A DNA stretch of 64,000 nt from an uncultured Desulfobacter sp. Lineage in GTDB: Bacteria; Desulfobacterota; Desulfobacteria; Desulfobacterales; Desulfobacteraceae. The stretch spans positions 4,448,001 to 4,512,000 of the forward strand of contig OY762069.1 in the NCBI GenBank assembly GCA_963665095.1, in the 5' to 3' direction. The notes under the pieces were generated by a model. That model saw only the letters and a list, made by a program, of their open reading frames with translations, was not told where the DNA came from and made no database searches. Each line of letters starts with the position of its first letter. Position 1 is the first letter of the stretch. Positions 1 to 64,000 of the stretch are shown here, in pieces. A program made the position numbers and the translations under genes.

Positions 1-226
1 TATCCTGATTGGGGAAGTTCTGGTTACTGAGTTGCTCTGCATGAATAATTGTCACAGATGCAGGTACATTTTTAACAGAAGTTTCGTATTTGGTTGCTGT
101 TACAGTGACCTCTTCGAGTTGGCTGGCTTTTTTTGAGTCTTCTTCTGTTTCAGCAAAGACCAAACTACAGCTGCCAAGCAGGCAAACTGTCCAGATGACA
201 GATAATACCCATGTCATTTTTTTCAT
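1..226 (-). CDS. TonB-dependent receptor, N-terminal part (runs off the window edge; not in the ORF track)
   Basis: Manual translation MKKMTWVLSVIWTVCLLGSCSLVFAETEEDSKKASQLEEVTVTATKYETSVKNVPASVTIIHAEQL: signal peptide, TonB box (EEVTVTAT), start of plug domain (VPASVTII); RBS GAGG upstream. Confidence 0.85.
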   Translation of the reverse strand, partial: MKKMTWVLSVIWTVCLLGSCSLVFAETEEDSKKASQLEEVTVTATKYETSVKNVPASVTIIHAEQLSNQNFPNQD

Positions 227-369
227 CTTTTTTCTTCCTCTTTTTAAATTGTTGTTGTTTCAATAGAAAGCTGATGTGTTAAAAACATGCGCTTTCCACA
301 TATGTTGCGTGCAGATTAAGGCCAAACAAATGTTGACAGGCCTTAGGTGCCAGCATCCTGTATTCCAAT

Positions 370-419
370 AAAAAAGCCACGAAAGCACTTCCAAGAGAGG
401 AAGCATGCCTTCGTGGCTT
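370..419 (-). terminator. Intrinsic terminator/attenuator in the leader of the TonB-dependent receptor
   Basis: Minus strand AAGCCACGAAGGCA...TGCTTTCGTGGC followed by TTTTTT, about 145 nt before the ATG. Confidence 0.7.
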
Positions 420-447
420 ACTTATTATCTAATACTTACCAGGAAAA

Positions 448-533
448 GGGCAACCTGACTAAACACGTTACCCGCTTAAATTTCGCCTGGACGCTTCGCC
501 TATCCAAGGGCGCATTTTTCACGTGCAAGGTTG
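448..533 (-). ncRNA. Candidate structured cis-regulatory RNA (riboswitch-like, class not recognised)
   Basis: Nested pairings on the minus strand: CAACCT/AGGTTG, GCACGT/ACGTGT and an internal TGGAT-AG-GC-GAA-GC-GTCCA hairpin, directly upstream of a terminator. Confidence 0.45.
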
Positions 534-641
534 ATATTGCACAAATTTATCACTCCAGGATGGGCAGTTAACTATCATCCGCCCTTATTAGGGCAGTTAT
601 ATTCATTTTCTGCTTCAGCAGAAAGTTAGATTTAGACAACT

Positions 642-670
642 CGCATAACATGATGCTTTTTTGAAGTCAA
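642..670 (-). promoter_or_regulatory. Possible sigma70 promoter for the receptor leader
   Basis: TTGACT-N17-TATGCG with TG before the -10 element. Confidence 0.3.
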
Positions 671-784
671 TTGAGAATTAATTTCATTAGTAAGCCGGTG
701 ACAAATCAACCAAAGAGGTGTTTTGTTTTCACATAACCAAATTACAGAAAAGAAAACCCTTTAACCTGCCGATCCTTCTCAAAC

Positions 785-815
785 TAACAAGCCCCGCTGA
801 AAGCGGGGCTTGTTA
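785..815 (-). terminator. Terminator of the TAXI-TRAP operon
   Basis: Perfect inverted repeat TAACAAGCCCCGCT-GAA-AGCGGGGCTTGTTA, 35 nt after the stop of 851..2782. Confidence 0.75.
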
Positions 816-850
816 ACATACGAATACTTAGGGAATGAACAACTGTTGTA

Positions 851-2782
851 TCAGGCGCGTGCTTTCTTTAACCACCCGGAAATCTGACCGAACCAGATCC
901 CACTTAACAAGTAAGCATAGGAATATGTACCAACAATGATCAAGATAAAGGCTTTTACGATGTCCATGGTACTGCCGTCCAGACTGAATGCGGGCACATA
1001 GCCAAAGAGAAACGGCCCCAGATAAAGGAACTTGGCAAATTTAAAGGATGCAAAAGCTGTTCGCCACATATTGGCATTGGCAATGGTCGCCCCGGCAAAA
1101 GCGGCGATGCAAACCGGCGGAGTAATATTGGAGTCCTGGGACAGCCAGTAAACGATCATATGTGCGGCCACCTCGTTCACCCCCAGATGGGTGAGGGCCG
1201 GCACAGCCACCACCGCTGTAATCAGGTAGGCTGCCGTTACCGGGACCCCCATACCCAGAACCAGGGAGGCCAAGGCGATTAGAAAGATGGTCAAAATTAG
1301 GGACCCACCGGCCAGTTCGATCACGATGTCAGCAAAGGTCAGAACCAGGCCACTGTAGGTCAGAACACCGATAATCACGCCAATTACCCCCACAGTGGCC
1401 CCGATTTTCAAACTGCTGGTGGTGCCTGTACGGCAGGCATCTACAAACTGGGTTAATTCGGTTTTCAAATCGGCGCCTTTAGATCTTCTACGCAGCGCCA
1501 AGATAACCGAAAATATAAGACCGTAAACCACTAAAAGGCGCTCAGAAAACAATTTTTTCACCGATGCAATGGCTTCAGCCCCCATCATAGCGGTTAATCC
1601 ATGCATCAGCCAGGTGCCTGATAAGACAAAGGCCATGACCCATACAATAGTAAGGTCAATTTTGGTCTCATCTCCTCCCTTGAAACTGATTGCCACGCAG
1701 GTAGCCAGGCCCAGTATTGCTGAATATCCCGGAGAGTACCCTGTGAGCATGAAAATAGTAATTACCACCAGGGGCAGAATGTAGATCCATTCCTCCCTGA
1801 GAATCTGCATGGCCGGCCTTGGTGAGCGTTCACCCACAACGTTGTATTTTTTTGCTTCCCAGTGAACCATCATATAGACACTGAAAAAATACATAAATGC
1901 CGGAAATATGGCGATGAGCATAATTCTGGAATAGGGCAGGCCGGTCATTTCAGCCATGATGAATCCGCCGGCGCCCATGATAGGTGGCATGAACATGCCG
2001 CCTATGGAGGCTGCCGGCTCAATGCCGCCGGCAATATGGGGCCTGAATCCGGCTTTTTTCATCATGGGAATGGTGAAGGTACCGGTGGATACAGTGTTGG
2101 CGATGGCACTACCTGAAATGGAACCGAACAGTCCGCTGGCAATCACTGACACTTTGGCCGGTCCGCCCACTTTATGGCCTACGGCAGCCAGGGGCCAGTC
2201 AATAAAAAACTTCTGAGCCCCGCATTTTTCCAGAAAGGCACCAAACAGAACAAACAGAACTACATAGGTCGCCAGAACATTGGCCATAATACCGAAAACG
2301 CCGTCCCCTTTGTAAAAAAGGCTGGTACACAGGCCCGGCAGAGTGTCACCGGCATGTGCAATGAGATCCGGCATATGGGCGCCGTACATCCCGTAAAGCA
2401 GGAAAATCACACCCAGAATGACAAAGACGTTGCCCACCACCCGGCGGGCAACTTCGATGCCAATCAGGACCCCCACCACGGCAACCCACTGGTCCACCAT
2501 GTTTTCTGCACCGGTGCGGTAATTGATGGCTTCAAAATTGACAATCCAGTATCCCACCGAAACGATGGAAAGCACGATCAGCAAATAATCAACAACCCGC
2601 ATGACCTTGCTTTTTGATTTATAAAGCAGAAAGCAAAGAATATAGGTGATGATTACATAAATACCGCGATGGTATTGCAGATTAGCCGGTTCGACCACTG
2701 CGGACCAGGAGTAAAACAGAACCAGCATGACAGCCAGAATATCGAAAATAATTTTTTCGATTCTTATTAAATTATCATACAT
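851..2782 (-). CDS. TRAP transporter fused permease (4TM/12TM type)
   Basis: 643 aa polytopic protein; SGSAIANTVSTGTFTIPMMKKAG, MPPIMGAGGFIMAE, ITPPVCIAAF motifs; follows a TAXI receptor. Confidence 0.93.
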   Translation of the reverse strand: MYDNLIRIEKIIFDILAVMLVLFYSWSAVVEPANLQYHRGIYVIITYILCFLLYKSKSKVMRVVDYLLIVLSIVSVGYWIVNFEAINYRTGAENMVDQWVAVVGVLIGIEVARRVVGNVFVILGVIFLLYGMYGAHMPDLIAHAGDTLPGLCTSLFYKGDGVFGIMANVLATYVVLFVLFGAFLEKCGAQKFFIDWPLAAVGHKVGGPAKVSVIASGLFGSISGSAIANTVSTGTFTIPMMKKAGFRPHIAGGIEPAASIGGMFMPPIMGAGGFIMAEMTGLPYSRIMLIAIFPAFMYFFSVYMMVHWEAKKYNVVGERSPRPAMQILREEWIYILPLVVITIFMLTGYSPGYSAILGLATCVAISFKGGDETKIDLTIVWVMAFVLSGTWLMHGLTAMMGAEAIASVKKLFSERLLVVYGLIFSVILALRRRSKGADLKTELTQFVDACRTGTTSSLKIGATVGVIGVIIGVLTYSGLVLTFADIVIELAGGSLILTIFLIALASLVLGMGVPVTAAYLITAVVAVPALTHLGVNEVAAHMIVYWLSQDSNITPPVCIAAFAGATIANANMWRTAFASFKFAKFLYLGPFLFGYVPAFSLDGSTMDIVKAFILIIVGTYSYAYLLSGIWFGQISGWLKKARA

Positions 2783-2795
2783 GAATCACCTGCTG

Positions 2796-3773
2796 CTATT
2801 TCAAGAGACCTTTTTCTTTCCAGAATTTCTCAGCACCCGGATGCAAGGGGGTTGCAATACCTTTGAGGCCTTTTTCCAGAGCCATGGCTTTAAACGTTTT
2901 CTTTTGGGAAACCATCCAGGCAAGGCCCTCGGGCGTGTAAACGGCCTTAAGCATATCATAGACCAGGTCATCCGGTGCCGTGCTGCTTGCCACCAGCAAG
3001 GTTGTATCGCGCCAGGAGTTGACATCTTCTGTGATTCCCCGGTAACGGCCATCGGAGGTGGGAGTGGCAAATTGTTCGAAGTTTTTATATTTATCATAAA
3101 AACCATACTTTTTGGCATCTGCGTCCAGGTCCACCAGAGCGATGTCATTCATAGTAGCTGCCTGGATGACCGCAGGGCTCGGATAGGCGGTAAAAAGCCA
3201 GAGTGCCTCCACCTGGTTGTTGCTTAAAGCATCAGCACCAGCATTGTAGCTTATGGCATTGCGCTCAATCTTGTCCCATACGCCCAAGTGAGTAAAAAAC
3301 ATTTCACAGTAAGAAAAAGCACCTGATCCGGCCGGACCTACAGCCACCCGTTTGCCAACAAGATCCTTGACGCTTTTGATTCCTGATCCTTTTAAAACTA
3401 CCAGCTGAGCCGGAGCCTCGTATAGGTAAGAGACCGCCATTACATTGGTGTATTTTTTGGGATCATTAACCATGAGACCCTCACGGCCGGCAAACACATG
3501 CCCGGAGTAGACTGTTCCGAAGTGGGCCTTACCTGAGTCAACTTTCCTCAGGTTTTCAGTTGAACCGCCTGAGGACTGTACCTTGATATTATAATTTAGA
3601 GCCTTGATCGGTTTATAGGTGGCCATGGCCTGGCCTACAATCTGGAAGGTGCCGCCTGCCGGTCCTCCGGCAAAAATGATTAGTTTTTTTGCACTGGCAG
3701 TGGGAACAATGGTCAAGGCCAGCGCTAACACCAAACTTACGCTAAGCAATAAGGGCAGAAATCGTTTTTGCAT
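2796..3773 (-). CDS. TAXI family TRAP solute-binding protein
   Basis: Signal peptide, GGPAGGTF, SGGSTENL, GKRVAVGPAGSG, PLHPGAEKFWKEKG; RBS AAGGAG. Confidence 0.93.
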   Translation of the reverse strand: MQKRFLPLLLSVSLVLALALTIVPTASAKKLIIFAGGPAGGTFQIVGQAMATYKPIKALNYNIKVQSSGGSTENLRKVDSGKAHFGTVYSGHVFAGREGLMVNDPKKYTNVMAVSYLYEAPAQLVVLKGSGIKSVKDLVGKRVAVGPAGSGAFSYCEMFFTHLGVWDKIERNAISYNAGADALSNNQVEALWLFTAYPSPAVIQAATMNDIALVDLDADAKKYGFYDKYKNFEQFATPTSDGRYRGITEDVNSWRDTTLLVASSTAPDDLVYDMLKAVYTPEGLAWMVSQKKTFKAMALEKGLKGIATPLHPGAEKFWKEKGLLK

Positions 3774-3852
3774 AATGGTCTCCTTTAAATGATGTTAATA
3801 AAATAACTATTTATGTATCGAGGCCAATCAGATATTTCAATTAGACGATTTC

Positions 3853-3889
3853 TGATTCTCATGTAAGAAAAATTCTTACATGAGAATCA
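3853..3889. promoter_or_regulatory. 17-bp perfect inverted repeat containing TGTAAG-N7-CTTACA; possible response-regulator site or terminator
   Basis: TGATTCTCATGTAAGAA-AAA-TTCTTACATGAGAATCA, 80 bp upstream of the TAXI gene. Confidence 0.45.
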
Positions 3890-3978
3890 AAAGCGTTTTC
3901 CAACAGCCTCAGAGCCCTAAACTTCTGACTGTCTGCAGCCAAGATTACGCAAAAAGTACAAAAACAAGATGGCAATAC

Positions 3979-4572
3979 TCAATCAAGCAAAACAAGCCCA
4001 GCGATAATTCCCATGGGATTTTTTTCAGGATCAGTACCCTGGGTTATAATTTTCATTTCCCAGCCGATATCCTTTGACAGCTTTAAAAAATTGATTCCAA
4101 TCGCTGACATGGACTGCCTGGCTTTATCAGGATTTCTGCAGGTACCGTTCTCGTGTAGCACCCGGCAGAAGTGATGGTCCGCACAGAACACCTCTTTGCA
4201 TGATCCACCGGCAAATCCCATGGCCCGGGAATAGCCTTTTTCACGTGCAGTTATTTCCAGCAGGGCAGCAGTTTCCTGAATCAGGCCGAGCAGGAGAAGC
4301 CGCTCATTTCCCAAAAGTGCAGATGTGGGGACATCATATTTGAAAACCAGAGCGTGTTCATAACTTTGAATCATGGCTGCAAACCACCCCGGCCCTTTTG
4401 CATGGGGAGGGCAACTCATGGATAATCCATAACCGGAACAGCCAGGATCTTTGCAAAAGGCTGCAAACTTTGGATCTACCGGAATTTTCTCCGTTGGAAT
4501 GATCACGACATCGCCAACACCTTTTTCTCTGGCCATGACCAGAATCTCTTCATAAGCATCCGGATATTTCAC
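3979..4572 (-). CDS. Cys-rich metal-binding protein (DUF2284-like)
   Basis: CKDPGCSGYGLSMSCPPH, AGGSCKEVFC...C...CRNPDKARQSMSAIGI. Confidence 0.8.
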   Translation of the reverse strand: MKYPDAYEEILVMAREKGVGDVVIIPTEKIPVDPKFAAFCKDPGCSGYGLSMSCPPHAKGPGWFAAMIQSYEHALVFKYDVPTSALLGNERLLLLGLIQETAALLEITAREKGYSRAMGFAGGSCKEVFCADHHFCRVLHENGTCRNPDKARQSMSAIGINFLKLSKDIGWEMKIITQGTDPEKNPMGIIAGLVLLD

Positions 4573-4807
4573 TTATTTTTCTCCCACGCCGATTCAATCT
4601 CATACACCACACACGCTAACAAGTATGGCCGGAATATAAACGCTGTATAAATTAAGATAACAATAAAGCAGCTAAAAAATCAACTCTCTTGATTTGGAAC
4701 AATCCATTCGTAAGGGATATATAAATAACAGGTTGCACGCCTTGATAATTTACGTCATATTGTCTTTGTTTGATTCACGGCACTAACCAAATTCAAAGAA
4801 GATCCGG

Positions 4808-5278
4808 ATGGACAACTACAACGCTATTATTGATTCCTCCATTGGCTATCTTGTAGGCCGCTTATCTCGTGCAATTATTAAAAGGCTGTCCAAAAAATTT
4901 CAAGATGCCGGAATGGGCGTCAGTTATGAACAATGGAGTATTCTTGTTCATCTTTACCGCCAGGACGGACAGACACAGCAGGCTTTAGCACGGACAGCCG
5001 TCAAGGACAAAGCTGCCATCACCCGTCTTTTAAATGGCCTTGAAAAAAAAAATATAGTTCTTCGTATTCCTGACCACAGTGATAAACGCAGCAACCTGGT
5101 ATATCTTACCAATAAGGCCAAAGAGCTTAAGCCTCATCTTGTTGGTTTCGTTGAAGAGATGCTCCATGAAGCCGAGCAGGGAATTGATCCGGAAGAGATG
5201 AACCAGTGCCGGATGACAATCAATAGGATATTTGCTAATTTTGATCGTTTAAATAATCCGATATCTTCCGATAAATAG
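4808..5278 (+). CDS. MarR family transcriptional regulator
   Basis: 156 aa; TQQALAR...DKAAITRLLNGLEKK, DKRSNLVYLT. Confidence 0.92.
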   Translation: MDNYNAIIDSSIGYLVGRLSRAIIKRLSKKFQDAGMGVSYEQWSILVHLYRQDGQTQQALARTAVKDKAAITRLLNGLEKKNIVLRIPDHSDKRSNLVYLTNKAKELKPHLVGFVEEMLHEAEQGIDPEEMNQCRMTINRIFANFDRLNNPISSDK

Positions 5279-5316
5279 CCGTTTAACTTTCATAGTCTTG
5301 AAAAAATAATTGTCAT

Positions 5317-5955
5317 CTAAAATTCCACTAGGCTATTTTGAATAGCAAATCTTGATATATCCGCATTGTTCCGCAGGTTCAATTTTTTAAGAAGCCGGGC
5401 TCTGTAAGTATCTACCGTTTTAATCGAGATATTATATGCTGTTGCAATTTCCCGGTTGGTACTCCCGGCCGCAAGCTTTCTAAGTACCTGGAGTTCTCTC
5501 ATGGAGAGACTTTCTATGGGACTTTTTCCCTTGCTTCCCCTAATAACCCTTAATGCAAGCGCTTCACTGGCTTTTTCAGTAAGATATCTGCCCCCGGAAT
5601 ATATCTTTTTCACAGCTTCGACCAGTTGCTCCGGTGCAGACTGTTTTGTCACATACCCCATTGCCCCTGCCTCTATGGCCCTGATAACATATTGCTCTTC
5701 TTCATGCATAGTAAGAATCAGCACAGGAATATTTGGACAATAGGCAGACATTCGGCTGACCACCTCAAGTCCGTCCATTCCAGGCATGGAAATATCTATT
5801 ACGGCAACATCCGGGCGCTCAGTCAAGGCTTTATCAAAAGCGGTTTCACCGTCAGGCGCCTCTGCTATAACTTTGATATCACTATCCTCTTCCAACACCT
5901 TTCTTAATCCTTCACGGACAATGCTGTGATCATCAGCAAGCAGTACTTTTATCAT
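5317..5955 (-). CDS. NarL/UvrY-family response regulator
   Basis: LADDH receiver, DISMPG, LuxR HTH LSMRELQVL...TVDTYRARLLKKL. Confidence 0.95.
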   Translation of the reverse strand: MIKVLLADDHSIVREGLRKVLEEDSDIKVIAEAPDGETAFDKALTERPDVAVIDISMPGMDGLEVVSRMSAYCPNIPVLILTMHEEEQYVIRAIEAGAMGYVTKQSAPEQLVEAVKKIYSGGRYLTEKASEALALRVIRGSKGKSPIESLSMRELQVLRKLAAGSTNREIATAYNISIKTVDTYRARLLKKLNLRNNADISRFAIQNSLVEF

Positions 5956-8080
5956 TATAATCTCCTAAGCTGACTTTACAGGAAATCTGCGTCCCTTTAC
6001 CCGGCTCCGAATAAATGGTTAATTTTCCGCCGGCAAGACCTGCCCTTTCTGTCATGCTTTCAAGCCCAATACCCGGGACTGTACCAGGGTTGCCCAGATC
6101 AAACCCAACCCCGTCATCTTCTATGATCAGAATGATGCCTTTGGTGTCTATATTTAATTTAACGATGATTGTCGTTGCATTTGAATGGCGCAATGCATTG
6201 GTCATTGCCTCCTGGCAAATTCTGTATAGAGCGGTAGCAATTGCTTTGTCAAACACAGGAATTTCATCGTGTTGAAATACACAGGAAACATTGCTCCGCT
6301 TTTCAAACTCCAAAACCATGCTTTCCAAGGCATCGACTAAACCCAGATCATCCAGCACTCTTGGTCGCAGTCGGTATGCCATCTGGCGAACATCCTGAAT
6401 AGTGCCTTCTATCAATGCCCCCATCTGATCAGCCCGGCTATATGCTTTGGCGTCTATGCTTAACAGGTATTTTTTTATCCAAAACGCGTCAATGCGGAGT
6501 GCGGTAAGAACTTGTCCCAAATGATCATGCAACTCCCTTGCAATTAACTCTTTCTCTCTCTCCTGAGAGGCAATAATATTTTTAGATAAATTTTTCAGTT
6601 TTGCCTGCGCAATTTCCAGTTGAGCCGTTCTCTGCCGTACCTGTTTTTCCAAATCAAGAGAATACTTTGACAGAGCCTCTTTTGCTTTTTCAAGGTCTTT
6701 TTGAACCAGGTTTTTATCTGATATATCAACACTTACAGCCAGTGAACGCAGGATTTTACCATGGCCGCCCCTTAATGCACAGCAGGACAGTAACGTATCC
6801 ATTGTTTCACCGCTTTTTTTGACATAGGTATAGGGAATATCTTTACAGAATCCTGTTGAGAAAAACTTTGGTAGGTTTATTTTATTGGCAAAATTTTTTG
6901 ATTCCTCTGTAAAAAACCTGGTTAAATGCTCCCCTATAACTTCTGACCGCCTATATCCCATAACTTCTACCCAATGATCCGAAACATGGATAATCCTTGC
7001 TTCAGTATCAATGGAATGTAACATAACAGGTGTCTTATGGTAAATTTCCCGATATCTTTGTTCCGACTCTTTTAATTTTTTTTCTACTTCTCTCCTCCTG
7101 ACAAGCTCATTGGATGCCATGCGATATAAAATAAAAACCAAAATACCGGCCAGAATTGACACAGAGATTACAATGGAACCAATAAGCTGAATTAACGGCT
7201 GAGTTACATCCTTATGGATTTTCTTCTGATCCCGTAGATGGATAAGATGCCAGTCAGGATAATTTTCTGATATAGGAAGAACCGTACAAAGAAAACCTTT
7301 CCCGGAACTATCTATCATTTTGTCATTACTTTTTCTCTTGAAACCTGCCCAGGCCCATGGTCCATTCCCAAATTGACGGGAACCGACGAGAAGATTCAAT
7401 ACATCTTCCGTGAGTGGATGCATTAGCTTAAATCGGTACTCCGGCACATTTGACATGAAGATAAGGCCTATTGGGTTACAAAATAATAAAATTTCCTCCT
7501 GATCCATCATTAGCGTAGATTCCAGAAACTCCACCGATGCTTTAATTACTGCAACACCTATTATTTGCCCTTTTCTCTTACTGCCTATAACCGGATGGCT
7601 GAAATACACCCCTCGCTTATTCGAAGTTGTTCCAAGAGCAAGGTAAGTTGCCCCCTTTCCCTGTAACGCGTTTTGATAATAGGGTCTGAAAGAGAAATCT
7701 TTCCCTACAAAACTGTCCGCCGCATTTCGATTTGAGGAACAAAGTGTAATCCCTTCCCGGTCAAGCAGATAGGCGACATCAAGGTCCATGGTCGCGGCAA
7801 AAAGATCAAGCAGTTTATTGGCCCTGTAAATGGATTCCAGGTTCGTATGTTTCAATGCATTTACAACTTCTTTTGTTACGGATAAGGTTTTTACGGGCTT
7901 TACATGTTCCGATAAATGCATTGAAACCTGCCGGGCCAAAAGGTTTAAATTTGCACGGGCATCGGACTCTCTTTTTTCGAACACGGCCTCTCTGTAAGAA
8001 TAGTAATACAGCCACCCCCCGGCAGAGGCAGATAAAAAGGCAAAAACAGACAATATAATAATGATTAATCTTAAACGCAT
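5933..8080 (-). CDS. Sensor histidine kinase (Cache, PAS, HisKA_3, HATPase)
   Basis: DFSFRPYYQNAL Cache motif, two TM helices, PAS, IARELHDHLGQ, EAMTNALRHS, EDDGVGF; start placed at MRLRLII rather than the GTG at 8161. Confidence 0.92.
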   Translation of the reverse strand: MRLRLIIIILSVFAFLSASAGGWLYYYSYREAVFEKRESDARANLNLLARQVSMHLSEHVKPVKTLSVTKEVVNALKHTNLESIYRANKLLDLFAATMDLDVAYLLDREGITLCSSNRNAADSFVGKDFSFRPYYQNALQGKGATYLALGTTSNKRGVYFSHPVIGSKRKGQIIGVAVIKASVEFLESTLMMDQEEILLFCNPIGLIFMSNVPEYRFKLMHPLTEDVLNLLVGSRQFGNGPWAWAGFKRKSNDKMIDSSGKGFLCTVLPISENYPDWHLIHLRDQKKIHKDVTQPLIQLIGSIVISVSILAGILVFILYRMASNELVRRREVEKKLKESEQRYREIYHKTPVMLHSIDTEARIIHVSDHWVEVMGYRRSEVIGEHLTRFFTEESKNFANKINLPKFFSTGFCKDIPYTYVKKSGETMDTLLSCCALRGGHGKILRSLAVSVDISDKNLVQKDLEKAKEALSKYSLDLEKQVRQRTAQLEIAQAKLKNLSKNIIASQEREKELIARELHDHLGQVLTALRIDAFWIKKYLLSIDAKAYSRADQMGALIEGTIQDVRQMAYRLRPRVLDDLGLVDALESMVLEFEKRSNVSCVFQHDEIPVFDKAIATALYRICQEAMTNALRHSNATTIIVKLNIDTKGIILIIEDDGVGFDLGNPGTVPGIGLESMTERAGLAGGKLTIYSEPGKGTQISCKVSLGDYNDKSTAC

Positions 8081-8153
8081 AAATCGTACTATAAGATAAT
8101 TTTCTGTTTTTAAGCAACGGTATTTGATAAAAATGACATTGACTTGTAACAAT

Positions 8154-8169
8154 TGTTTCACATGAAACT
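8154..8169. promoter_or_regulatory. parS-like site
   Basis: TGTTTCACATGAAACT versus consensus TGTTNCACGTGAAACA. Confidence 0.5.
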
Positions 8170-8279
8170 GTTGGCGTTGTTCCCTGTTTAAACGATCGCT
8201 TTACCTTTAGTCCACGCACGGTTGATGAGGCTATAGGCCACTAAATTTATGACGAATTATCATTTTTTAAGGTGCATAT

Positions 8280-8831
8280 ATGAGATGTTTCATAGCGATA
8301 ACCTTTGACGATCATATTAAAAAGCAAATCAGGCAAATACAGAAGCGGATTCAATCATCAGGGATCAGGGCAAGCCTGCCGGCGGCTGCCACCTTTCATT
8401 TAACGCTTGCGTTTTTAGGGGATATTTCTGCTTCGTTGATTCCTGACATTCAAACAGTTATTGAAAACGCGGCCCAAGAAACCCAAAATTTCAATGTATC
8501 TTTCGATTGTCTTGGCGGATTCCCAAATACGCGACACCCTAAGGTGATCTGGCTTGGTTCAGGCCAGGCCTACCCGGAACTAACCTTGCTTCAGACCCGA
8601 CTTCAATCTGCCTTGAAGCAGTTTCTTGATATGACGGATAAGAAAAAAGGGACCCCGCATATTACTTTAGCAAGGATTCGAGGTGATTCAGGGTTAAGAC
8701 GTTTGGAGGGTATATTCAGCCTTGAAACGGGTTCAATAGATATACCCGTTAAACAAATCGACCTGGTTAAAAGCCGGTTGCGCCCTTCTGGTGCAGTCCA
8801 CACAACGCTGTTTTCCACGGCATTTGCCTAA
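8280..8831 (+). CDS. thpR: RNA 2',3'-cyclic phosphodiesterase (2H family, 2'-5' RNA ligase)
   Basis: MRCFIAI start; two HxT motifs (FHLTLAFLG, PHITLAR); 183 aa. Confidence 0.88.
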   Translation: MRCFIAITFDDHIKKQIRQIQKRIQSSGIRASLPAAATFHLTLAFLGDISASLIPDIQTVIENAAQETQNFNVSFDCLGGFPNTRHPKVIWLGSGQAYPELTLLQTRLQSALKQFLDMTDKKKGTPHITLARIRGDSGLRRLEGIFSLETGSIDIPVKQIDLVKSRLRPSGAVHTTLFSTAFA

Positions 8832-8839
8832 ATCCATTT

Positions 8840-10903
8840 TTACAGTTTTGAAATCTTAATCGCCAGGTTTTCTTCCTGATCAGATCTCTCTTCAGCCTGA
8901 ATGGATTTCTTCTCTTCGCTGATTGATATCTGATTAAAAATACCCCCTAAACGAGTTCCGGAACTGACGGTTCCTTTGATCTGAATCAGCGGCAATCCAT
9001 CATCCTGCCTGCCCGCCTCTATATAGGCAAACAGTTGTCTCTCAAGCAGAAAAATCTCTTTTTTTGCTTTTTCCGTGGACAAAACAATTTTACTATCTAA
9101 CGCCTTGATAGCGATATCCTGTTCTTTTTTCGTGTCATTTAACGCTTTTAAATGGCCAAGAGAGCTATTCATTCGTTTATCATATGCCGTGATAAGCTTT
9201 TGGGTTTTTGCCAGGATGGCTTTGTCCGGTAAATCTTTGTTCTTTTCAAACTCAGATGACAATCGGTTTTTTTTTGCTTTTGCATTATCGTGAAACTTTT
9301 TTAGCTCTATCATTTTTTGAAAAATTTTTTCGGCTTTAAATTCAAGGTCCTGCCTGTCATTTTTCAAAGATTCTATACCAGCCATAATTCCATCTATTTC
9401 ATCAAGAATAGCACCGGCCAGCCCCACGACATGATGCGCACCCCCGGCCAAAATTGAGCAGGATGCCGTTCTTTGGCTTCCAGCCCCTGCCAGAACAACC
9501 CCTTTTTTAGCATAGATCTCTGATGAAATAACTCGGCATCTCGGGCAGTCCAGCTTCCCACTACACTTAATTTGGGAATCAATTATCTCATTTTCAATAT
9601 ATACACTACCAAAGGCCTCTATTCTGCTGTTATGAACATAGCGGGCATGCACATCTCCTTGAACACGAATCGTTGCGTCGGTAATTCCAACTTCAGAAAA
9701 GAGATCACCAATGGCCTCAAGTCTCCCCCCCCGAATTTCGTTGGCTTTTACAGACCCTGCCATAATTGGGTAAGCCCCGGTAATGGTGCCGGATACACTT
9801 AGGTTTGCATAAGGCTCAACCGGACCATACCGAAAGTCTGCATCCTCAAGCACATTTATTACAGGATGGATATAAACTTTTCTGTCAACGGACACAGACG
9901 GCACCCCGGTTTTTTTTGCCTTTATTTTCAAGCCGTCTTTTGAAAACCGCGTGTTACCACCGCATTGAACAATAAAATCATAAACAGATGCGGAATATAC
10001 AGCCTGGCCATATACATTTTCCGCCCGGACACCCAGCCCAGTATTTGTCTGCTCTGTAAGAATCTGACCTTTTCGTATTTCTGCAGGCTTAGCTTCAGCC
10101 CCATCAATGTACGAAATATATCCGTTAAGCTTTTGCAATTTATCTGAACAATCAACACAGGCAATTGGAAATTTTGAATAGCCTGCCTCCAGAAAACATT
10201 GAATGATTGAATCCGGATATACACCGTTAACCAAACCAAGCGCGCTGATAAGATCTTTTACCTGTATGAATGAATTTTCTTCCTTTTCTGTATTTCCTAC
10301 ATCTATCCAGGCACACATTTTATCAGGGCTTACCGATATACTTAGCTTTTCAGTTTTTTCGCCTGCTGTCTCGTCTTTTTGCAGCCCTTGCCTTTCCGTA
10401 GAAAAGCTGCCATTTGGCTTTTTTATATCAGAGGTATCACTCTTTTCTCCAGGCCGTTTATCTTTGCAGATTTCACGTGATCGTCGGGCAATAAAGGCTT
10501 GTTCATCAAGAACAGCCCCCTTCTGCTTTAAGGTTATGACATGTGTCTCAACAAGAATATCACCGATCAACTTCCGGTTTCGTGATTTTTTGAACGCCCT
10601 TTTCTGAATCTTTAATGCGTGAGTGATATCGTCTGCATTTGCAAAGCCCTTTTCAACGGCTCTTTTACCAAACGCTTCACCACTTTGGCGGATAATATGA
10701 TAGTCCTGGATTAATTTCAGTAGCTCAATCTGATATCTGGTTACTATCTTTTCATCCAGCAACAACTCTTCATAGGTTGTTTGACTATTCTCTTTATTTT
10801 TTGAATGAATAAGATCTACAAGGTACGCATGCTGATCTTGAGTAATTGTGCCATACTCGAGGGCAAGATCAGCCAATGAGGGAATGTTTTCAAAATGATC
10901 CAC
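8840..10903 (-). CDS. FapA/DUF342 family protein with N-terminal MshEN-like repeats
   Basis: ENVYGQ, beta-helix-like V/I-x-G-x-V repeats and a coiled coil; N-terminal LIGDILVETHVIT-type repeats. Confidence 0.7.
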   Translation of the reverse strand: MDHFENIPSLADLALEYGTITQDQHAYLVDLIHSKNKENSQTTYEELLLDEKIVTRYQIELLKLIQDYHIIRQSGEAFGKRAVEKGFANADDITHALKIQKRAFKKSRNRKLIGDILVETHVITLKQKGAVLDEQAFIARRSREICKDKRPGEKSDTSDIKKPNGSFSTERQGLQKDETAGEKTEKLSISVSPDKMCAWIDVGNTEKEENSFIQVKDLISALGLVNGVYPDSIIQCFLEAGYSKFPIACVDCSDKLQKLNGYISYIDGAEAKPAEIRKGQILTEQTNTGLGVRAENVYGQAVYSASVYDFIVQCGGNTRFSKDGLKIKAKKTGVPSVSVDRKVYIHPVINVLEDADFRYGPVEPYANLSVSGTITGAYPIMAGSVKANEIRGGRLEAIGDLFSEVGITDATIRVQGDVHARYVHNSRIEAFGSVYIENEIIDSQIKCSGKLDCPRCRVISSEIYAKKGVVLAGAGSQRTASCSILAGGAHHVVGLAGAILDEIDGIMAGIESLKNDRQDLEFKAEKIFQKMIELKKFHDNAKAKKNRLSSEFEKNKDLPDKAILAKTQKLITAYDKRMNSSLGHLKALNDTKKEQDIAIKALDSKIVLSTEKAKKEIFLLERQLFAYIEAGRQDDGLPLIQIKGTVSSGTRLGGIFNQISISEEKKSIQAEERSDQEENLAIKISKL

Positions 10904-10922
10904 GAATCCATTTCCATTGTAG

Positions 10923-11063
10923 ACCCCAGCGTTGTAGAAGTCATGAGGATTTTAGCTTGCGACATCAAGCTTGTAGCGAAAGTTTTCTTCCGCAAAAGCT
11001 TGGCGCCGAAGATGAAACTCTCATGGCTTCCCCGTAGAGTAAAATTTTATACAACGCTGGGGT
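10923..11063. repeat. 141-bp palindromic element with 14-bp perfect terminal inverted repeats (MITE/REP-like)
   Basis: ACCCCAGCGTTGTA ... TACAACGCTGGGGT, with nested AGTCATGAG/CTCATGGCT and AAGCTT/AAGCTT pairings. Confidence 0.6.
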
Positions 11064-11096
11064 AGATTTATAGGAACGCTTAAAGGTAAAGAATAC

Positions 11097-11609
11097 TTAT
11101 TTTTCTATACCCACCCGTGCCACGACGCCTTGACTGTAATAGTGTTTTATTTCCGTCATTTCGGTCACCAGATCAGCCCGGTCAACCAAAGAGGCCGGGG
11201 CGCCACGCCCCGTAAATACCAGCTCAACATGTTCAGGTTTAATATCTGCAAGATGCAAGAGTTCTTCCTCGGTCAACAGTCCACACATACTGGCCACATT
11301 GGCCTCTTCCGCAATAATAAGGTCATGTTTACCCGCCTCAAGAATACCACAAAGCCGGGAATACCCCTTTTTACAGGCTGCTTTTTCACTCTCAGACGGC
11401 TTTCCTTTAACAAACTTGCCTGCACCGTATTGTTCAACCGTTATATTTTGAAACTTTTCAAGGGCTGTGATTTCAGAATAATCCCCCTTTTTCATAAACT
11501 GCACGATAAAAACCTGAAGACCGGCACCTGCAGCCCGAACAGCCAACCCAAGACTTGCGGTAGTTTTGCCCTTTCCATTTCCCGTGTAAATTTGTATGTA
11601 CCCTTTCAT
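11097..11609 (-). CDS. cobO: Cob(I)yrinic acid a,c-diamide adenosyltransferase (CobO/BtuR/CobA)
   Basis: IQIYTGNGKGKTTA, VQFMK, ELVFTGRGAP, ADLVTEMTEIKHYY; RBS AAGGAG before MKGY. Confidence 0.95.
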   Translation of the reverse strand: MKGYIQIYTGNGKGKTTASLGLAVRAAGAGLQVFIVQFMKKGDYSEITALEKFQNITVEQYGAGKFVKGKPSESEKAACKKGYSRLCGILEAGKHDLIIAEEANVASMCGLLTEEELLHLADIKPEHVELVFTGRGAPASLVDRADLVTEMTEIKHYYSQGVVARVGIEK

Positions 11610-11765
11610 AACAGCGCTCCTTATCACCGCTTACCTGTTTAACTATTTTAAGCTTTATATACCTTAATACGCCTGTCTTTAACACCTGTTTCTGATTTTT
11701 CACTTAAACACCACAACCCTTACCCTCTTTAAAAAAATACTTTCCCGACGGCCATTACATCAAAA

Positions 11766-11781
11766 AGTTTCACGTGAAACT
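11766..11781. promoter_or_regulatory. parS-like site
   Basis: Perfect palindrome AGTTTCACGTGAAACT with the canonical GTTTCACGTGAAAC core. Confidence 0.7.
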
Positions 11782-11871
11782 GTTACGAGGGCATTTTGGT
11801 TCATAATCCAAAACGGATAATTTTATTTCCTCCAGAAAAAATCCAGGCATACCGGATAGGAAGGCAGCCCT

Positions 11872-11887
11872 TGTTCCATGTGAAACA
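11872..11887. promoter_or_regulatory. parS-like site
   Basis: TGTTCCATGTGAAACA, one mismatch to the consensus. Confidence 0.65.
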
Positions 11888-12043
11888 ATCTTCCTATTTT
11901 TATAAAACCCGGCGTATTCCAACGATTTTAACCCTGCTTAGAATAGCCTTCTATTGATCTTATAAAGACAAACAAAAAGGTCTTTTGCCTAAAGCCTGAT
12001 TATTTTATTGACAATGTAACAGGTTTTATATAAGGATATTCCA

Positions 12044-12192
12044 GCAAGTTAAGGGAATCCTGTGAAAATCAGGAGCGGTCCCGCCGCTGTAAATGGATAC
12101 GGCTGGTCTTGAATTACCACTGAAGGAGTTTTTAATCACCTTCGGGAAGGTAAGACCCGCCGGTGATGCCTAAGCCAGAAGACCTGACTTGT
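12044..12192 (+). ncRNA. Cobalamin riboswitch
   Basis: AAGGGAATCCTGTGAAAATCAGGAGCGGTCCCGCCGCTGTAA, CCACTG...CGGGAAGG, B12 box AAGCCAGAAGACCTG; closing CAAGT/ACTTG stem. Confidence 0.93.
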
Positions 12193-12250
12193 GATTTGCC
12201 TGTGACATCTCTGCGGAAGACGGGGATCCAGATCGTTAAAAATTTGGATT

Positions 12251-12290
12251 CATCCTTCTGTGTGACGTGCGCAGAAGGATGTTTTGTTTT
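12251..12290 (+). terminator. Terminator, probable expression platform of the riboswitch
   Basis: CATCCTTCTG...CAGAAGGATG followed by TTTTGTTTT. Confidence 0.75.
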
Positions 12291-12352
12291 CTACAAGAAC
12301 AGGTAATCAGCGCTGTATGCCAGGCAGCGTATGAGAACCGGGGGGCGGTTCA

Positions 12353-12392
12353 AAGGGGCACTGACGAGCCAGGTCAGTGCCCCTTATTTTTT
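12353..12392 (+). terminator. Second intrinsic terminator
   Basis: AAGGGGCACTGAC-GAGCCAG-GTCAGTGCCCCTT followed by ATTTTTT. Confidence 0.7.
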
Positions 12393-12440
12393 CAGCCATT
12401 ACTTAAATTCCACGAATACAGGAAATCCTGGCAGTATTCC

Positions 12441-12469
12441 TTGTCTTCATTTTAAAGACCCTGTAAAAT
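12441..12469 (+). promoter_or_regulatory. Probable sigma70 promoter of the DEAD-box helicase
   Basis: TTGTCT-N17-TAAAAT, 28 nt before the ATG. Confidence 0.45.
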
Positions 12470-12497
12470 TGACAAAAAATATCCGAATGGAAAAATT

Positions 12498-13739
12498 ATG
12501 AAATTTGAAACATACCATATTAATACAACCCTGAAAAAAAACCTTGCCGCCCAGGGCTTTCACAGGCCCACAGATATCCAGTACAAAGCGATCCCTTCTA
12601 TTTTAAATGGGGAGGATGTCCTGGCCATTGCCCAGACCGGCACAGGAAAAACAGTGGCGTTTGCAGTACCTGTTATCAATGCGCTCCAAAGCTTTAAAGG
12701 CCTTAAAAAATCAATGGGAATTCAATGCATTATCATGGTTCCCACCAGAGAATTAGCGGCCCAGATCAACGATGTGTTTATGGCCTTATGCCGCCACACA
12801 AAAATTAAACCATATGCTGTTTATGGGGGTGTGGAACAGGATGCGCAGATTCGGGCGGCACAAAAAGGGATTGATATCCTTATTGCCACGCCTGGCCGTA
12901 TGTTTGATCTGATCAGCCAGAAGGTGATTGATACCCGGCAGGTAAAAACCCTTATCCTTGATGAAGCAGACCAGATGCTTGCAAAGGGTTTTCTGGAAGA
13001 CATTCAATGCATTAAACGGTTATTAAAACAGCACCACCAGACCCTGTTCTTCTCTGCCACAATAAATAAAAATATTAAAAAGCTGGCATATTCTCTGGTT
13101 AGTTCATCTGCGGTACGGATACAGATATCACCAGATGATCCGGTGTCAAAAAATGTGTCTCACTATGTACTGGCTGTGGAAATGGATGATAAAAGATTTT
13201 TCCTGCGCAGATTTATACATGAACATCCTGACAGTAAAATACTGGTGTTTGTCAGGACTGCCGTACGGGCTGAAAGAGTTGCCAAAGCCCTGGAGAGAGC
13301 CAACCTTTATGGATTAACAATATACGGCCAAAAAGAGCAGGATCAGCGTTTGGAGGCATTGACTCAGTTTAAGTCAGGTAAAGAAAAAATATTGATTGCC
13401 ACAGATGTTTCTGCAAGGGGCGTTGATATCCCAAACGTGGATTATGTGATTAACTATGATCTTCCGGACAGGGAAGAAATCTATGTTCACAGGGTGGGCA
13501 GAACCGGTCGAGGGCGGTCAAAGGGAATAGCGGTCTCCTTTTGCAGTTCTGAAGAAAAAGAACTCTTAAATAATATCCAGACGTTTATAAACAAACCCAT
13601 TGAAACCATAAAAATGGACAAGCAGGATTATTCATTTACAACAGATGTACTTGACGCCGGACAGGACATCAGAAAGATGATCCAGGCAAACGAAGCCTGG
13701 GAAAAGAAAAAAAGAAAAAAAAGAGGCAAAAACCGCTGA
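12498..13739 (+). CDS. DEAD-box ATP-dependent RNA helicase (RhlE-like)
   Basis: Q motif, AQTGTGKT, PTRELA, TPGR, LDEAD, SAT, ARGVD, HRVGRTGR. Confidence 0.96.
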   Translation: MKFETYHINTTLKKNLAAQGFHRPTDIQYKAIPSILNGEDVLAIAQTGTGKTVAFAVPVINALQSFKGLKKSMGIQCIIMVPTRELAAQINDVFMALCRHTKIKPYAVYGGVEQDAQIRAAQKGIDILIATPGRMFDLISQKVIDTRQVKTLILDEADQMLAKGFLEDIQCIKRLLKQHHQTLFFSATINKNIKKLAYSLVSSSAVRIQISPDDPVSKNVSHYVLAVEMDDKRFFLRRFIHEHPDSKILVFVRTAVRAERVAKALERANLYGLTIYGQKEQDQRLEALTQFKSGKEKILIATDVSARGVDIPNVDYVINYDLPDREEIYVHRVGRTGRGRSKGIAVSFCSSEEKELLNNIQTFINKPIETIKMDKQDYSFTTDVLDAGQDIRKMIQANEAWEKKKRKKRGKNR

Positions 13740-13831
13740 TCTCCGTAGCCCCCCCCTTGGCACCTAAGTTCTTCAAAAATAATCTTTTGAAAGAACTTAT
13801 AGCCAATGACCAGCTATTTCACACACGATGT

Positions 13832-14380
13832 CTACACCCATAAATACATAAAACAGCTTATATATATAAGGGTAATTGAGGTGGCAAAGGCCATGCGAGC
13901 GCTTGACAGCCGGAAAACCATCTGGATGATTTTCACGTTTACAAAAAACGCATACAAAACAAGAACGCTTGCAAGAATCATAACGGGCAAAGAGGGGTGT
14001 CCGGCTTGAAAAAGCGCTAAAATGGGTGCTAAGGGCCAGAAAGAAACGGCAGCAGTGCCAATATAAAAATATGCTGACAGAAAATCAGCTTTCCCGCCCG
14101 CTCCTTTTAGAAAAACCCAGATAAAAAGACTGGCTCCGGCATGAACCAGAAAGGCAACCGGTATGCCGGCTATGATTATTTTGGCGATATTGGCGGAGCT
14201 TGAAAGGCCGAGATCTGCCATGATAAACCGGCTGAAAAAGGCTGCTGAAGATCCATAAATCAAGCCAAGCACCAGAACGTTCACGATACTGTATGCCTGA
14301 AGGGCTTTCAACGAGCTGTTTTTCTGTAAGAACGAAGGATTCAACCCCAGAACGTTTTTCATCGCCTTTAGATAATTCAT
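13832..14380 (-). CDS. Membrane protein (YIP1-like)
   Basis: 182 aa, about five hydrophobic helices; downstream of the symporter. Confidence 0.6.
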   Translation of the reverse strand: MNYLKAMKNVLGLNPSFLQKNSSLKALQAYSIVNVLVLGLIYGSSAAFFSRFIMADLGLSSSANIAKIIIAGIPVAFLVHAGASLFIWVFLKGAGGKADFLSAYFYIGTAAVSFWPLAPILALFQAGHPSLPVMILASVLVLYAFFVNVKIIQMVFRLSSARMAFATSITLIYISCFMYLWV

Positions 14381-14416
14381 TTTCTAAACCATGTCCTTTT
14401 TCATCTATAATGAAAT

Positions 14417-14442
14417 GGTGCCCGGGCCGTTTCCCGGGCACC
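14417..14442 (-). terminator. Hairpin after the symporter gene
   Basis: GGTGCCCGGG-CCGTTT-CCCGGGCACC. Confidence 0.55.
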
Positions 14443-14495
14443 GCCGGAAAATTTTTAAGTCAGGTCGTTATCCGGCTAAACCTTTAACTGTTTGA

Positions 14496-16133
14496 TTACG
14501 CCCAGGGAACAAGTCCCCAGAAGAAAATGGCAATGCAGACACCTGCCACAATAACAGGCACAGTAATCCCATTGTACCGGGTTTCTTCGTAATCCGTGCC
14601 CCAGCCGTGGATCCGGTCAATAACACGCTTATCGGCCAGCGTCGGGGCAAATGATTGAAGTGCCGATATCCGGTTAAATATTATAGACATAAGAATAAAC
14701 ATGGCAAAGCTTAAGGGAATGGTTACCATTCCGCCTGACATGCCAAGAGCGGCCACAAGCCCTTTGCCCACAACGATGGACGGAAGAACATGGGGTGAAA
14801 TAACGATGTATATCGCACCACAGATGGTGGAAGATATGATCAGAGCCAGTTTATTGGCTTCCTTCCACCAGACACCGAGCAGAATAGCCGGAGTCGCGGT
14901 GGTGGCCAGAAGGCCAAAGGCCCATAAGATACTGGTTACAAGGAACTTAGGTGGTTTGAAAGCCATCAGAATAGCCAGCAGCCCGCCCATGGCAAGTGCT
15001 GCATATCCCCATTTCATCTTCTTGGAAGAGTCCATATCCGGTGCAATAACACCCAGCAGATCAGAGCCCACAAGACCTGCAATGGCCATCAGGTTGCCGC
15101 CGATGGTGGAAAGACCTGCCGCCACAGCGCCGCCCATAACAAAGGCTGCCACAAGTGTCGGGTTATAAAATACATTCAAAATCAGAATGGTCTGATCCGC
15201 CTTTTCGATAACCCGCCCGGTGGTAGCGGTAAAAAAGTTGCCTGTAAAACCGACAACGTAAGTACCTGAAAATAAGAGCCCCAGGAAAAGAACAAACCAG
15301 ACAACGGCCCAGCGGGCGCTCTTAACAGATGAAGAGGTAAAAACCTTCATGGCCAGATGCGGCAACGCCACAGGTCCCAAGGTAAACGCAGGAATCAAGG
15401 CAAAGTACCATCTGTAATCATATTTCATATCAAAAAAGGTCGGGATAGCCTTAATCATTTCAGGAACCATATCCCCATAAGCCAGAGGCGGGAACCACCA
15501 ACCTGAAGACCCAAGCGCCTTCATGATAGCCCCCATGGGAACAACCATGGCAACGGTCATTACGACCATCTGAAACGCTGCGTTGTAAGTGGCCCCGTAC
15601 ATGCCGCCCACAGTGATAAACCCAACCGTTGCAAGACCTGCCACCACAATGGCTGTGTTGTAAGGTACGCCGAAAAGCAGCTCAAACGCCCGGCCAAGAC
15701 CAATCATCTGGCCAAGGGCATACATAATCATAATCAGGATCATCCAGCAGACAATTACCACCGTTGCCGGTTTTCCATACCTCTGACGGATAAATGTGGC
15801 AGGGGTGAATGCCTTCATCCGCCTAAGGCTTGTACCATACAGCAGGGTTAAAAGCGGTATGGATATGGCCCATTGAATCCATAGATAAACAAAAGGCACC
15901 TGAAGCTTTAAAATCAAGGCAATTACGCCCAGAAAAGTCGCCAGAGAGGCCCAAGTGGCCGCCATACCAAGACCGTTGGTTACAGGCCCGATAGAGAAAC
16001 CAGCCGCATAGAAATCCTCATCCGATGTGGTTTTTCTTGATGCGACATACCCCACGTAATAAAAAATGGCAAAAAGGATGCCCACAACCCCAAGGCCGAT
16101 CCAGACATTACTTAACGCATATTCAGCTGGCAT
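14496..16133 (-). CDS. Sodium:solute symporter (ActP/MctP-like monocarboxylate permease)
   Basis: DFYAAG...VTNGLGMAATWASLATFLG, ALPHLAMKVFT, AAGLST; about 14 TM helices. Confidence 0.9.
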   Translation of the reverse strand: MPAEYALSNVWIGLGVVGILFAIFYYVGYVASRKTTSDEDFYAAGFSIGPVTNGLGMAATWASLATFLGVIALILKLQVPFVYLWIQWAISIPLLTLLYGTSLRRMKAFTPATFIRQRYGKPATVVIVCWMILIMIMYALGQMIGLGRAFELLFGVPYNTAIVVAGLATVGFITVGGMYGATYNAAFQMVVMTVAMVVPMGAIMKALGSSGWWFPPLAYGDMVPEMIKAIPTFFDMKYDYRWYFALIPAFTLGPVALPHLAMKVFTSSSVKSARWAVVWFVLFLGLLFSGTYVVGFTGNFFTATTGRVIEKADQTILILNVFYNPTLVAAFVMGGAVAAGLSTIGGNLMAIAGLVGSDLLGVIAPDMDSSKKMKWGYAALAMGGLLAILMAFKPPKFLVTSILWAFGLLATTATPAILLGVWWKEANKLALIISSTICGAIYIVISPHVLPSIVVGKGLVAALGMSGGMVTIPLSFAMFILMSIIFNRISALQSFAPTLADKRVIDRIHGWGTDYEETRYNGITVPVIVAGVCIAIFFWGLVPWA

Positions 16134-16145
16134 AATGCCTCCTTA

Positions 16146-16436
16146 TTATTTTTCAGATTCATACTCTTTTTGGGTTTCAGGTGGAAGGGTCTGGACATAG
16201 GCTTCCAGCTCATCATCAAATTTGTTGCAGACAAGTGTCATTAAAAGACAGACAGCTGCCAGCCCGAACCAGCCCAGCAGAATGGGAACAATGTACTGAG
16301 TCGGGAACCCCCATAAGGTTCCTTGCTGAAGCACCGGGAATAACACAAAAATTGAGGCCGAATGCCCCATGAGGAGCAATAGAACAGAAAAGATAATAGT
16401 CAGACGAATCTCCTTTTTGTAGAGCTTTTCTTTCAT
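16146..16436 (-). CDS. Small two-TM accessory subunit of the symporter (DUF4212/DUF485-like)
   Basis: 96 aa, two TM helices with LWGFP, immediately upstream of the symporter; RBS GGAGGGAG. Confidence 0.75.
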   Translation of the reverse strand: MKEKLYKKEIRLTIIFSVLLLLMGHSASIFVLFPVLQQGTLWGFPTQYIVPILLGWFGLAAVCLLMTLVCNKFDDELEAYVQTLPPETQKEYESEK

Positions 16437-16706
16437 GATGAGAACTCCCTCCTTTTTATTACAATTTTTGTTAATGGGCCTTTGGTGTCCCATACAGTTT
16501 GCACACTTGATCGGTCTATCCCCGTTGTATTTATATAACTTTTAAACGGTTGTGCCGGAAAAGCATGCTGTCAAGAAAACCAAAAGCTTAGGTTATGCTA
16601 TTATAAAATGATTTATTAAAGGTGGGGTGGTTAGACAATCGGCTCAAATCCGATTTTAAATGTAGGGCTTTCTGTGGGGGATGGTTAGGAAATAGAACCA
16701 AAGGGT

Positions 16707-16726
16707 TGTAGGTTGACGAACCTACA
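16707..16726. promoter_or_regulatory. Inverted repeat TGTAGGTT-GACG-AACCTACA; possible response-regulator site
   Basis: Perfect 8-bp arms upstream of the symporter operon; an extra TGTAGG half-site at 16661. Confidence 0.35.
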
Positions 16727-17402
16727 GGACATCATTTGGCTGGGTTGATATCTGTCCGGTTTTTTCGAAATGGACCGCACAGCGAACCAGTTCATTGGCA
16801 TGCTTGATATTCAGCTTTTCCTTGATTCTTTCCCTGTAAGTGCCAATGGTTTTGATACTTAAAAAAAGGCGCTCTGCAATTTCTCTGGTTGAAAATCCCC
16901 TTCCAATGAGCCTGAACACCTGAAGCTCCCGGTCAGTTAAACGGTCAATGGGGCTTTTATCACGTGATTTTGGAGGGTTAGACATGGATAAAAGAATATG
17001 TTCCTTGACTTTATCATTGAGATAAATCTTTCCGGCAAGAAGATGGTGAATGGCTGAAACAACAGATTCCATGGCCTCCTGTTTCATGATATAGCCCCGG
17101 GCACCGGCAGAAAGCGCCCGTGGTGCATAAAGATATTCATCATGCATGGACAACACCAGCACCGGAATTCTTTCGTGGTGCTGCTGAACATATTTAACCA
17201 GATCAAGGCCGTCCGATTGTTTTAAAGAAAGATCCGCAATAATCAAATCAGGCGCTGTACGATTTAATTCGTCAATGGCCTGATCGACATTTTTAGCACT
17301 GCCAAAGGCGGTCAAATCACTTTCCTGATTGATTAACTCCGTGAGGCCCAGCCGAAAGATGGGGTGGTCCTCCACAAGCATAATTTTCTTTTTTCCAGGC
17401 AT
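16722..17402 (-). CDS. NarL/LuxR-family response regulator
   Basis: LVEDHPIFR, DLSL, LTDRELQVF...SIKTIGTYRERIKEKL. Confidence 0.93.
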   Translation of the reverse strand: MPGKKKIMLVEDHPIFRLGLTELINQESDLTAFGSAKNVDQAIDELNRTAPDLIIADLSLKQSDGLDLVKYVQQHHERIPVLVLSMHDEYLYAPRALSAGARGYIMKQEAMESVVSAIHHLLAGKIYLNDKVKEHILLSMSNPPKSRDKSPIDRLTDRELQVFRLIGRGFSTREIAERLFLSIKTIGTYRERIKEKLNIKHANELVRCAVHFEKTGQISTQPNDVL

Positions 17403-17470
17403 ATGCCATCCAATTTGAATGTCTGATGTGACTGTTTTATACCACCTTCCACGCATGAATGCCAGGCCTT

Positions 17471-19678
17471 TCAGGCGTTGCCAAATGCATTGTCCGGCAT
17501 GGTCAGTTTAACCGTCGTCCCTGAATGCGAATCTGATAATACAGTAAGGGAAGCACCTATCATTTTAGCCCGGTAATTCATGATCATCAACCCCATACCC
17601 TTGGATTTGAGCCGGGTATCAAATCCTACCCCGTTGTCCTGTATGCTAAGCTCCACCTGATTATCCTCACAGACCATGCGTATGCCTACCTGGTCGGCAT
17701 TTCCATGGCGTACAGCATTCCGTACCGCTTCTCCGGCAATATGGTACAGGTTCAACGTTGTCATATGGTCAAGCACTTCAAGGCCGATGTCCATTTCAAG
17801 ACTGCAGTTTACACCATGAATCATGCGGGTATTTGCCACCAGATCTTCAAGGGCTGTGACAATACCATGATCAAAATAAACCGGGCAAAGTCCCCGGGCA
17901 AGCCTCCGTGTTTTTGAAATCCCCTCCTTGATCAGATCAGAAATCCGGTCACACAGCCCTCCTGCTCCAGGAAAACTGGTATCTGTTTTCTGCTTCATCA
18001 CCTTGACCAACCCCTCAATGCCAATCAGGTGGGGACAAAGATCATCATGAAGATCATTGCCTATGGCCTGACGCTCTTTTTCCCCCGTCTCCATAACCGC
18101 TTTTTCCAGACGCTTAAACTCAGAGACATCCCTTAAAATAACGACCATCCCCATAGCTTTACCGTTTTTATCAAGGTAAACCGACCCCCGGACAGTAACA
18201 TCCACAAGTCTGCCGTCACGGGCTTTGCGTTTAGTTTCTATTCTTGGAATTACTTTTCCTTCAAGGATTAATGTAATGGCATCCATGGTCTCAGCCCAGT
18301 GGGCCTTAGGAACAAAATAATCCATTTTCTTACCAAGACACTCCTCAATGGCATATCCGAAAACTTCTGTAAAAGCAGGGTTCATATAGGTGACAAGGCC
18401 ATTCATGTCATATACCACAATAGGATCAGGCACCGATTCCATCAGGGACCGGTACTTCTCCTCGCTTTCCCCCAAAGCTGTCTGGGCCTGTCGGCGTTCA
18501 CGGATTTCGGCCAGTAAATTTTTATCATAATCTGCCAGGCGATCCATGAACGAGTTGTAATAAAAGGTGAGCTGCCCCACTTCATCACTGGAGATGGGTG
18601 TGACCTCTTTATTTTTAAACCCTCCTGCAATGTCTTCCTTAAATCTGTCCATCAATCGATGGAGCGGACGGGTGATTGTGTCACTTAGCAACGCTGTTAC
18701 AGGAATAAAAATGGCAAGTGCCGCCATGGCCACAACAATAATAATCTGCTTGATGGCAAACAAGGGAAACTGGATTTCATCAAGGTAGGATGAAGAGGCA
18801 ACAATCCATTGAAAATCTTTAATATAATTGAAAAATATCAACTTTTCTCGGAATCGTTCCTCACCAGGATTTTTCCATAAATATCGAAGTTTTCCGTTTT
18901 TCTTTTCCAGCATCTGCCTGAAAAAAAGATCTGAAAACCGATCATCGTTAAAAACATTAATACCGGCAAGTTCCGGATGTATTACAATATTCCCCTTAAT
19001 ATCTATCACATAAGAATACCCGGTTTTCCCGAATTTAAAATTAAGAACCCCTTGTTTAAAGTCATCAACATCCACAAGCTTTAAAAACTCTTTGCGATAG
19101 GAAGAGACAGTAATCATCCAGTTCCATGGTTTAAAATAGGTCAGATAAAGCGCCTTTGGACGAGGACGGGGATCCCCTGGATTCTGCCATTCATACTCGA
19201 TGTATCCGTTTTTAATGGCGATCATATCCTGAACAAACCCATGATCCGAAATATCCAGCCCCTCAAGTGCTTTTTGGGGATGCCGCACAACACGACCCTG
19301 ACCATCAAGAATACATACATAACCTGTTAAACCTATGCTCTGGCTTAAAATGACATCCATTCCCATGGTCTGAGCATCAGCCTCTGACAACTCTCCCTTT
19401 AAGAACCGTTTGTACAGATGCTCAATGATTTCGTAATTTTTTTCCGCAACGCCTCTTAACCGATTTTTTACAGCCACGGAAATAGCTGTCTTTAACATGC
19501 TGTGAATGGCTGCGGTGGAATTTTTAAGTTCACTTTCAATACTGGATTCCACGTTCTGTTTCACAATGTGATAAATGATGATGCTGGACAGGCTCATGAT
19601 CACAACAAAACAAAATGAATAGATGATCAGAAGCTTGTAACGGATTGGATAATTTTTTATCAGATCAAAAGGGGTCAT
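17471..19678 (-). CDS. Sensor histidine kinase (Cache, HAMP, PAS, HisKA_3)
   Basis: IGLTGYVCILD and FGKTGYSYVID Cache motifs, HAMP DEVGQL, PAS, DLHDDLCPHL, EAVRNAVRHG, DNGVGF. Confidence 0.93.
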   Translation of the reverse strand: MTPFDLIKNYPIRYKLLIIYSFCFVVIMSLSSIIIYHIVKQNVESSIESELKNSTAAIHSMLKTAISVAVKNRLRGVAEKNYEIIEHLYKRFLKGELSEADAQTMGMDVILSQSIGLTGYVCILDGQGRVVRHPQKALEGLDISDHGFVQDMIAIKNGYIEYEWQNPGDPRPRPKALYLTYFKPWNWMITVSSYRKEFLKLVDVDDFKQGVLNFKFGKTGYSYVIDIKGNIVIHPELAGINVFNDDRFSDLFFRQMLEKKNGKLRYLWKNPGEERFREKLIFFNYIKDFQWIVASSSYLDEIQFPLFAIKQIIIVVAMAALAIFIPVTALLSDTITRPLHRLMDRFKEDIAGGFKNKEVTPISSDEVGQLTFYYNSFMDRLADYDKNLLAEIRERRQAQTALGESEEKYRSLMESVPDPIVVYDMNGLVTYMNPAFTEVFGYAIEECLGKKMDYFVPKAHWAETMDAITLILEGKVIPRIETKRKARDGRLVDVTVRGSVYLDKNGKAMGMVVILRDVSEFKRLEKAVMETGEKERQAIGNDLHDDLCPHLIGIEGLVKVMKQKTDTSFPGAGGLCDRISDLIKEGISKTRRLARGLCPVYFDHGIVTALEDLVANTRMIHGVNCSLEMDIGLEVLDHMTTLNLYHIAGEAVRNAVRHGNADQVGIRMVCEDNQVELSIQDNGVGFDTRLKSKGMGLMIMNYRAKMIGASLTVLSDSHSGTTVKLTMPDNAFGNA

Positions 19679-19974
19679 AGTCGGGCATCCTTTTCTTTTT
19701 GGTGTGACGATCTTGGTTTTACCCGGCCGGAAACATGCCAGGAAAAATCAATGACAAAAAAATAAAAGTGCCTTGCAATTGTCCGTTTTTTTTCAGTATA
19801 AAACCGGTTGTGGCAACATTCCTGCCACTGCAGTTCTAATCCTGCTAAAAAGTATTGTCAATGTGTGACTTCTGTCGATAAAACAATCTAATTTTATACC
19901 AGAGCGTTTTTACCGTTCAAAGATATCATTTATAGTCTCGCAACAATTCAACCTATCTGATATGTATACCGAAT

Positions 19975-20014
19975 TAAATGTTTGGACAAAAAGCAATCCA
20001 CCTGCGGCGTTGCT
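19975..20014 (+). repeat. Truncated left end of the TAGTG repeat family
   Basis: TGTTTGGACAAAAAGCAATCCACCTGCGGCGTTGCT matches the start of the 42274 element. Confidence 0.7.
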
Positions 20015-20040
20015 AAAAAAATCGTTAAAAAGGAATTAAG

Positions 20041-21024
20041 ATGCCAAAAGAGATCGCCCATTTTGCCCTGGCCGAAGAGGTGGGTCTTAACCTGCCACAA
20101 GATTCCCTGTTTTTTGACCCGATTCAAAAATTTCCTTTTGTATTCCTGTTGGGTGCGGTGACGCCTGATACTCCTTTTTGTTATCTGGCAGGGCCGAAAA
20201 AAAAACGCATACAGGCATTGAGCCGCCCTTTTCATCAGGCCGGCCCAGAAGCGCTTATGCCGGTGCTCGAATTTCTTGACTCAGACAGAAGGCCTGAAGC
20301 GCTGGCACTGGCAGCCGGTGCGACCTGTCACATTATGTCAGATACTGCGTTTCACCCACTGGTTTATTATTATGCCGGTATGGATAATATTCATAATGGG
20401 GCCACAGCCCGGCATAGATATTTTGAAACAGCTATGGATATTCATTTCAGGCATTTATTTCATGGAAAAACCAACTTATTTAAAATTTTTAGGCGTACGG
20501 AAATATCAGGAACAAAGCTTAATGGACTTCTTAAGGACCTGTTTGGAGTAAAGAGACTGAACAAAACGATTTTAACCTATACCCTTGGGTGGCATGTCCT
20601 GTTGCAATATCTGTTTAGTGCACAGATTCCCCGCCTGATAGCATCCCAACGGGCGAACACTCCCAGTCCGTTGCCTCCTCCTGTGGCCGGATTAGTTTAT
20701 CCGTTTAACAAGCCCTGCAACCTGTCGTTTTTTTCTAATATTTTGCATTACAAACACCCTTGTACACAAGCGATGGTCTCCACAACACTTTCATTCCTGA
20801 TCCGACAGACAGTCACCTCTACATTGGCGGTTCTGAAAGCCATTGAGCAGGCAATGATTCAAAATCACGGAGACCGGCAAAATCAGAAAACGGAAACCCT
20901 GGTATTTAAAGATCCAGAATTACCAGACATCAGTCCGGATCTTCCGGCAGAAAGTTTTACTACCTGGCACCAGCAGCATGATATCAGGCCGCTTTTATAT
21001 CAGGGCCTGCCCATACTATTTTAA
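20041..21024 (+). CDS. Zinc-dependent phospholipase C-like family protein
   Basis: MP..AH start, LGAVTPD, CHIMSDTAFHPLVYY, HRYFETAMD. Confidence 0.75.
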   Translation: MPKEIAHFALAEEVGLNLPQDSLFFDPIQKFPFVFLLGAVTPDTPFCYLAGPKKKRIQALSRPFHQAGPEALMPVLEFLDSDRRPEALALAAGATCHIMSDTAFHPLVYYYAGMDNIHNGATARHRYFETAMDIHFRHLFHGKTNLFKIFRRTEISGTKLNGLLKDLFGVKRLNKTILTYTLGWHVLLQYLFSAQIPRLIASQRANTPSPLPPPVAGLVYPFNKPCNLSFFSNILHYKHPCTQAMVSTTLSFLIRQTVTSTLAVLKAIEQAMIQNHGDRQNQKTETLVFKDPELPDISPDLPAESFTTWHQQHDIRPLLYQGLPILF

Positions 21025-21042
21025 CCATGGAGGCTTCAACTT

Positions 21043-22329
21043 ATGAGCGGTACCCGGTCGGACAAAAAGCAGATTTTCGGATGGGTCATGTACGATTTTG
21101 CCAATTCAGCCTACACCACCCTGATCGTGACATTTATTTACGCCACTTACTTTGTGGCGGCCATTGCCCCGGATAAAATTTACGGCACCGCCCTGTGGTC
21201 CCGAGGTGTGACGCTGACAGCTCTTTTAACGGCGTTTCTATCCCCGATCCTAGGCGCGCTTGCCGACCAGGGCCAGTTACGTAAAACCTTTCTTTTCATC
21301 ACCACGATCGTCGGGGCTGCCGGTTCGGCCATGCTGTGGTTTGTAAACCCCGGAGAAATCTTTGCCGCCCTGACCTGGTTTGTTCTCTCCAATCTTGCCT
21401 TTGAACTGGGAATGGTCTTTTACAACGCATTTTTGCCGGATATCTCCAACGAAAAAAACATTGGGCGCATCTCAGGAATCGGGTGGGGTGTGGGCTATAT
21501 CGGCGGACTGATTGCCATGTTTGTTGCCATGGCCGGTTTTATCAACCCGGAGGTTCCCTGGTTTGGTCTTTCCAAGGAAACCGGGGCAAATATCCGGGCC
21601 ACCTGCCTTTTAGTGGCGCTTTGGTACAGTCTTTTTTCCATCCCGTTATTTCTGTTTGTGAAATCCAGGTCCAAAGATAGAACCAAATCCCCAGATAAGA
21701 TCACCATTGTACGAGACGCGTTTGCAGATCTTGGCACAACGTTTAAAGACATTCAGTCTTACCGAGAAATCGTCAAGCTGCTTGTGGCCAGAATGATTTA
21801 TAATGACGGGCTTGTCACAATTTTCGCCTTTGGCGGCATCTATGCGGCAGGCACTTTTGGGTTTACGTTTAAAGAGATCATGATATTCGGCATTGTTCTT
21901 AATGTAGCAGCCGGCACAGGGGCGCTGATCATGGGAATTTTTGACGACAAGCTGGGAGGAAAAACCACCATCCAGATATCCAATATCATTCTGGCCCTGG
22001 CCGCACTTCTGGCAGTGCTGGCCCCTGATAAGACCCTGTTCTGGGTGGCCGGCGTGCTGGTGGGCTTTTTTGCAGGGCCCAATCAAAGCGCCAGCCGATC
22101 ACTTTTAGGGCGTTTCGTGCCAAAGGAAAAAGAAAATCAGTTCTTTGGTTTTTTTGCCTTTTCAGGAAAGTTGACCGCCTTTTTTGGGCCGCTGTTTCTA
22201 GGCATTTTAACCTCGGCTTTTGACTCCCAGAGAGCTGGGGTAAGCGTGGTGGTGGTCTTTTTTATTGTCGGCGGAATTATTTTATCCAGTGTAGATGAAC
22301 AAAAAGGAAAATCTGCCGCAGGAAAGTAA
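21043..22329 (+). CDS. MFS transporter (UMF1/Atg22-like)
   Basis: GWVMYDFANSAY, FYNAFLPDI, GRISGIGWGVGYIGG, QSASRSLL; 12 TM helices. Confidence 0.9.
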   Translation: MSGTRSDKKQIFGWVMYDFANSAYTTLIVTFIYATYFVAAIAPDKIYGTALWSRGVTLTALLTAFLSPILGALADQGQLRKTFLFITTIVGAAGSAMLWFVNPGEIFAALTWFVLSNLAFELGMVFYNAFLPDISNEKNIGRISGIGWGVGYIGGLIAMFVAMAGFINPEVPWFGLSKETGANIRATCLLVALWYSLFSIPLFLFVKSRSKDRTKSPDKITIVRDAFADLGTTFKDIQSYREIVKLLVARMIYNDGLVTIFAFGGIYAAGTFGFTFKEIMIFGIVLNVAAGTGALIMGIFDDKLGGKTTIQISNIILALAALLAVLAPDKTLFWVAGVLVGFFAGPNQSASRSLLGRFVPKEKENQFFGFFAFSGKLTAFFGPLFLGILTSAFDSQRAGVSVVVVFFIVGGIILSSVDEQKGKSAAGK

Positions 22330-22700
22330 GGCCCGCAGTTAAAAAGATCTTTCGGATTCAGGTCCATGAACTCGTCTGTGGAGATGGTGATGTCGGCCTT
22401 CCCTTTATGGGTTAGGGTTTTATTCAGGCGCAGCCCAGCCGCCGGCGGCCGGAACCTGCCTTCATGGACACCAGCGGCCTTGGCAGGCGGATAGGGATCG
22501 CCTATATCTCCACGACATAGGTTCTATTTTTTCAACCGGCAGAAAAAACGGCTTGGCACCCAGAACCTTGAGCAGGGGAAGAGAATCAATAAACAGGCAG
22601 CCCTGTTCCTGCATCTTTTACCGGCAGTTTTTGACGGAGCCGTTTATCAGTAACCGGATCTGCCTGGTTGAGTTATCAGTTGTTTTACATTAAAAAGGTA

Positions 22701-24092
22701 TCAGGTCTCAATAACCCTCATAGTCTTCCACTTGCCGCCCCTGAAACGAACCAGAAAGGCCATGCTCATCAGCATAATATAACCCGTCACAACACCCCAT
22801 GCGGTATAGAGCCCAAAATTGAAAACACCCAGCGTAACATAACTGGGCAGGGCCAGGGCAAATATGGAGAGCCCTACCACCATAAACATGGAAAACTGTG
22901 TATCCCCTGCCCCCCTGATACCCGACGAAAATATCACGTATACGGTATCAAACAGAGAGAAGACCGCCACAAACCGTAGTAGAACCCCGGCAATTCCCAC
23001 AACCGGCACCATGCTGACCGCATCGGCATTTACCAGAAACGGCCAGAAAAGGATATTAGGGATGGAAATCAAGGCAGTTACCATAAACAACATATAGATA
23101 AACGTAATACTGAATCCCGAATAAACACATTGCTCCGCCAAATCGGGTCTGTTTTTCCCGACTTTCTGACCGACCAGCACGGAAACCGCCATGCCGAATC
23201 CAAGCATGGGCAGGAAACCAAGGGACTCAATGTTAAATGCCAGATTTGTTGCCGCCAGCTCCAGGGTCCCTAATCTGCCAACCAGTAATGTAAACGCGGC
23301 AAAACACATATGCTCCACCAGGAACGGAATTCCGTTCGGCAGGCCGAAGCGGAGAAGCCGGGAAAACAATTCCTTGTCAGGCCGCCATCCGGACAAGGTG
23401 TGAAACGTTCTGTTGTTTTCTTTGCGGCAGATAATCACCAGGTACACACACAGCGAAAACAGACCGGAGATCACTGTTGCCAGGCCTGCACCGGCAATTC
23501 CCATTTCAGGAAATCCTAGATGGCCGAAGATCATAATATAATTGAAGATCATATTCACGCATGTGGCGGACAGATTCACCCAGACAATGGGCCAGGCTTT
23601 ACCCCGCCCGGAATAAAATGAGGAAAACGCCATACTGCCCACCGCCGGCCCCACACCAAGACAGAGCATGCGGAAATAGGCAGCCTCAAGATCCGCCACA
23701 ACAGGCTCATGCCCTATCAGGTTAAAGAATGGGCCTGCCAGGGGAATGAGTATCAGATGCGTGACTGCGGCAATTACCGCGATATAAGCGCCCTGCCACA
23801 AAACCGGTCCTATGCGGTGATACCGCCCTGCACCGAAATATTGGGCCACAAATGTACTGGTATAACCGGCTGTTCCGAAAAAAAAGCCCATGATCGTAAA
23901 ATTTAAAACACCTGCCGGCATGGCCGCAGCAAGGGCCTTGGCCGAGTACCAGGTCAGAAACATGCGGTCAAAAAAATGCTGTAGCGCCCAGGCACCGGTA
24001 CTTAAGACCAGGGGAAATGCTATAATAAGAAGCTCCCTGTATCCCCCTTCAATATGCCACCGCTGTTTTATCTGCTGCAAAAAAGAGATCAT
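22701..24092 (-). CDS. MATE family efflux transporter
   Basis: DRMFL, GFPEMGIAGAGLAT, LVGQKVG, RGAGDT; 463 aa. Confidence 0.93.
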   Translation of the reverse strand: MISFLQQIKQRWHIEGGYRELLIIAFPLVLSTGAWALQHFFDRMFLTWYSAKALAAAMPAGVLNFTIMGFFFGTAGYTSTFVAQYFGAGRYHRIGPVLWQGAYIAVIAAVTHLILIPLAGPFFNLIGHEPVVADLEAAYFRMLCLGVGPAVGSMAFSSFYSGRGKAWPIVWVNLSATCVNMIFNYIMIFGHLGFPEMGIAGAGLATVISGLFSLCVYLVIICRKENNRTFHTLSGWRPDKELFSRLLRFGLPNGIPFLVEHMCFAAFTLLVGRLGTLELAATNLAFNIESLGFLPMLGFGMAVSVLVGQKVGKNRPDLAEQCVYSGFSITFIYMLFMVTALISIPNILFWPFLVNADAVSMVPVVGIAGVLLRFVAVFSLFDTVYVIFSSGIRGAGDTQFSMFMVVGLSIFALALPSYVTLGVFNFGLYTAWGVVTGYIMLMSMAFLVRFRGGKWKTMRVIET

Positions 24093-24122
24093 CTGTAACT
24101 TTTCCTTTGCCCGAAAAAAAAT

Positions 24123-24153
24123 GGCCCTGCTGATTTAAGCAGGGCCGTTTTTT
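24123..24153. terminator. Bidirectional terminator-like hairpin
   Basis: GGCCCTGCT-GATTTA-AGCAGGGCC flanked by A and T runs. Confidence 0.65.
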
Positions 24154-24415
24154 TCAATGAATTATATTAAAAGCTATCTTACAAATATCCCCACTTTCGG
24201 GTCTTCATTCCTGCTTTGACAGGAAAAAATGATATTTGTAATTGATGATGCATTAAATTATCCTTTATTTAGTATAGATTCAGATCTATCCATAAATGCG
24301 ATTTATTGTAAAGTCAACAAAAAACAAAGCCAAACGAGTCATTCAATCAACACTCATGACGCCCCCCTTCAGTAATTTCCTGAAGGCAGTACCCCCTTTC
24401 CTCCCGTTGATAGAT

Positions 24416-25435
24416 TTATTTTTGATTGGCTTGATTTTTCAAATAGAATTTTTCAGCCAGACTTCCAGTCATTTCAGCCACCTTGTTGCTTATATCCCAG
24501 AGATCCTCTTTGCACATTTTGCTTTCAGCACTTACAATGATGCCTGTCTTGACTTCAATAATTCTTGAATCGACTCTCAGTTCATGCTGAAGCTTCATGA
24601 CCGATCCGGCAATTATTGCATCAGCGCCTAAAAGTTTTCCTAATTGCTGGGCCTCACTTGTGTCTATAATTCCACTCTGCCCGATGGCGATTTCATCAAC
24701 CACTTTCTTCAGCTGCTCTCGTTCAATAATTTTAAATGCTTCACCGTTGACTATTTCCGTTGTAAACAGCTCCGATATCATCTTGCCTAAAAAATGTTTA
24801 TCCTCATTAATGCCGATACACTGAAATTCTACCACGGCTATTTTGAATTGATTTTCATTGGCCCTTATATTGTATTTCGGCTTATGCCCTGGAGCATCCT
24901 GCAAGAAATTATTGCCCCCCAAACGCATACCGCGGGCTGATAGTTCCTGTTCTAACAACCCTAACTGCGAACGGCTATCAGCAACCAGAAATTTTTTCTC
25001 ACTAATAAGATGATCACCTAAATATGCTTTGACTATCCATAAACCGCTTTCTCTATTTTCCTTCCGTAAACTCAACCTCCCCCACATTTTCCAGTGGGAG
25101 TCTTTTGGCGTTCATTTTATACATGATGATTTAATTAGCGTTAATTTCGGCCCGAACCACTCCCACTTAGGTGTGTAACTTGTATTTGGAACCGAATCAA
25201 AACACTCAGTAAAAAGGAAAACCGCCTCATCTTCACTTTTGACAAATTTGTTCGTAACATCTATGGGCTTATAAGACCCTGTCTTGGTAATATAGCCTTT
25301 GCAAAGAACAGATGTAAATTGATTGGGCTTCCGGATTTCAGACTGTGCTGAACGTTTAAGGTTTTTGTTGACTGTGCATGAGGCGAACACGAATAACAAA
25401 ATCGCAATTAAAGTGATATAATATCGTCGATACAT
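24416..25435 (-). CDS. Lipoprotein with C-terminal CsgG/FlgO-like domain, interrupted by one in-frame TGA (selenocysteine candidate or nonsense pseudogene)
   Basis: ORFs 25112..25561 and 24416..25087 share a frame: SSCIK-TGA-TPKDSHWKMWGR; RBS GGGAGG before MYRR, lipobox FASC; C-terminal IAVVEF...IIEREQL...GKLLGADAIIAGSV. Confidence 0.7.
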
Positions 25436-25610
25436 ATTGCCTCCCGGGAAATTCATAGAAGCCAAAAAATCCTGAAACACTATGAATTTATGGGGTTGAT
25501 ATTTAATACCGGATACAAATTTGTTGATGCTTATTTGTATTAATATAATGTAACGGCTCAAATGGCAAGCGATTCCCCTTGATCAAACACCACAGAGACC
25601 AGTTCGTGAG

Positions 25611-27458
25611 TTATTGTTTCATCTTTGCCCAATACCCTATGGATGATGACAGGGCAACAACCAGAATAGACCCGGCATTGTGTGTCACAGCGCCCCAGAC
25701 CGGTGTCAGCCATCCCATGAACCCGGCAAAGACTGACACCAGGTTTATTAAAAAACTCAGCGCAATGTTGATTTGAATTACCCGGCTCATGGTCCGTCCA
25801 AGGGAGAAAAGATACCCAAGGCGGTCCAGCCGGTCATTCATCAGGACGATATCCGCGGTTTCAAGGGCGGCATCTGATCCGTTCAGCCCCATGGCAATCC
25901 CGATGTCTGCAGCTTTAAGCGCCGGAGCATCATTGATCCCGTCACCCACATAGACCAGCATTCCCCTATCATAAGCCTGGATCCGGTTAAGCTTGTCCGA
26001 CGGAGACTGGCGGGACCAGACCGTATCAATCCCGATCCGGCGGCAAAGATTTCTTGCCGGGGTATCCTGGTCTCCGGAGACCACGGCAATATCCTTGATT
26101 CCCCGTGCCTTCAGTGTCTTTACGACCAGCTCTGCTGCCGGCCGTTCCTGGTCCTCCATACAGATATACCCTGAAACGGTTTGATCCATCTTCACCTCAA
26201 CCGTAGTATATCCTTTTTCAGAGAACCTATCGGTTGTAGTGATTTCAACAAGCTTGCCGGCCACGGTCCCCTTCACACCCAGACCGGGGACACTGACTAC
26301 ATCAAAGGCATCCGGAACCTGCAGGGAGAGTTGCCCGGCCTTTCTTAGTATGGCCCGGGCAAGAGGATGGTTCATTTTTGCCTCCAGGGCAGCTGCGGTC
26401 TCAAGCAGGCTTGTTTCATCCATTCCCGAGCCTTCTGGAATGACGTGTTTCACCTCTGGAGCACCTCTGGTCAGGGTGCCGGTTTTATCAAAAAAGATCC
26501 CTGTGGCCCTGGCAAGATTTTCCAGATAGATCCCGCCTTTGACCAGGATTCCCTCCTTGGCAGCCTGCCCAATGGCTGCCACCGTGGCCACCGGACCCGC
26601 CAAAAGAAATGAGCAGGGGCATCCCACGATGAGCACGGTGATGGCCCGTTCAATATCCCGGGTCAGCACGAAAGCCAAAAATGCACTGAAAAGAATAACA
26701 GGGGTAAACCATCTGGCATACTGGTCAACAATTCTGGCAGACCGGACCTTTGACTGCTCGGCAGCCGATACCATTGAGATGATTTTGCCCATGGTGGAGT
26801 CCTGGCCAACCTTTTCCGCCCGCACCCGGATAAACCCGTCGGTGCTTACGGTACCGGCCCAGACCTCATCACCCTTTGCCTTTGACTTGGGCACAGGCTC
26901 TCCTGTCACCGCAGACTCATCCACGGCACAGCCACCCGCCATCACCACCCCGTCAACCGGGATCATGCTCCCTGGTTTTACAAGGACCACATCGCCCCTG
27001 GCCACGGCAGAAACATTTACTGTTTTTTCCCTGCCATTGTCTTCAATTACGGCCGTATTCGGTGACAGCTTGACCAAATCCTCTATGGCATGACGGGCAG
27101 AATCACTGACGGCCTCTTCCACCAGGGCACCAGCCACCATGATGGCAGAGACCACAGCCGCCTCCAGAAAATGACCGCTGGCAAGACAGGCAATAATCGC
27201 GATGGAAACCAGCTCATCCACATTCATTCGTCGCTTTGCAATGCCTTTAGCCGCTTCAATGATGATAGGCATTCCATTTACCAGCACAGATAAAAGAAAA
27301 AAAATTTCCGTCACACTTACTACCGGCAGCCCTTTTACCGGAATAAGCCCGGCCAGGAAACCTACGGGAATCAGGGCGGCTCCCACAGCGGTCTTTATAA
27401 AATCTTCTGATGAAAAAATCTCTTTATACACATTTAGATTTGCATGTCTTCTGATCAT
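25611..27458 (-). CDS. Heavy-metal-translocating P1B-type ATPase
   Basis: TGE, CPC, DKTGT, HPLA, GDGINDAP; no N-terminal CxxC HMA domain. Confidence 0.95.
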   Translation of the reverse strand: MIRRHANLNVYKEIFSSEDFIKTAVGAALIPVGFLAGLIPVKGLPVVSVTEIFFLLSVLVNGMPIIIEAAKGIAKRRMNVDELVSIAIIACLASGHFLEAAVVSAIMVAGALVEEAVSDSARHAIEDLVKLSPNTAVIEDNGREKTVNVSAVARGDVVLVKPGSMIPVDGVVMAGGCAVDESAVTGEPVPKSKAKGDEVWAGTVSTDGFIRVRAEKVGQDSTMGKIISMVSAAEQSKVRSARIVDQYARWFTPVILFSAFLAFVLTRDIERAITVLIVGCPCSFLLAGPVATVAAIGQAAKEGILVKGGIYLENLARATGIFFDKTGTLTRGAPEVKHVIPEGSGMDETSLLETAAALEAKMNHPLARAILRKAGQLSLQVPDAFDVVSVPGLGVKGTVAGKLVEITTTDRFSEKGYTTVEVKMDQTVSGYICMEDQERPAAELVVKTLKARGIKDIAVVSGDQDTPARNLCRRIGIDTVWSRQSPSDKLNRIQAYDRGMLVYVGDGINDAPALKAADIGIAMGLNGSDAALETADIVLMNDRLDRLGYLFSLGRTMSRVIQINIALSFLINLVSVFAGFMGWLTPVWGAVTHNAGSILVVALSSSIGYWAKMKQ

Positions 27459-27642
27459 TTTCAGCCCCTATTGTTCGAGTGTCAAAAAATACATTCCTCA
27501 ATCTATACGACGATCTAAATATATGTATATTGGTTGAATGTCAAATAGTTTGAAACCCAAATCTTATGTCCATTGTCTGAAACAGGTGATCATGATAAAA
27601 AAACAACAATTATAAAGACAAATATCTAAATATAAAAAGGTC

Positions 27643-28065
27643 ATGCGCACTATGGATTTAAATCATCTTTCAAAAATTATTGTGGAGTTTTTCGAAAAGT
27701 TATCTTCCTGGGAGGATGCCGTTGTCCGGGACACCGGATTAACCACTGCCCAGGCCCACACCATTGAAATCGTCGGGCACTCCGGCCCCATTAAAATGAA
27801 GGATCTTGCCCACAAGATAGGCGTCACAACCGGCACCCTGACCGTGGCGGTGGACAAACTTGAGAATAAAGATCTGCTGGAGCGCAAACCCTGCGAAACA
27901 GACCGCAGGGCCTACCTCATTGAACTGACAGAAGCCGGAAGAGCCTACTTTAAACAGCACCACAATTTTCACATCAAAATGACCCAGGAAATCGTGGCAG
28001 AGTTAACAGATGAAGAGCAGCAGATTTTTGGCACCATTCTGGAAAAGATGTTGAAAAAAATGTAG
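27643..28065 (+). CDS. MarR family regulator
   Basis: MKDLAHKIGVTTGTLTVAVDKLE, DRRAYLIELT. Confidence 0.92.
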   Translation: MRTMDLNHLSKIIVEFFEKLSSWEDAVVRDTGLTTAQAHTIEIVGHSGPIKMKDLAHKIGVTTGTLTVAVDKLENKDLLERKPCETDRRAYLIELTEAGRAYFKQHHNFHIKMTQEIVAELTDEEQQIFGTILEKMLKKM

Positions 28066-28089
28066 GCCCGTAACAAAACAGGGATCACC

Positions 28090-28860
28090 ATGAAAATCAT
28101 CGACCTGACAAAACCCATCACGCAGAATAAAAATGACCCGTTTTATATGAGAGTCAAAATCCGCCACAAGAGCCATTTTCTTGGGAAACTGCTCCTGCCG
28201 TTTATGGGCATGAATATCTTCAAACTTCCCAGGGGCTTTCGTGGCTGGGCAGATGATGCCATCTCCTTAGGGGTACATTCGGTCACACATATTGACGCGC
28301 CCTGGCATTACGCACCGGAAACGCTTTCCGGAGAAAAGTGCAAAAGTATTGAGGCGCTTCCCTTAGAGTGGTTCTACGGAGACGGTATCGTCATTGATAT
28401 GTCCCATAAAAAAGATATGGAACCTATTACGAAGAGTGATCTTGAAACCTATGTGGAGGACCACCAGTTACAGATCAAAGAGGGTACCATTGTCCTGATC
28501 AGAACCGGCAGGGACAAATATATCGGGACAAGGGAGTATCCCCAAATGGGAACAGGGGTCAGTGCAGAGGCCACCAGGTGGCTGGTTGACCAGGGCGTGC
28601 ATGTTACAGGCATTGACCAGTGGGGGTGGGACAGGCCCTTATTCAAATCGGGCCGCCTTTCCCGAAAAACAAAAAATCCGGATCTTTTCTGGGAAGGACA
28701 CCGGGTGGGAATTGAAACGCCATATTGCCATATCGAACAGATTGTGGGCCTGGATCAACTGCCAAAAGACGGGTTTAAGGTGATGGCCATGCCGTTGCCG
28801 TTAAAAGGCTGCTCAGCATCACCCATCCGGTTAATTGCCATGGTGGAGGATGAATCGTGA
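28090..28860 (+). CDS. Cyclase family metal-dependent hydrolase (kynurenine formamidase-like)
   Basis: HSVTHIDAPWH, IVLIRTG, GIDQWGWD, SASPIRLIA. Confidence 0.88.
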   Translation: MKIIDLTKPITQNKNDPFYMRVKIRHKSHFLGKLLLPFMGMNIFKLPRGFRGWADDAISLGVHSVTHIDAPWHYAPETLSGEKCKSIEALPLEWFYGDGIVIDMSHKKDMEPITKSDLETYVEDHQLQIKEGTIVLIRTGRDKYIGTREYPQMGTGVSAEATRWLVDQGVHVTGIDQWGWDRPLFKSGRLSRKTKNPDLFWEGHRVGIETPYCHIEQIVGLDQLPKDGFKVMAMPLPLKGCSASPIRLIAMVEDES

Positions 28861-29861
28861 AAATCAAAAAAATCATCATGGATGACCAGGGCACCCCATC
28901 ACTTGCGGTTCAGCGCGAAGAGGACTGGATTGTATTGAAACAGGCAGCCAAGGAGGCTGGGGATTTAAATCTGGCAGCAGTCAGCAATGACCTGATCTCT
29001 TTTTTGCAGTACCGGGACGCACACGGCATGGCGGTTGACACCGTCATTGCCAATGCCTCCAAAGACGCGGTTGCCACCACGGTCATGCCCGAGGTAATGA
29101 TTTTCCGGCCCATTCTGTATCGTGATTTCATGCTGTGTGAACGCCATGCGATCAACAGCGGCCGGGGAATGGTGAAAAAATGCCTGCCCGGGATTTTCCC
29201 GGTTATAAAAGCCTATGAATCCATTACCCGCTCAACCTTTCCCGCATTGAAACCTAAAAAAGCCTATTATAAAAACCCTGTCTATTATAAAGGAAACCAT
29301 CTCTCCTTTGTTGGCAGCGGCTCTGAGGTGATTTACCCGGACTACGCCACCCTGTGGGATTATGAACTGGAACTTGGCATGATCATCACAAAACAGATCC
29401 GTAATGCAGATGAAACGTCCGCCTTGCAGGCCATTGGTGCCTTTTGCGTTTTCAATGATTTCAGTGCCAGAAATGTTCAGATCCCGGAAATGCGCCAAAC
29501 AGGCTTTGGCCCCTGCAAGGCAAAGGATTTTGCCAGCGCTATATCCAATGTCGCAGTGACGGCCGACGAGGTGACGGCCGACCTGATCAAACTGGAAGCC
29601 AGGGTTATTATCAATGGGAACACGGTTGCCTCCGGCCGCCTGAACGAGTTTCTCTTCAGCCTGGGACAGGCTGTTTCCTACGCCTCAAAGGGGGAAACCA
29701 TCTATCCGGGCGAGTTCATGGGAAGCGGCACCATACCGGACTGCAGTGGCCTTGAGAACGGCAACCTGCTGGCAGACGGCGACACCATCCGGCTGGAAAT
29801 TGACCGCATTGGTTTTGTTGAAAACAGGGTTAAAACTGAATTAAAATCGGTACCCCAATGA
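28857..29861 (+). CDS. Fumarylacetoacetate hydrolase family protein
   Basis: DYELELG, FNDFSARNVQ, KAKDF, GSGT; GTGA overlap with the cyclase gene. Confidence 0.9.
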   Translation: MKIKKIIMDDQGTPSLAVQREEDWIVLKQAAKEAGDLNLAAVSNDLISFLQYRDAHGMAVDTVIANASKDAVATTVMPEVMIFRPILYRDFMLCERHAINSGRGMVKKCLPGIFPVIKAYESITRSTFPALKPKKAYYKNPVYYKGNHLSFVGSGSEVIYPDYATLWDYELELGMIITKQIRNADETSALQAIGAFCVFNDFSARNVQIPEMRQTGFGPCKAKDFASAISNVAVTADEVTADLIKLEARVIINGNTVASGRLNEFLFSLGQAVSYASKGETIYPGEFMGSGTIPDCSGLENGNLLADGDTIRLEIDRIGFVENRVKTELKSVPQ

Positions 29862-29953
29862 AACAGGGCTTTTTGTCCGCGTTAAACTTTTCTCTATGAC
29901 CAACTTGAAATACTTCCGGGCCTTTTTCCAAGCCTATCCAGAGTGGTTTGCCC

Positions 29954-29982
29954 CAACAGGTCACCCAGTGGGTGACCTGTTG
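29954..29982. other. Perfect palindrome/hairpin
   Basis: CAACAGGTCACCCA-G-TGGGTGACCTGTTG, no U tract. Confidence 0.45.
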
Positions 29983-30262
29983 TGAACCGGGCAACGGCTT
30001 TCACCCGGATTTAAGCTGGTCCCTCTACCGGACTGCAGCGGCCTGGAAAAAGGCTGCCTGCTGCCAGACGGAGAGAAACGCCCTTTGTTGTTAACAAGAA
30101 TGCTTTGGGTTTATTTTTCCCCAAATAAAAAGTTTGTAACCAAATCCCATCTATTTCGTTTATCAGATCAAAGGCCTTTTTAAAACTGGTAACACGCTGA
30201 TATGGCATAGTATTTGATCAAGTGTTCATCAAGCAGAATATTTAACTAAAGACGGGGGTATC

Positions 30263-30967
30263 ATGAAAAAATTAATCATTGTTATTTTAATTACCTTCTG
30301 TGCAACTTACGCTTTTGCAAACGGAAATGGAAAAGGAGGGTCTGAAAGATCAAACAACAGCCATGGCAATAACGGAAACATCTCTGCCTGTCTGGAATCA
30401 CTTCCATATTCTGAATTGGATGCGGATGAAATTGAATCAATACGGTATATGATCGAAGAAGAAAAATTAGCCAGAGATGTATACCTGAACCTCTATGAAC
30501 ATTGGGGAATACGGGTGTTCAGAAATATATCAAAATCGGAACAGAACCACATGGATGCGTTAGCATTTCTCATTGACAGGTATGGTTTGGAGGATCCAAC
30601 GCAAAACAATGATAGTGGTGTTTTTTCTGATTCTGGCCTGCAAAATCTTTATAACACGCTTGTTGAGCAGGGATCCGTCAGTATGATTGATGCGTTAAAG
30701 GTTGGCGCATCCATTGAAGATTTAGATATCTATGATCTGCAGCAGGAACTGCTTGTAACAGACAATGAAGATGTGAAAACAGTCTTTCAAAATTTACTGA
30801 AGGGATCGAGGAACCATTTAAGGTCATTCACCCTGCTTCTGGAAAGAAACGGGGAATCCTATGCTGCCCAGTATTTAACCCAGGAAGAGGTGGATCAGAT
30901 CATCGCTTCTGAAAAAGAAAGAGGGTTTGTTAATGCAGATGGAGAATATGTAGGAAATTGTAATTAG
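30263..30967 (+). CDS. Secreted ferritin-like DUF2202 protein
   Basis: Signal peptide; EEEKLARDVY, SEQNHMDA, IEDLDIYDL, GSRNHLRSF. Confidence 0.85.
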   Translation: MKKLIIVILITFCATYAFANGNGKGGSERSNNSHGNNGNISACLESLPYSELDADEIESIRYMIEEEKLARDVYLNLYEHWGIRVFRNISKSEQNHMDALAFLIDRYGLEDPTQNNDSGVFSDSGLQNLYNTLVEQGSVSMIDALKVGASIEDLDIYDLQQELLVTDNEDVKTVFQNLLKGSRNHLRSFTLLLERNGESYAAQYLTQEEVDQIIASEKERGFVNADGEYVGNCN

Positions 30968-30997
30968 TGTTTGAACGGGGGGTTCGTTCAGGCACCA
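30965..30997 (+). repeat. Minimal ends-only copy of the TAGTG repeat family
   Basis: TAGTGTTTGAACG-GGGGGTT-CGTTCAGGCACCA; both ends match the 42274 element; the TAG is the stop codon of the DUF2202 gene. Confidence 0.65.
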
Positions 30998-31050
30998 ATT
31001 TATTGAGTACGAAATGCTTACGCCGGTCTCTTTGGGAAACCCTCATCCGG

Positions 31051-32640
31051 TCAGGATGACGGTGGCCGGATGCCCTGGAGGGCATACACCTGGACGGGCG
31101 CATCTTTACCCTGGACCCGGGTTTCAGGCATGGCCCTGAAATCATACCGCTCTTTCAGCGCATCATACATGGAGTGACTGACCAGGATATCTGTTTTAAA
31201 TATCTTGGTCAGGTCCTGAATCCTTGAAGCCATGTTCACGGTATCCCCTATAAGAGAGTAGGCTGAGCGCTCTGCATTGCCCACTCTGGCAGCAAACACA
31301 GGGCCGGTATTGATGCCGATACCGTGGGTAATGGTTGGCAGGCCTTTTTCCTGAAACGTATCATTAAGCCGTAAAATGCGTTTACGTAAGTTAAGGGCGG
31401 CATTCACTGCATCCGCTTCATGGCCTTTCCTTGCCACGGGTGCCCCGAACACCGCCTCCGCCTCATCCCCTATGAACTGCAGAATCAGTCCCCCGTGGGT
31501 CTCTATTGCCTGGGAGACCTCATCAAAATAAGCGTTGAGCATATAGATCAAATCTTTGGCAGGGGTCACAGCCACCAGGGGGGTAAAATTCCTTAAATCC
31601 GCAAACAGAATGGAGGCCTCTTTTCTGTCCCCGTCCAGGGAGACCCGGCCGGAAAGAATCTCATCCCTGATCTGCGGGGCCACGTATTGGCCAAAGGTGT
31701 CTTTTATTTTTTCACGCTCCATCAGCCCCTGGTTCATGGCATTGAGGGTCTCTCCGGCAAACCCGATTTCATCATTGGTAAATACCCGGACCTTCCGGGA
31801 AAAGTCTCCTTTTTTGACACACTCCATGACCCGGATGATCTCTTTTACCGGGCGTCGCAGGTGGTGAATTACCAGCAGGGAGAGCCCAATGGAAAAGGCC
31901 ATAAAAATGGCACTTTCCACCATTATGGTATGCTCCAGGCCATGAAGAATATCTGCCACAGACACCTCACTGGTCATCTGCATATGGTGGTATCTCTGAA
32001 TGGTCAGATGAATAAAAGACAGCGGCACAAGGGATACAGCACAAAACAAGGCAAAAAACCGGACGCCAAGGCTGATGGATTTTACCCCGGATACCCCGGA
32101 CAGATTCCCTTCAGGAAAAAACAGAGGGATACGAAAAAACTGGGACGTATGCTCCACCCAGAAGAAGGCCAGGCTCACGGTAATCAGTCCGCTGCCAAGC
32201 CCCACCCGGATGCCCCCGGGAAATCCGACTGCCCGGAACAAAAGCGCCCCTATCGCCCAGACCGCGCCGTCCAGAATGACAATGAAAAACGGAGCATTAA
32301 GTACCCTGCGCCGGGCCGCGTCCAAAAGATCCGGTGCCGGCGTTACCCCCTTATAAAACATGGACAGGCAGCGGCGAACAGGTTTTTCGTACCACAGAAT
32401 CAGGGTGGAGAGGAGAACCGTACAGAATATGCCGTAAAAAATATCCAGGTAATATACCATCCCGATAAGGCTGGCAGACACCCCCTCTGCCCGGTTAAGA
32501 AAAAACACATTGGTCATCCAGTCCCCCAGAATCAGGGCCAGGGCATTGCCTATGAGGACCTCGGCAAACAGATAATATTTAAACCATCTGTTTTTTATCA
32601 GCCTGGCCGGGTCCATCTGCCATCCGGGTTGATCTGTCAT
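31051..32640 (-). CDS. Membrane-bound class III adenylate/guanylate cyclase with HAMP domain
   Basis: About six TM helices, DEIG HAMP, ILFADLRNFT, QFIGD, GIGINTG, IGDTVNMASRIQ. Confidence 0.93.
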   Translation of the reverse strand: MTDQPGWQMDPARLIKNRWFKYYLFAEVLIGNALALILGDWMTNVFFLNRAEGVSASLIGMVYYLDIFYGIFCTVLLSTLILWYEKPVRRCLSMFYKGVTPAPDLLDAARRRVLNAPFFIVILDGAVWAIGALLFRAVGFPGGIRVGLGSGLITVSLAFFWVEHTSQFFRIPLFFPEGNLSGVSGVKSISLGVRFFALFCAVSLVPLSFIHLTIQRYHHMQMTSEVSVADILHGLEHTIMVESAIFMAFSIGLSLLVIHHLRRPVKEIIRVMECVKKGDFSRKVRVFTNDEIGFAGETLNAMNQGLMEREKIKDTFGQYVAPQIRDEILSGRVSLDGDRKEASILFADLRNFTPLVAVTPAKDLIYMLNAYFDEVSQAIETHGGLILQFIGDEAEAVFGAPVARKGHEADAVNAALNLRKRILRLNDTFQEKGLPTITHGIGINTGPVFAARVGNAERSAYSLIGDTVNMASRIQDLTKIFKTDILVSHSMYDALKERYDFRAMPETRVQGKDAPVQVYALQGIRPPSS

Positions 32641-32664
32641 GATTGGCCTGCTTTCATTGTACGG

Positions 32665-33210
32665 CTACCGTCTTCCCACCCGTAAAAATCCAAAGGCTGC
32701 GCCAAAGCATCCGCCGGCAAGATGGCTGAACTGGGAGATCTGGTCTGCCCTGAGAATGGCCGTAATCTCGGACCCAATGTAAAGAACCGCAACCAGAATA
32801 AAGGTTAATGGAATTTCTCTGGCCTTAAAGTTGGCAAAGGAGCTCAGAAGAATCATCATAAAACCAAGGCCGCTGGCCCCGATCAAAGAGGTGTGAAAAA
32901 ACGCGGCATTGACCAGGGCTGTAGAGACCGCAGTCACCGCCATCATTTCAAACAACAGCCAGGATCCGTACTTCTCCTCCAGCAGCGGCCCCACAAGCAG
33001 GATAATCATAAAGTTGCCCATGAAATGGGACCAGCCCGCATGCCTGAAAACATGGGTAAAAAGCCTTAGGTAAAACTCTGGTTTTGAAAAGGCCAGCCCG
33101 GAGGGAGAGGCCATATTGAACCCCATGCTTTCTGCAACAGGCAGGGCAAGGCAGACCAGGGATAAAAAAGCAAAGGTGAGCACAACAGGGGAATTATATC
33201 TGATTCTCAT
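32665..33210 (-). CDS. Rhomboid family intramembrane serine protease
   Basis: HAGWSHFMGN, GASG, SHLAGG. Confidence 0.9.
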   Translation of the reverse strand: MRIRYNSPVVLTFAFLSLVCLALPVAESMGFNMASPSGLAFSKPEFYLRLFTHVFRHAGWSHFMGNFMIILLVGPLLEEKYGSWLLFEMMAVTAVSTALVNAAFFHTSLIGASGLGFMMILLSSFANFKAREIPLTFILVAVLYIGSEITAILRADQISQFSHLAGGCFGAAFGFLRVGRR

Positions 33211-33219
33211 TATCCGTGC

Positions 33220-33627
33220 CTAAAACTCCTTGTAAATCCTTGCCAGAGGATGTCCCTGGGCCTCAATGACAAGATCATTATAGTATCCATACGCGGTTTG
33301 CGATGCATCATAGCCTGCGTTGAGAAGCCGCTCTCCAACCCTGTCTAAAAGTGCTTTTGCCTGATCAGGGTCTGCTTTTTCTTCTCCAAGATGTGTAAAT
33401 GAATGCAGCAGTATTTTAACAACATCCCACTTCCTTGCAAGCCATTTGGCATTTTTAACCAGTTTCGTCTCCGAGGAACTGGTGTCGCCCACATCTTTGG
33501 GTTCAACATGAACAAACGCGACAACCACTTTTTCCCTGGTGTCCGGTCCGGATTCAGGGACATGTTCCAGTGTTTTCATGGTTGGCGTCCAGGCAAATTT
33601 ATCACAATACCAGAATAGCACCCTCAT
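33220..33627 (-). CDS. Stand-alone archaeal-type threonyl-tRNA synthetase editing domain protein
   Basis: VVAFVHVEPKD, LHSFTHL, AYGYY...AQGHPLARIYKEF; RBS GAGGGAG before MRVLFW. Confidence 0.75.
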   Translation of the reverse strand: MRVLFWYCDKFAWTPTMKTLEHVPESGPDTREKVVVAFVHVEPKDVGDTSSSETKLVKNAKWLARKWDVVKILLHSFTHLGEEKADPDQAKALLDRVGERLLNAGYDASQTAYGYYNDLVIEAQGHPLARIYKEF

Positions 33628-33782
33628 TATTTGCTCCCTCATTTTTAAATAGACTGCCGACCGGAAAACCAATGGGTCCTCCATCAGCCGGCTATTGACG
33701 ATTCACACAGGACTTTACCACTGACGCCTTAATCTTTCCAGCCTGGAAACCCTGAAAGATAAGCACCCGGCCGTTCTGATAA

Positions 33783-33820
33783 TAGTGGCGGAACGAAAAC
33801 CACGAGCCATCCAAACACTA
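33783..33820 (-). repeat. Minimal ends-only copy of the TAGTG repeat family
   Basis: Reverse complement TAGTGTTTGGATGGCTCGTGGTTTTCGTTCCGCCACTA. Confidence 0.6.
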
Positions 33821-33908
33821 TAATATTTCCCCTTGACAGAAAATAAAGCCATATCTTACTTACCAGATATCAATTCAATGTTACGCCCAAAACAGCAATG
33901 AGGAATAT

Positions 33909-35306
33909 ATGAGACGTTTAACCCTGACAGCAGTCGTTATTTTGATTCTCCATTCTCTGACAACCAATGTTGAGGCGAATTTTGAAAAAATTAAAATTGC
34001 CGTACTCGACTTTAAAACCCAGGGCAACGACTTTGGGACCAAAGATATTGGTAAAATCGTGGCGGAATGGCTCATTACCGCCTTTGTCAATGAAGGTCGT
34101 TTTGAAGTCATCGAACGAAGACTTCTGGAGCAGATTCTTGAAGAACAGCAGATGAGTCAATCCGGGCTTGTTGATCAGGATACCGCCTCAGCAATCGGCA
34201 AACTGCTTGGTGTCAAGGTCATTATATCCGGCTCTGTTTCCAAACTTCAAAATTTCATGGAAGTCAATGCCAGGATTGTGGACGTAGAAACCGGATCCAT
34301 AATCACCGCTGAAAGTGTCTCCAGCCATCAGGTTGATGCGCTTGGCACACTGGTTCGGGACATGGCCAAAAAAATAATCAGGAACTTCCCGCTGGAGGGA
34401 TACATTGCCCACCGGGAAGATTCTGCGGTTGTCATTGACCTGGGCCGTAAAAGCGGGGTGAAGGAAGGAATGATTTTTGAGGTGTATAAAGAGGGGGAAA
34501 TTGTCAAGCACCCCAAAACCGGAGAAATCCTCTATGTCAAAAAAATTGACAGCGGCACGGTCAAAATCACCTCCGTGCAGGATAAAATAGCAAAGGGGAT
34601 AATTCTGGAAGAAATTGAGGAAACCGGCATACAATACGGAGATCAGATCAAGTCACAAACCAGTACGACCCTGCCTTCACCGCAGTCCCAAGCCACAGTG
34701 ACCGGCAGCAACAATTCCTCTGAAACAATCAGCAGTACAACCGGCCATCAGGGCCGTCTGTTTGTAACGACAACACCGTCCAGTGCCGTGGTAAGGATTC
34801 TCAACATCAAGCCCAAATATAACCCGGGGATGTCTCTGGAGGTTCAACCGTATCATATTGAGGTATCCTGTCCGGGCTTCAACACCCATACCCAGTGGTA
34901 CTCTTTGAAAGCAGGGGATAATGCACTGAATGTGGATCTGACCAGAACCAATATGGAAGCAAAAAACACCGCCCCTGATTCCTCCCCGGCGGTTAAATCC
35001 AAGCACAAAGAGTATTACACCATGCTTCTCTCAAAAGATTCAAGCCAGGTGCGGTACGGAGCTAAATATCTCTACAGAAAATTTAAAAGAGATCGGGAAG
35101 TCATTAATATGGCTCACTATGTCCTGGAAAAAAGATACATGGAAAACCCAAACGACAGGGCGTTTGTTGATGGTATGGCTTGGCTGTGCAACATTCTGGG
35201 TGCAAGCGGACAGTCCAGCCACAGGGCTTTGCTCTCCAAAGTTTCCCAGACTTCCTCCAATAAAAAACTGTGCGGTTATGCTGAAAAGAATTTGAAAAAA
35301 CTGTAA
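33909..35306 (+). CDS. Secreted protein with CsgG/FlgO-like, FlgT C-terminal-like and PEGA-like domains
   Basis: Signal peptide, IAVLDF...FEVIERRLLEQILEEQ...GKLLGV, IDLGRKSGVKEG, LFVTTTPSSAVV. Confidence 0.72.
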   Translation: MRRLTLTAVVILILHSLTTNVEANFEKIKIAVLDFKTQGNDFGTKDIGKIVAEWLITAFVNEGRFEVIERRLLEQILEEQQMSQSGLVDQDTASAIGKLLGVKVIISGSVSKLQNFMEVNARIVDVETGSIITAESVSSHQVDALGTLVRDMAKKIIRNFPLEGYIAHREDSAVVIDLGRKSGVKEGMIFEVYKEGEIVKHPKTGEILYVKKIDSGTVKITSVQDKIAKGIILEEIEETGIQYGDQIKSQTSTTLPSPQSQATVTGSNNSSETISSTTGHQGRLFVTTTPSSAVVRILNIKPKYNPGMSLEVQPYHIEVSCPGFNTHTQWYSLKAGDNALNVDLTRTNMEAKNTAPDSSPAVKSKHKEYYTMLLSKDSSQVRYGAKYLYRKFKRDREVINMAHYVLEKRYMENPNDRAFVDGMAWLCNILGASGQSSHRALLSKVSQTSSNKKLCGYAEKNLKKL

Positions 35307-35386
35307 GTTGACGATGTGAGCATCTGCAGGGCACAGTGAAATCCAGGTGTCCTTTCAGCCAAATAACTCTCTGTCTGTCAAAACGA

Positions 35387-36157
35387 TTAAATCGTATCTG
35401 CCAAATGAATGACAACAATCCCGCCCCGGTCATATCCAAAAGGCCTGAACACCCCGGCATACCTGGAAGATATCCCTTTATAAAAGGTGGAAAACGGAAT
35501 GTGGTAGGGCCGTGTCTGGTCTGGGTCCACGTCCAGGATAGTGACCGTTCCGGTGGCCGGGTCAAAGTCTCCCACCGGCGAAATATGGGGGATGTTCAAC
35601 TCCCGGATAAAGCAGCCCTGATCAAAATGGGCAATGATCAGGCAGTTGCCTTTGGATTGAAAGGCGTTGAGGCACTGATAGATCGTGTTTCTTGCCGGAG
35701 CGCTCTTTTGTTTTTCAGCACCCTGGACCATCTCAACCCTGTGGAAGGGAATATGGTAAGCAGCAAGGCTGTCCCGGACCACATCGGTAAGGACCGCTAT
35801 GGGAAGCCCCCGCCGTCCGTTATAGCCATCCGGGCCCATGCGCTCTTTCCAGTGGGCAGTTCGCACGGTATCCAGAATGGACGCCTGGGTGACCTGTGGA
35901 CCGGAAATGCCATATTTCTCCCTGAGCGTATTGACCACGCAGACCACTGTCGCAACAGAACAGGATGATTCGTGATATTGTTTTACATGATGGCGTAACA
36001 GTCCGGCCTGAAGACTACGTCCCTTGGAAAAACCGGGAGAAGGAGCAAAAGGCCGGCCCTGGCCGGCACCAAAACACCCGGTACGTGTCAGCCAGTGAAA
36101 AAAATACCTCAGGGTCAAATAGCCCCGCACAATATAAAATCTGAACTGATTCATCAT
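35387..36157 (-). CDS. Phytochelatin synthase family protein (papain-like domain)
   Basis: QYHESSCSVAT (Cys), HISPVG (His), ILDVD (Asp), RGGIV. Confidence 0.82.
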   Translation of the reverse strand: MMNQFRFYIVRGYLTLRYFFHWLTRTGCFGAGQGRPFAPSPGFSKGRSLQAGLLRHHVKQYHESSCSVATVVCVVNTLREKYGISGPQVTQASILDTVRTAHWKERMGPDGYNGRRGLPIAVLTDVVRDSLAAYHIPFHRVEMVQGAEKQKSAPARNTIYQCLNAFQSKGNCLIIAHFDQGCFIRELNIPHISPVGDFDPATGTVTILDVDPDQTRPYHIPFSTFYKGISSRYAGVFRPFGYDRGGIVVIHLADTI

Positions 36158-36201
36158 GCCTGTGTTAAAAAAGCCACCCCTTTATCCGTATAAGCAGATT
36201 G

Positions 36202-36666
36202 CTATTTTTCAGGAATATCAAACTGTCTGCCGCCAAGTTCAAGACAAAGTGCCTGGTCTGTATCTTTGAGAACCGGTGTCATCTGGGCCAGTGCTTTGGG
36301 CGTGAATTTGATCAGGTGGGCCTGGCCTTGCATAAAAAGCGCGTCATCTTTTATGTACAGGGCCTCGGGAGCAAGACGGGTGACGTCCTGTGTATTCAGG
36401 GTCAATTCAATGGCATCACTGCCGATAGAAACACCCACGGCAAAGACAGCAGTCTCTTTATAGGGGAAATAAACCTTTTCTTCGCCACCGTTGATGGTCT
36501 GGCTTAAAAAATATCCCTGATCGTCCTTTTGGATGGACTGGTTGAAATATTTTATAATTTTGGGATGTTCCAGCTTTCCATGCTCATTGTGCCAGACCCC
36601 GTGGGCATCCATCCAGAAAACAGCCTGCTCTTTGGGGATGACGGTCTGTTTCTTTTCCTGGGTCAT
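36202..36666 (-). CDS. Conserved hypothetical protein (DUF1285-like)
   Basis: FWMDAHGVWHNEHG...EKVYFPYKETAVF; RBS AGAAGGA before MTQEKK. Confidence 0.55.
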   Translation of the reverse strand: MTQEKKQTVIPKEQAVFWMDAHGVWHNEHGKLEHPKIIKYFNQSIQKDDQGYFLSQTINGGEEKVYFPYKETAVFAVGVSIGSDAIELTLNTQDVTRLAPEALYIKDDALFMQGQAHLIKFTPKALAQMTPVLKDTDQALCLELGGRQFDIPEK

Positions 36667-36789
36667 ACGGTTTTCCTTCTCTTGGAATTCAAGATTTCCT
36701 TGTATCGCAAATCCCCAGTGGACACAAGAAGTAAATATGGAAACCCATACGGCCCCATTGGGTCGGACAGACATTGATATATTTAACGT

Positions 36790-37983
36790 TTAAATGACGC
36801 CTGATTTCCGCAACGCTTTGATCTCTTCTTTACTGAAAGAGAGCAGTTCTGAAAGCAGGGCATCGGTATCCGCACCCAGAACCGGCCCGGCTTTATCAAC
36901 AAGGGAAGGCGTCCGGGAGAGCTTGATAGGGCAGTTCACGATGCGGTGTGGCCCGGCTTCGGGGTGCGTCACCTCTACGATCATATCCCGTTCCTTTACC
37001 TGGGGATCTGCCACAAGATCGGCCATATTATTCACCGGACCAAACATCACCTTTGTCCCTTTAAATGCATCGGCCCACTCCTGATAGGTCCGGGATCGCA
37101 TCAGAGATGTCATGGCCTCGTTAAACTCATCAAAGTGCTTAACACGTCCCAAAGGGGACCCGTAGATTTCATGTTCAATCCATGCTTCTTTTCCAGCCGC
37201 CTTGCAGAAACTGGCCCACAGGTCCACGGAATAGGCAATAAGAACCATGGGTTTATCTTTGGTTTCATACACCTGGAAAGGGGCGGCAAGGGGGTGCCGG
37301 GATCCGATGGGCTTAGGTATTTCACCGGTGGCCATGTACCGGACCATGGCGTTTTCAGCCAGGGCCACCTGGCTGTCCATCATGGAGACATCAACCCATT
37401 GGCCTTTCCCGCTGACCTGACGTTCCAAAAGAGCCGCCTGGATGCCGATTACGCAAAACAGGGCTGCTGCCAGATCCCCGATGGAGTAGCCGACTCTGAC
37501 GGCAGAATCGCCGGCATTTCCGCTGCCTGTCAGGCTGATGACACCGCCCATCCCCTGGGCCAGCATGTCATAGGCCGGCTGTTCAGCATAGGGGCCGGTC
37601 TGCCCGAAACCAGACACTGATGCGTAAACAAGTCCGGAATTGATCCGGTTCACTGCCTCATAGTCCAGTCCAAGCCGCTTCATCACACCCGGACGGAAAT
37701 TTTCCACCAGAATATCCGACTGCTTAATCAGTTCAATGGCGATCTGTCGCCCTTTTTCTTGTTTGAGATCCAGGGTCAGGCTTTTTTTTCCTCTGTTAAC
37801 ACTTAAAAAATAGCTGCTGACACCATTTATTTTAGGAATGCTGTTACGGGTCTGGTCCCCTGAACCGGGGGTTTCCACCTTAATAACATCCGCGCCTAAA
37901 TCTGCCAGGGTCATGGTGGCATAAGGCCCGGCCAGGGCTCTGCAGAAACTCAGCACTTTCAATCCGCTCAACGGTCCGCTCAT
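36790..37983 (-). CDS. Class III (CaiB/BaiF) CoA-transferase
   Basis: LAGPYATMTLADLGADVIKVE, NRGKKS, ENFRPG, SGFGQTGP, catalytic Asp in SIGDL. Confidence 0.95.
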   Translation of the reverse strand: MSGPLSGLKVLSFCRALAGPYATMTLADLGADVIKVETPGSGDQTRNSIPKINGVSSYFLSVNRGKKSLTLDLKQEKGRQIAIELIKQSDILVENFRPGVMKRLGLDYEAVNRINSGLVYASVSGFGQTGPYAEQPAYDMLAQGMGGVISLTGSGNAGDSAVRVGYSIGDLAAALFCVIGIQAALLERQVSGKGQWVDVSMMDSQVALAENAMVRYMATGEIPKPIGSRHPLAAPFQVYETKDKPMVLIAYSVDLWASFCKAAGKEAWIEHEIYGSPLGRVKHFDEFNEAMTSLMRSRTYQEWADAFKGTKVMFGPVNNMADLVADPQVKERDMIVEVTHPEAGPHRIVNCPIKLSRTPSLVDKAGPVLGADTDALLSELLSFSKEEIKALRKSGVI

Positions 37984-37998
37984 GGTTTTGATATATCC

Positions 37999-39207
37999 TT
38001 ATTGGCTGTGGTGAAGGATCTCGTCTTCATACAAGGCTTCTATGTCTTCATCTGAGTAGCCAAGAATTTCCGACAAGATCTGGTGGTTGTGTTCGCCAAG
38101 CTCCGGAAAGGCCCCCGCATCTCTATCCTCCGGCACATGTTTAATTTTCACCGGATTTCCGGCGATGTGAAAGTCCTGTCCGGAGATGGGCACCAGCATG
38201 TTCCGGGCCCTAATCTGATCAAATTCAAACAGGTCGTTGACCTGGTTGATCTTTGAGCAGGGAATGCGTGCCGCATCAATCTTTTTAAGCCAGTAATCAG
38301 CCGGACGTTCCACAAATACATCCTCCAGTATCCCTTTTAACTCATCTGCATGGTTGGTACGCGAATGGTTGTCCTTAAACCGCTCGTCTTCCGCAAGCCC
38401 GGGAAGATGGATCACCTGGCATAATTTTGTGAACAACACATCGTTTCCGGCTGCCACAATAATCTGGGTATCTTTGGTTTTAAATGCGCCAAAGGGCGTA
38501 ATGGAGGGATGCCGCGTGCCAATGGGGGTGGGGGCCTTCTGGTCTACCTGATACCGGGCAATGGCATTTTCAAGAATGGCCACACTGCTGTCCAGCATGG
38601 CAATGTCCACGTGGCCGCCACGGTTGATGATGCTCCGCCGGTAAAGCAGGGAAACTACACCGATTGCTGCAAAAACACCGGCCATGATGTCGGAAATGGA
38701 GGTACCCACACGGGTTGTTTCTCCATTCTGGTTGCCTGTGATGGAGATAAGCCCTGACAGCGCCTGGATGATCATGTCAAAGGCAGGATTATCCGACATG
38801 GGGCCGGTTTGACCGAATCCGCTGACACTGGCGCAGACCAGCCGGGGATTCACCCGGCTGATTGTTTCTTCAGAGAAACCGAGCTCTGCCATGGTTCCGG
38901 GCCTGAAATTTTCCACCAGCACATCTGAATTTTCGATAAGCCTGGTCAGAATCTCTTTTCCCCTGCTGGTTTTCAAGTCAAAACAGATGGACTGTTTTCC
39001 TGAGTTAACCGAGAGAAAATAGGAAGAAATCTTCCTGGAGCCCTCCTCTATGAACGGGCCGATATACCTTGCAAAATCACCACGCTCCGGGCGCTCAACT
39101 TTGATAACCGAAGCACCCAGATTTTTAAGGATAAGAGAACAATAGGGGCCGGCCAGGATATGTGTCATATCCAGGACACGTATGCCTTTCAACGGTTTTG
39201 AATCCAT
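37999..39207 (-). CDS. Class III (CaiB/BaiF) CoA-transferase
   Basis: LAGPYC..LGASVIKVE, ENFRPG, SGFGQTGP, SISDI; start at MDSKPL (the upstream extension overlaps dctP). Confidence 0.94.
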   Translation of the reverse strand: MDSKPLKGIRVLDMTHILAGPYCSLILKNLGASVIKVERPERGDFARYIGPFIEEGSRKISSYFLSVNSGKQSICFDLKTSRGKEILTRLIENSDVLVENFRPGTMAELGFSEETISRVNPRLVCASVSGFGQTGPMSDNPAFDMIIQALSGLISITGNQNGETTRVGTSISDIMAGVFAAIGVVSLLYRRSIINRGGHVDIAMLDSSVAILENAIARYQVDQKAPTPIGTRHPSITPFGAFKTKDTQIIVAAGNDVLFTKLCQVIHLPGLAEDERFKDNHSRTNHADELKGILEDVFVERPADYWLKKIDAARIPCSKINQVNDLFEFDQIRARNMLVPISGQDFHIAGNPVKIKHVPEDRDAGAFPELGEHNHQILSEILGYSDEDIEALYEDEILHHSQ

Positions 39208-39259
39208 TATTTTTCCATAAATTTTTATATAAAAAAGCCAATTATCCGGACTGGTTTGT

Positions 39260-40309
39260 TTAATGAAACTGTATGGGTTTTCCCTGGGCTCTGGCCTGCT
39301 TGTTTTCATCTGCAATGGCCACCACTTTATTAAACAAATCGTCCGCTTTTGCGCCGAATTTTTCCTGCAGTGGTTTGAAAAATATCCCTGAAAGCGGTTT
39401 AATCCACGTTTGATACTCTTCTTCAGTCCACTGGTGGTATTCCTTAAAATTGTTTTTGTGCTGGGCCTTGATCTTATCCACGACACTGCGGGCGTCATTA
39501 TAGACGTACTCCGGCATCTGATAGCTGACTTTTTCAAAGGCTTTCTTTACAGAGTCAGGCATCTGGTTCCACTTTTCCAGATTCATGCAGACCAGTGCGC
39601 CGTTGCCGCCTGCACGGCTGTGTGTCACAGCATTTGAGATTTCCCACAGTTTGAGTGCCGAAACAGTGGCCATGGATGCATAAGCCCCGTCAACTATCCC
39701 CTTCTGCATGGCCATATATGTCTCTGCAGAAGAGACAGAGACGCCGGTTGCCCCCCAGAACTTGAGTATCCTGGACGATGAGCCCGGTGCACGGATTTTC
39801 AAACCCTTAATGTCGTCAAAGGTTTTAAATGTCCGGGGCCCCACAAGAACCTGAGGCTGGAGGAATCCGGACCAGCCGAGAAATTTCACCCCATCCTTGT
39901 TCAGAACCTTATCAATTTCATTGGCCAGCCGCGATATGATGGCCGCGGAATCTCCGATTTCCCACTTGGTTGTTTCATGGAGGATAAGCAAAAGAGGAAT
40001 TTTCCCTGCATAATAGGCCGGAACAATAGCGCACATGTCAATGGTTCCCTGGATCAGCGCTTCATACTGCTGGCGTGCCTTTACAAGCTGCTGGGCAGGA
40101 TAGAGTGTGATGCCCACCTGGTTGCCGGTCTCCTCTGCGATGCGATCAATAAAGTACCGCCAATAGGTGTTGCGGTAATCGTTGGGGGAAACATACTCAG
40201 ACCAGCTCAGCTGGATTTTGGATCCTGCAAGGGCCAGGTTGCTTGTTCCCGGCATGATCAGCGCCAGAGCCACGAGACATTTGGACAGGCTCATAAGAAG
40301 GTTTTTCAT
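39260..40309 (-). CDS. dctP: TRAP transporter substrate-binding protein (DctP family)
   Basis: Signal peptide, YPAQQL, DIKGLKIRAPG, ETYMAMQKGIVDG; RBS GGAGG. Confidence 0.9.
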   Translation of the reverse strand: MKNLLMSLSKCLVALALIMPGTSNLALAGSKIQLSWSEYVSPNDYRNTYWRYFIDRIAEETGNQVGITLYPAQQLVKARQQYEALIQGTIDMCAIVPAYYAGKIPLLLILHETTKWEIGDSAAIISRLANEIDKVLNKDGVKFLGWSGFLQPQVLVGPRTFKTFDDIKGLKIRAPGSSSRILKFWGATGVSVSSAETYMAMQKGIVDGAYASMATVSALKLWEISNAVTHSRAGGNGALVCMNLEKWNQMPDSVKKAFEKVSYQMPEYVYNDARSVVDKIKAQHKNNFKEYHQWTEEEYQTWIKPLSGIFFKPLQEKFGAKADDLFNKVVAIADENKQARAQGKPIQFH

Positions 40310-40353
40310 TTTCAAATTCCTCCAAAAAGGGTTTAGGACAAATGTGAATGTGG

Positions 40354-41673
40354 CTATGACATCATGTTGGGCAGAAACATAATCACATTCGGAAAAAGTA
40401 TCACAAGCACAATGGCCAGTAAGTACAGGATTACAAACGGAAATGATCCGGTTACAATATCTCCCATGGATGCATGCTCGGATGCGATGCCCTTGAGCAC
40501 AAAAAGGTTAAATCCCACAGGCGGGGTAATGGTTGCCGTCTCCAGCATCATGACGCAGATGACGCCAAAATAGATGGGGTCGAACCCCATTTGGGTGGCC
40601 AGGGGGAAGAAAATCGGCATGGTAGTCAGGATAATGGGCGTGGCATCCATGAAAAACCCAAGAAACATGAGCACAAATAATATCATGATCAGGACCGTGT
40701 AGGGTGAAAATCCCAGATCCACCACAAAACTGCAAAAACCGCTGGACACCCCGCCCCTCACGGCAGCATGCCCAAGTGCCAGTGCACCCAGAAAAATCAG
40801 GATGATAAAGGCGCCGATGCGGACACCGTCAATGGCTGCGTTGAGAATCTCTTTGAACGTGAGGCGTTTGTACAAAAGGCCGATCATGGCCGATCCCACA
40901 GCCCCGATGGAGGCCGATTCGGTGGGGGTTGCAACCCCCAGATAGATGGAAGCAAGTACCAGACCGATCAACCCCAGCAACGGCAAAACATCCAGTATCG
41001 ATTTGAGCAGACTGACGTTTTCTCCCAATGCCTCCTTGGGAATTACCGGGGCCAGGTCGGGGTTCATGATGCAGCGGATAACAATGTAAACGATGAACAG
41101 CCCAACGGTCATGATCCCGGGAAGAAATCCGCCGGCAAACATATGCCCGATGGACTGTTCTGTGACAATGCAGTACATGATCATGGCGACACTGGGGGGA
41201 ATCAGGATACCAAGCCCCCCGCCCGCAGCCAGGGCCCCGATGGATAATTTCATATTGTAGTTGTACTTCTTATATACCGGGATGGCGACCAGTCCCACAG
41301 AGGCTGCGGTTGCCACACTGGTTCCACTGATGGCGGCAAAAATAGCACAGGTCGCCACCCCCACCACGTTTAAACTGCCCGGCAGTTTTCTGAGCCAGTA
41401 TCCGATGCTTTTAAACAGATCTTCGCCAAATCCCGCCCGCTGGGCAAAGAGGGCCATCATGATGAACAGCGGTACGCAGGTAATGGCAAAGCTGTTAAGA
41501 TGATGAAAAAAATAGCCCGGGGCATCCGACAGGAATCGGGTTCCCCCTCCCAAAAGGGCCAGGTTCGCAATGGATGCGATAACCAGGGAAAAACCGACAG
41601 GGATGCCGATTGCAAGAAGGAAAAACAGCGAACCGAACATGATCATGCCAAAGGTATACCATTCTAGATCCAT
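40354..41673 (-). CDS. dctM: TRAP transporter large permease (DctM)
   Basis: FAAISGTSVATA, LGILIPPS, TPTESA, ITPPVGFNLFV. Confidence 0.94.
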   Translation of the reverse strand: MDLEWYTFGMIMFGSLFFLLAIGIPVGFSLVIASIANLALLGGGTRFLSDAPGYFFHHLNSFAITCVPLFIMMALFAQRAGFGEDLFKSIGYWLRKLPGSLNVVGVATCAIFAAISGTSVATAASVGLVAIPVYKKYNYNMKLSIGALAAGGGLGILIPPSVAMIMYCIVTEQSIGHMFAGGFLPGIMTVGLFIVYIVIRCIMNPDLAPVIPKEALGENVSLLKSILDVLPLLGLIGLVLASIYLGVATPTESASIGAVGSAMIGLLYKRLTFKEILNAAIDGVRIGAFIILIFLGALALGHAAVRGGVSSGFCSFVVDLGFSPYTVLIMILFVLMFLGFFMDATPIILTTMPIFFPLATQMGFDPIYFGVICVMMLETATITPPVGFNLFVLKGIASEHASMGDIVTGSFPFVILYLLAIVLVILFPNVIMFLPNMMS

Positions 41674-41706
41674 TTTCTTCTCCAGGCGTTGGGGTAAATT
41701 ATGATA

Positions 41707-42252
41707 TCAGTACTTTTGGGGTTGAAAGGCATTGGGATCATTTAAATGAATCCGCATATAGGCTGCGTAAAGCCTTGACAGGCACTGCAGAAGAAAAAGC
41801 AGAAAACCAAAAGGGATAACGATCATGACCGGCCAAAGCAAGGTTTCATGTTCTGTGGCAGACCGCCACTCTCTCAAATAATAAAGGAGGGTTGTTTTGC
41901 CCCCGAAGTAGATAATAATCACAATACAGATAATCATCGCGATATACCCTGCAGTGGTAATGAAAAACTGAACCTTGGGAGAAAATTTATTGTTCAGCAG
42001 TTCGGCAGAAACATGGGATTCCAGGTAGGTTGCAAAGGCCAGAGCCAGGATGCAGTGGTAGATATAAATGTACGCAGCAAATTCATCACTCCAGGATATG
42101 GGACTGTGGAAAAAATATCTGAAAATAACTGCAATAAAAACCAGCACACAGAGGACAAGGCCCAACAGCCCGGAGATGATGCCAAAAAAGACAGTCACCT
42201 TGTCTATGACCCTGATTCCCTGTTCAATGATGTTCCTTGTCCTCGTTGTCAT
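41707..42252 (-). CDS. dctQ: TRAP transporter small permease (DctQ)
   Basis: Four TM helices, RYFFHSPISWSDE, HVSAELL. Confidence 0.9.
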   Translation of the reverse strand: MTTRTRNIIEQGIRVIDKVTVFFGIISGLLGLVLCVLVFIAVIFRYFFHSPISWSDEFAAYIYIYHCILALAFATYLESHVSAELLNNKFSPKVQFFITTAGYIAMIICIVIIIYFGGKTTLLYYLREWRSATEHETLLWPVMIVIPFGFLLFLLQCLSRLYAAYMRIHLNDPNAFQPQKY

Positions 42253-42273
42253 GGTTTCCTCTCATTTAGTATT

Positions 42274-42436
42274 TAGTGTTTGGACGAAAAGTCACCCACC
42301 TGCGGCGTTGCTGCACAAAGCTGCCAAATCATATAATCGGGCCTCACCTACTGAAGTACGCTCCGGTTGCAGCTTTGCTTGCGCCTTGCATTTGGGCAAC
42401 TTTGCGTCCAAACACGGGGTTTTCGTTCAGGCACTA
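42274..42436 (+). mobile_element. Full-length MITE/REP-like palindromic element (TAGTG family)
   Basis: Imperfect terminal IRs TAGTGTTTGGACGAAAA / TTTTCGTTCAGGCACTA with TA ends; long internal fold-back; closely similar inverted copy at 58540. Confidence 0.8.
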
Positions 42437-42486
42437 TTTAAGTTGCAGATTACCAGCTCAATATCCTGCAATTCATCCTGCATCTG

Positions 42487-43278
42487 TCAGGTCCCGACGA
42501 ATACCGGGGGTCTTCTTTCCTTAAAAGCCGCTTTGGCTTCTTCATGGTCATGGCTGTTAAGTGCTTCCAGACTCAGTGCATTGAACTTTTGGATATCTTC
42601 ATCTGACGGCTCCGGGTCTCTGGCCAGCCGGTTCAGAATAAATTTAGCGCCCCGCAGCGACAGGGGGGCACAGCGGGCAACCTCTCCTGCCATCTGATAT
42701 GTATAGGACTCCACCTTATCCGGTTCGATCAGGTGGTTGACCATTCCCATGTTTAGGCAATCTGTGCTGTCGTAGGTGCGGGCGGTGAGAAAAATTTCCA
42801 GGGCGGTGTTGAATCCCAGGACCGTCATGAAGCGCTTGAAACCCTGATGGTGTGACACCAGCCCCATTCGGGAGGTGGGAATTCCCATTTTAACGGTGGT
42901 TGAGGCAATCCGGATGTCGCAGGCCAGGGCCAGGGCCAGACCTGCTCCCAATGTATACCCGTGCAGCATGGCTATCACTGGAAAGGGATATTGAACGATT
43001 GCCCGGGAGACCTCTCCCGGATCTGAATACCGGCTCTGGGAAAGATCATGGGAACGCTTGGGCATGGCAATGATATCTGCGCCGGATGAAAAGGCCTTCT
43101 CACCACTGCCCCTTAGAATGACAACCCGGATCTGGCGGTCCGTGGCCAGTTCCTTAAATGTCTGTGTCAAGGCTGACAGGCAGGCCGGTTTCAGTGCATT
43201 CCGCTTGGAGGGGTTGTTGATCGTCAATGTACAGATCTCCCCGTCTTTCTGAACTATCAACTCTTCGTGCATATTCAT
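42487..43278 (-). CDS. Enoyl-CoA hydratase/isomerase (crotonase) superfamily protein
   Basis: NPSKRNAL, AFSSGADI, PVIAMLHG.TLGAG, ACDIRIA, AFKERRPPVF. Confidence 0.92.
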   Translation of the reverse strand: MNMHEELIVQKDGEICTLTINNPSKRNALKPACLSALTQTFKELATDRQIRVVILRGSGEKAFSSGADIIAMPKRSHDLSQSRYSDPGEVSRAIVQYPFPVIAMLHGYTLGAGLALALACDIRIASTTVKMGIPTSRMGLVSHHQGFKRFMTVLGFNTALEIFLTARTYDSTDCLNMGMVNHLIEPDKVESYTYQMAGEVARCAPLSLRGAKFILNRLARDPEPSDEDIQKFNALSLEALNSHDHEEAKAAFKERRPPVFVGT

Positions 43279-43532
43279 TCCTAAATATCCATGTTGAAAA
43301 CAAATTTTATCTGGCAGCATATAAATATTGTATTTATAAAGTTATAAGTTTATATTCTTATAATTAAAAGCAGATGACGCGTCAAGCGATATTTCAGTTA
43401 TTTTTTAAACCCTGTCAGACCATATCCGGCAATGAAACCAGGTAAAGGGCAGACTGGGAAACCTCGTATGGATACCATTTAACTCAGGAAGCTGGACGTG
43501 GTTCCAGTGTTACTGGAAAGGCAAATTAAGCA

Positions 43533-45263
43533 TTGGAACACTTGATTTTCTTTGACCCGGCCGGAAGAACCCAGATTACCCATTCACATGCCCCCCGGCT
43601 TGATACGCTTCAGAACAAATGTATCGGGCTTTTGAGTAATGACCAGTGGCAGGCATACCGCGTCATGCCTTTTATTAAGGAATGCCTGGAAACACAGTTT
43701 CCGGGTTGCCGGATTATGCCAGTGGATACCTTCCCCCAGGGGGTCGCACAGATTGCCGATCCAGGGATGGTTGGGAAAGTGACCGCAGCCGGTGTGGATG
43801 CTGTCATCATCGGGAACGCGTCCTGAGGGTCCTGTGCCACTGCGTGCGGCCGTGCTGCCGCCAGAATGGAAGGTGCGGGGATACCTACGGTTACACTGGC
43901 CCGAAAGGACTTTATCGGTGTGTTCAAGAACGCCCTGTCAGGAACCGGCCTGGCTCCGGAGGCAGCTGTCGTGGAATTTCCTATGAATTTGTTCCTGGCA
44001 GACAGCGATCTTTTGCCCATCCGCAACCGCGTCCATGAATTCCATGACGGACTGACCCGATGGGCGCATGAGGGTACCGCCTCCAACGCGGCCGGCAATC
44101 CAAAGATTACCGTGAGCGGGGCGACCTATGAAGATGCCTTCAATAAAGCCAATCAATTGTTTATTTCCAATCTGTGGGGGGACGGGCTTCCCCTGTTCCC
44201 GCCAACCATGGAACGGGTCGACTGGATCTTGCAGGGCACACCTTTAGACAGAGATCAGAAGATCGGTATCTTTCCTCCCAGGGGCGGGGTTGTCACCGTG
44301 GAATCCTGCGCCATTGCCCTGGCAATGGCAGGGGGGCGTCCGGAGTACCTGCCTGTACTGATTGCCGCCGTGGATGCGTTTCTGGATCCATCGTCCGGGG
44401 CGGCGCATCTTCAGGCCGCCTCCGGAAGCGCGTTCCCGGTTGTGATTGTGAGCGGGCCGGTAACCAGACAGATCCGCCTCAGTTCCACATTCGGCTGCCT
44501 GGGACCGGATCCCCAGAGGCCGGCCGGAGCCAGCATAGGCAGGGCACTGCACCTGATGCAGCAGAATCTGGGTGGCGCGCTGCCTGGAACCGGGTCCATG
44601 GCCAATTTTGGGGCCATGCGGTTCACCAACGTGGTGGTGGCCGAAGATGACCAGGATCTGCCTGACGGGTGGCTGTGCCATGCCGCGGACAGACACGGAT
44701 ATACTCCGGGAACCAACGCGGCATCACTGGTCTTTGTGAACGGGGTGACCAATATCCGGCGGCGCGGCGCCAAAATGGAGACACCGCAGGAGGATGCACT
44801 GCAGGGAATGCACCGTATGGCCGACTTCATGAGAACACCCAATGTGGCCAGTCTGGTGGGCTATGAAAGAGGGACACCCGGCATTTTAATGATACCCCGG
44901 GTGGTGGCCCATCTGATGAGCAAAACGGGCTGGAGCAAATCCGCCATGAAAGCGTTCTTCTGGGAACACTCAAAAATTCCCATGGCCCATTTGAAACGCT
45001 CGGGCGCCTTTTCATGGCTGGAAGTGGACCGGGATCCCGTGACACTGGCAAGCCGGGATCTTGATCCCTGGCCCATCTCTTCAAAACCGGACAATTTTAT
45101 CATTGTCTGTGCTGGCGGGGCCCACCCCACCAACAGCCTGTGGCTTCAGGGATACAGCCCCAATGTCCTTGGACGAAGGCTTGATCTGCCCCGGGATTTC
45201 AGCCGGCTGATCCTTGAATCCAACAGGGATCTGGGATGCGGGTCGGATGCCTGTATGATTTAA
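43533..45263 (+). CDS. Probable UGSC-family selenoprotein (576 aa; Sec at TGA 43824-43826) fused to a large C-terminal domain
   Basis: ORFs 43533..43826 and 43866..45263 share a frame with no other stop: VIIGNAS-U-GSCATACGRAAARMEGAGIPTV, a UxxC...E.AGIP pattern as in GrdB/PrdB; weak hairpin after the TGA; TTG start with GGAAAGG. Confidence 0.82.
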
Positions 45264-45292
45264 TTCCATTTCAACCGGAAACCGTATGGGCA

Positions 45293-48200
45293 CTACTCTT
45301 TTTTAACCCGGTACCATGCCGCCACCATACAGGGCAGCACAAAAAGGGTCAGAACGGTGGCGCCCAGAAGTCCGCCACCAATGCTCACGGCCATGGGGCC
45401 CCAGAACTTATCTGCAGCCAGGGGAACCATGCCCAGGATGGCTGCTGCAGCCGTCAGCATTATAGGCCGGAACCGGAACACAGTGGCTTTGACAATGGCG
45501 TGGTACCGGCTCTCTCCTGCCGCCACCTGGCGATCAATCTGATCCATGAGAATGACCGAGTTACGGATGATGATGCCGGACAGGGCCAGTATCCCCAGCT
45601 GGGCCAGAAACCCCATGGGCATGTTAAACACCAGAAGCGAGGCTATGACCCCCATCAGCCCCAAAGGTGCGGTCAGCAGTGTCAGGATCATGTTGGGCAC
45701 ATTTTCAAGCTGGATCATCAGAAGAATGACAATGAGCATGGACATGGCAGGGACCAGTTTCAGGATATGGGCAGTGGCGCTTTCGCTTTGTTCGGCAAGG
45801 CCACCGACTTCTATGGTGTACCCCCCAGGCAGACTATCCCGGACACTTTTCAGGGCATCGTAGACTTTCAGGGTGGCATCGTTGCCGGTCACGTCTTCGA
45901 CCGTTTCCGCCTGAACTGTGATGGTGGGCAGAAGGTTGCGCCGCCAGATCTCTCCTTCTTCCATGCCAACGCTGATGTCGGCAATCTGTTCCAGGGGAAT
46001 GGTTTGCCCTTTTCCCACATGGATTGGCAGAGTGCGGATATCGGCCAGGGACCTCCGGTCGCCGGGGTTCAGGCGCAGCACAATATCAACGGTTTTATCC
46101 TTTTCCCTGAACTGGCTCACGGGAATGCCGGAAATCTGGGACTGAAGGGTCAACGCCAGGTCAGAGCTGGCAATGCCCAGTATTCGTGCCTTATCCTGGT
46201 CCACTTTAAGCTGGATCTTCTTTGTTTTTTCATACCAGCTGAAGTTCACCTGCCGCAAGTCCGGGTCTGCCACCATGACATCCTTGACCTTGCCGGCAAT
46301 TTCCCGCACCGTGCCGTAGTCCGCCCCTGATACCCGCAGCATCACGGAATAGGGTTCCGGCGGTCCGAGCTGCAGGGTCTGCAGATGGCCCCGGACATTG
46401 GGAAAAGAGGTGTCCAGAAGATTTTTTATATCTTTTTCCAGCGCTTTTCTTTGGTTCAGCCCCTTGGCAACAATGATAAACTGGGCAAAGTTGGACTGGG
46501 GCGTGACCGGGTCAAAAGCCAGAACAAACCGGGGCGCGCCTGAGCCCACATAACAGGCAAAGTGGTCAATATGGGGATTGTCGGCAATGGCCTTGGCAAA
46601 GGCCCTGGCCTGCTGGTCGCAGGCCTTTATGGAGGCCCCTTCAGGCAGGGTCAGATCCACCAGCAGTTCCGGCCTTACGGATCCGGGAAAAAATTCTTTT
46701 TTAACGTATTTAAACCCATGCACAGCCGTGCCGAACATGATCAAAGTAAAAAGCAGCACCACATACCGGAACCGCAGACAGGTCTCCAGAATTCGCCTGA
46801 ACACCCGGTAAAAGGATTTATCGTAAATATCCCTTTCCTGTTCATCCGCGCCTGTGGGCCTGGCCTTGATCAGATAGGTGCCGAACAGCGGCGTCACCAT
46901 CACCGATACAACCCAGGAGATCAGCAGAGACAGGGTGATTACAGGAAAAATGGTCCGGCAGAACTCCGAGGAATCCCCCTTGGAAAATCCAATGGGGATA
47001 AAGCCTGCGCAGGTGATCAGGGTGCCGGTGAGCATGGGAAAGGCCGTGACAGTATAGGCAAAGGCCGCCGCCTTTGTCTTTTCCCAGCCCTGCTCCAGTT
47101 TTACAGACATCATCTCCACAGAGATCATGGCATCGTCCACCAGCAGACCCAAGGAGATGATCAAAGCGCCCAGAGAAACCCGGTGGAGATTGATACCGGA
47201 TATTTTCATGGACAAAAAGGTGGCGGCCACCACCAGAGGAATACAGAACGCCACCACCATACCGGATCGAAGGCCAAGACTTAGAAAGCTGACCACCAGA
47301 ATGATGGCAATGGCCTCGGCCAGGGTTTTGACAAATTCATCAATGGACTCTGTGACCACCCCGGGCTGGTTGGCCACCTGGTGGATATCCAGCCCCAGGG
47401 GCATGTTTTGTTTCATCCGGCTGAAGGCGGCATCCAGGGCTTTGCCCATCTCAATAATGTTATCTCCCTTTTCCATGGAGACAGCAATACCAATGGCAGG
47501 CTGCCCGTTATAGTACATCATGGGCTCGGGCGGATCGGCATAGGCCCTGTTAATGTCGGCGATATCCCCTAACCGGAAGGTACGGTCCAGCACCCGGATG
47601 GGCAGATTGCGCAGGGCACTGATATCATCAAACAGGCCTGTGACCCGGAGAAAAACATTATCCGTAGTTGTTTCCAGCATGCCTGAAGGCGTCACCGTGT
47701 TCTGCTTTTTTATGATGGCGGCTACCAGCAGGGGGTCAATGCCCATTTTGGACAGTTTTCTGCTGTCCATTTCAATGTAAATTTTTTCCGGCTGGACGCC
47801 TATGAGGTTAATTTTTTTAACACTGGGAATTCTCAACAGTTCCTGGCGGATATCTTCGGCCTTTACCCGCATCTGCTCAGGCGTAAAGCCATCTGATGTC
47901 AGGGCATAAATATTGCCGTACACATCATCAAACCTGTCATTGAAATAAGGTCCCACAATACCCTGGGGCAGTTCATTCACAATGCCGGCCACCATGTTGC
48001 GCACCTCAAGCCAGGTGGGCCGGATATCGCCGGGATCCACGGTGTCCTTAAGGGTAACAAAAATGACTGCTTTCTGGGGCCGGGAATAGCTTTCAAGGCT
48101 GTCCAGTCCCGGGGTGTCCTGGAGTTCTTTTTCAATTTTATCGGTGACCTGCTGTTCCATTTCTGCGGCAGATGCACCAGGCCACCCGACAGCCACGATC

Positions 48201-48343
48201 ATCTGGCGAATGGTAAAATCAGGATCTTCCATCCGGCCCATACCCTGGTAGGAATAGGCGCCTGCCACGGCAATCATGAAGATGCAGAACCAGATGAGCT
48301 GCCGGTGGTTCAGGGACCACTCTGTGAGATTGACGTGTTTCAT
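45293..48343 (-). CDS. RND efflux transporter permease (AcrB/AcrD/AcrF family)
   Basis: 1016 aa; EDPDFTIR, GLLVDDA, RFRPIMLT. Confidence 0.96.
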   Translation of the reverse strand: MKHVNLTEWSLNHRQLIWFCIFMIAVAGAYSYQGMGRMEDPDFTIRQMIVAVGWPGASAAEMEQQVTDKIEKELQDTPGLDSLESYSRPQKAVIFVTLKDTVDPGDIRPTWLEVRNMVAGIVNELPQGIVGPYFNDRFDDVYGNIYALTSDGFTPEQMRVKAEDIRQELLRIPSVKKINLIGVQPEKIYIEMDSRKLSKMGIDPLLVAAIIKKQNTVTPSGMLETTTDNVFLRVTGLFDDISALRNLPIRVLDRTFRLGDIADINRAYADPPEPMMYYNGQPAIGIAVSMEKGDNIIEMGKALDAAFSRMKQNMPLGLDIHQVANQPGVVTESIDEFVKTLAEAIAIILVVSFLSLGLRSGMVVAFCIPLVVAATFLSMKISGINLHRVSLGALIISLGLLVDDAMISVEMMSVKLEQGWEKTKAAAFAYTVTAFPMLTGTLITCAGFIPIGFSKGDSSEFCRTIFPVITLSLLISWVVSVMVTPLFGTYLIKARPTGADEQERDIYDKSFYRVFRRILETCLRFRYVVLLFTLIMFGTAVHGFKYVKKEFFPGSVRPELLVDLTLPEGASIKACDQQARAFAKAIADNPHIDHFACYVGSGAPRFVLAFDPVTPQSNFAQFIIVAKGLNQRKALEKDIKNLLDTSFPNVRGHLQTLQLGPPEPYSVMLRVSGADYGTVREIAGKVKDVMVADPDLRQVNFSWYEKTKKIQLKVDQDKARILGIASSDLALTLQSQISGIPVSQFREKDKTVDIVLRLNPGDRRSLADIRTLPIHVGKGQTIPLEQIADISVGMEEGEIWRRNLLPTITVQAETVEDVTGNDATLKVYDALKSVRDSLPGGYTIEVGGLAEQSESATAHILKLVPAMSMLIVILLMIQLENVPNMILTLLTAPLGLMGVIASLLVFNMPMGFLAQLGILALSGIIIRNSVILMDQIDRQVAAGESRYHAIVKATVFRFRPIMLTAAAAILGMVPLAADKFWGPMAVSIGGGLLGATVLTLFVLPCMVAAWYRVKKE

Positions 48344-49491
48344 TGGGCAACCTCGCTGGTTCTGACCTTCTGGCCTTCCAGAAGTTTATGAACGCCGGCT
48401 ACGGCAATCTCATCGCCGGCGGAAAGGCCTTCAACCACCTGGATGGTCTCTCCATGCCCGGCCTGTCCCAGACGGATTTTGCAAAGGGTTGCCCTGTTGT
48501 CCTGAATGACCCAGACCATGGGATCATCCCCGGTCTGATACACGGCGGAAAGCGGGATAAAGATCTGCTGGCCCGCCTCTTTATGCATTGTGCTGACAGC
48601 AGATGCAGTCATGCCCAGCCGCACGGTATCCGGGGGATCAGTCAACGTAATCCGTGTCTTGTAAGTCCGGGTGACAGGATCGGCCACCGGGGAGATATAT
48701 CGGACCTCGCCCTGAACTTCCACGCCGTCAAGCGCCCAGAAAGTGACATGAAACCGGGTGCCGGGGCTGAATTCACCCACCTGGTTCTCCGGCACAAAAA
48801 TTTCCACTTCCCGCTCAGCACCTGTGGCCATAATGACCACGGGTTGCCCGGCCGCCACCACCTGACCGGTTTCAGCCCGGACATCCAGGACCACGCCGGT
48901 ATCGTCGGCTGTCAAATCGCAATATGCCAGCTGGTTTGAGGTCCGGGTCAGCTGGGCCCGGGCCTGCTTTAAGACGGCTGCTGAGGAATCATAGGCGTTC
49001 TGGTACCGGTCGATCTCCGCTTTGCTCATATAATCCTGCTTATAAAGGGTTTTAAACCGTTTCAGCAGGTCTGCGGCCAGTTTATACTGGCTTTGGGCAG
49101 CTTCCACCTGGGCTTTGGCTGCTGTCACAGCCTCTTTAATATCCTTGGGGTCCACCTGCATGAGTATCTCCCCTTTTTTCACCATGGTGCCTGCCTCCAC
49201 ACGTCTGGCAACCACCTTGCCCGGAACCCGGAACCCAAGGGCTGTTTCATAACGGCCCCTGACCTCCCCGGAGAAGAGATGGATTTGACGGTCACCGGCC
49301 GGAGAAATGGTCATGCTGCTGACAAGAGGAGGTGTTTCCGGATCCGCCTTTTTGCTGTCATGATCCAATGGATTTTTACATCCGGCCACTGCAAAGAGGG
49401 CGGCAAGACAGATAGCAGCAGCTATCTTAAAACGCGTTTTGCCGGGTTGGCTGGTGCGGCTCATCTGATTTGTCTGATCCATCTGATCCAT
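48340..49491 (-). CDS. RND periplasmic adaptor (MFP) lipoprotein
   Basis: Lipobox VAGC, FRVPGKV, ADPVTRTY, EGLSAGD. Confidence 0.94.
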   Translation of the reverse strand: MDQMDQTNQMSRTSQPGKTRFKIAAAICLAALFAVAGCKNPLDHDSKKADPETPPLVSSMTISPAGDRQIHLFSGEVRGRYETALGFRVPGKVVARRVEAGTMVKKGEILMQVDPKDIKEAVTAAKAQVEAAQSQYKLAADLLKRFKTLYKQDYMSKAEIDRYQNAYDSSAAVLKQARAQLTRTSNQLAYCDLTADDTGVVLDVRAETGQVVAAGQPVVIMATGAEREVEIFVPENQVGEFSPGTRFHVTFWALDGVEVQGEVRYISPVADPVTRTYKTRITLTDPPDTVRLGMTASAVSTMHKEAGQQIFIPLSAVYQTGDDPMVWVIQDNRATLCKIRLGQAGHGETIQVVEGLSAGDEIAVAGVHKLLEGQKVRTSEVAQ

Positions 49492-49497
49492 TTGGGG

Positions 49498-50856
49498 CTA
49501 CTCCTTTCCCATGGCGCGTTCCAGTTCGGAGATCGCAATGTTGTACATGCTTACAGCATGTATATGATTGGTTTTTGCCCGGGTCAGGGCCACTTCTGCA
49601 TCCAGGCGTTCAAGGGAGGTGCTCAGACCCACCTTGTAGCGGGTCCGTGCCGCATCCAGGGTTTCCTGGGCTGTGTCCAGGGATTTCTCCGCCACCGCAA
49701 TGGATTCCCGGGCGGCCTGGGCATTGTGAAACGCCTTTTCCACCTGAAGACGAATGCCCCGGACCAGCTGCTTTTCCGCGGTCTGTGCCTTTTCAAGCTG
49801 GCGTAGGGCCTGGGCCCGTTTATGGTGGGTCCGGCCACCGTCAAAAAGATCCACGCTGGCCACAATACCGATCTGGGCAGAGGGATCCTCATTTTCAGGT
49901 TCATAATGGTGGGCTTCCCCCACCAGGGCCAGGGTGGGCAGATAATCACTTTCAGCAATGGCAATCTGCTCTTTTGCCATTCGAATTTGAGCCTTCACAG
50001 CCCCTATTTCCGGACGGTTTTTCAAAGCAGCCTGAATAGAGGCGTCAAGATCCTGTGTCAAAGACAGAAGGCCGGGTGTTTCATCAAAAGTGAACCGGGT
50101 ATCCATATCCACGCCTAAAACATAGTTCAGCGAGGTCTGTGCCAGATCCACGTTGTTGTGGGCATAAAGCTGCTGCTGCCTGAGATCGGCCAGTTTCTCT
50201 TCGGCCCTGAGCAGGTCTATCCGGGGAACGATTTTCTGGTCATGGTAGGCCCGGGCCTCTTTGGCATGTTCGGTCATACTTTGGACCGCCTCATCCATGG
50301 TTCCGGCCATCTGCCTTGCAAGGATCACGGTATAAAAGGCTTTTCTGGCATCCAGGGCCAGATCGTTGTCTGATGTATTCAAATCTTTCCGGGACCTTTC
50401 CAGATTGGCCTGGGCCAGGCGCCGTGTGGCGGTCAGTTTATTGCCCGTATATAAAGGCTGGGTCAGTTTTACCAGGCCGCCGTAATAGGTCCGGCTGTCA
50501 CTGGGCAGATCCTGTTCCGGCACCTGTCCGCCTGTCATGGAAGATAAAAGGTTGTTCAGCTTCACAAGCCCCTGGTTTGTCTGCACCATGCTTGGCTGGT
50601 CATTATACCGGTAGACACCGCCCTGAAGGGTCAGGGTGGGCCAGAATTCAGCCTTGGCCCGGGACAGGCCTTCATCGGCGATATCCACATCCTTGGCAGC
50701 CATGCGCCGCTGCAGACTGTTTTCAAGGGCGATCTGAACCGCTTTTGCTACGGTCAGCGGCTGGTCAGCCCTGGAAATCCCTGCTGACACGGCCAGAGTC
50801 AGACCGATGGAAATAATAGGAAAAACAACCCAGGTCATTATCTTGGTTTTTTTCAT
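49498..50856 (-). CDS. TolC family outer membrane efflux protein
   Basis: Signal peptide, LTQPLYTG, DLFDGG, RYKVGLST.LE..DAE; RBS AAGAGG before MKKTK. Confidence 0.93.
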   Translation of the reverse strand: MKKTKIMTWVVFPIISIGLTLAVSAGISRADQPLTVAKAVQIALENSLQRRMAAKDVDIADEGLSRAKAEFWPTLTLQGGVYRYNDQPSMVQTNQGLVKLNNLLSSMTGGQVPEQDLPSDSRTYYGGLVKLTQPLYTGNKLTATRRLAQANLERSRKDLNTSDNDLALDARKAFYTVILARQMAGTMDEAVQSMTEHAKEARAYHDQKIVPRIDLLRAEEKLADLRQQQLYAHNNVDLAQTSLNYVLGVDMDTRFTFDETPGLLSLTQDLDASIQAALKNRPEIGAVKAQIRMAKEQIAIAESDYLPTLALVGEAHHYEPENEDPSAQIGIVASVDLFDGGRTHHKRAQALRQLEKAQTAEKQLVRGIRLQVEKAFHNAQAARESIAVAEKSLDTAQETLDAARTRYKVGLSTSLERLDAEVALTRAKTNHIHAVSMYNIAISELERAMGKE

Positions 50857-50902
50857 GGGAAACCTCTTATGGGTCAACAATGCGAATCCTCTTTTATCCA
50901 TT

Positions 50903-51571
50903 TTAAAAATCACCGCCCCTGGGCAGTTCTTCCGCCCGGGGTGCTAAACTGGCAAGTATCAGCCGCTGAACTTCGGGCAGCAGACGATCAAAGCCTTTGC
51001 TGGCCGACGGCGTTTCCAGCGCTTCAAATGCCGCCTGAATCTCGTTTTTTACCGGCAGACACAGGTAGTGCAGGATCAGCGTGCCGATGACCATGGTATG
51101 GACAGCCAGGGGATCTGTCTTAATAAACAGCCCTTTTTCCACGCCTTCATCAATAATGGCCTGAACAATATTAAAGGTCACACTGACCTCTTCAAAGATC
51201 ACCTGCCCGAAATTGCTCCACCCGGAAACCATTTCCCGTATCATGATTTTTGTGAAATGGGGGTGGGTCTCCATGATGGCGGCCACCGCAGCGATATAGG
51301 TGCGCAATTTTTCCTCAGGCGTTTTTTGGGACTGGATCATCTGCCGGAGCTGTTCCGCCCGGTCACTGTAAATGTCATGAATCACTGCCTGGTAAAGGGC
51401 CAGCTTATTGCCGATGCGATAATAGATCATGGCTTTGTTCACCCCGGCCCTGCGGGCGATCTCATCAATCCGTGCACCGTTAAATCCCTTGTCGGCAAAA
51501 ATATGAAGCGCTGCATCCAGAATTTTACGAATGGACAGATCCCGTTTATCCTCTCTTATGGTTTCGGCCAT
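50903..51571 (-). CDS. TetR/AcrR family regulator
   Basis: ILDAALHIFADKGFNGARIDEIARRAGVNKAMIYY. Confidence 0.95.
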   Translation of the reverse strand: MAETIREDKRDLSIRKILDAALHIFADKGFNGARIDEIARRAGVNKAMIYYRIGNKLALYQAVIHDIYSDRAEQLRQMIQSQKTPEEKLRTYIAAVAAIMETHPHFTKIMIREMVSGWSNFGQVIFEEVSVTFNIVQAIIDEGVEKGLFIKTDPLAVHTMVIGTLILHYLCLPVKNEIQAAFEALETPSASKGFDRLLPEVQRLILASLAPRAEELPRGGDF

Positions 51572-51625
51572 AGTCTTTGTTCCTTCCGCCCGATTGATCC
51601 CGGCCTGTTTTGGGCAACCAAAAAA

Positions 51626-51660
51626 TTTAACTGTACGTTTAAAATAAACAGTTGGTTTAA
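51626..51660. promoter_or_regulatory. Tandem imperfect palindromes, probable TetR operator
   Basis: TTAACTGTACGTTTAA and TAAACAGTTGGTTTAA upstream of tetR. Confidence 0.5.
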
Positions 51661-51780
51661 TTTTGTCGAGGGGGGATTGAAAGTTTTTTTAATCAGGATA
51701 TGAAAATAAGGGGAATGAGTAATTTGCAGCCGGGATTATAAGGCCTGGTGTTTTTACAGGCCTAACCCCGGCACTGGCAT

Positions 51781-52845
51781 TTAAAACGGCTCGACTTTGG
51801 GCAGCACATCCTTGAAAACAACGCCGTAAATATCCCAGATGGTGACGAACAAGGCGGCGATAATCGGACCAATGATGATACCGATGATGCCAAACATGGA
51901 GATCCCCCCCAGGGTGGAAAACAGAATGAGAAGATCGTGCATCTCCGTGTCCTTGCCCACAAGCCTGGGTCGCAGAAGATTGTCCACGCTTCCCACCACC
52001 AGTCCGCAGACAACAACAAGGATACCGGCCTTAACCCAGTACCCCTGGACCGCCAGCCAGAATGCTGCCGGTATCCAGATCAGGGCTGTGCCAATGCCCG
52101 GGATAATGGAAAGGACCGTCATCACGGCCCCCCAGAACACCGAACTGTGAATCCCCACAACAGCAAAGGCAATGCCCGAGGCGCCCCCCTGGATGATACC
52201 AATGATGGCGGTTCCTTTGATAGTGGCCCGGGCCACCGAGGTAAACCGGTCCAGAAGCCGGCGTTCGTCCCTGTCGTTCAGCGGCATATAAAATAGAATT
52301 TTTTCCAGCAGCTTATGCCCGTCGATGAGAAAAAAGAACATGGCATACAGTAAAATGGCCACCGTAAATATAAAATTCATTGTCCCCATGGTGGCGGCCT
52401 GCAGCCCGTTGACAAAAAACTGGCTTGCCGTTGCCACCAGTTGTCCCGCTTTTTTGTAAATGGTCTCTCTGTAAGGCTCAACATGTTCATAAAAGGGAAG
52501 GTCTTCCAGCCACTGGGAAATGGCCACCGGCGATTCCAGCTGTTTCTGAACCCAGGGCGTTGCCGTCTGCCCCACCTTGATGGCCTGGGAAGTGACAATG
52601 CCTAAAAGCCCGCTGGACGGAAGCAGCACAATAAGGATAATAATCAGAATGGTTGCCCCGGATGCCAGGGATTTTCTGTCTTTCAGCCATTTGCAGAGCC
52701 GCAGATACAGCGGATGGGCCAGGGAGGAAAAAATGCCGGCCAGAAGGATGGCCATGAGAAAGGATTTGATCATCACAAGAAAAATTGCTGAAATAAAAAA
52801 TACCAGCAGTAATAAAAAAGAGGGGTGGATCAGGTCACGATTCAT
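51781..52845 (-). CDS. AI-2E family transporter
   Basis: FFFLIDG, IPGIGTALIWIP, DNLLRPRLVG, GIIIGPII; RBS AGGAGG before MNRD. Confidence 0.92.
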   Translation of the reverse strand: MNRDLIHPSFLLLLVFFISAIFLVMIKSFLMAILLAGIFSSLAHPLYLRLCKWLKDRKSLASGATILIIILIVLLPSSGLLGIVTSQAIKVGQTATPWVQKQLESPVAISQWLEDLPFYEHVEPYRETIYKKAGQLVATASQFFVNGLQAATMGTMNFIFTVAILLYAMFFFLIDGHKLLEKILFYMPLNDRDERRLLDRFTSVARATIKGTAIIGIIQGGASGIAFAVVGIHSSVFWGAVMTVLSIIPGIGTALIWIPAAFWLAVQGYWVKAGILVVVCGLVVGSVDNLLRPRLVGKDTEMHDLLILFSTLGGISMFGIIGIIIGPIIAALFVTIWDIYGVVFKDVLPKVEPF

Positions 52846-52939
52846 GGCAAACGGCCTCCTGGATAATTTTTTTTGCAGTCTACCTGATTTGACGCAGGGT
52901 TTCAATCTCCTGATCTGCAAGGATTTTGTAAAAACTCCA

Positions 52940-53491
52940 TTAGAATTTGCAATGATGACAGATAAAACCGGCAATGGAAGCAATGTTATCCAGGGCAAGC
53001 AGGCCGGGGAGGGGTTCCTTTGTGTTCTCGGGGGGGGTGTCGCACACCAGGGCGCAGACACCTTTGAGGTTCGTATATAAAGGGGATTTTTCTATGCTTT
53101 GCCGCCAGATTTCTATTTTAGGATATGGTCCTGAAATCCAGCCCTCAATAAGGACAATATCTGCATGCCGGTAATAGGTCCGGATCAGATTGCCAGGCCG
53201 TGTATTTTCAGATGCCGGCAGATACAGGGCTGCCATTTTAGAATTGACCATGGCAGCCGGGACAGCGCCTGCATTCCGGTGCACATGGGAATCCTTGCCG
53301 GGTTTATCCAGCTCATAGGCGTGGCTGGAGTGTTTCAGGGTTCCCACAGCCAGGCCGTCCCGGGTAAAATGGCTCACCAGGGCGGCCACCAGGGTGGTTT
53401 TACCGGCACCGGGCTGGCCAATGATCTGAACAATAATTTGATCTCTGGTTGGAATTTGCTCTGTATTCGTCGTGTGTATTGGGGTCGGCAT
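52940..53491 (-). CDS. mobB: Molybdopterin-guanine dinucleotide biosynthesis protein B
   Basis: GQPGAGKTT, GTLKHSSH..ELDKPGKDS..H..AGA, DIVLIEG. Confidence 0.88.
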   Translation of the reverse strand: MPTPIHTTNTEQIPTRDQIIVQIIGQPGAGKTTLVAALVSHFTRDGLAVGTLKHSSHAYELDKPGKDSHVHRNAGAVPAAMVNSKMAALYLPASENTRPGNLIRTYYRHADIVLIEGWISGPYPKIEIWRQSIEKSPLYTNLKGVCALVCDTPPENTKEPLPGLLALDNIASIAGFICHHCKF

Positions 53492-53504
53492 GGGCAGCCC
53501 TGGT

Positions 53505-54566
53505 TTAACTGCTTTTACCAAAAGAACAGTCCGGGAAGCGGCAGGTCTTGCAGTTTAGACACAGCCCGCCATGGCACAGGCTGGCCAGTTCCCTTTTTCC
53601 AGGGCGCTCCCCTGCCATGACCCGGGGAAGAATGAGGTCAAAAATGGTGGCCCGGTGGTACAGGCCACAGGCCGGAAGTCCCATGATCGCCGTCTGGGGG
53701 GTATATCCCAGAAGGAACATGGCACCGGGAAGGACTGCGGATGAATAGTGTGTTTCATCAAACCCGGCCGCCTCAATGGATTCCTTTGTCACATCGTCCG
53801 GATCCACGGACATGCCGCCGGTGGTGATGATCAGATCCGTGCCTTTAGCTATGTATTCCCGGATCTTTTCAGTAATTCTCTGTTTATCATCAGGCAGAAT
53901 GCAGACCTCCTGAATACTGGCTCCCAGATCCCCCACTTTTTCCTCGATAATGGCCTGGAAACGATCCTGGATCAGGCCTGTGTACACCTCGTTGCCCACA
54001 ATTATCAGGCGGATGGTCATGGGGTTAAAAACACTGACGGAAAAAATGGGGAAGGCCTGCTTTGCAAATGCCACGGCCTCATCCAGATGCTGACGGCTGA
54101 TCACCAGGGGAATGGCCCGGGTGGCAGCCAGGGCATGGCCTTTTGTAACGGCTGTATTTGTATGAATACTGGCGCACATGACGTCCGCCAGCATGTTGAA
54201 CCGGGTCAATGCTGCCACATTTACCCGGAAAAGGCCCGGATAGGCAGCCGTAAGTTCCAGCTTGCCCTCATGGGGCGTTGCGGAAAACACCACCCCGGGG
54301 CCAGCCAAAGCGGATGCCAGTTCAAGCACGGCGTCATCTTCATGCACATCACAGGTTTCATCCAGATCCAGAACATAGAGATTGTTCTTTCCCATGCGCA
54401 TTAACCGGCAGATATCCCCGGCCTGGACCCGGTGTCCCTTTTTAAAGGCCGGTCCCTTTGATTCTCCAGGAATAATTTCGGTCATATCATGGGCAATGGT
54501 CAAGCCCTGGGCATCCTGGACAGGAATGGTTTTAAACGGCTGCTTTGCTTCTTTCACTGTTTTCAT
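53505..54566 (-). CDS. Molybdopterin-binding (MoeA-like) protein
   Basis: AHDMTEIIPG.SKGPAFKKGH, GNEV, TGGMSVDPDD, C-terminal GGLCLNCKTCRFPDCSFGK. Confidence 0.87.
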   Translation of the reverse strand: MKTVKEAKQPFKTIPVQDAQGLTIAHDMTEIIPGESKGPAFKKGHRVQAGDICRLMRMGKNNLYVLDLDETCDVHEDDAVLELASALAGPGVVFSATPHEGKLELTAAYPGLFRVNVAALTRFNMLADVMCASIHTNTAVTKGHALAATRAIPLVISRQHLDEAVAFAKQAFPIFSVSVFNPMTIRLIIVGNEVYTGLIQDRFQAIIEEKVGDLGASIQEVCILPDDKQRITEKIREYIAKGTDLIITTGGMSVDPDDVTKESIEAAGFDETHYSSAVLPGAMFLLGYTPQTAIMGLPACGLYHRATIFDLILPRVMAGERPGKRELASLCHGGLCLNCKTCRFPDCSFGKSS

Positions 54567-55155
54567 TGGTATTCACAGGCTCAAAGTAGGATCCAAAGGC
54601 ACAGGGCCGGCACAGGATCTGGTTATTTTTACACACCTCTTTTTTATCCCTGACCACAATTCCACACCGGGCGCATACGGCTTTGAACCGTGTGGGCCCG
54701 GGCATATCAGAGGCCGGCACATCCACCTTCACTTCAGAGACAGTGAACAGTTCAGCATCCGCCATAACTTTGTAGGCTTCAAGCTGTTGCTGCCGGGGAT
54801 CCTGAATCTCGGGTTTAAGAACCGGGGCAAGATCCCTGGCTGTTTCCGTGGATACAATTCTGAAGGCAATACCGGTCTCAAGGTTCACAAAAGTGGCTGC
54901 CATGATACCGTTGTCAATAAATTTTAAAGATCTTCTGCCCAGCTTAACGCCTGTGACATAGGAGATGGCATCTGTTGCGCACCGGTCCATTTCCACATAT
55001 ACAATAATTTTTTTGATCTGGGGCAGGGTGGATGGCTCATCCAGGCCAATGAGGCGGCATCCGAGCATTGCCATGCGCACACCGATGATCTGGCCCGGAC
55101 ATAAATGGCCGTGAACCCGGGCCGACCCCTCAATCAATGAATCAAAATCATCCAT
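54532..55155 (-). CDS. FmdE family protein with C-terminal zinc finger
   Basis: HGHLCPGQIIGVRM, EMDRCATDA, CARCG...CRPC. Confidence 0.88.
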   Translation of the reverse strand: MDDFDSLIEGSARVHGHLCPGQIIGVRMAMLGCRLIGLDEPSTLPQIKKIIVYVEMDRCATDAISYVTGVKLGRRSLKFIDNGIMAATFVNLETGIAFRIVSTETARDLAPVLKPEIQDPRQQQLEAYKVMADAELFTVSEVKVDVPASDMPGPTRFKAVCARCGIVVRDKKEVCKNNQILCRPCAFGSYFEPVNTNENSERSKAAV

Positions 55156-55298
55156 TCACACATCCTTTGGGCATTCATCTGTTTGAGTTGATATTAACCT
55201 CTCTTATGCTAAATGTAGCATAAGGTCAATAATGAAATATGTTTTCATTGACATAACGCCTGGGGGCAACCCGACAAAAGCAACCCCCGTCAGCCAAT

Positions 55299-56618
55299 CT
55301 ATGAATACATCAGGTGGGGCAGGAATAGAATAATGACGGGAAAGGCAATAAGGATGACGATCCCGATGACCAGGGCAACCAGGAAAGGCGTAATCCCCTT
55401 GAAGATTTTTTCCAGGGCCACGTTATGAGACAAGACATTTCTGGCCACCCCGTACACCACGTACACGTTGATACCCACAGGGGGGGTGATGACCCCCATC
55501 TCAGTCACCATTACAATGATAATGCCAAACCAGATGGGATCATAACCCAGCTCCATGACCACAGGGAAGAAAATGGGCACCGTAAGGGTAACAAAGGCCA
55601 GGGCATCCATGAAACATCCGCCCAGAAAATAGATCAGGATAATCACGGCAATGACCAGGGCCGGGGCCATCTGAAGCCCGCTCACCCATGATGCGATTTC
55701 AAAGGGAATCCGGGTGACTGCCAGAAATTTGCCGAAAATGACAGCGCCTGTGATCAGCATCAGAACCATGCAGGAAGTGCTCAAGGTCTCCATCAGGGAT
55801 TTCACAAAACCTTTCCAGGTGAGCTGACGTTTGGCAACCGAGATCACCAGGACGCCGAATGCACCAATGGAAGCAGCTTCTGTGGGCGTAAACAATCCAT
55901 AGAAAATACCGCCCACCACCAGGGCAAAGATGATCAGGGTTTCTCCCAGCCCCAGAAGGGCTTTAAACCGGTCTGCCCAGGAGAAGCGCTCCCCGGCCGG
56001 CCCGGCATTTTTGTCCAGAAGGCAGGTAACAAAAACCGCACATATGAACAGCACAGTCACAAGAAGGGCTGGAAAAATCCCGGCCACAAAAAGCTGGCCA
56101 ATGGACTGTTCCGTAAGAATACCGTATATAATTAACACCACAGAAGGCGGCATGATCATGCCGATACCACCGCCCGATGCCACAGACCCGGTTGCCAGGG
56201 CATCGTCATAATTGAACCGCTTCATCTCCGGCAACCCTACTGTGGCCATGGTGGCTGCTGTGGCAGGGCTTGAGCCGCATACAGCCCCAAATGCCGTACA
56301 TGCGGTTACCGTCGCCATGGCAAGCCCGCCCCGTATGCCTCCCAAAAATTTATACCCGGCCGAATAGAGACGCTTGGATATACCTGAGTTAAAACCCAGC
56401 TGCCCCATGAGAATGAACAATGGAATGGTGGTCAGGTCGTAGGAGGCAAAGGTTTCATAGACATTCCTGGACAACAACACCAGGCCCGCATCCGGGCTGG
56501 CCATTAAGGAGAATCCGACAAAACCCACCAGTGCCATGACAAAGGCCACAGGCATCTGGGTCATAAACATAACAATCATGGCAGCAATGCCGACTACTCC
56601 TGCAAGAATGGGGCTCAT
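55299..56618 (-). CDS. dctM: TRAP transporter large permease (DctM)
   Basis: GSSPATAATM, MPPSVVL, FTPTEAA, ITPPVGINVYV. Confidence 0.94.
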   Translation of the reverse strand: MSPILAGVVGIAAMIVMFMTQMPVAFVMALVGFVGFSLMASPDAGLVLLSRNVYETFASYDLTTIPLFILMGQLGFNSGISKRLYSAGYKFLGGIRGGLAMATVTACTAFGAVCGSSPATAATMATVGLPEMKRFNYDDALATGSVASGGGIGMIMPPSVVLIIYGILTEQSIGQLFVAGIFPALLVTVLFICAVFVTCLLDKNAGPAGERFSWADRFKALLGLGETLIIFALVVGGIFYGLFTPTEAASIGAFGVLVISVAKRQLTWKGFVKSLMETLSTSCMVLMLITGAVIFGKFLAVTRIPFEIASWVSGLQMAPALVIAVIILIYFLGGCFMDALAFVTLTVPIFFPVVMELGYDPIWFGIIIVMVTEMGVITPPVGINVYVVYGVARNVLSHNVALEKIFKGITPFLVALVIGIVILIAFPVIILFLPHLMYS

Positions 56619-57109
56619 CTGGTGGTGCCTTTTTTTAACTGATTGACGGTATCAACGATCTGCTGGAGGATGGTTCCTGAAAAAAAAGCCAGGCTTACCG
56701 CCAGAACAAGGACAATATAATGGAGGGGAAATTCAAGGTTCATGGAAACTTCATTTGCCTGCTGCATGTCTTTGGCATAAACAAACATCTGCCAGGCAAT
56801 CAGAGAGAAAAGGATCAGCGTTAAAGAACGGGTCAACAAATCCAGCACCAGACGGGTTTTCCGGGGCAGAAGCCGGGTAATGATTTCCACGCCCACATGC
56901 CCTCCGATTTTATAGGTATGAGGCATGGCCGCAGCAGCTACAGCAACCGCCAGGAAGCCCACAAGTTCTACAGATCCGAATATGGGGTGTTTGAAAAACC
57001 GGCCGGCGACATCAGCCACTGTAATGAGCATCATCAGAGTCAGCGCCAGAGCACCGGCGGATCGAAGCAGGTTAGAAACAAAGTTTAAAAAGCGATTCAA
57101 CAATTTCAT
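56615..57109 (-). CDS. dctQ: TRAP transporter small permease (DctQ)
   Basis: DVAGRFF.HPIFGSVEL, GHVGVEII; four TM helices. Confidence 0.92.
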   Translation of the reverse strand: MKLLNRFLNFVSNLLRSAGALALTLMMLITVADVAGRFFKHPIFGSVELVGFLAVAVAAAAMPHTYKIGGHVGVEIITRLLPRKTRLVLDLLTRSLTLILFSLIAWQMFVYAKDMQQANEVSMNLEFPLHYIVLVLAVSLAFFSGTILQQIVDTVNQLKKGTTR

Positions 57110-57152
57110 TTAACACCCTGTTATCTGGATGGACATAAGTTATAAAAAAATT

Positions 57153-57189
57153 GGAAAGAATTCGTCAGATAACCTGACGAATTCTTTCC
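57153..57189 (-). terminator. Hairpin between dctP and dctQ
   Basis: GGAAAGAATTCGTCAG-ATAAC-CTGACGAATTCTTTCC followed by a T run on the minus strand. Confidence 0.65.
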
Positions 57190-57223
57190 GGAAACAAGTG
57201 CGTTGGATATTTATCTACGTGGT

Positions 57224-58216
57224 CTACATATTGGATTTTATAAAGTCTACAACGGCTTTGCCGTCCACGCCTTTTTTGGATACTTTTTCAATATATGCGG
57301 AAATAACCGGTTGAATTGCCTTCTGCCATTTTTCAGCCTCTTCATCCGACTGGGTAATCACTGTGCCGCCTTTCTCCTTGAAAAACGCCATGCCCTCTTT
57401 GTCGGATTCGTCCCATGCATTTGCATGTTTGCCGGCCCACTCCTGATTGACAGCCACAATTATACTCTGCTGCTCAGGCGTCAGTTTAGCCCATTGTCTT
57501 TTATTCATAAACACGGCAAAGGTGGTGGTGTAGGCGGTGGAAAAGTTCTGGGTCATGTATTTGACCACTTCACCCAGCTTCCAGCCCTTATTGGATTCAA
57601 TGGGATGACAGGAGCCGTCCACCACGCCTTTTTGCAGCATCTGGTAGCACTCCCGCATACTTTTTCCCACTGGAGACGCGCCCAGGGCAGCCATAACCAG
57701 GCCACTGGTTCCCGTGCTCCTTATTTTCAGGCCTTTAAGATCATCAAGGGTATTAATGGCCTTGTCACGGGTGTGAATCAGCCCCGGCCCATGGGCATGA
57801 AAAAACATGATCTGGGTATCTTTGAACTCTTTGGGTTTAAACTTGTTGTACATGGCATTGGCCACAGCCGTAGCCTGAACCCCGGAGTGGTAGCCCATGG
57901 GCAGGTCAATGGCTTCTGCCACAGGAAACCGTCCCCTGGAATATCCCAAAGCCGTCATGCCGATATCGGCAATACCCTGAACCACCCCATCGTAGGTCTG
58001 GGGGGCTTTGGTCAGGGTGGAGGCAGGGAAATATTCAAAGGTCACCTCCCCTCCGGTCCTTTTCTCAACTTCCTTACACCAGCTTTCAGCCAGCTGGCTT
58101 TGAATATGGGTGGGCGGAAAGAAATTGGAGTACCGCAATGTGGTTTTTGCCTCCAGATGGGGTGCCCAGGAAAGACACAGCAACAAAAGGATCAGTAAAA
58201 CAGGCCATTTTTTCAT
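57224..58216 (-). CDS. dctP: TRAP transporter substrate-binding protein (DctP family)
   Basis: Signal peptide, FFPPTH, GRFP, DLKGLKIRS, LQKGVVDG; RBS GGAGG. Confidence 0.93.
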   Translation of the reverse strand: MKKWPVLLILLLLCLSWAPHLEAKTTLRYSNFFPPTHIQSQLAESWCKEVEKRTGGEVTFEYFPASTLTKAPQTYDGVVQGIADIGMTALGYSRGRFPVAEAIDLPMGYHSGVQATAVANAMYNKFKPKEFKDTQIMFFHAHGPGLIHTRDKAINTLDDLKGLKIRSTGTSGLVMAALGASPVGKSMRECYQMLQKGVVDGSCHPIESNKGWKLGEVVKYMTQNFSTAYTTTFAVFMNKRQWAKLTPEQQSIIVAVNQEWAGKHANAWDESDKEGMAFFKEKGGTVITQSDEEAEKWQKAIQPVISAYIEKVSKKGVDGKAVVDFIKSNM

Positions 58217-58539
58217 GAATGCCTCCATTAAATGTGATTATAATATAACTATATATAAGCTTAAAACGTCTCCTTATCTTATCCAAGCAAGACCATGTGT
58301 CAAGCAAAAAAACGCCCGACTGGCGGGCTTCCTGGCTAAATTTAGTTGCACCATCAACCATGCATCATTAAAAGGTTCTGACTTTTATGTCCCGGCAATT
58401 ATCTGTTCAACAGATAAGCTTGATTAAAGCTAAATATTAGCTTCAGTTTACCAAAACAAACTCCCACCCAAGGAAGAAAAAATTTTTTTTCATGAAAATT
58501 TGGTAGAAACTGGCGTTCATTGCACCGTCAACCATAACC

Positions 58540-58694
58540 AGTGCCTGAACGAAAACCCCGTATTTGGTATTTGGACGCAAAGTTGCCCAGATGCAAGGCG
58601 CAAGCAAAGTTGCAACCGAAGCGTACTTCAGTACGTGAGGATTGCGGCTTTGTGCAGCAACGCCGCAAGTGGGTGACTTTGCGTTCAAACACTA
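58540..58694 (-). mobile_element. Full-length MITE/REP-like element (TAGTG family), inverted copy
   Basis: Reverse complement aligns end to end with 42274-42436 (GCGGCGTTGCTGCACAAAGC, TACTGAAGTACGCT, GCTTGCGCCTTGCAT, GGGGTTTTCGTTCAGGCACT). Confidence 0.8.
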
Positions 58695-58834
58695 ACGAAA
58701 AAGCGTGGTCCCATGCAGCATATCAGCAACCTCAAAATTATAAGAAATCATTGACTTTTATGTAGATTAAAAAACAAGTTCATGATAATTTCATACATAA
58801 TTTTTAACTCTCTATCAAAGTTCAAGTAAAAATT

Positions 58835-61123
58835 ATGAAAACCAAACTCAATTTCGTGTTGCAGCATCACTTGTTTTTTCTTGCAGTGTCGCTTGTCTTT
58901 GCACTGCCGTTTCTGCTTGGCGCCCCTTTTGTGAAAACAGTCGACAATGTCGATTACTTTACAATTGATAAAAATGACGACATGCAGTTTTACGATCAGA
59001 TAAAAGAGGTATTCGGGAATGATGAATTCTTTCTGATCGCCTTTAAAAAGCCGGATATTTTTACACCGGACAACCTGCGGATGCTCCAGCAGATTACTGA
59101 CGAAATTGATGGAATTGAAGAGGTCAGGGAGGTCAAAAGTCTTGCCAACATAGATGACACTATTGGCGATGATGCCTCTTTTGAGGTTAGAAAATTCCTG
59201 GAATCCATCCCTGATGATCCTGAAAGCCTTGCAGCCTTGAAAAAAAGTGCCCTGAACAACCCTCTTTATATAAACAATCTGATTTCAAAGGATGGTACAA
59301 CAGCCGCCATCGTTGTATTTACCTTTAAAAGGGATGGGGATGAGAGTTACCGGCGGGTATTGATTGATAAATGCCATGAGATATTGAATAAATATAATGA
59401 AGGGAAAACAGACAAAACCTCATTTCATATCGCCGGGTGGACAGCAACCAATTTGTATCTGAGCCAATACCTGAAAAGCGATATGGGTATATTTATTCCT
59501 CTGACCTATGTGCTGATCACCTTATGTGTATACTTTATATTCAGGAACATCCGACTCACCCTTCTGGCCCTTGCCAATATTTCCATGTGTGTGGGGTCAA
59601 CCATGGGCGTCTTTTATCACCTGGGTATTCAGCTGAACAATGTAACAACCATTGTCCCGCCACTTATCATGGCCCTGGCTCTGTGTGATACCGTCCACAT
59701 ATTCGCCCACATGGAACGTAATGTGCTGGTAAGGTTCAATAACAATAAGCGAGAAGCGCTTCTACATGTTATAAGTGTTGTTTTTGTTCCCTGCCTTATG
59801 ACCACCGTGACAACGGCACTGGGCTTTATTTCTCTTTATATCAGTGATATTCCGCCCATACGGCAGTTTTCAATTACGGCCAGTTGCGGCATGCTTTTTG
59901 AGTTTATTTTCTCTTTTATTTTTCTGCCGCCCATGATCCTTTTATTCGGCGGAGAAAAAGCTTTCATAGAGTACAGTGAAGAGAAATGGGTGCCGGGCAT
60001 CCTTGGCTGGATGCATGATCTGACAAAAAAATATGCAAGGCTGATTGTCCTCATGACTTTTGTCCTGGTTGCTGGCGCCATCTGGCAGACAACCACCATT
60101 AAAGTTGAGACCAACCTTCTTGAATTTTTTAAGAAAAGCAGTCCGGTTCGGCAGGCATTATCCTGGGTGGAAGCAGAGCTTTCCGGCATCAGTACCCTGG
60201 ATGTCTCTTTAAAAGCTGAAGATGATAACGCCTTCTTAGAACCTGACAACATCAAGGTAATTGACGCTGTCCAGACCTTTATTAAGCAGTGGCCCGGGGT
60301 GGATGTGGTCAACTCCTTTGCCGATTTTATCAAAGATATCAATCAATCCTTCCATAATGAAGATACAGCTCATTATGTCATTCCCGACTCAGGGCCGCTG
60401 ATCGCCCAGTACATGCTGCTCTATGACTCTGAAGATGTGAATGACTATATTAATGAAGACTACAGTCATGCCCGGATTGCAGCCAGAACCCATGTATACA
60501 GCTCCAGTGAACAGCGGGAACTGATTGAAGGCATTAAAAAATTCATCTCCACTCTGGATCATCCGGGGCTTCAGATCCGGGTTACTGGCCGGGCGGTCAG
60601 TGATGTCCTTGTGATTGACTCCCTGGTTAACGGTCAGGTGTCAAGCCTTTTACTGGCGGCCGGCATCATTTTGGGAGTTATGTTTCTGGTGCTGCGGTCT
60701 GTGAGTGCAGGGTGCTTAAGCATTATTCCCAACCTTTTTCCCATCATTCTCAACTTCGGCATCATGGGGCTTTTCAATGTCCCCCTAAACACGGCCACCT
60801 CGCTGATTTCAGCTGTAGCGCTTGGAATAGCAGTTGATGATACCATTCACTTTTTATATGAATATATCAAACAGCGGCAGACTGGTCAGAGCCGGGATGC
60901 GTCTCTTGACCGGGTCATCACCAGAAAAGGCCGAGCCATTCTGACATCATCAGTGATTCTTTGTATTGGCTTTGGAGTCATGGTATTTTCGAAATTCATA
61001 CCCATTGTAAATTTCGGCGTTCTAAGTGCAGTTATCATGATGACGGCCCTCATTGGCGACCTTGTGATTTTGCCTGCGGTTATTTACGTCGGCCCAGGGT
61101 CAAAAAAGACCAAAAACATATAA
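58835..61123 (+). CDS. MMPL family (RND superfamily) exporter
   Basis: 762 aa with two MMPL halves; ALCDTVH, TTVTTALGF, GIAVDDTIHF. Confidence 0.9.
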   Translation: MKTKLNFVLQHHLFFLAVSLVFALPFLLGAPFVKTVDNVDYFTIDKNDDMQFYDQIKEVFGNDEFFLIAFKKPDIFTPDNLRMLQQITDEIDGIEEVREVKSLANIDDTIGDDASFEVRKFLESIPDDPESLAALKKSALNNPLYINNLISKDGTTAAIVVFTFKRDGDESYRRVLIDKCHEILNKYNEGKTDKTSFHIAGWTATNLYLSQYLKSDMGIFIPLTYVLITLCVYFIFRNIRLTLLALANISMCVGSTMGVFYHLGIQLNNVTTIVPPLIMALALCDTVHIFAHMERNVLVRFNNNKREALLHVISVVFVPCLMTTVTTALGFISLYISDIPPIRQFSITASCGMLFEFIFSFIFLPPMILLFGGEKAFIEYSEEKWVPGILGWMHDLTKKYARLIVLMTFVLVAGAIWQTTTIKVETNLLEFFKKSSPVRQALSWVEAELSGISTLDVSLKAEDDNAFLEPDNIKVIDAVQTFIKQWPGVDVVNSFADFIKDINQSFHNEDTAHYVIPDSGPLIAQYMLLYDSEDVNDYINEDYSHARIAARTHVYSSSEQRELIEGIKKFISTLDHPGLQIRVTGRAVSDVLVIDSLVNGQVSSLLLAAGIILGVMFLVLRSVSAGCLSIIPNLFPIILNFGIMGLFNVPLNTATSLISAVALGIAVDDTIHFLYEYIKQRQTGQSRDASLDRVITRKGRAILTSSVILCIGFGVMVFSKFIPIVNFGVLSAVIMMTALIGDLVILPAVIYVGPGSKKTKNI

Positions 61124-61148
61124 TCGGCTCTTCCGTGTTCGAGATGGG
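61105..61148 (-). pseudogene. Short degenerate 5S rRNA fragment overlapping the MMPL stop codon
   Basis: CTTCCGTGTTCGAGATGGG is identical to the 5S gene; the preceding bases resemble 61263-61290. Confidence 0.6.
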
Positions 61149-61159
61149 CACCAAAAAGT

Positions 61160-61198
61160 AAAAGGCCCTGACTATCATATTGATAATCAGAGCCTTTT
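61160..61198 (-). terminator. Duplicated, slightly degenerate rrn terminator
   Basis: AAAAGGCCCTGACTATC-ATATT-GATAATCAGAGCCTTTT, a copy of 61317-61354. Confidence 0.7.
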
Positions 61199-61205
61199 GA
61201 AGAAG

Positions 61206-61305
61206 AACCGGCGGCGTTCTACTCTCCCAAACAATACACTCATAGGCAGTACCATCGACGCTAAAGACTAAAACTTATAATCGGGTCTTCAGGGTTCGAG
61301 ATGGG
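61206..61305 (-). pseudogene. 5'-truncated degenerate 5S rRNA copy
   Basis: AACCGGCGGCGTTCTACTCTCCCA, GCAGTACCATCGACGCTAAAGA and GTTCGAGATGGG are identical to the 5S gene, with insertions between them; about 34 nt of the 5' end are missing. Confidence 0.8.
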
Positions 61306-61316
61306 CACCAAAAAGT

Positions 61317-61354
61317 AAAAGGCCCTGACTATCTTACTGATAATCAGGGCCTTT
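61317..61354 (-). terminator. rRNA operon terminator
   Basis: AAAAGGCCCTGACTATC-TTACT-GATAATCAGGGCCTTT directly after the 5S gene. Confidence 0.8.
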
Positions 61355-61362
61355 CAAAGAAG

Positions 61363-61480
61363 AACCGGCGGCGTTCTACTCTCCCACATAGTCTCCCATG
61401 CAGTACCATCGACGCTAAAGAGCTTAACTTCCGTGTTCGAGATGGGTACGGGTGTGGCCTCTTCGCCATTACCACCGGTT
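61363..61480 (-). rRNA. rrf: 5S ribosomal RNA
   Basis: CTACTCTCCCAC, CAGTACCATCG, GCTTAACTTCCGTGTTCGAGATGGG; terminal AACCGG/CCGGTT helix; 118 nt. Confidence 0.97.
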
Positions 61481-61610
61481 ACACTGGTCGGACCTGGTAC
61501 TTCAGAAAGATATACATGACGTGTACCTTGGGTCCAAATATGTAATCTGTTGTAGCTATATCAAGCTTGCTATGTCCTTCATCAAAGCGTCTAAATTTAT
61601 TCGTGGAAAA

Positions 61611-64000
<2,390 letters not shown>

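Follow-up and report, generated by a model that had tools for sequence, protein, structure and literature searches.

The 64,000-nucleotide stretch of uncultured Desulfobacter sp. DNA analysed here (the window) almost certainly encodes a hidden selenoprotein of 576 residues, in which a single in-frame UGA would be read as selenocysteine. The frame opens with TTG at 43533 and closes with TAA at 45263, and its lone internal stop is the TGA at 43824-43826, codon 98; translation around this codon gives NAS-U-GSCATACGRAAARMEGAGIPTV, and the C-terminal letters are CGSDACMI. Translation confirms the preliminary description in treating two listed open reading frames as one frame interrupted solely by this TGA. 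The features of the gene are the following.

43533..45263, + strand: selenoprotein gene of 576 codons, likely read through one TGA as selenocysteine (reading frame, homologues, AlphaFold2 model)
43551..43988, + strand: UGSC domain, residues 7-152 (structural extent about 25-180), predicted flavodoxin/Rossmann-like sandwich (Pfam, VIA, hhalign)
43824..43826, + strand: in-frame TGA, Sec98 (Cys in 88/88 homologues with the column, TGA in 34 distinct copies)
43833..43835, + strand: Cys101, the C of U-G-S-C and predicted resolving cysteine (Cys in 88/88)
43846..43861, + strand: likely bacterial SECIS overlapping codons Cys105-Ala110 (conservation in Sec copies, fit to the bSECIS consensus)
44088..45236, + strand: partner domain ('Unknown_1'), residues about 186-568 (alignment to the published fusion, model, fold searches)
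45237..45254, + strand: Cys569-x4-Cys574 on a short tail, predicted electron shuttle (homologue conservation; pLDDT about 53 for residues 571-576)

Open reading frame calling with table 11 divides the gene into pieces of 97 and 465 amino acids, and the 465-residue piece stands alone in the protein collection (P0002). The best 120 of the 1507 homologues found include 87 of full length (573-621 residues, 51-60% identical), all 87 with Cys at column 98; one further partial homologue also carries Cys at both 98 and 101, which brings the count to 88 of the 88 that cover the column. The remaining 32 begin downstream of codon 98, and five of these truncated database proteins match TGA loci letter for letter, as the preliminary description had anticipated in warning that gene callers would split the gene. 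TGA occupies column 98 in 34 distinct gene copies, the window copy and 33 others, and neither TAA nor TAG ever stands at this codon among these copies, which were retrieved by motif scan. Searching genomes with the window protein returned 12 loci, each with TGA, and further betaproteobacterial orthologues carry it in 15 of 15 cases. Homologues thus present Cys or TGA at codon 98 and no other residue, and because this holds across the column the TGA is judged, on comparative grounds, to be neither chance nor sequencing error. In contigs from four public runs of four studies, one run being possibly the source of the window DNA, no other letter occurs at 43824-43826. Elsewhere in the gene one base is absent, at 45066, in one low-depth contig of run X10, possibly an assembly error.

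A family member was found in 34 of 301 Desulfobacterota genomes, many of them with one TGA copy together with several paralogues; the 6.9-Mb host genome yielded a single copy. At one locus (L048:7001-10515) two diverged paralogues lie in tandem, each with TGA, hairpin and tail. A genome search for selA, selB, selC and selD, proposed in advance of this work, found all four: selA (598 bits), selB (348) and selD (367) score above their cut-offs, selD itself contains a TGA, and tRNA-Sec (selC) is present. In the genomes of TGA-bearing relatives selA passes its cut-off in five of the five tested. ARAGORN also predicts a tRNA-Pyl (CUA) beyond the window, at G000:C1:900717-900790, so that the host genome, with its Sec machinery, may decode pyrrolysine as well as selenocysteine.

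The consensus for bacterial SECIS elements given in PMC13188914 comprises a stem of 4-16 bp, a loop of 3-9 nt with G within its first two positions, a distance of 16-37 nt from the UGA and a minimum free energy of -7.5 or below. The likely element of the window gene has a 5-bp stem (43846-50/43857-61) and a 6-nt loop, CGUGCU, with G second and then U; it lies 24 nt past the UGA, has an energy of -8.7 kcal/mol and agrees with the consensus in each respect. Of 34 distinct Sec copies 33 retain all five pairs (TGA+23-27/34-38), whereas none of 19 Cys copies does; the hairpin, first seen on 13 copies, recurred in 14 of the 15 added afterwards. After the loop G every one of the 34 Sec copies has either U (26) or G (8), and the third positions of codons 105, 106 and 109 are invariant in Sec copies only. 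The exact hairpin of the preliminary description (TGA+19..35) gives way to this shifted one, since across 13 Sec copies the former is paired in 84.6% of cells vs 100% for TGA+23..38. The case for a SECIS is made from conservation rather than stability, because the region folds no better than its shuffles (z +0.72, +0.92, -0.17); the window's own minimum-energy fold differs from the 43846-43861 hairpin, and no stem pair is altered on both sides, so that two-sided covariation is absent among copies that are kin.

The 5′ arm of this stem begins within the Cys105 codon, which bears on how the active-site helix is read. The preliminary description had pointed to an extra Cys (UxxCxxxC), but UxxCxxxC is not supported as a catalytic motif: Cys105 falls in the SECIS stem, 71 of 87 Cys homologues have Leu at this residue, where PrdB-like proteins mostly carry Val, and Cys105 sits one residue beyond the third Cys of GrdB (+7 vs +6 after U). 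The sole Sec exception, L159 (G515), carries Leu at residue 105 and falls in with the Leu clade (support 99); its hairpin is another one, with 7 bp perfectly paired around a GGGC loop (-13.6 kcal/mol), and its sequence points either to reversion from Cys to Sec with a newly formed SECIS or to a SECIS shift before loss of Sec. Because of the stem overlap, the Leu of the Cys forms and the rebuilt hairpin of L159, we regard Cys105 as dispensable, its identity probably being set by the RNA stem. Against a pure RNA-imprint reading counts a further Cys clade, a single branch of 16 proteins, that retains Cys105, with the Arg107 loop codon altered in 16 of 16; a 401-genome search aimed at the DNA of this clade returned Sec forms. 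An in-frame SECIS thus appears to be seen shaping an active-site helix, where a catalytic-looking cysteine largely tracks the RNA stem. In the GrdB genes L117, L120 and L122 the third Cys of UxxCxxC also lies, by eye, within a stem just past the UGA, and because of this location it may likewise be SECIS-shaped.

Membership in the UGSC family, suggested earlier, is borne out by Pfam PF24696 (UGSC), which matches residues 7-152 at 68.6 bits vs a gathering cut-off of 25, with the family's U/C-G-S-C motif present as U98-G-S-C101. The match to NCBIfam NF041046 (43.6 bits) lies under the curated cut-off of 125, and the protein is not assigned to that equivalog; the GrdB, GrdF, GrdH and PrdB models match weakly around the TGA (E 0.01-0.1). 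Profile alignment with hhalign gives 93.4% (E 2.6e-7, 106 columns) against GrdB Sec domains, with a template of three sequences only, and 95.6% against 20 short PrdB-like proteins, vs 0.1% for an unrelated control; U registers on U and C on C in the GrdB/PrdB alignments. The early remark that the UxxC region resembles GrdB and PrdB therefore stands, and from these profiles we take the domain to be a true homologue of the GrdB/PrdB Sec domain.

With PrdB/PrdA and Grd protein B (GrdB/F/H with GrdE/G/I) the window protein shares the UxxC, the helix and E-x-x-G-I-P, as well as the division into a Sec subunit and a larger partner. It differs in that PF07355, the model of GrdB/PrdB, is unmatched in this genome (it matches 60 of 201 genomes of the phylum), in that the partner, unlike PrdA/GrdE, is not a PF09338 pyruvoyl proprotein, and in its third Cys, which unlike that of the GrdB UxxCxxC stands at +7 and aligns with Val/Leu of PrdB-like and Cys-form homologues. 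A search of the genome found neither PF09338 nor PF04723 (GrdA), and control genomes gave no match either. Short PrdB-like selenoproteins (about 160-250 residues, U-P/G-x-C-x-QSVG; L124-L144), which match just the C-terminal part of PF07355, occur in many Desulfobacterota genomes.

The AlphaFold2 model of the read-through protein (137 sequences) has a pLDDT of 94.6 and a pTM of 0.93, with only the last residues uncertain. Residues 25-180 are modelled as a flavodoxin/Rossmann-like alpha/beta sandwich with VIA Z scores up to 9.8, the matches being many unrelated receiver and Rossmann folds. The model thus suggests a flavodoxin-like rather than a thioredoxin-like Sec domain; a thioredoxin fold had been guessed for UGSC in 2008 (PMC2398784). 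A sequence search of the PDB returned nothing below E 0.16 (protein) or 0.78 (profile). The whole-protein fold search was set aside as a clue to identity, being dominated by generic Rossmann/receiver folds.

The fusion of UGSC to the partner domain is not new: it was already published by Zhang & Gladyshev in 2008 (PMC2398784 Fig. S1A, UGSC with 'Unknown_1') and is the usual form among the relatives found. The window stretch AIALAMAGGRPEYLPVLIAAV...VIVSGP matches the rows of that figure by eye over residues about 260-320, and the Unknown_1 segment AV/AI-N-x-VMAGCRPEY...IVxNG was likewise recognised by eye. The two have in common U-G-S-C, an in-frame UGA with a downstream hairpin, a domain with the MAG-x-RPEY motif and a PF24696 match. 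They differ in their cysteines: the marked conserved Cys of Unknown_1 is Gly268 in the window protein and the second family Cys is Val368. All 26 close homologues have Gly at column 268 and Val at column 368, two columns that hold Cys in each of 58 stand-alone partner proteins; the same 26 keep Cys259 and Cys322 almost without exception. The window clade has lost the canonical cysteines of the partner domain and, relative to the Unknown_1 fusion, has gained Cys259 and the C-terminal pair. Since the conserved Unknown_1 Cys is replaced by Gly268, the window protein is best taken as a variant of the UGSC/Unknown_1 fusion. The suggestion that the partner is often a separate gene proved correct, as stand-alone proteins of about 345 residues exist.

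Modelled alone, the partner domain has a pLDDT of 95.4. A VIA search of 48,161 chains gave no match with Z >= 8, which does not prove a new fold; the best, at Z 5.2, was a phage capsid/encapsulin-type sub-domain. No internal repeat was detected in the domain by hhalign (0.2%). By analogy the partner is predicted to bind the substrate, and this assignment is analogy only because the domain has no clear solved relative.

The C-terminal tail is about eight residues long, with low model confidence at its end. Its Cys pair is present in 116 of the best 120 of 1507 homologues, a figure inflated because the homologues are ranked by similarity to the query; among 149 representatives further removed from the query, of which many are fragments, two have it, and among 119 mostly stand-alone proteins none does. 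The less biased count, from DNA, finds the tail in 24 of 33 complete Sec copies, and because the other nine lack it the tail is not essential. It requires three changes on a 49-row FastTree and is confined to fused forms; the trees were quick IQ-TREE and FastTree runs without a root test, and tails were labelled by a motif rule under which two proteins, one having a lone Cys in its tail and the other a more widely spaced pair, scored as tail-less. Five split partners have an N-terminal CxTC motif and no tail, these modules being called thioredoxin-like by motif only. The pattern reads as though tails and CxTC were alternative routes of electron entry, with many members having neither.

A Cys pair at a flexible C-terminus that is proposed to take electrons from thioredoxin is described for class I and monomeric class II ribonucleotide reductases (RNR) in PMC5704485. 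We draw an analogy and claim no homology; the window tail is much shorter, and optional. The host genome holds a trxA-trxB pair, with thioredoxin and thioredoxin reductase over their cut-offs. For the redox relay that had been attributed to the C-terminal cysteines, what stands is a conserved, flexible pair, while the relay itself is plausible only, and optional. The window clade unites Sec domain, partner domain and candidate electron-entry tail on one chain.

The genes on the other side of the intergenic region, all divergent from the selenoprotein gene, form a compact cluster that narrows the hunt for the substrate.

42487..43320, − strand: crotonase-family gene, start probably near 43278 (Pfam ECH_1)
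39260..42252, − strand: TRAP transporter dctQ-dctM-dctP (profile matches; DctP, at 39260-40315, is 74% identical to that of locus L015)
36790..39207, − strand: two family III CoA-transferases, 36790-37983 and about 37999-39207 (no curated NCBIfam cut-off reached)

In the sub-clade of the window protein a gene of CoA chemistry lies within about 6 kb at 7 of 7 loci, which are kin and not independent: a family III CoA-transferase at five, a crotonase at six and, at the seventh, an acyl-CoA synthetase-type gene directly upstream. The scan of neighbours covered 99 of 123 called ORFs at 14 Sec loci. The host genome has only four family III CoA-transferases, and one of the two in the window is 59-80% identical to neighbours at L015, L018 and L019. 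Among about 15 candidates in the genome the window crotonase is the best match for the crotonases of L015 (71%), L019 (59%) and L018 (42%); it is not the best match for those of L016 or L021, so three of five relatives are matched overall. The window crotonase and its L015, L018 and L019 orthologues lack the two catalytic glutamates that typical hydratases have, and these enzymes are perhaps decarboxylases or C-C/C-X lyases rather than hydratases.

At betaproteobacterial loci (80 of 111 ORFs scanned) TctC receptors, whose genes are very numerous in betaproteobacteria, occur at 11 of 16 and a CoA-transferase at 1 of 16. Neighbours of Cys-form loci include MFS transporters, M20 peptidases, molybdenum hydroxylases and UbiD, with no CoA-transferase among the 68 proteins scanned. 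The CoA link is on this evidence lineage-bound and weakens outside the sub-lineage of the window; the theme common to the neighbourhoods is uptake and catabolism of small acids, with substrates that probably differ. A carnitine/betaine pathway was considered and dropped because the L-carnitine model gives the CoA-transferases 127-150 bits, far below the values of about 300-356 bits from the oxalate/dicarboxylate models, none of these scores reaching a model cut-off. A promoter/terminator scan gave no more than chance. The AT-rich divergent intergenic region contains a perfect 7-bp inverted repeat, TTATAAG-N8-CTTATAA, at 43342-43363; the genome has one other site of this kind, and the repeat is a possible operator. 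Directly upstream of the closest orthologue lie two genes (L015:4082-5517), one with ferredoxin-like CxxCxxC motifs, for which Pfam and NCBIfam gave no match at the thresholds used.

How might such an enzyme work? Sec98 and Cys101 very probably form a redox active site. The overall model we put forward, tentatively and at somewhat under an even chance, is a thiol-dependent reductase acting in the manner of D-proline reductase, in which the partner domain binds the substrate and the tail recharges the active site. PrdB is described as attacking the substrate alpha-carbon through its Sec while PrdA binds the substrate (PMC11229817), and GrdB-like proteins have been proposed to cleave C-F bonds too (PMC10838667). 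Because the N-terminal domain is homologous to PrdB/GrdB, we infer a similar attack on carbon: the selenolate of Sec98 would attack the heteroatom-bearing carbon (C-N, C-S, C-O or C-halide) of a small carboxylate, and Cys101 would free the product and leave an Se-S bond, a step whose chance we put just short of even. Re-reduction of this bond by Cys569/Cys574, with thioredoxin in turn reducing the pair as for the RNR tail, is slightly favoured. In the sub-lineage of the window the acid could enter by the TRAP transporter and be made a CoA ester, which would activate the alpha-carbon and so take the part that the pyruvoyl group plays in PrdA/GrdE, a possibility that we regard as doubtful. Coupling to acetyl phosphate is not expected because no pyruvoyl proprotein or GrdA was found, in a search that had no positive control.

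The same Sec98-Cys101, tail and thioredoxin relay would serve a selenol/thiol oxidoreductase directed at S or O (disulfide, sulfoxide, persulfide or peroxide), since a UxxC with a flexible Cys pair suits any thiol relay. A thiol-redox role was indeed assumed by Zhang & Gladyshev (PMC2398784), and neighbours differ widely between lineages. The closest characterised homologues act on carbon, however, the modelled N-domain is not thioredoxin-like, and the recurrent neighbours are carboxylate transporters (TRAP, TctC) and catabolic enzymes rather than stress genes, so that we consider an S/O-directed reductase fairly unlikely.

The partner domain invites a non-redox reading as well, in which Sec or Cys of a lyase or isomerase would either form a transient adduct with an unsaturated acid or serve as a metal ligand and the partner would be a remote relative of the alpha subunit of Fe-S fumarate hydratase. 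For the partner model Foldseek ranks class I fumarate hydratase first (6uoi_A, E 8.4e-4, prob 0.72, TM 0.24), and VIA aligns 186 partner residues across the whole alpha subunit of 7xky_A (Z 4.4, rmsd 5.3); His383, His388 and His531 are invariant in the best 120 of 1507 homologues, and PrpD, HMG-CoA lyase-like, crotonase and aconitase-like proteins occur among the neighbours. The Z score nevertheless falls under the tool's quoted background of 7-8, and hhalign gives at most 1% against 26 fumarase alpha domains; we therefore describe a weak likeness of topology over about 185 partner residues to the alpha/N-terminal domain (7xky, 5l2r, 6uoi) and claim no homology. Partner-domain cysteines, moreover, are not conserved family-wide, and repeated gain of tail or CxTC suggests a need for electrons. 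A lyase or isomerase is on balance quite unlikely, and other explanations collectively receive only a small probability. That the TGA is a true stop, marking a pseudogene or separate products of 97 and 465 residues, is very improbable: gene callers do report the 465-residue ORF, and the SECIS region shows neither a folding advantage over its shuffles nor two-sided covariation, but against this stand TGA alone among stops in 34 copies with Cys in all others, a complete Sec machinery, third codon positions invariant solely in Sec copies and an internal ATG (43866) that lies just past the hairpin with no purine-rich ribosome site seen before it.

Returning to the reductase model, a wider generalisation would place UGSC, as Sec subunit, in a large and so far undescribed class of PrdB-like reductases that do without a pyruvoyl group and whose partner fold has no solved example, with the window clade as a one-chain form that cleaves C-heteroatom bonds of CoA-acids and whose RNR-like tail evolved repeatedly as an alternative to fused thioredoxin; taken as a whole this is speculative and distinctly unlikely. 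Read-through and fusion are ordinary, previously known features of the family, and what the window adds is a corrected SECIS, a new interpretation of Cys105, the cysteine swap with its optional tail and the CoA-linked cluster. UGSC proteins, with 255 sequences, were among the most abundant selenoproteins of the Global Ocean Sampling survey (PMC2398784); they are given as a family of unknown function in PMC1976440 and, in a 2026 review (PMC13188914), as still uncharacterised. No functional study of UGSC proteins was found in the literature searched, whose coverage leaves out most subscription papers and bioRxiv supplements. Natural all-cysteine orthologues (about 58% identity) should be expressible without Sec machinery, which would make the function of the family easy to test.

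The window holds one further gene of note, at 33220-33684 on the − strand, for a stand-alone protein of 154 amino acids that matches the N-terminal domain, presumably of editing type, of an archaeal-like threonine-tRNA ligase model.
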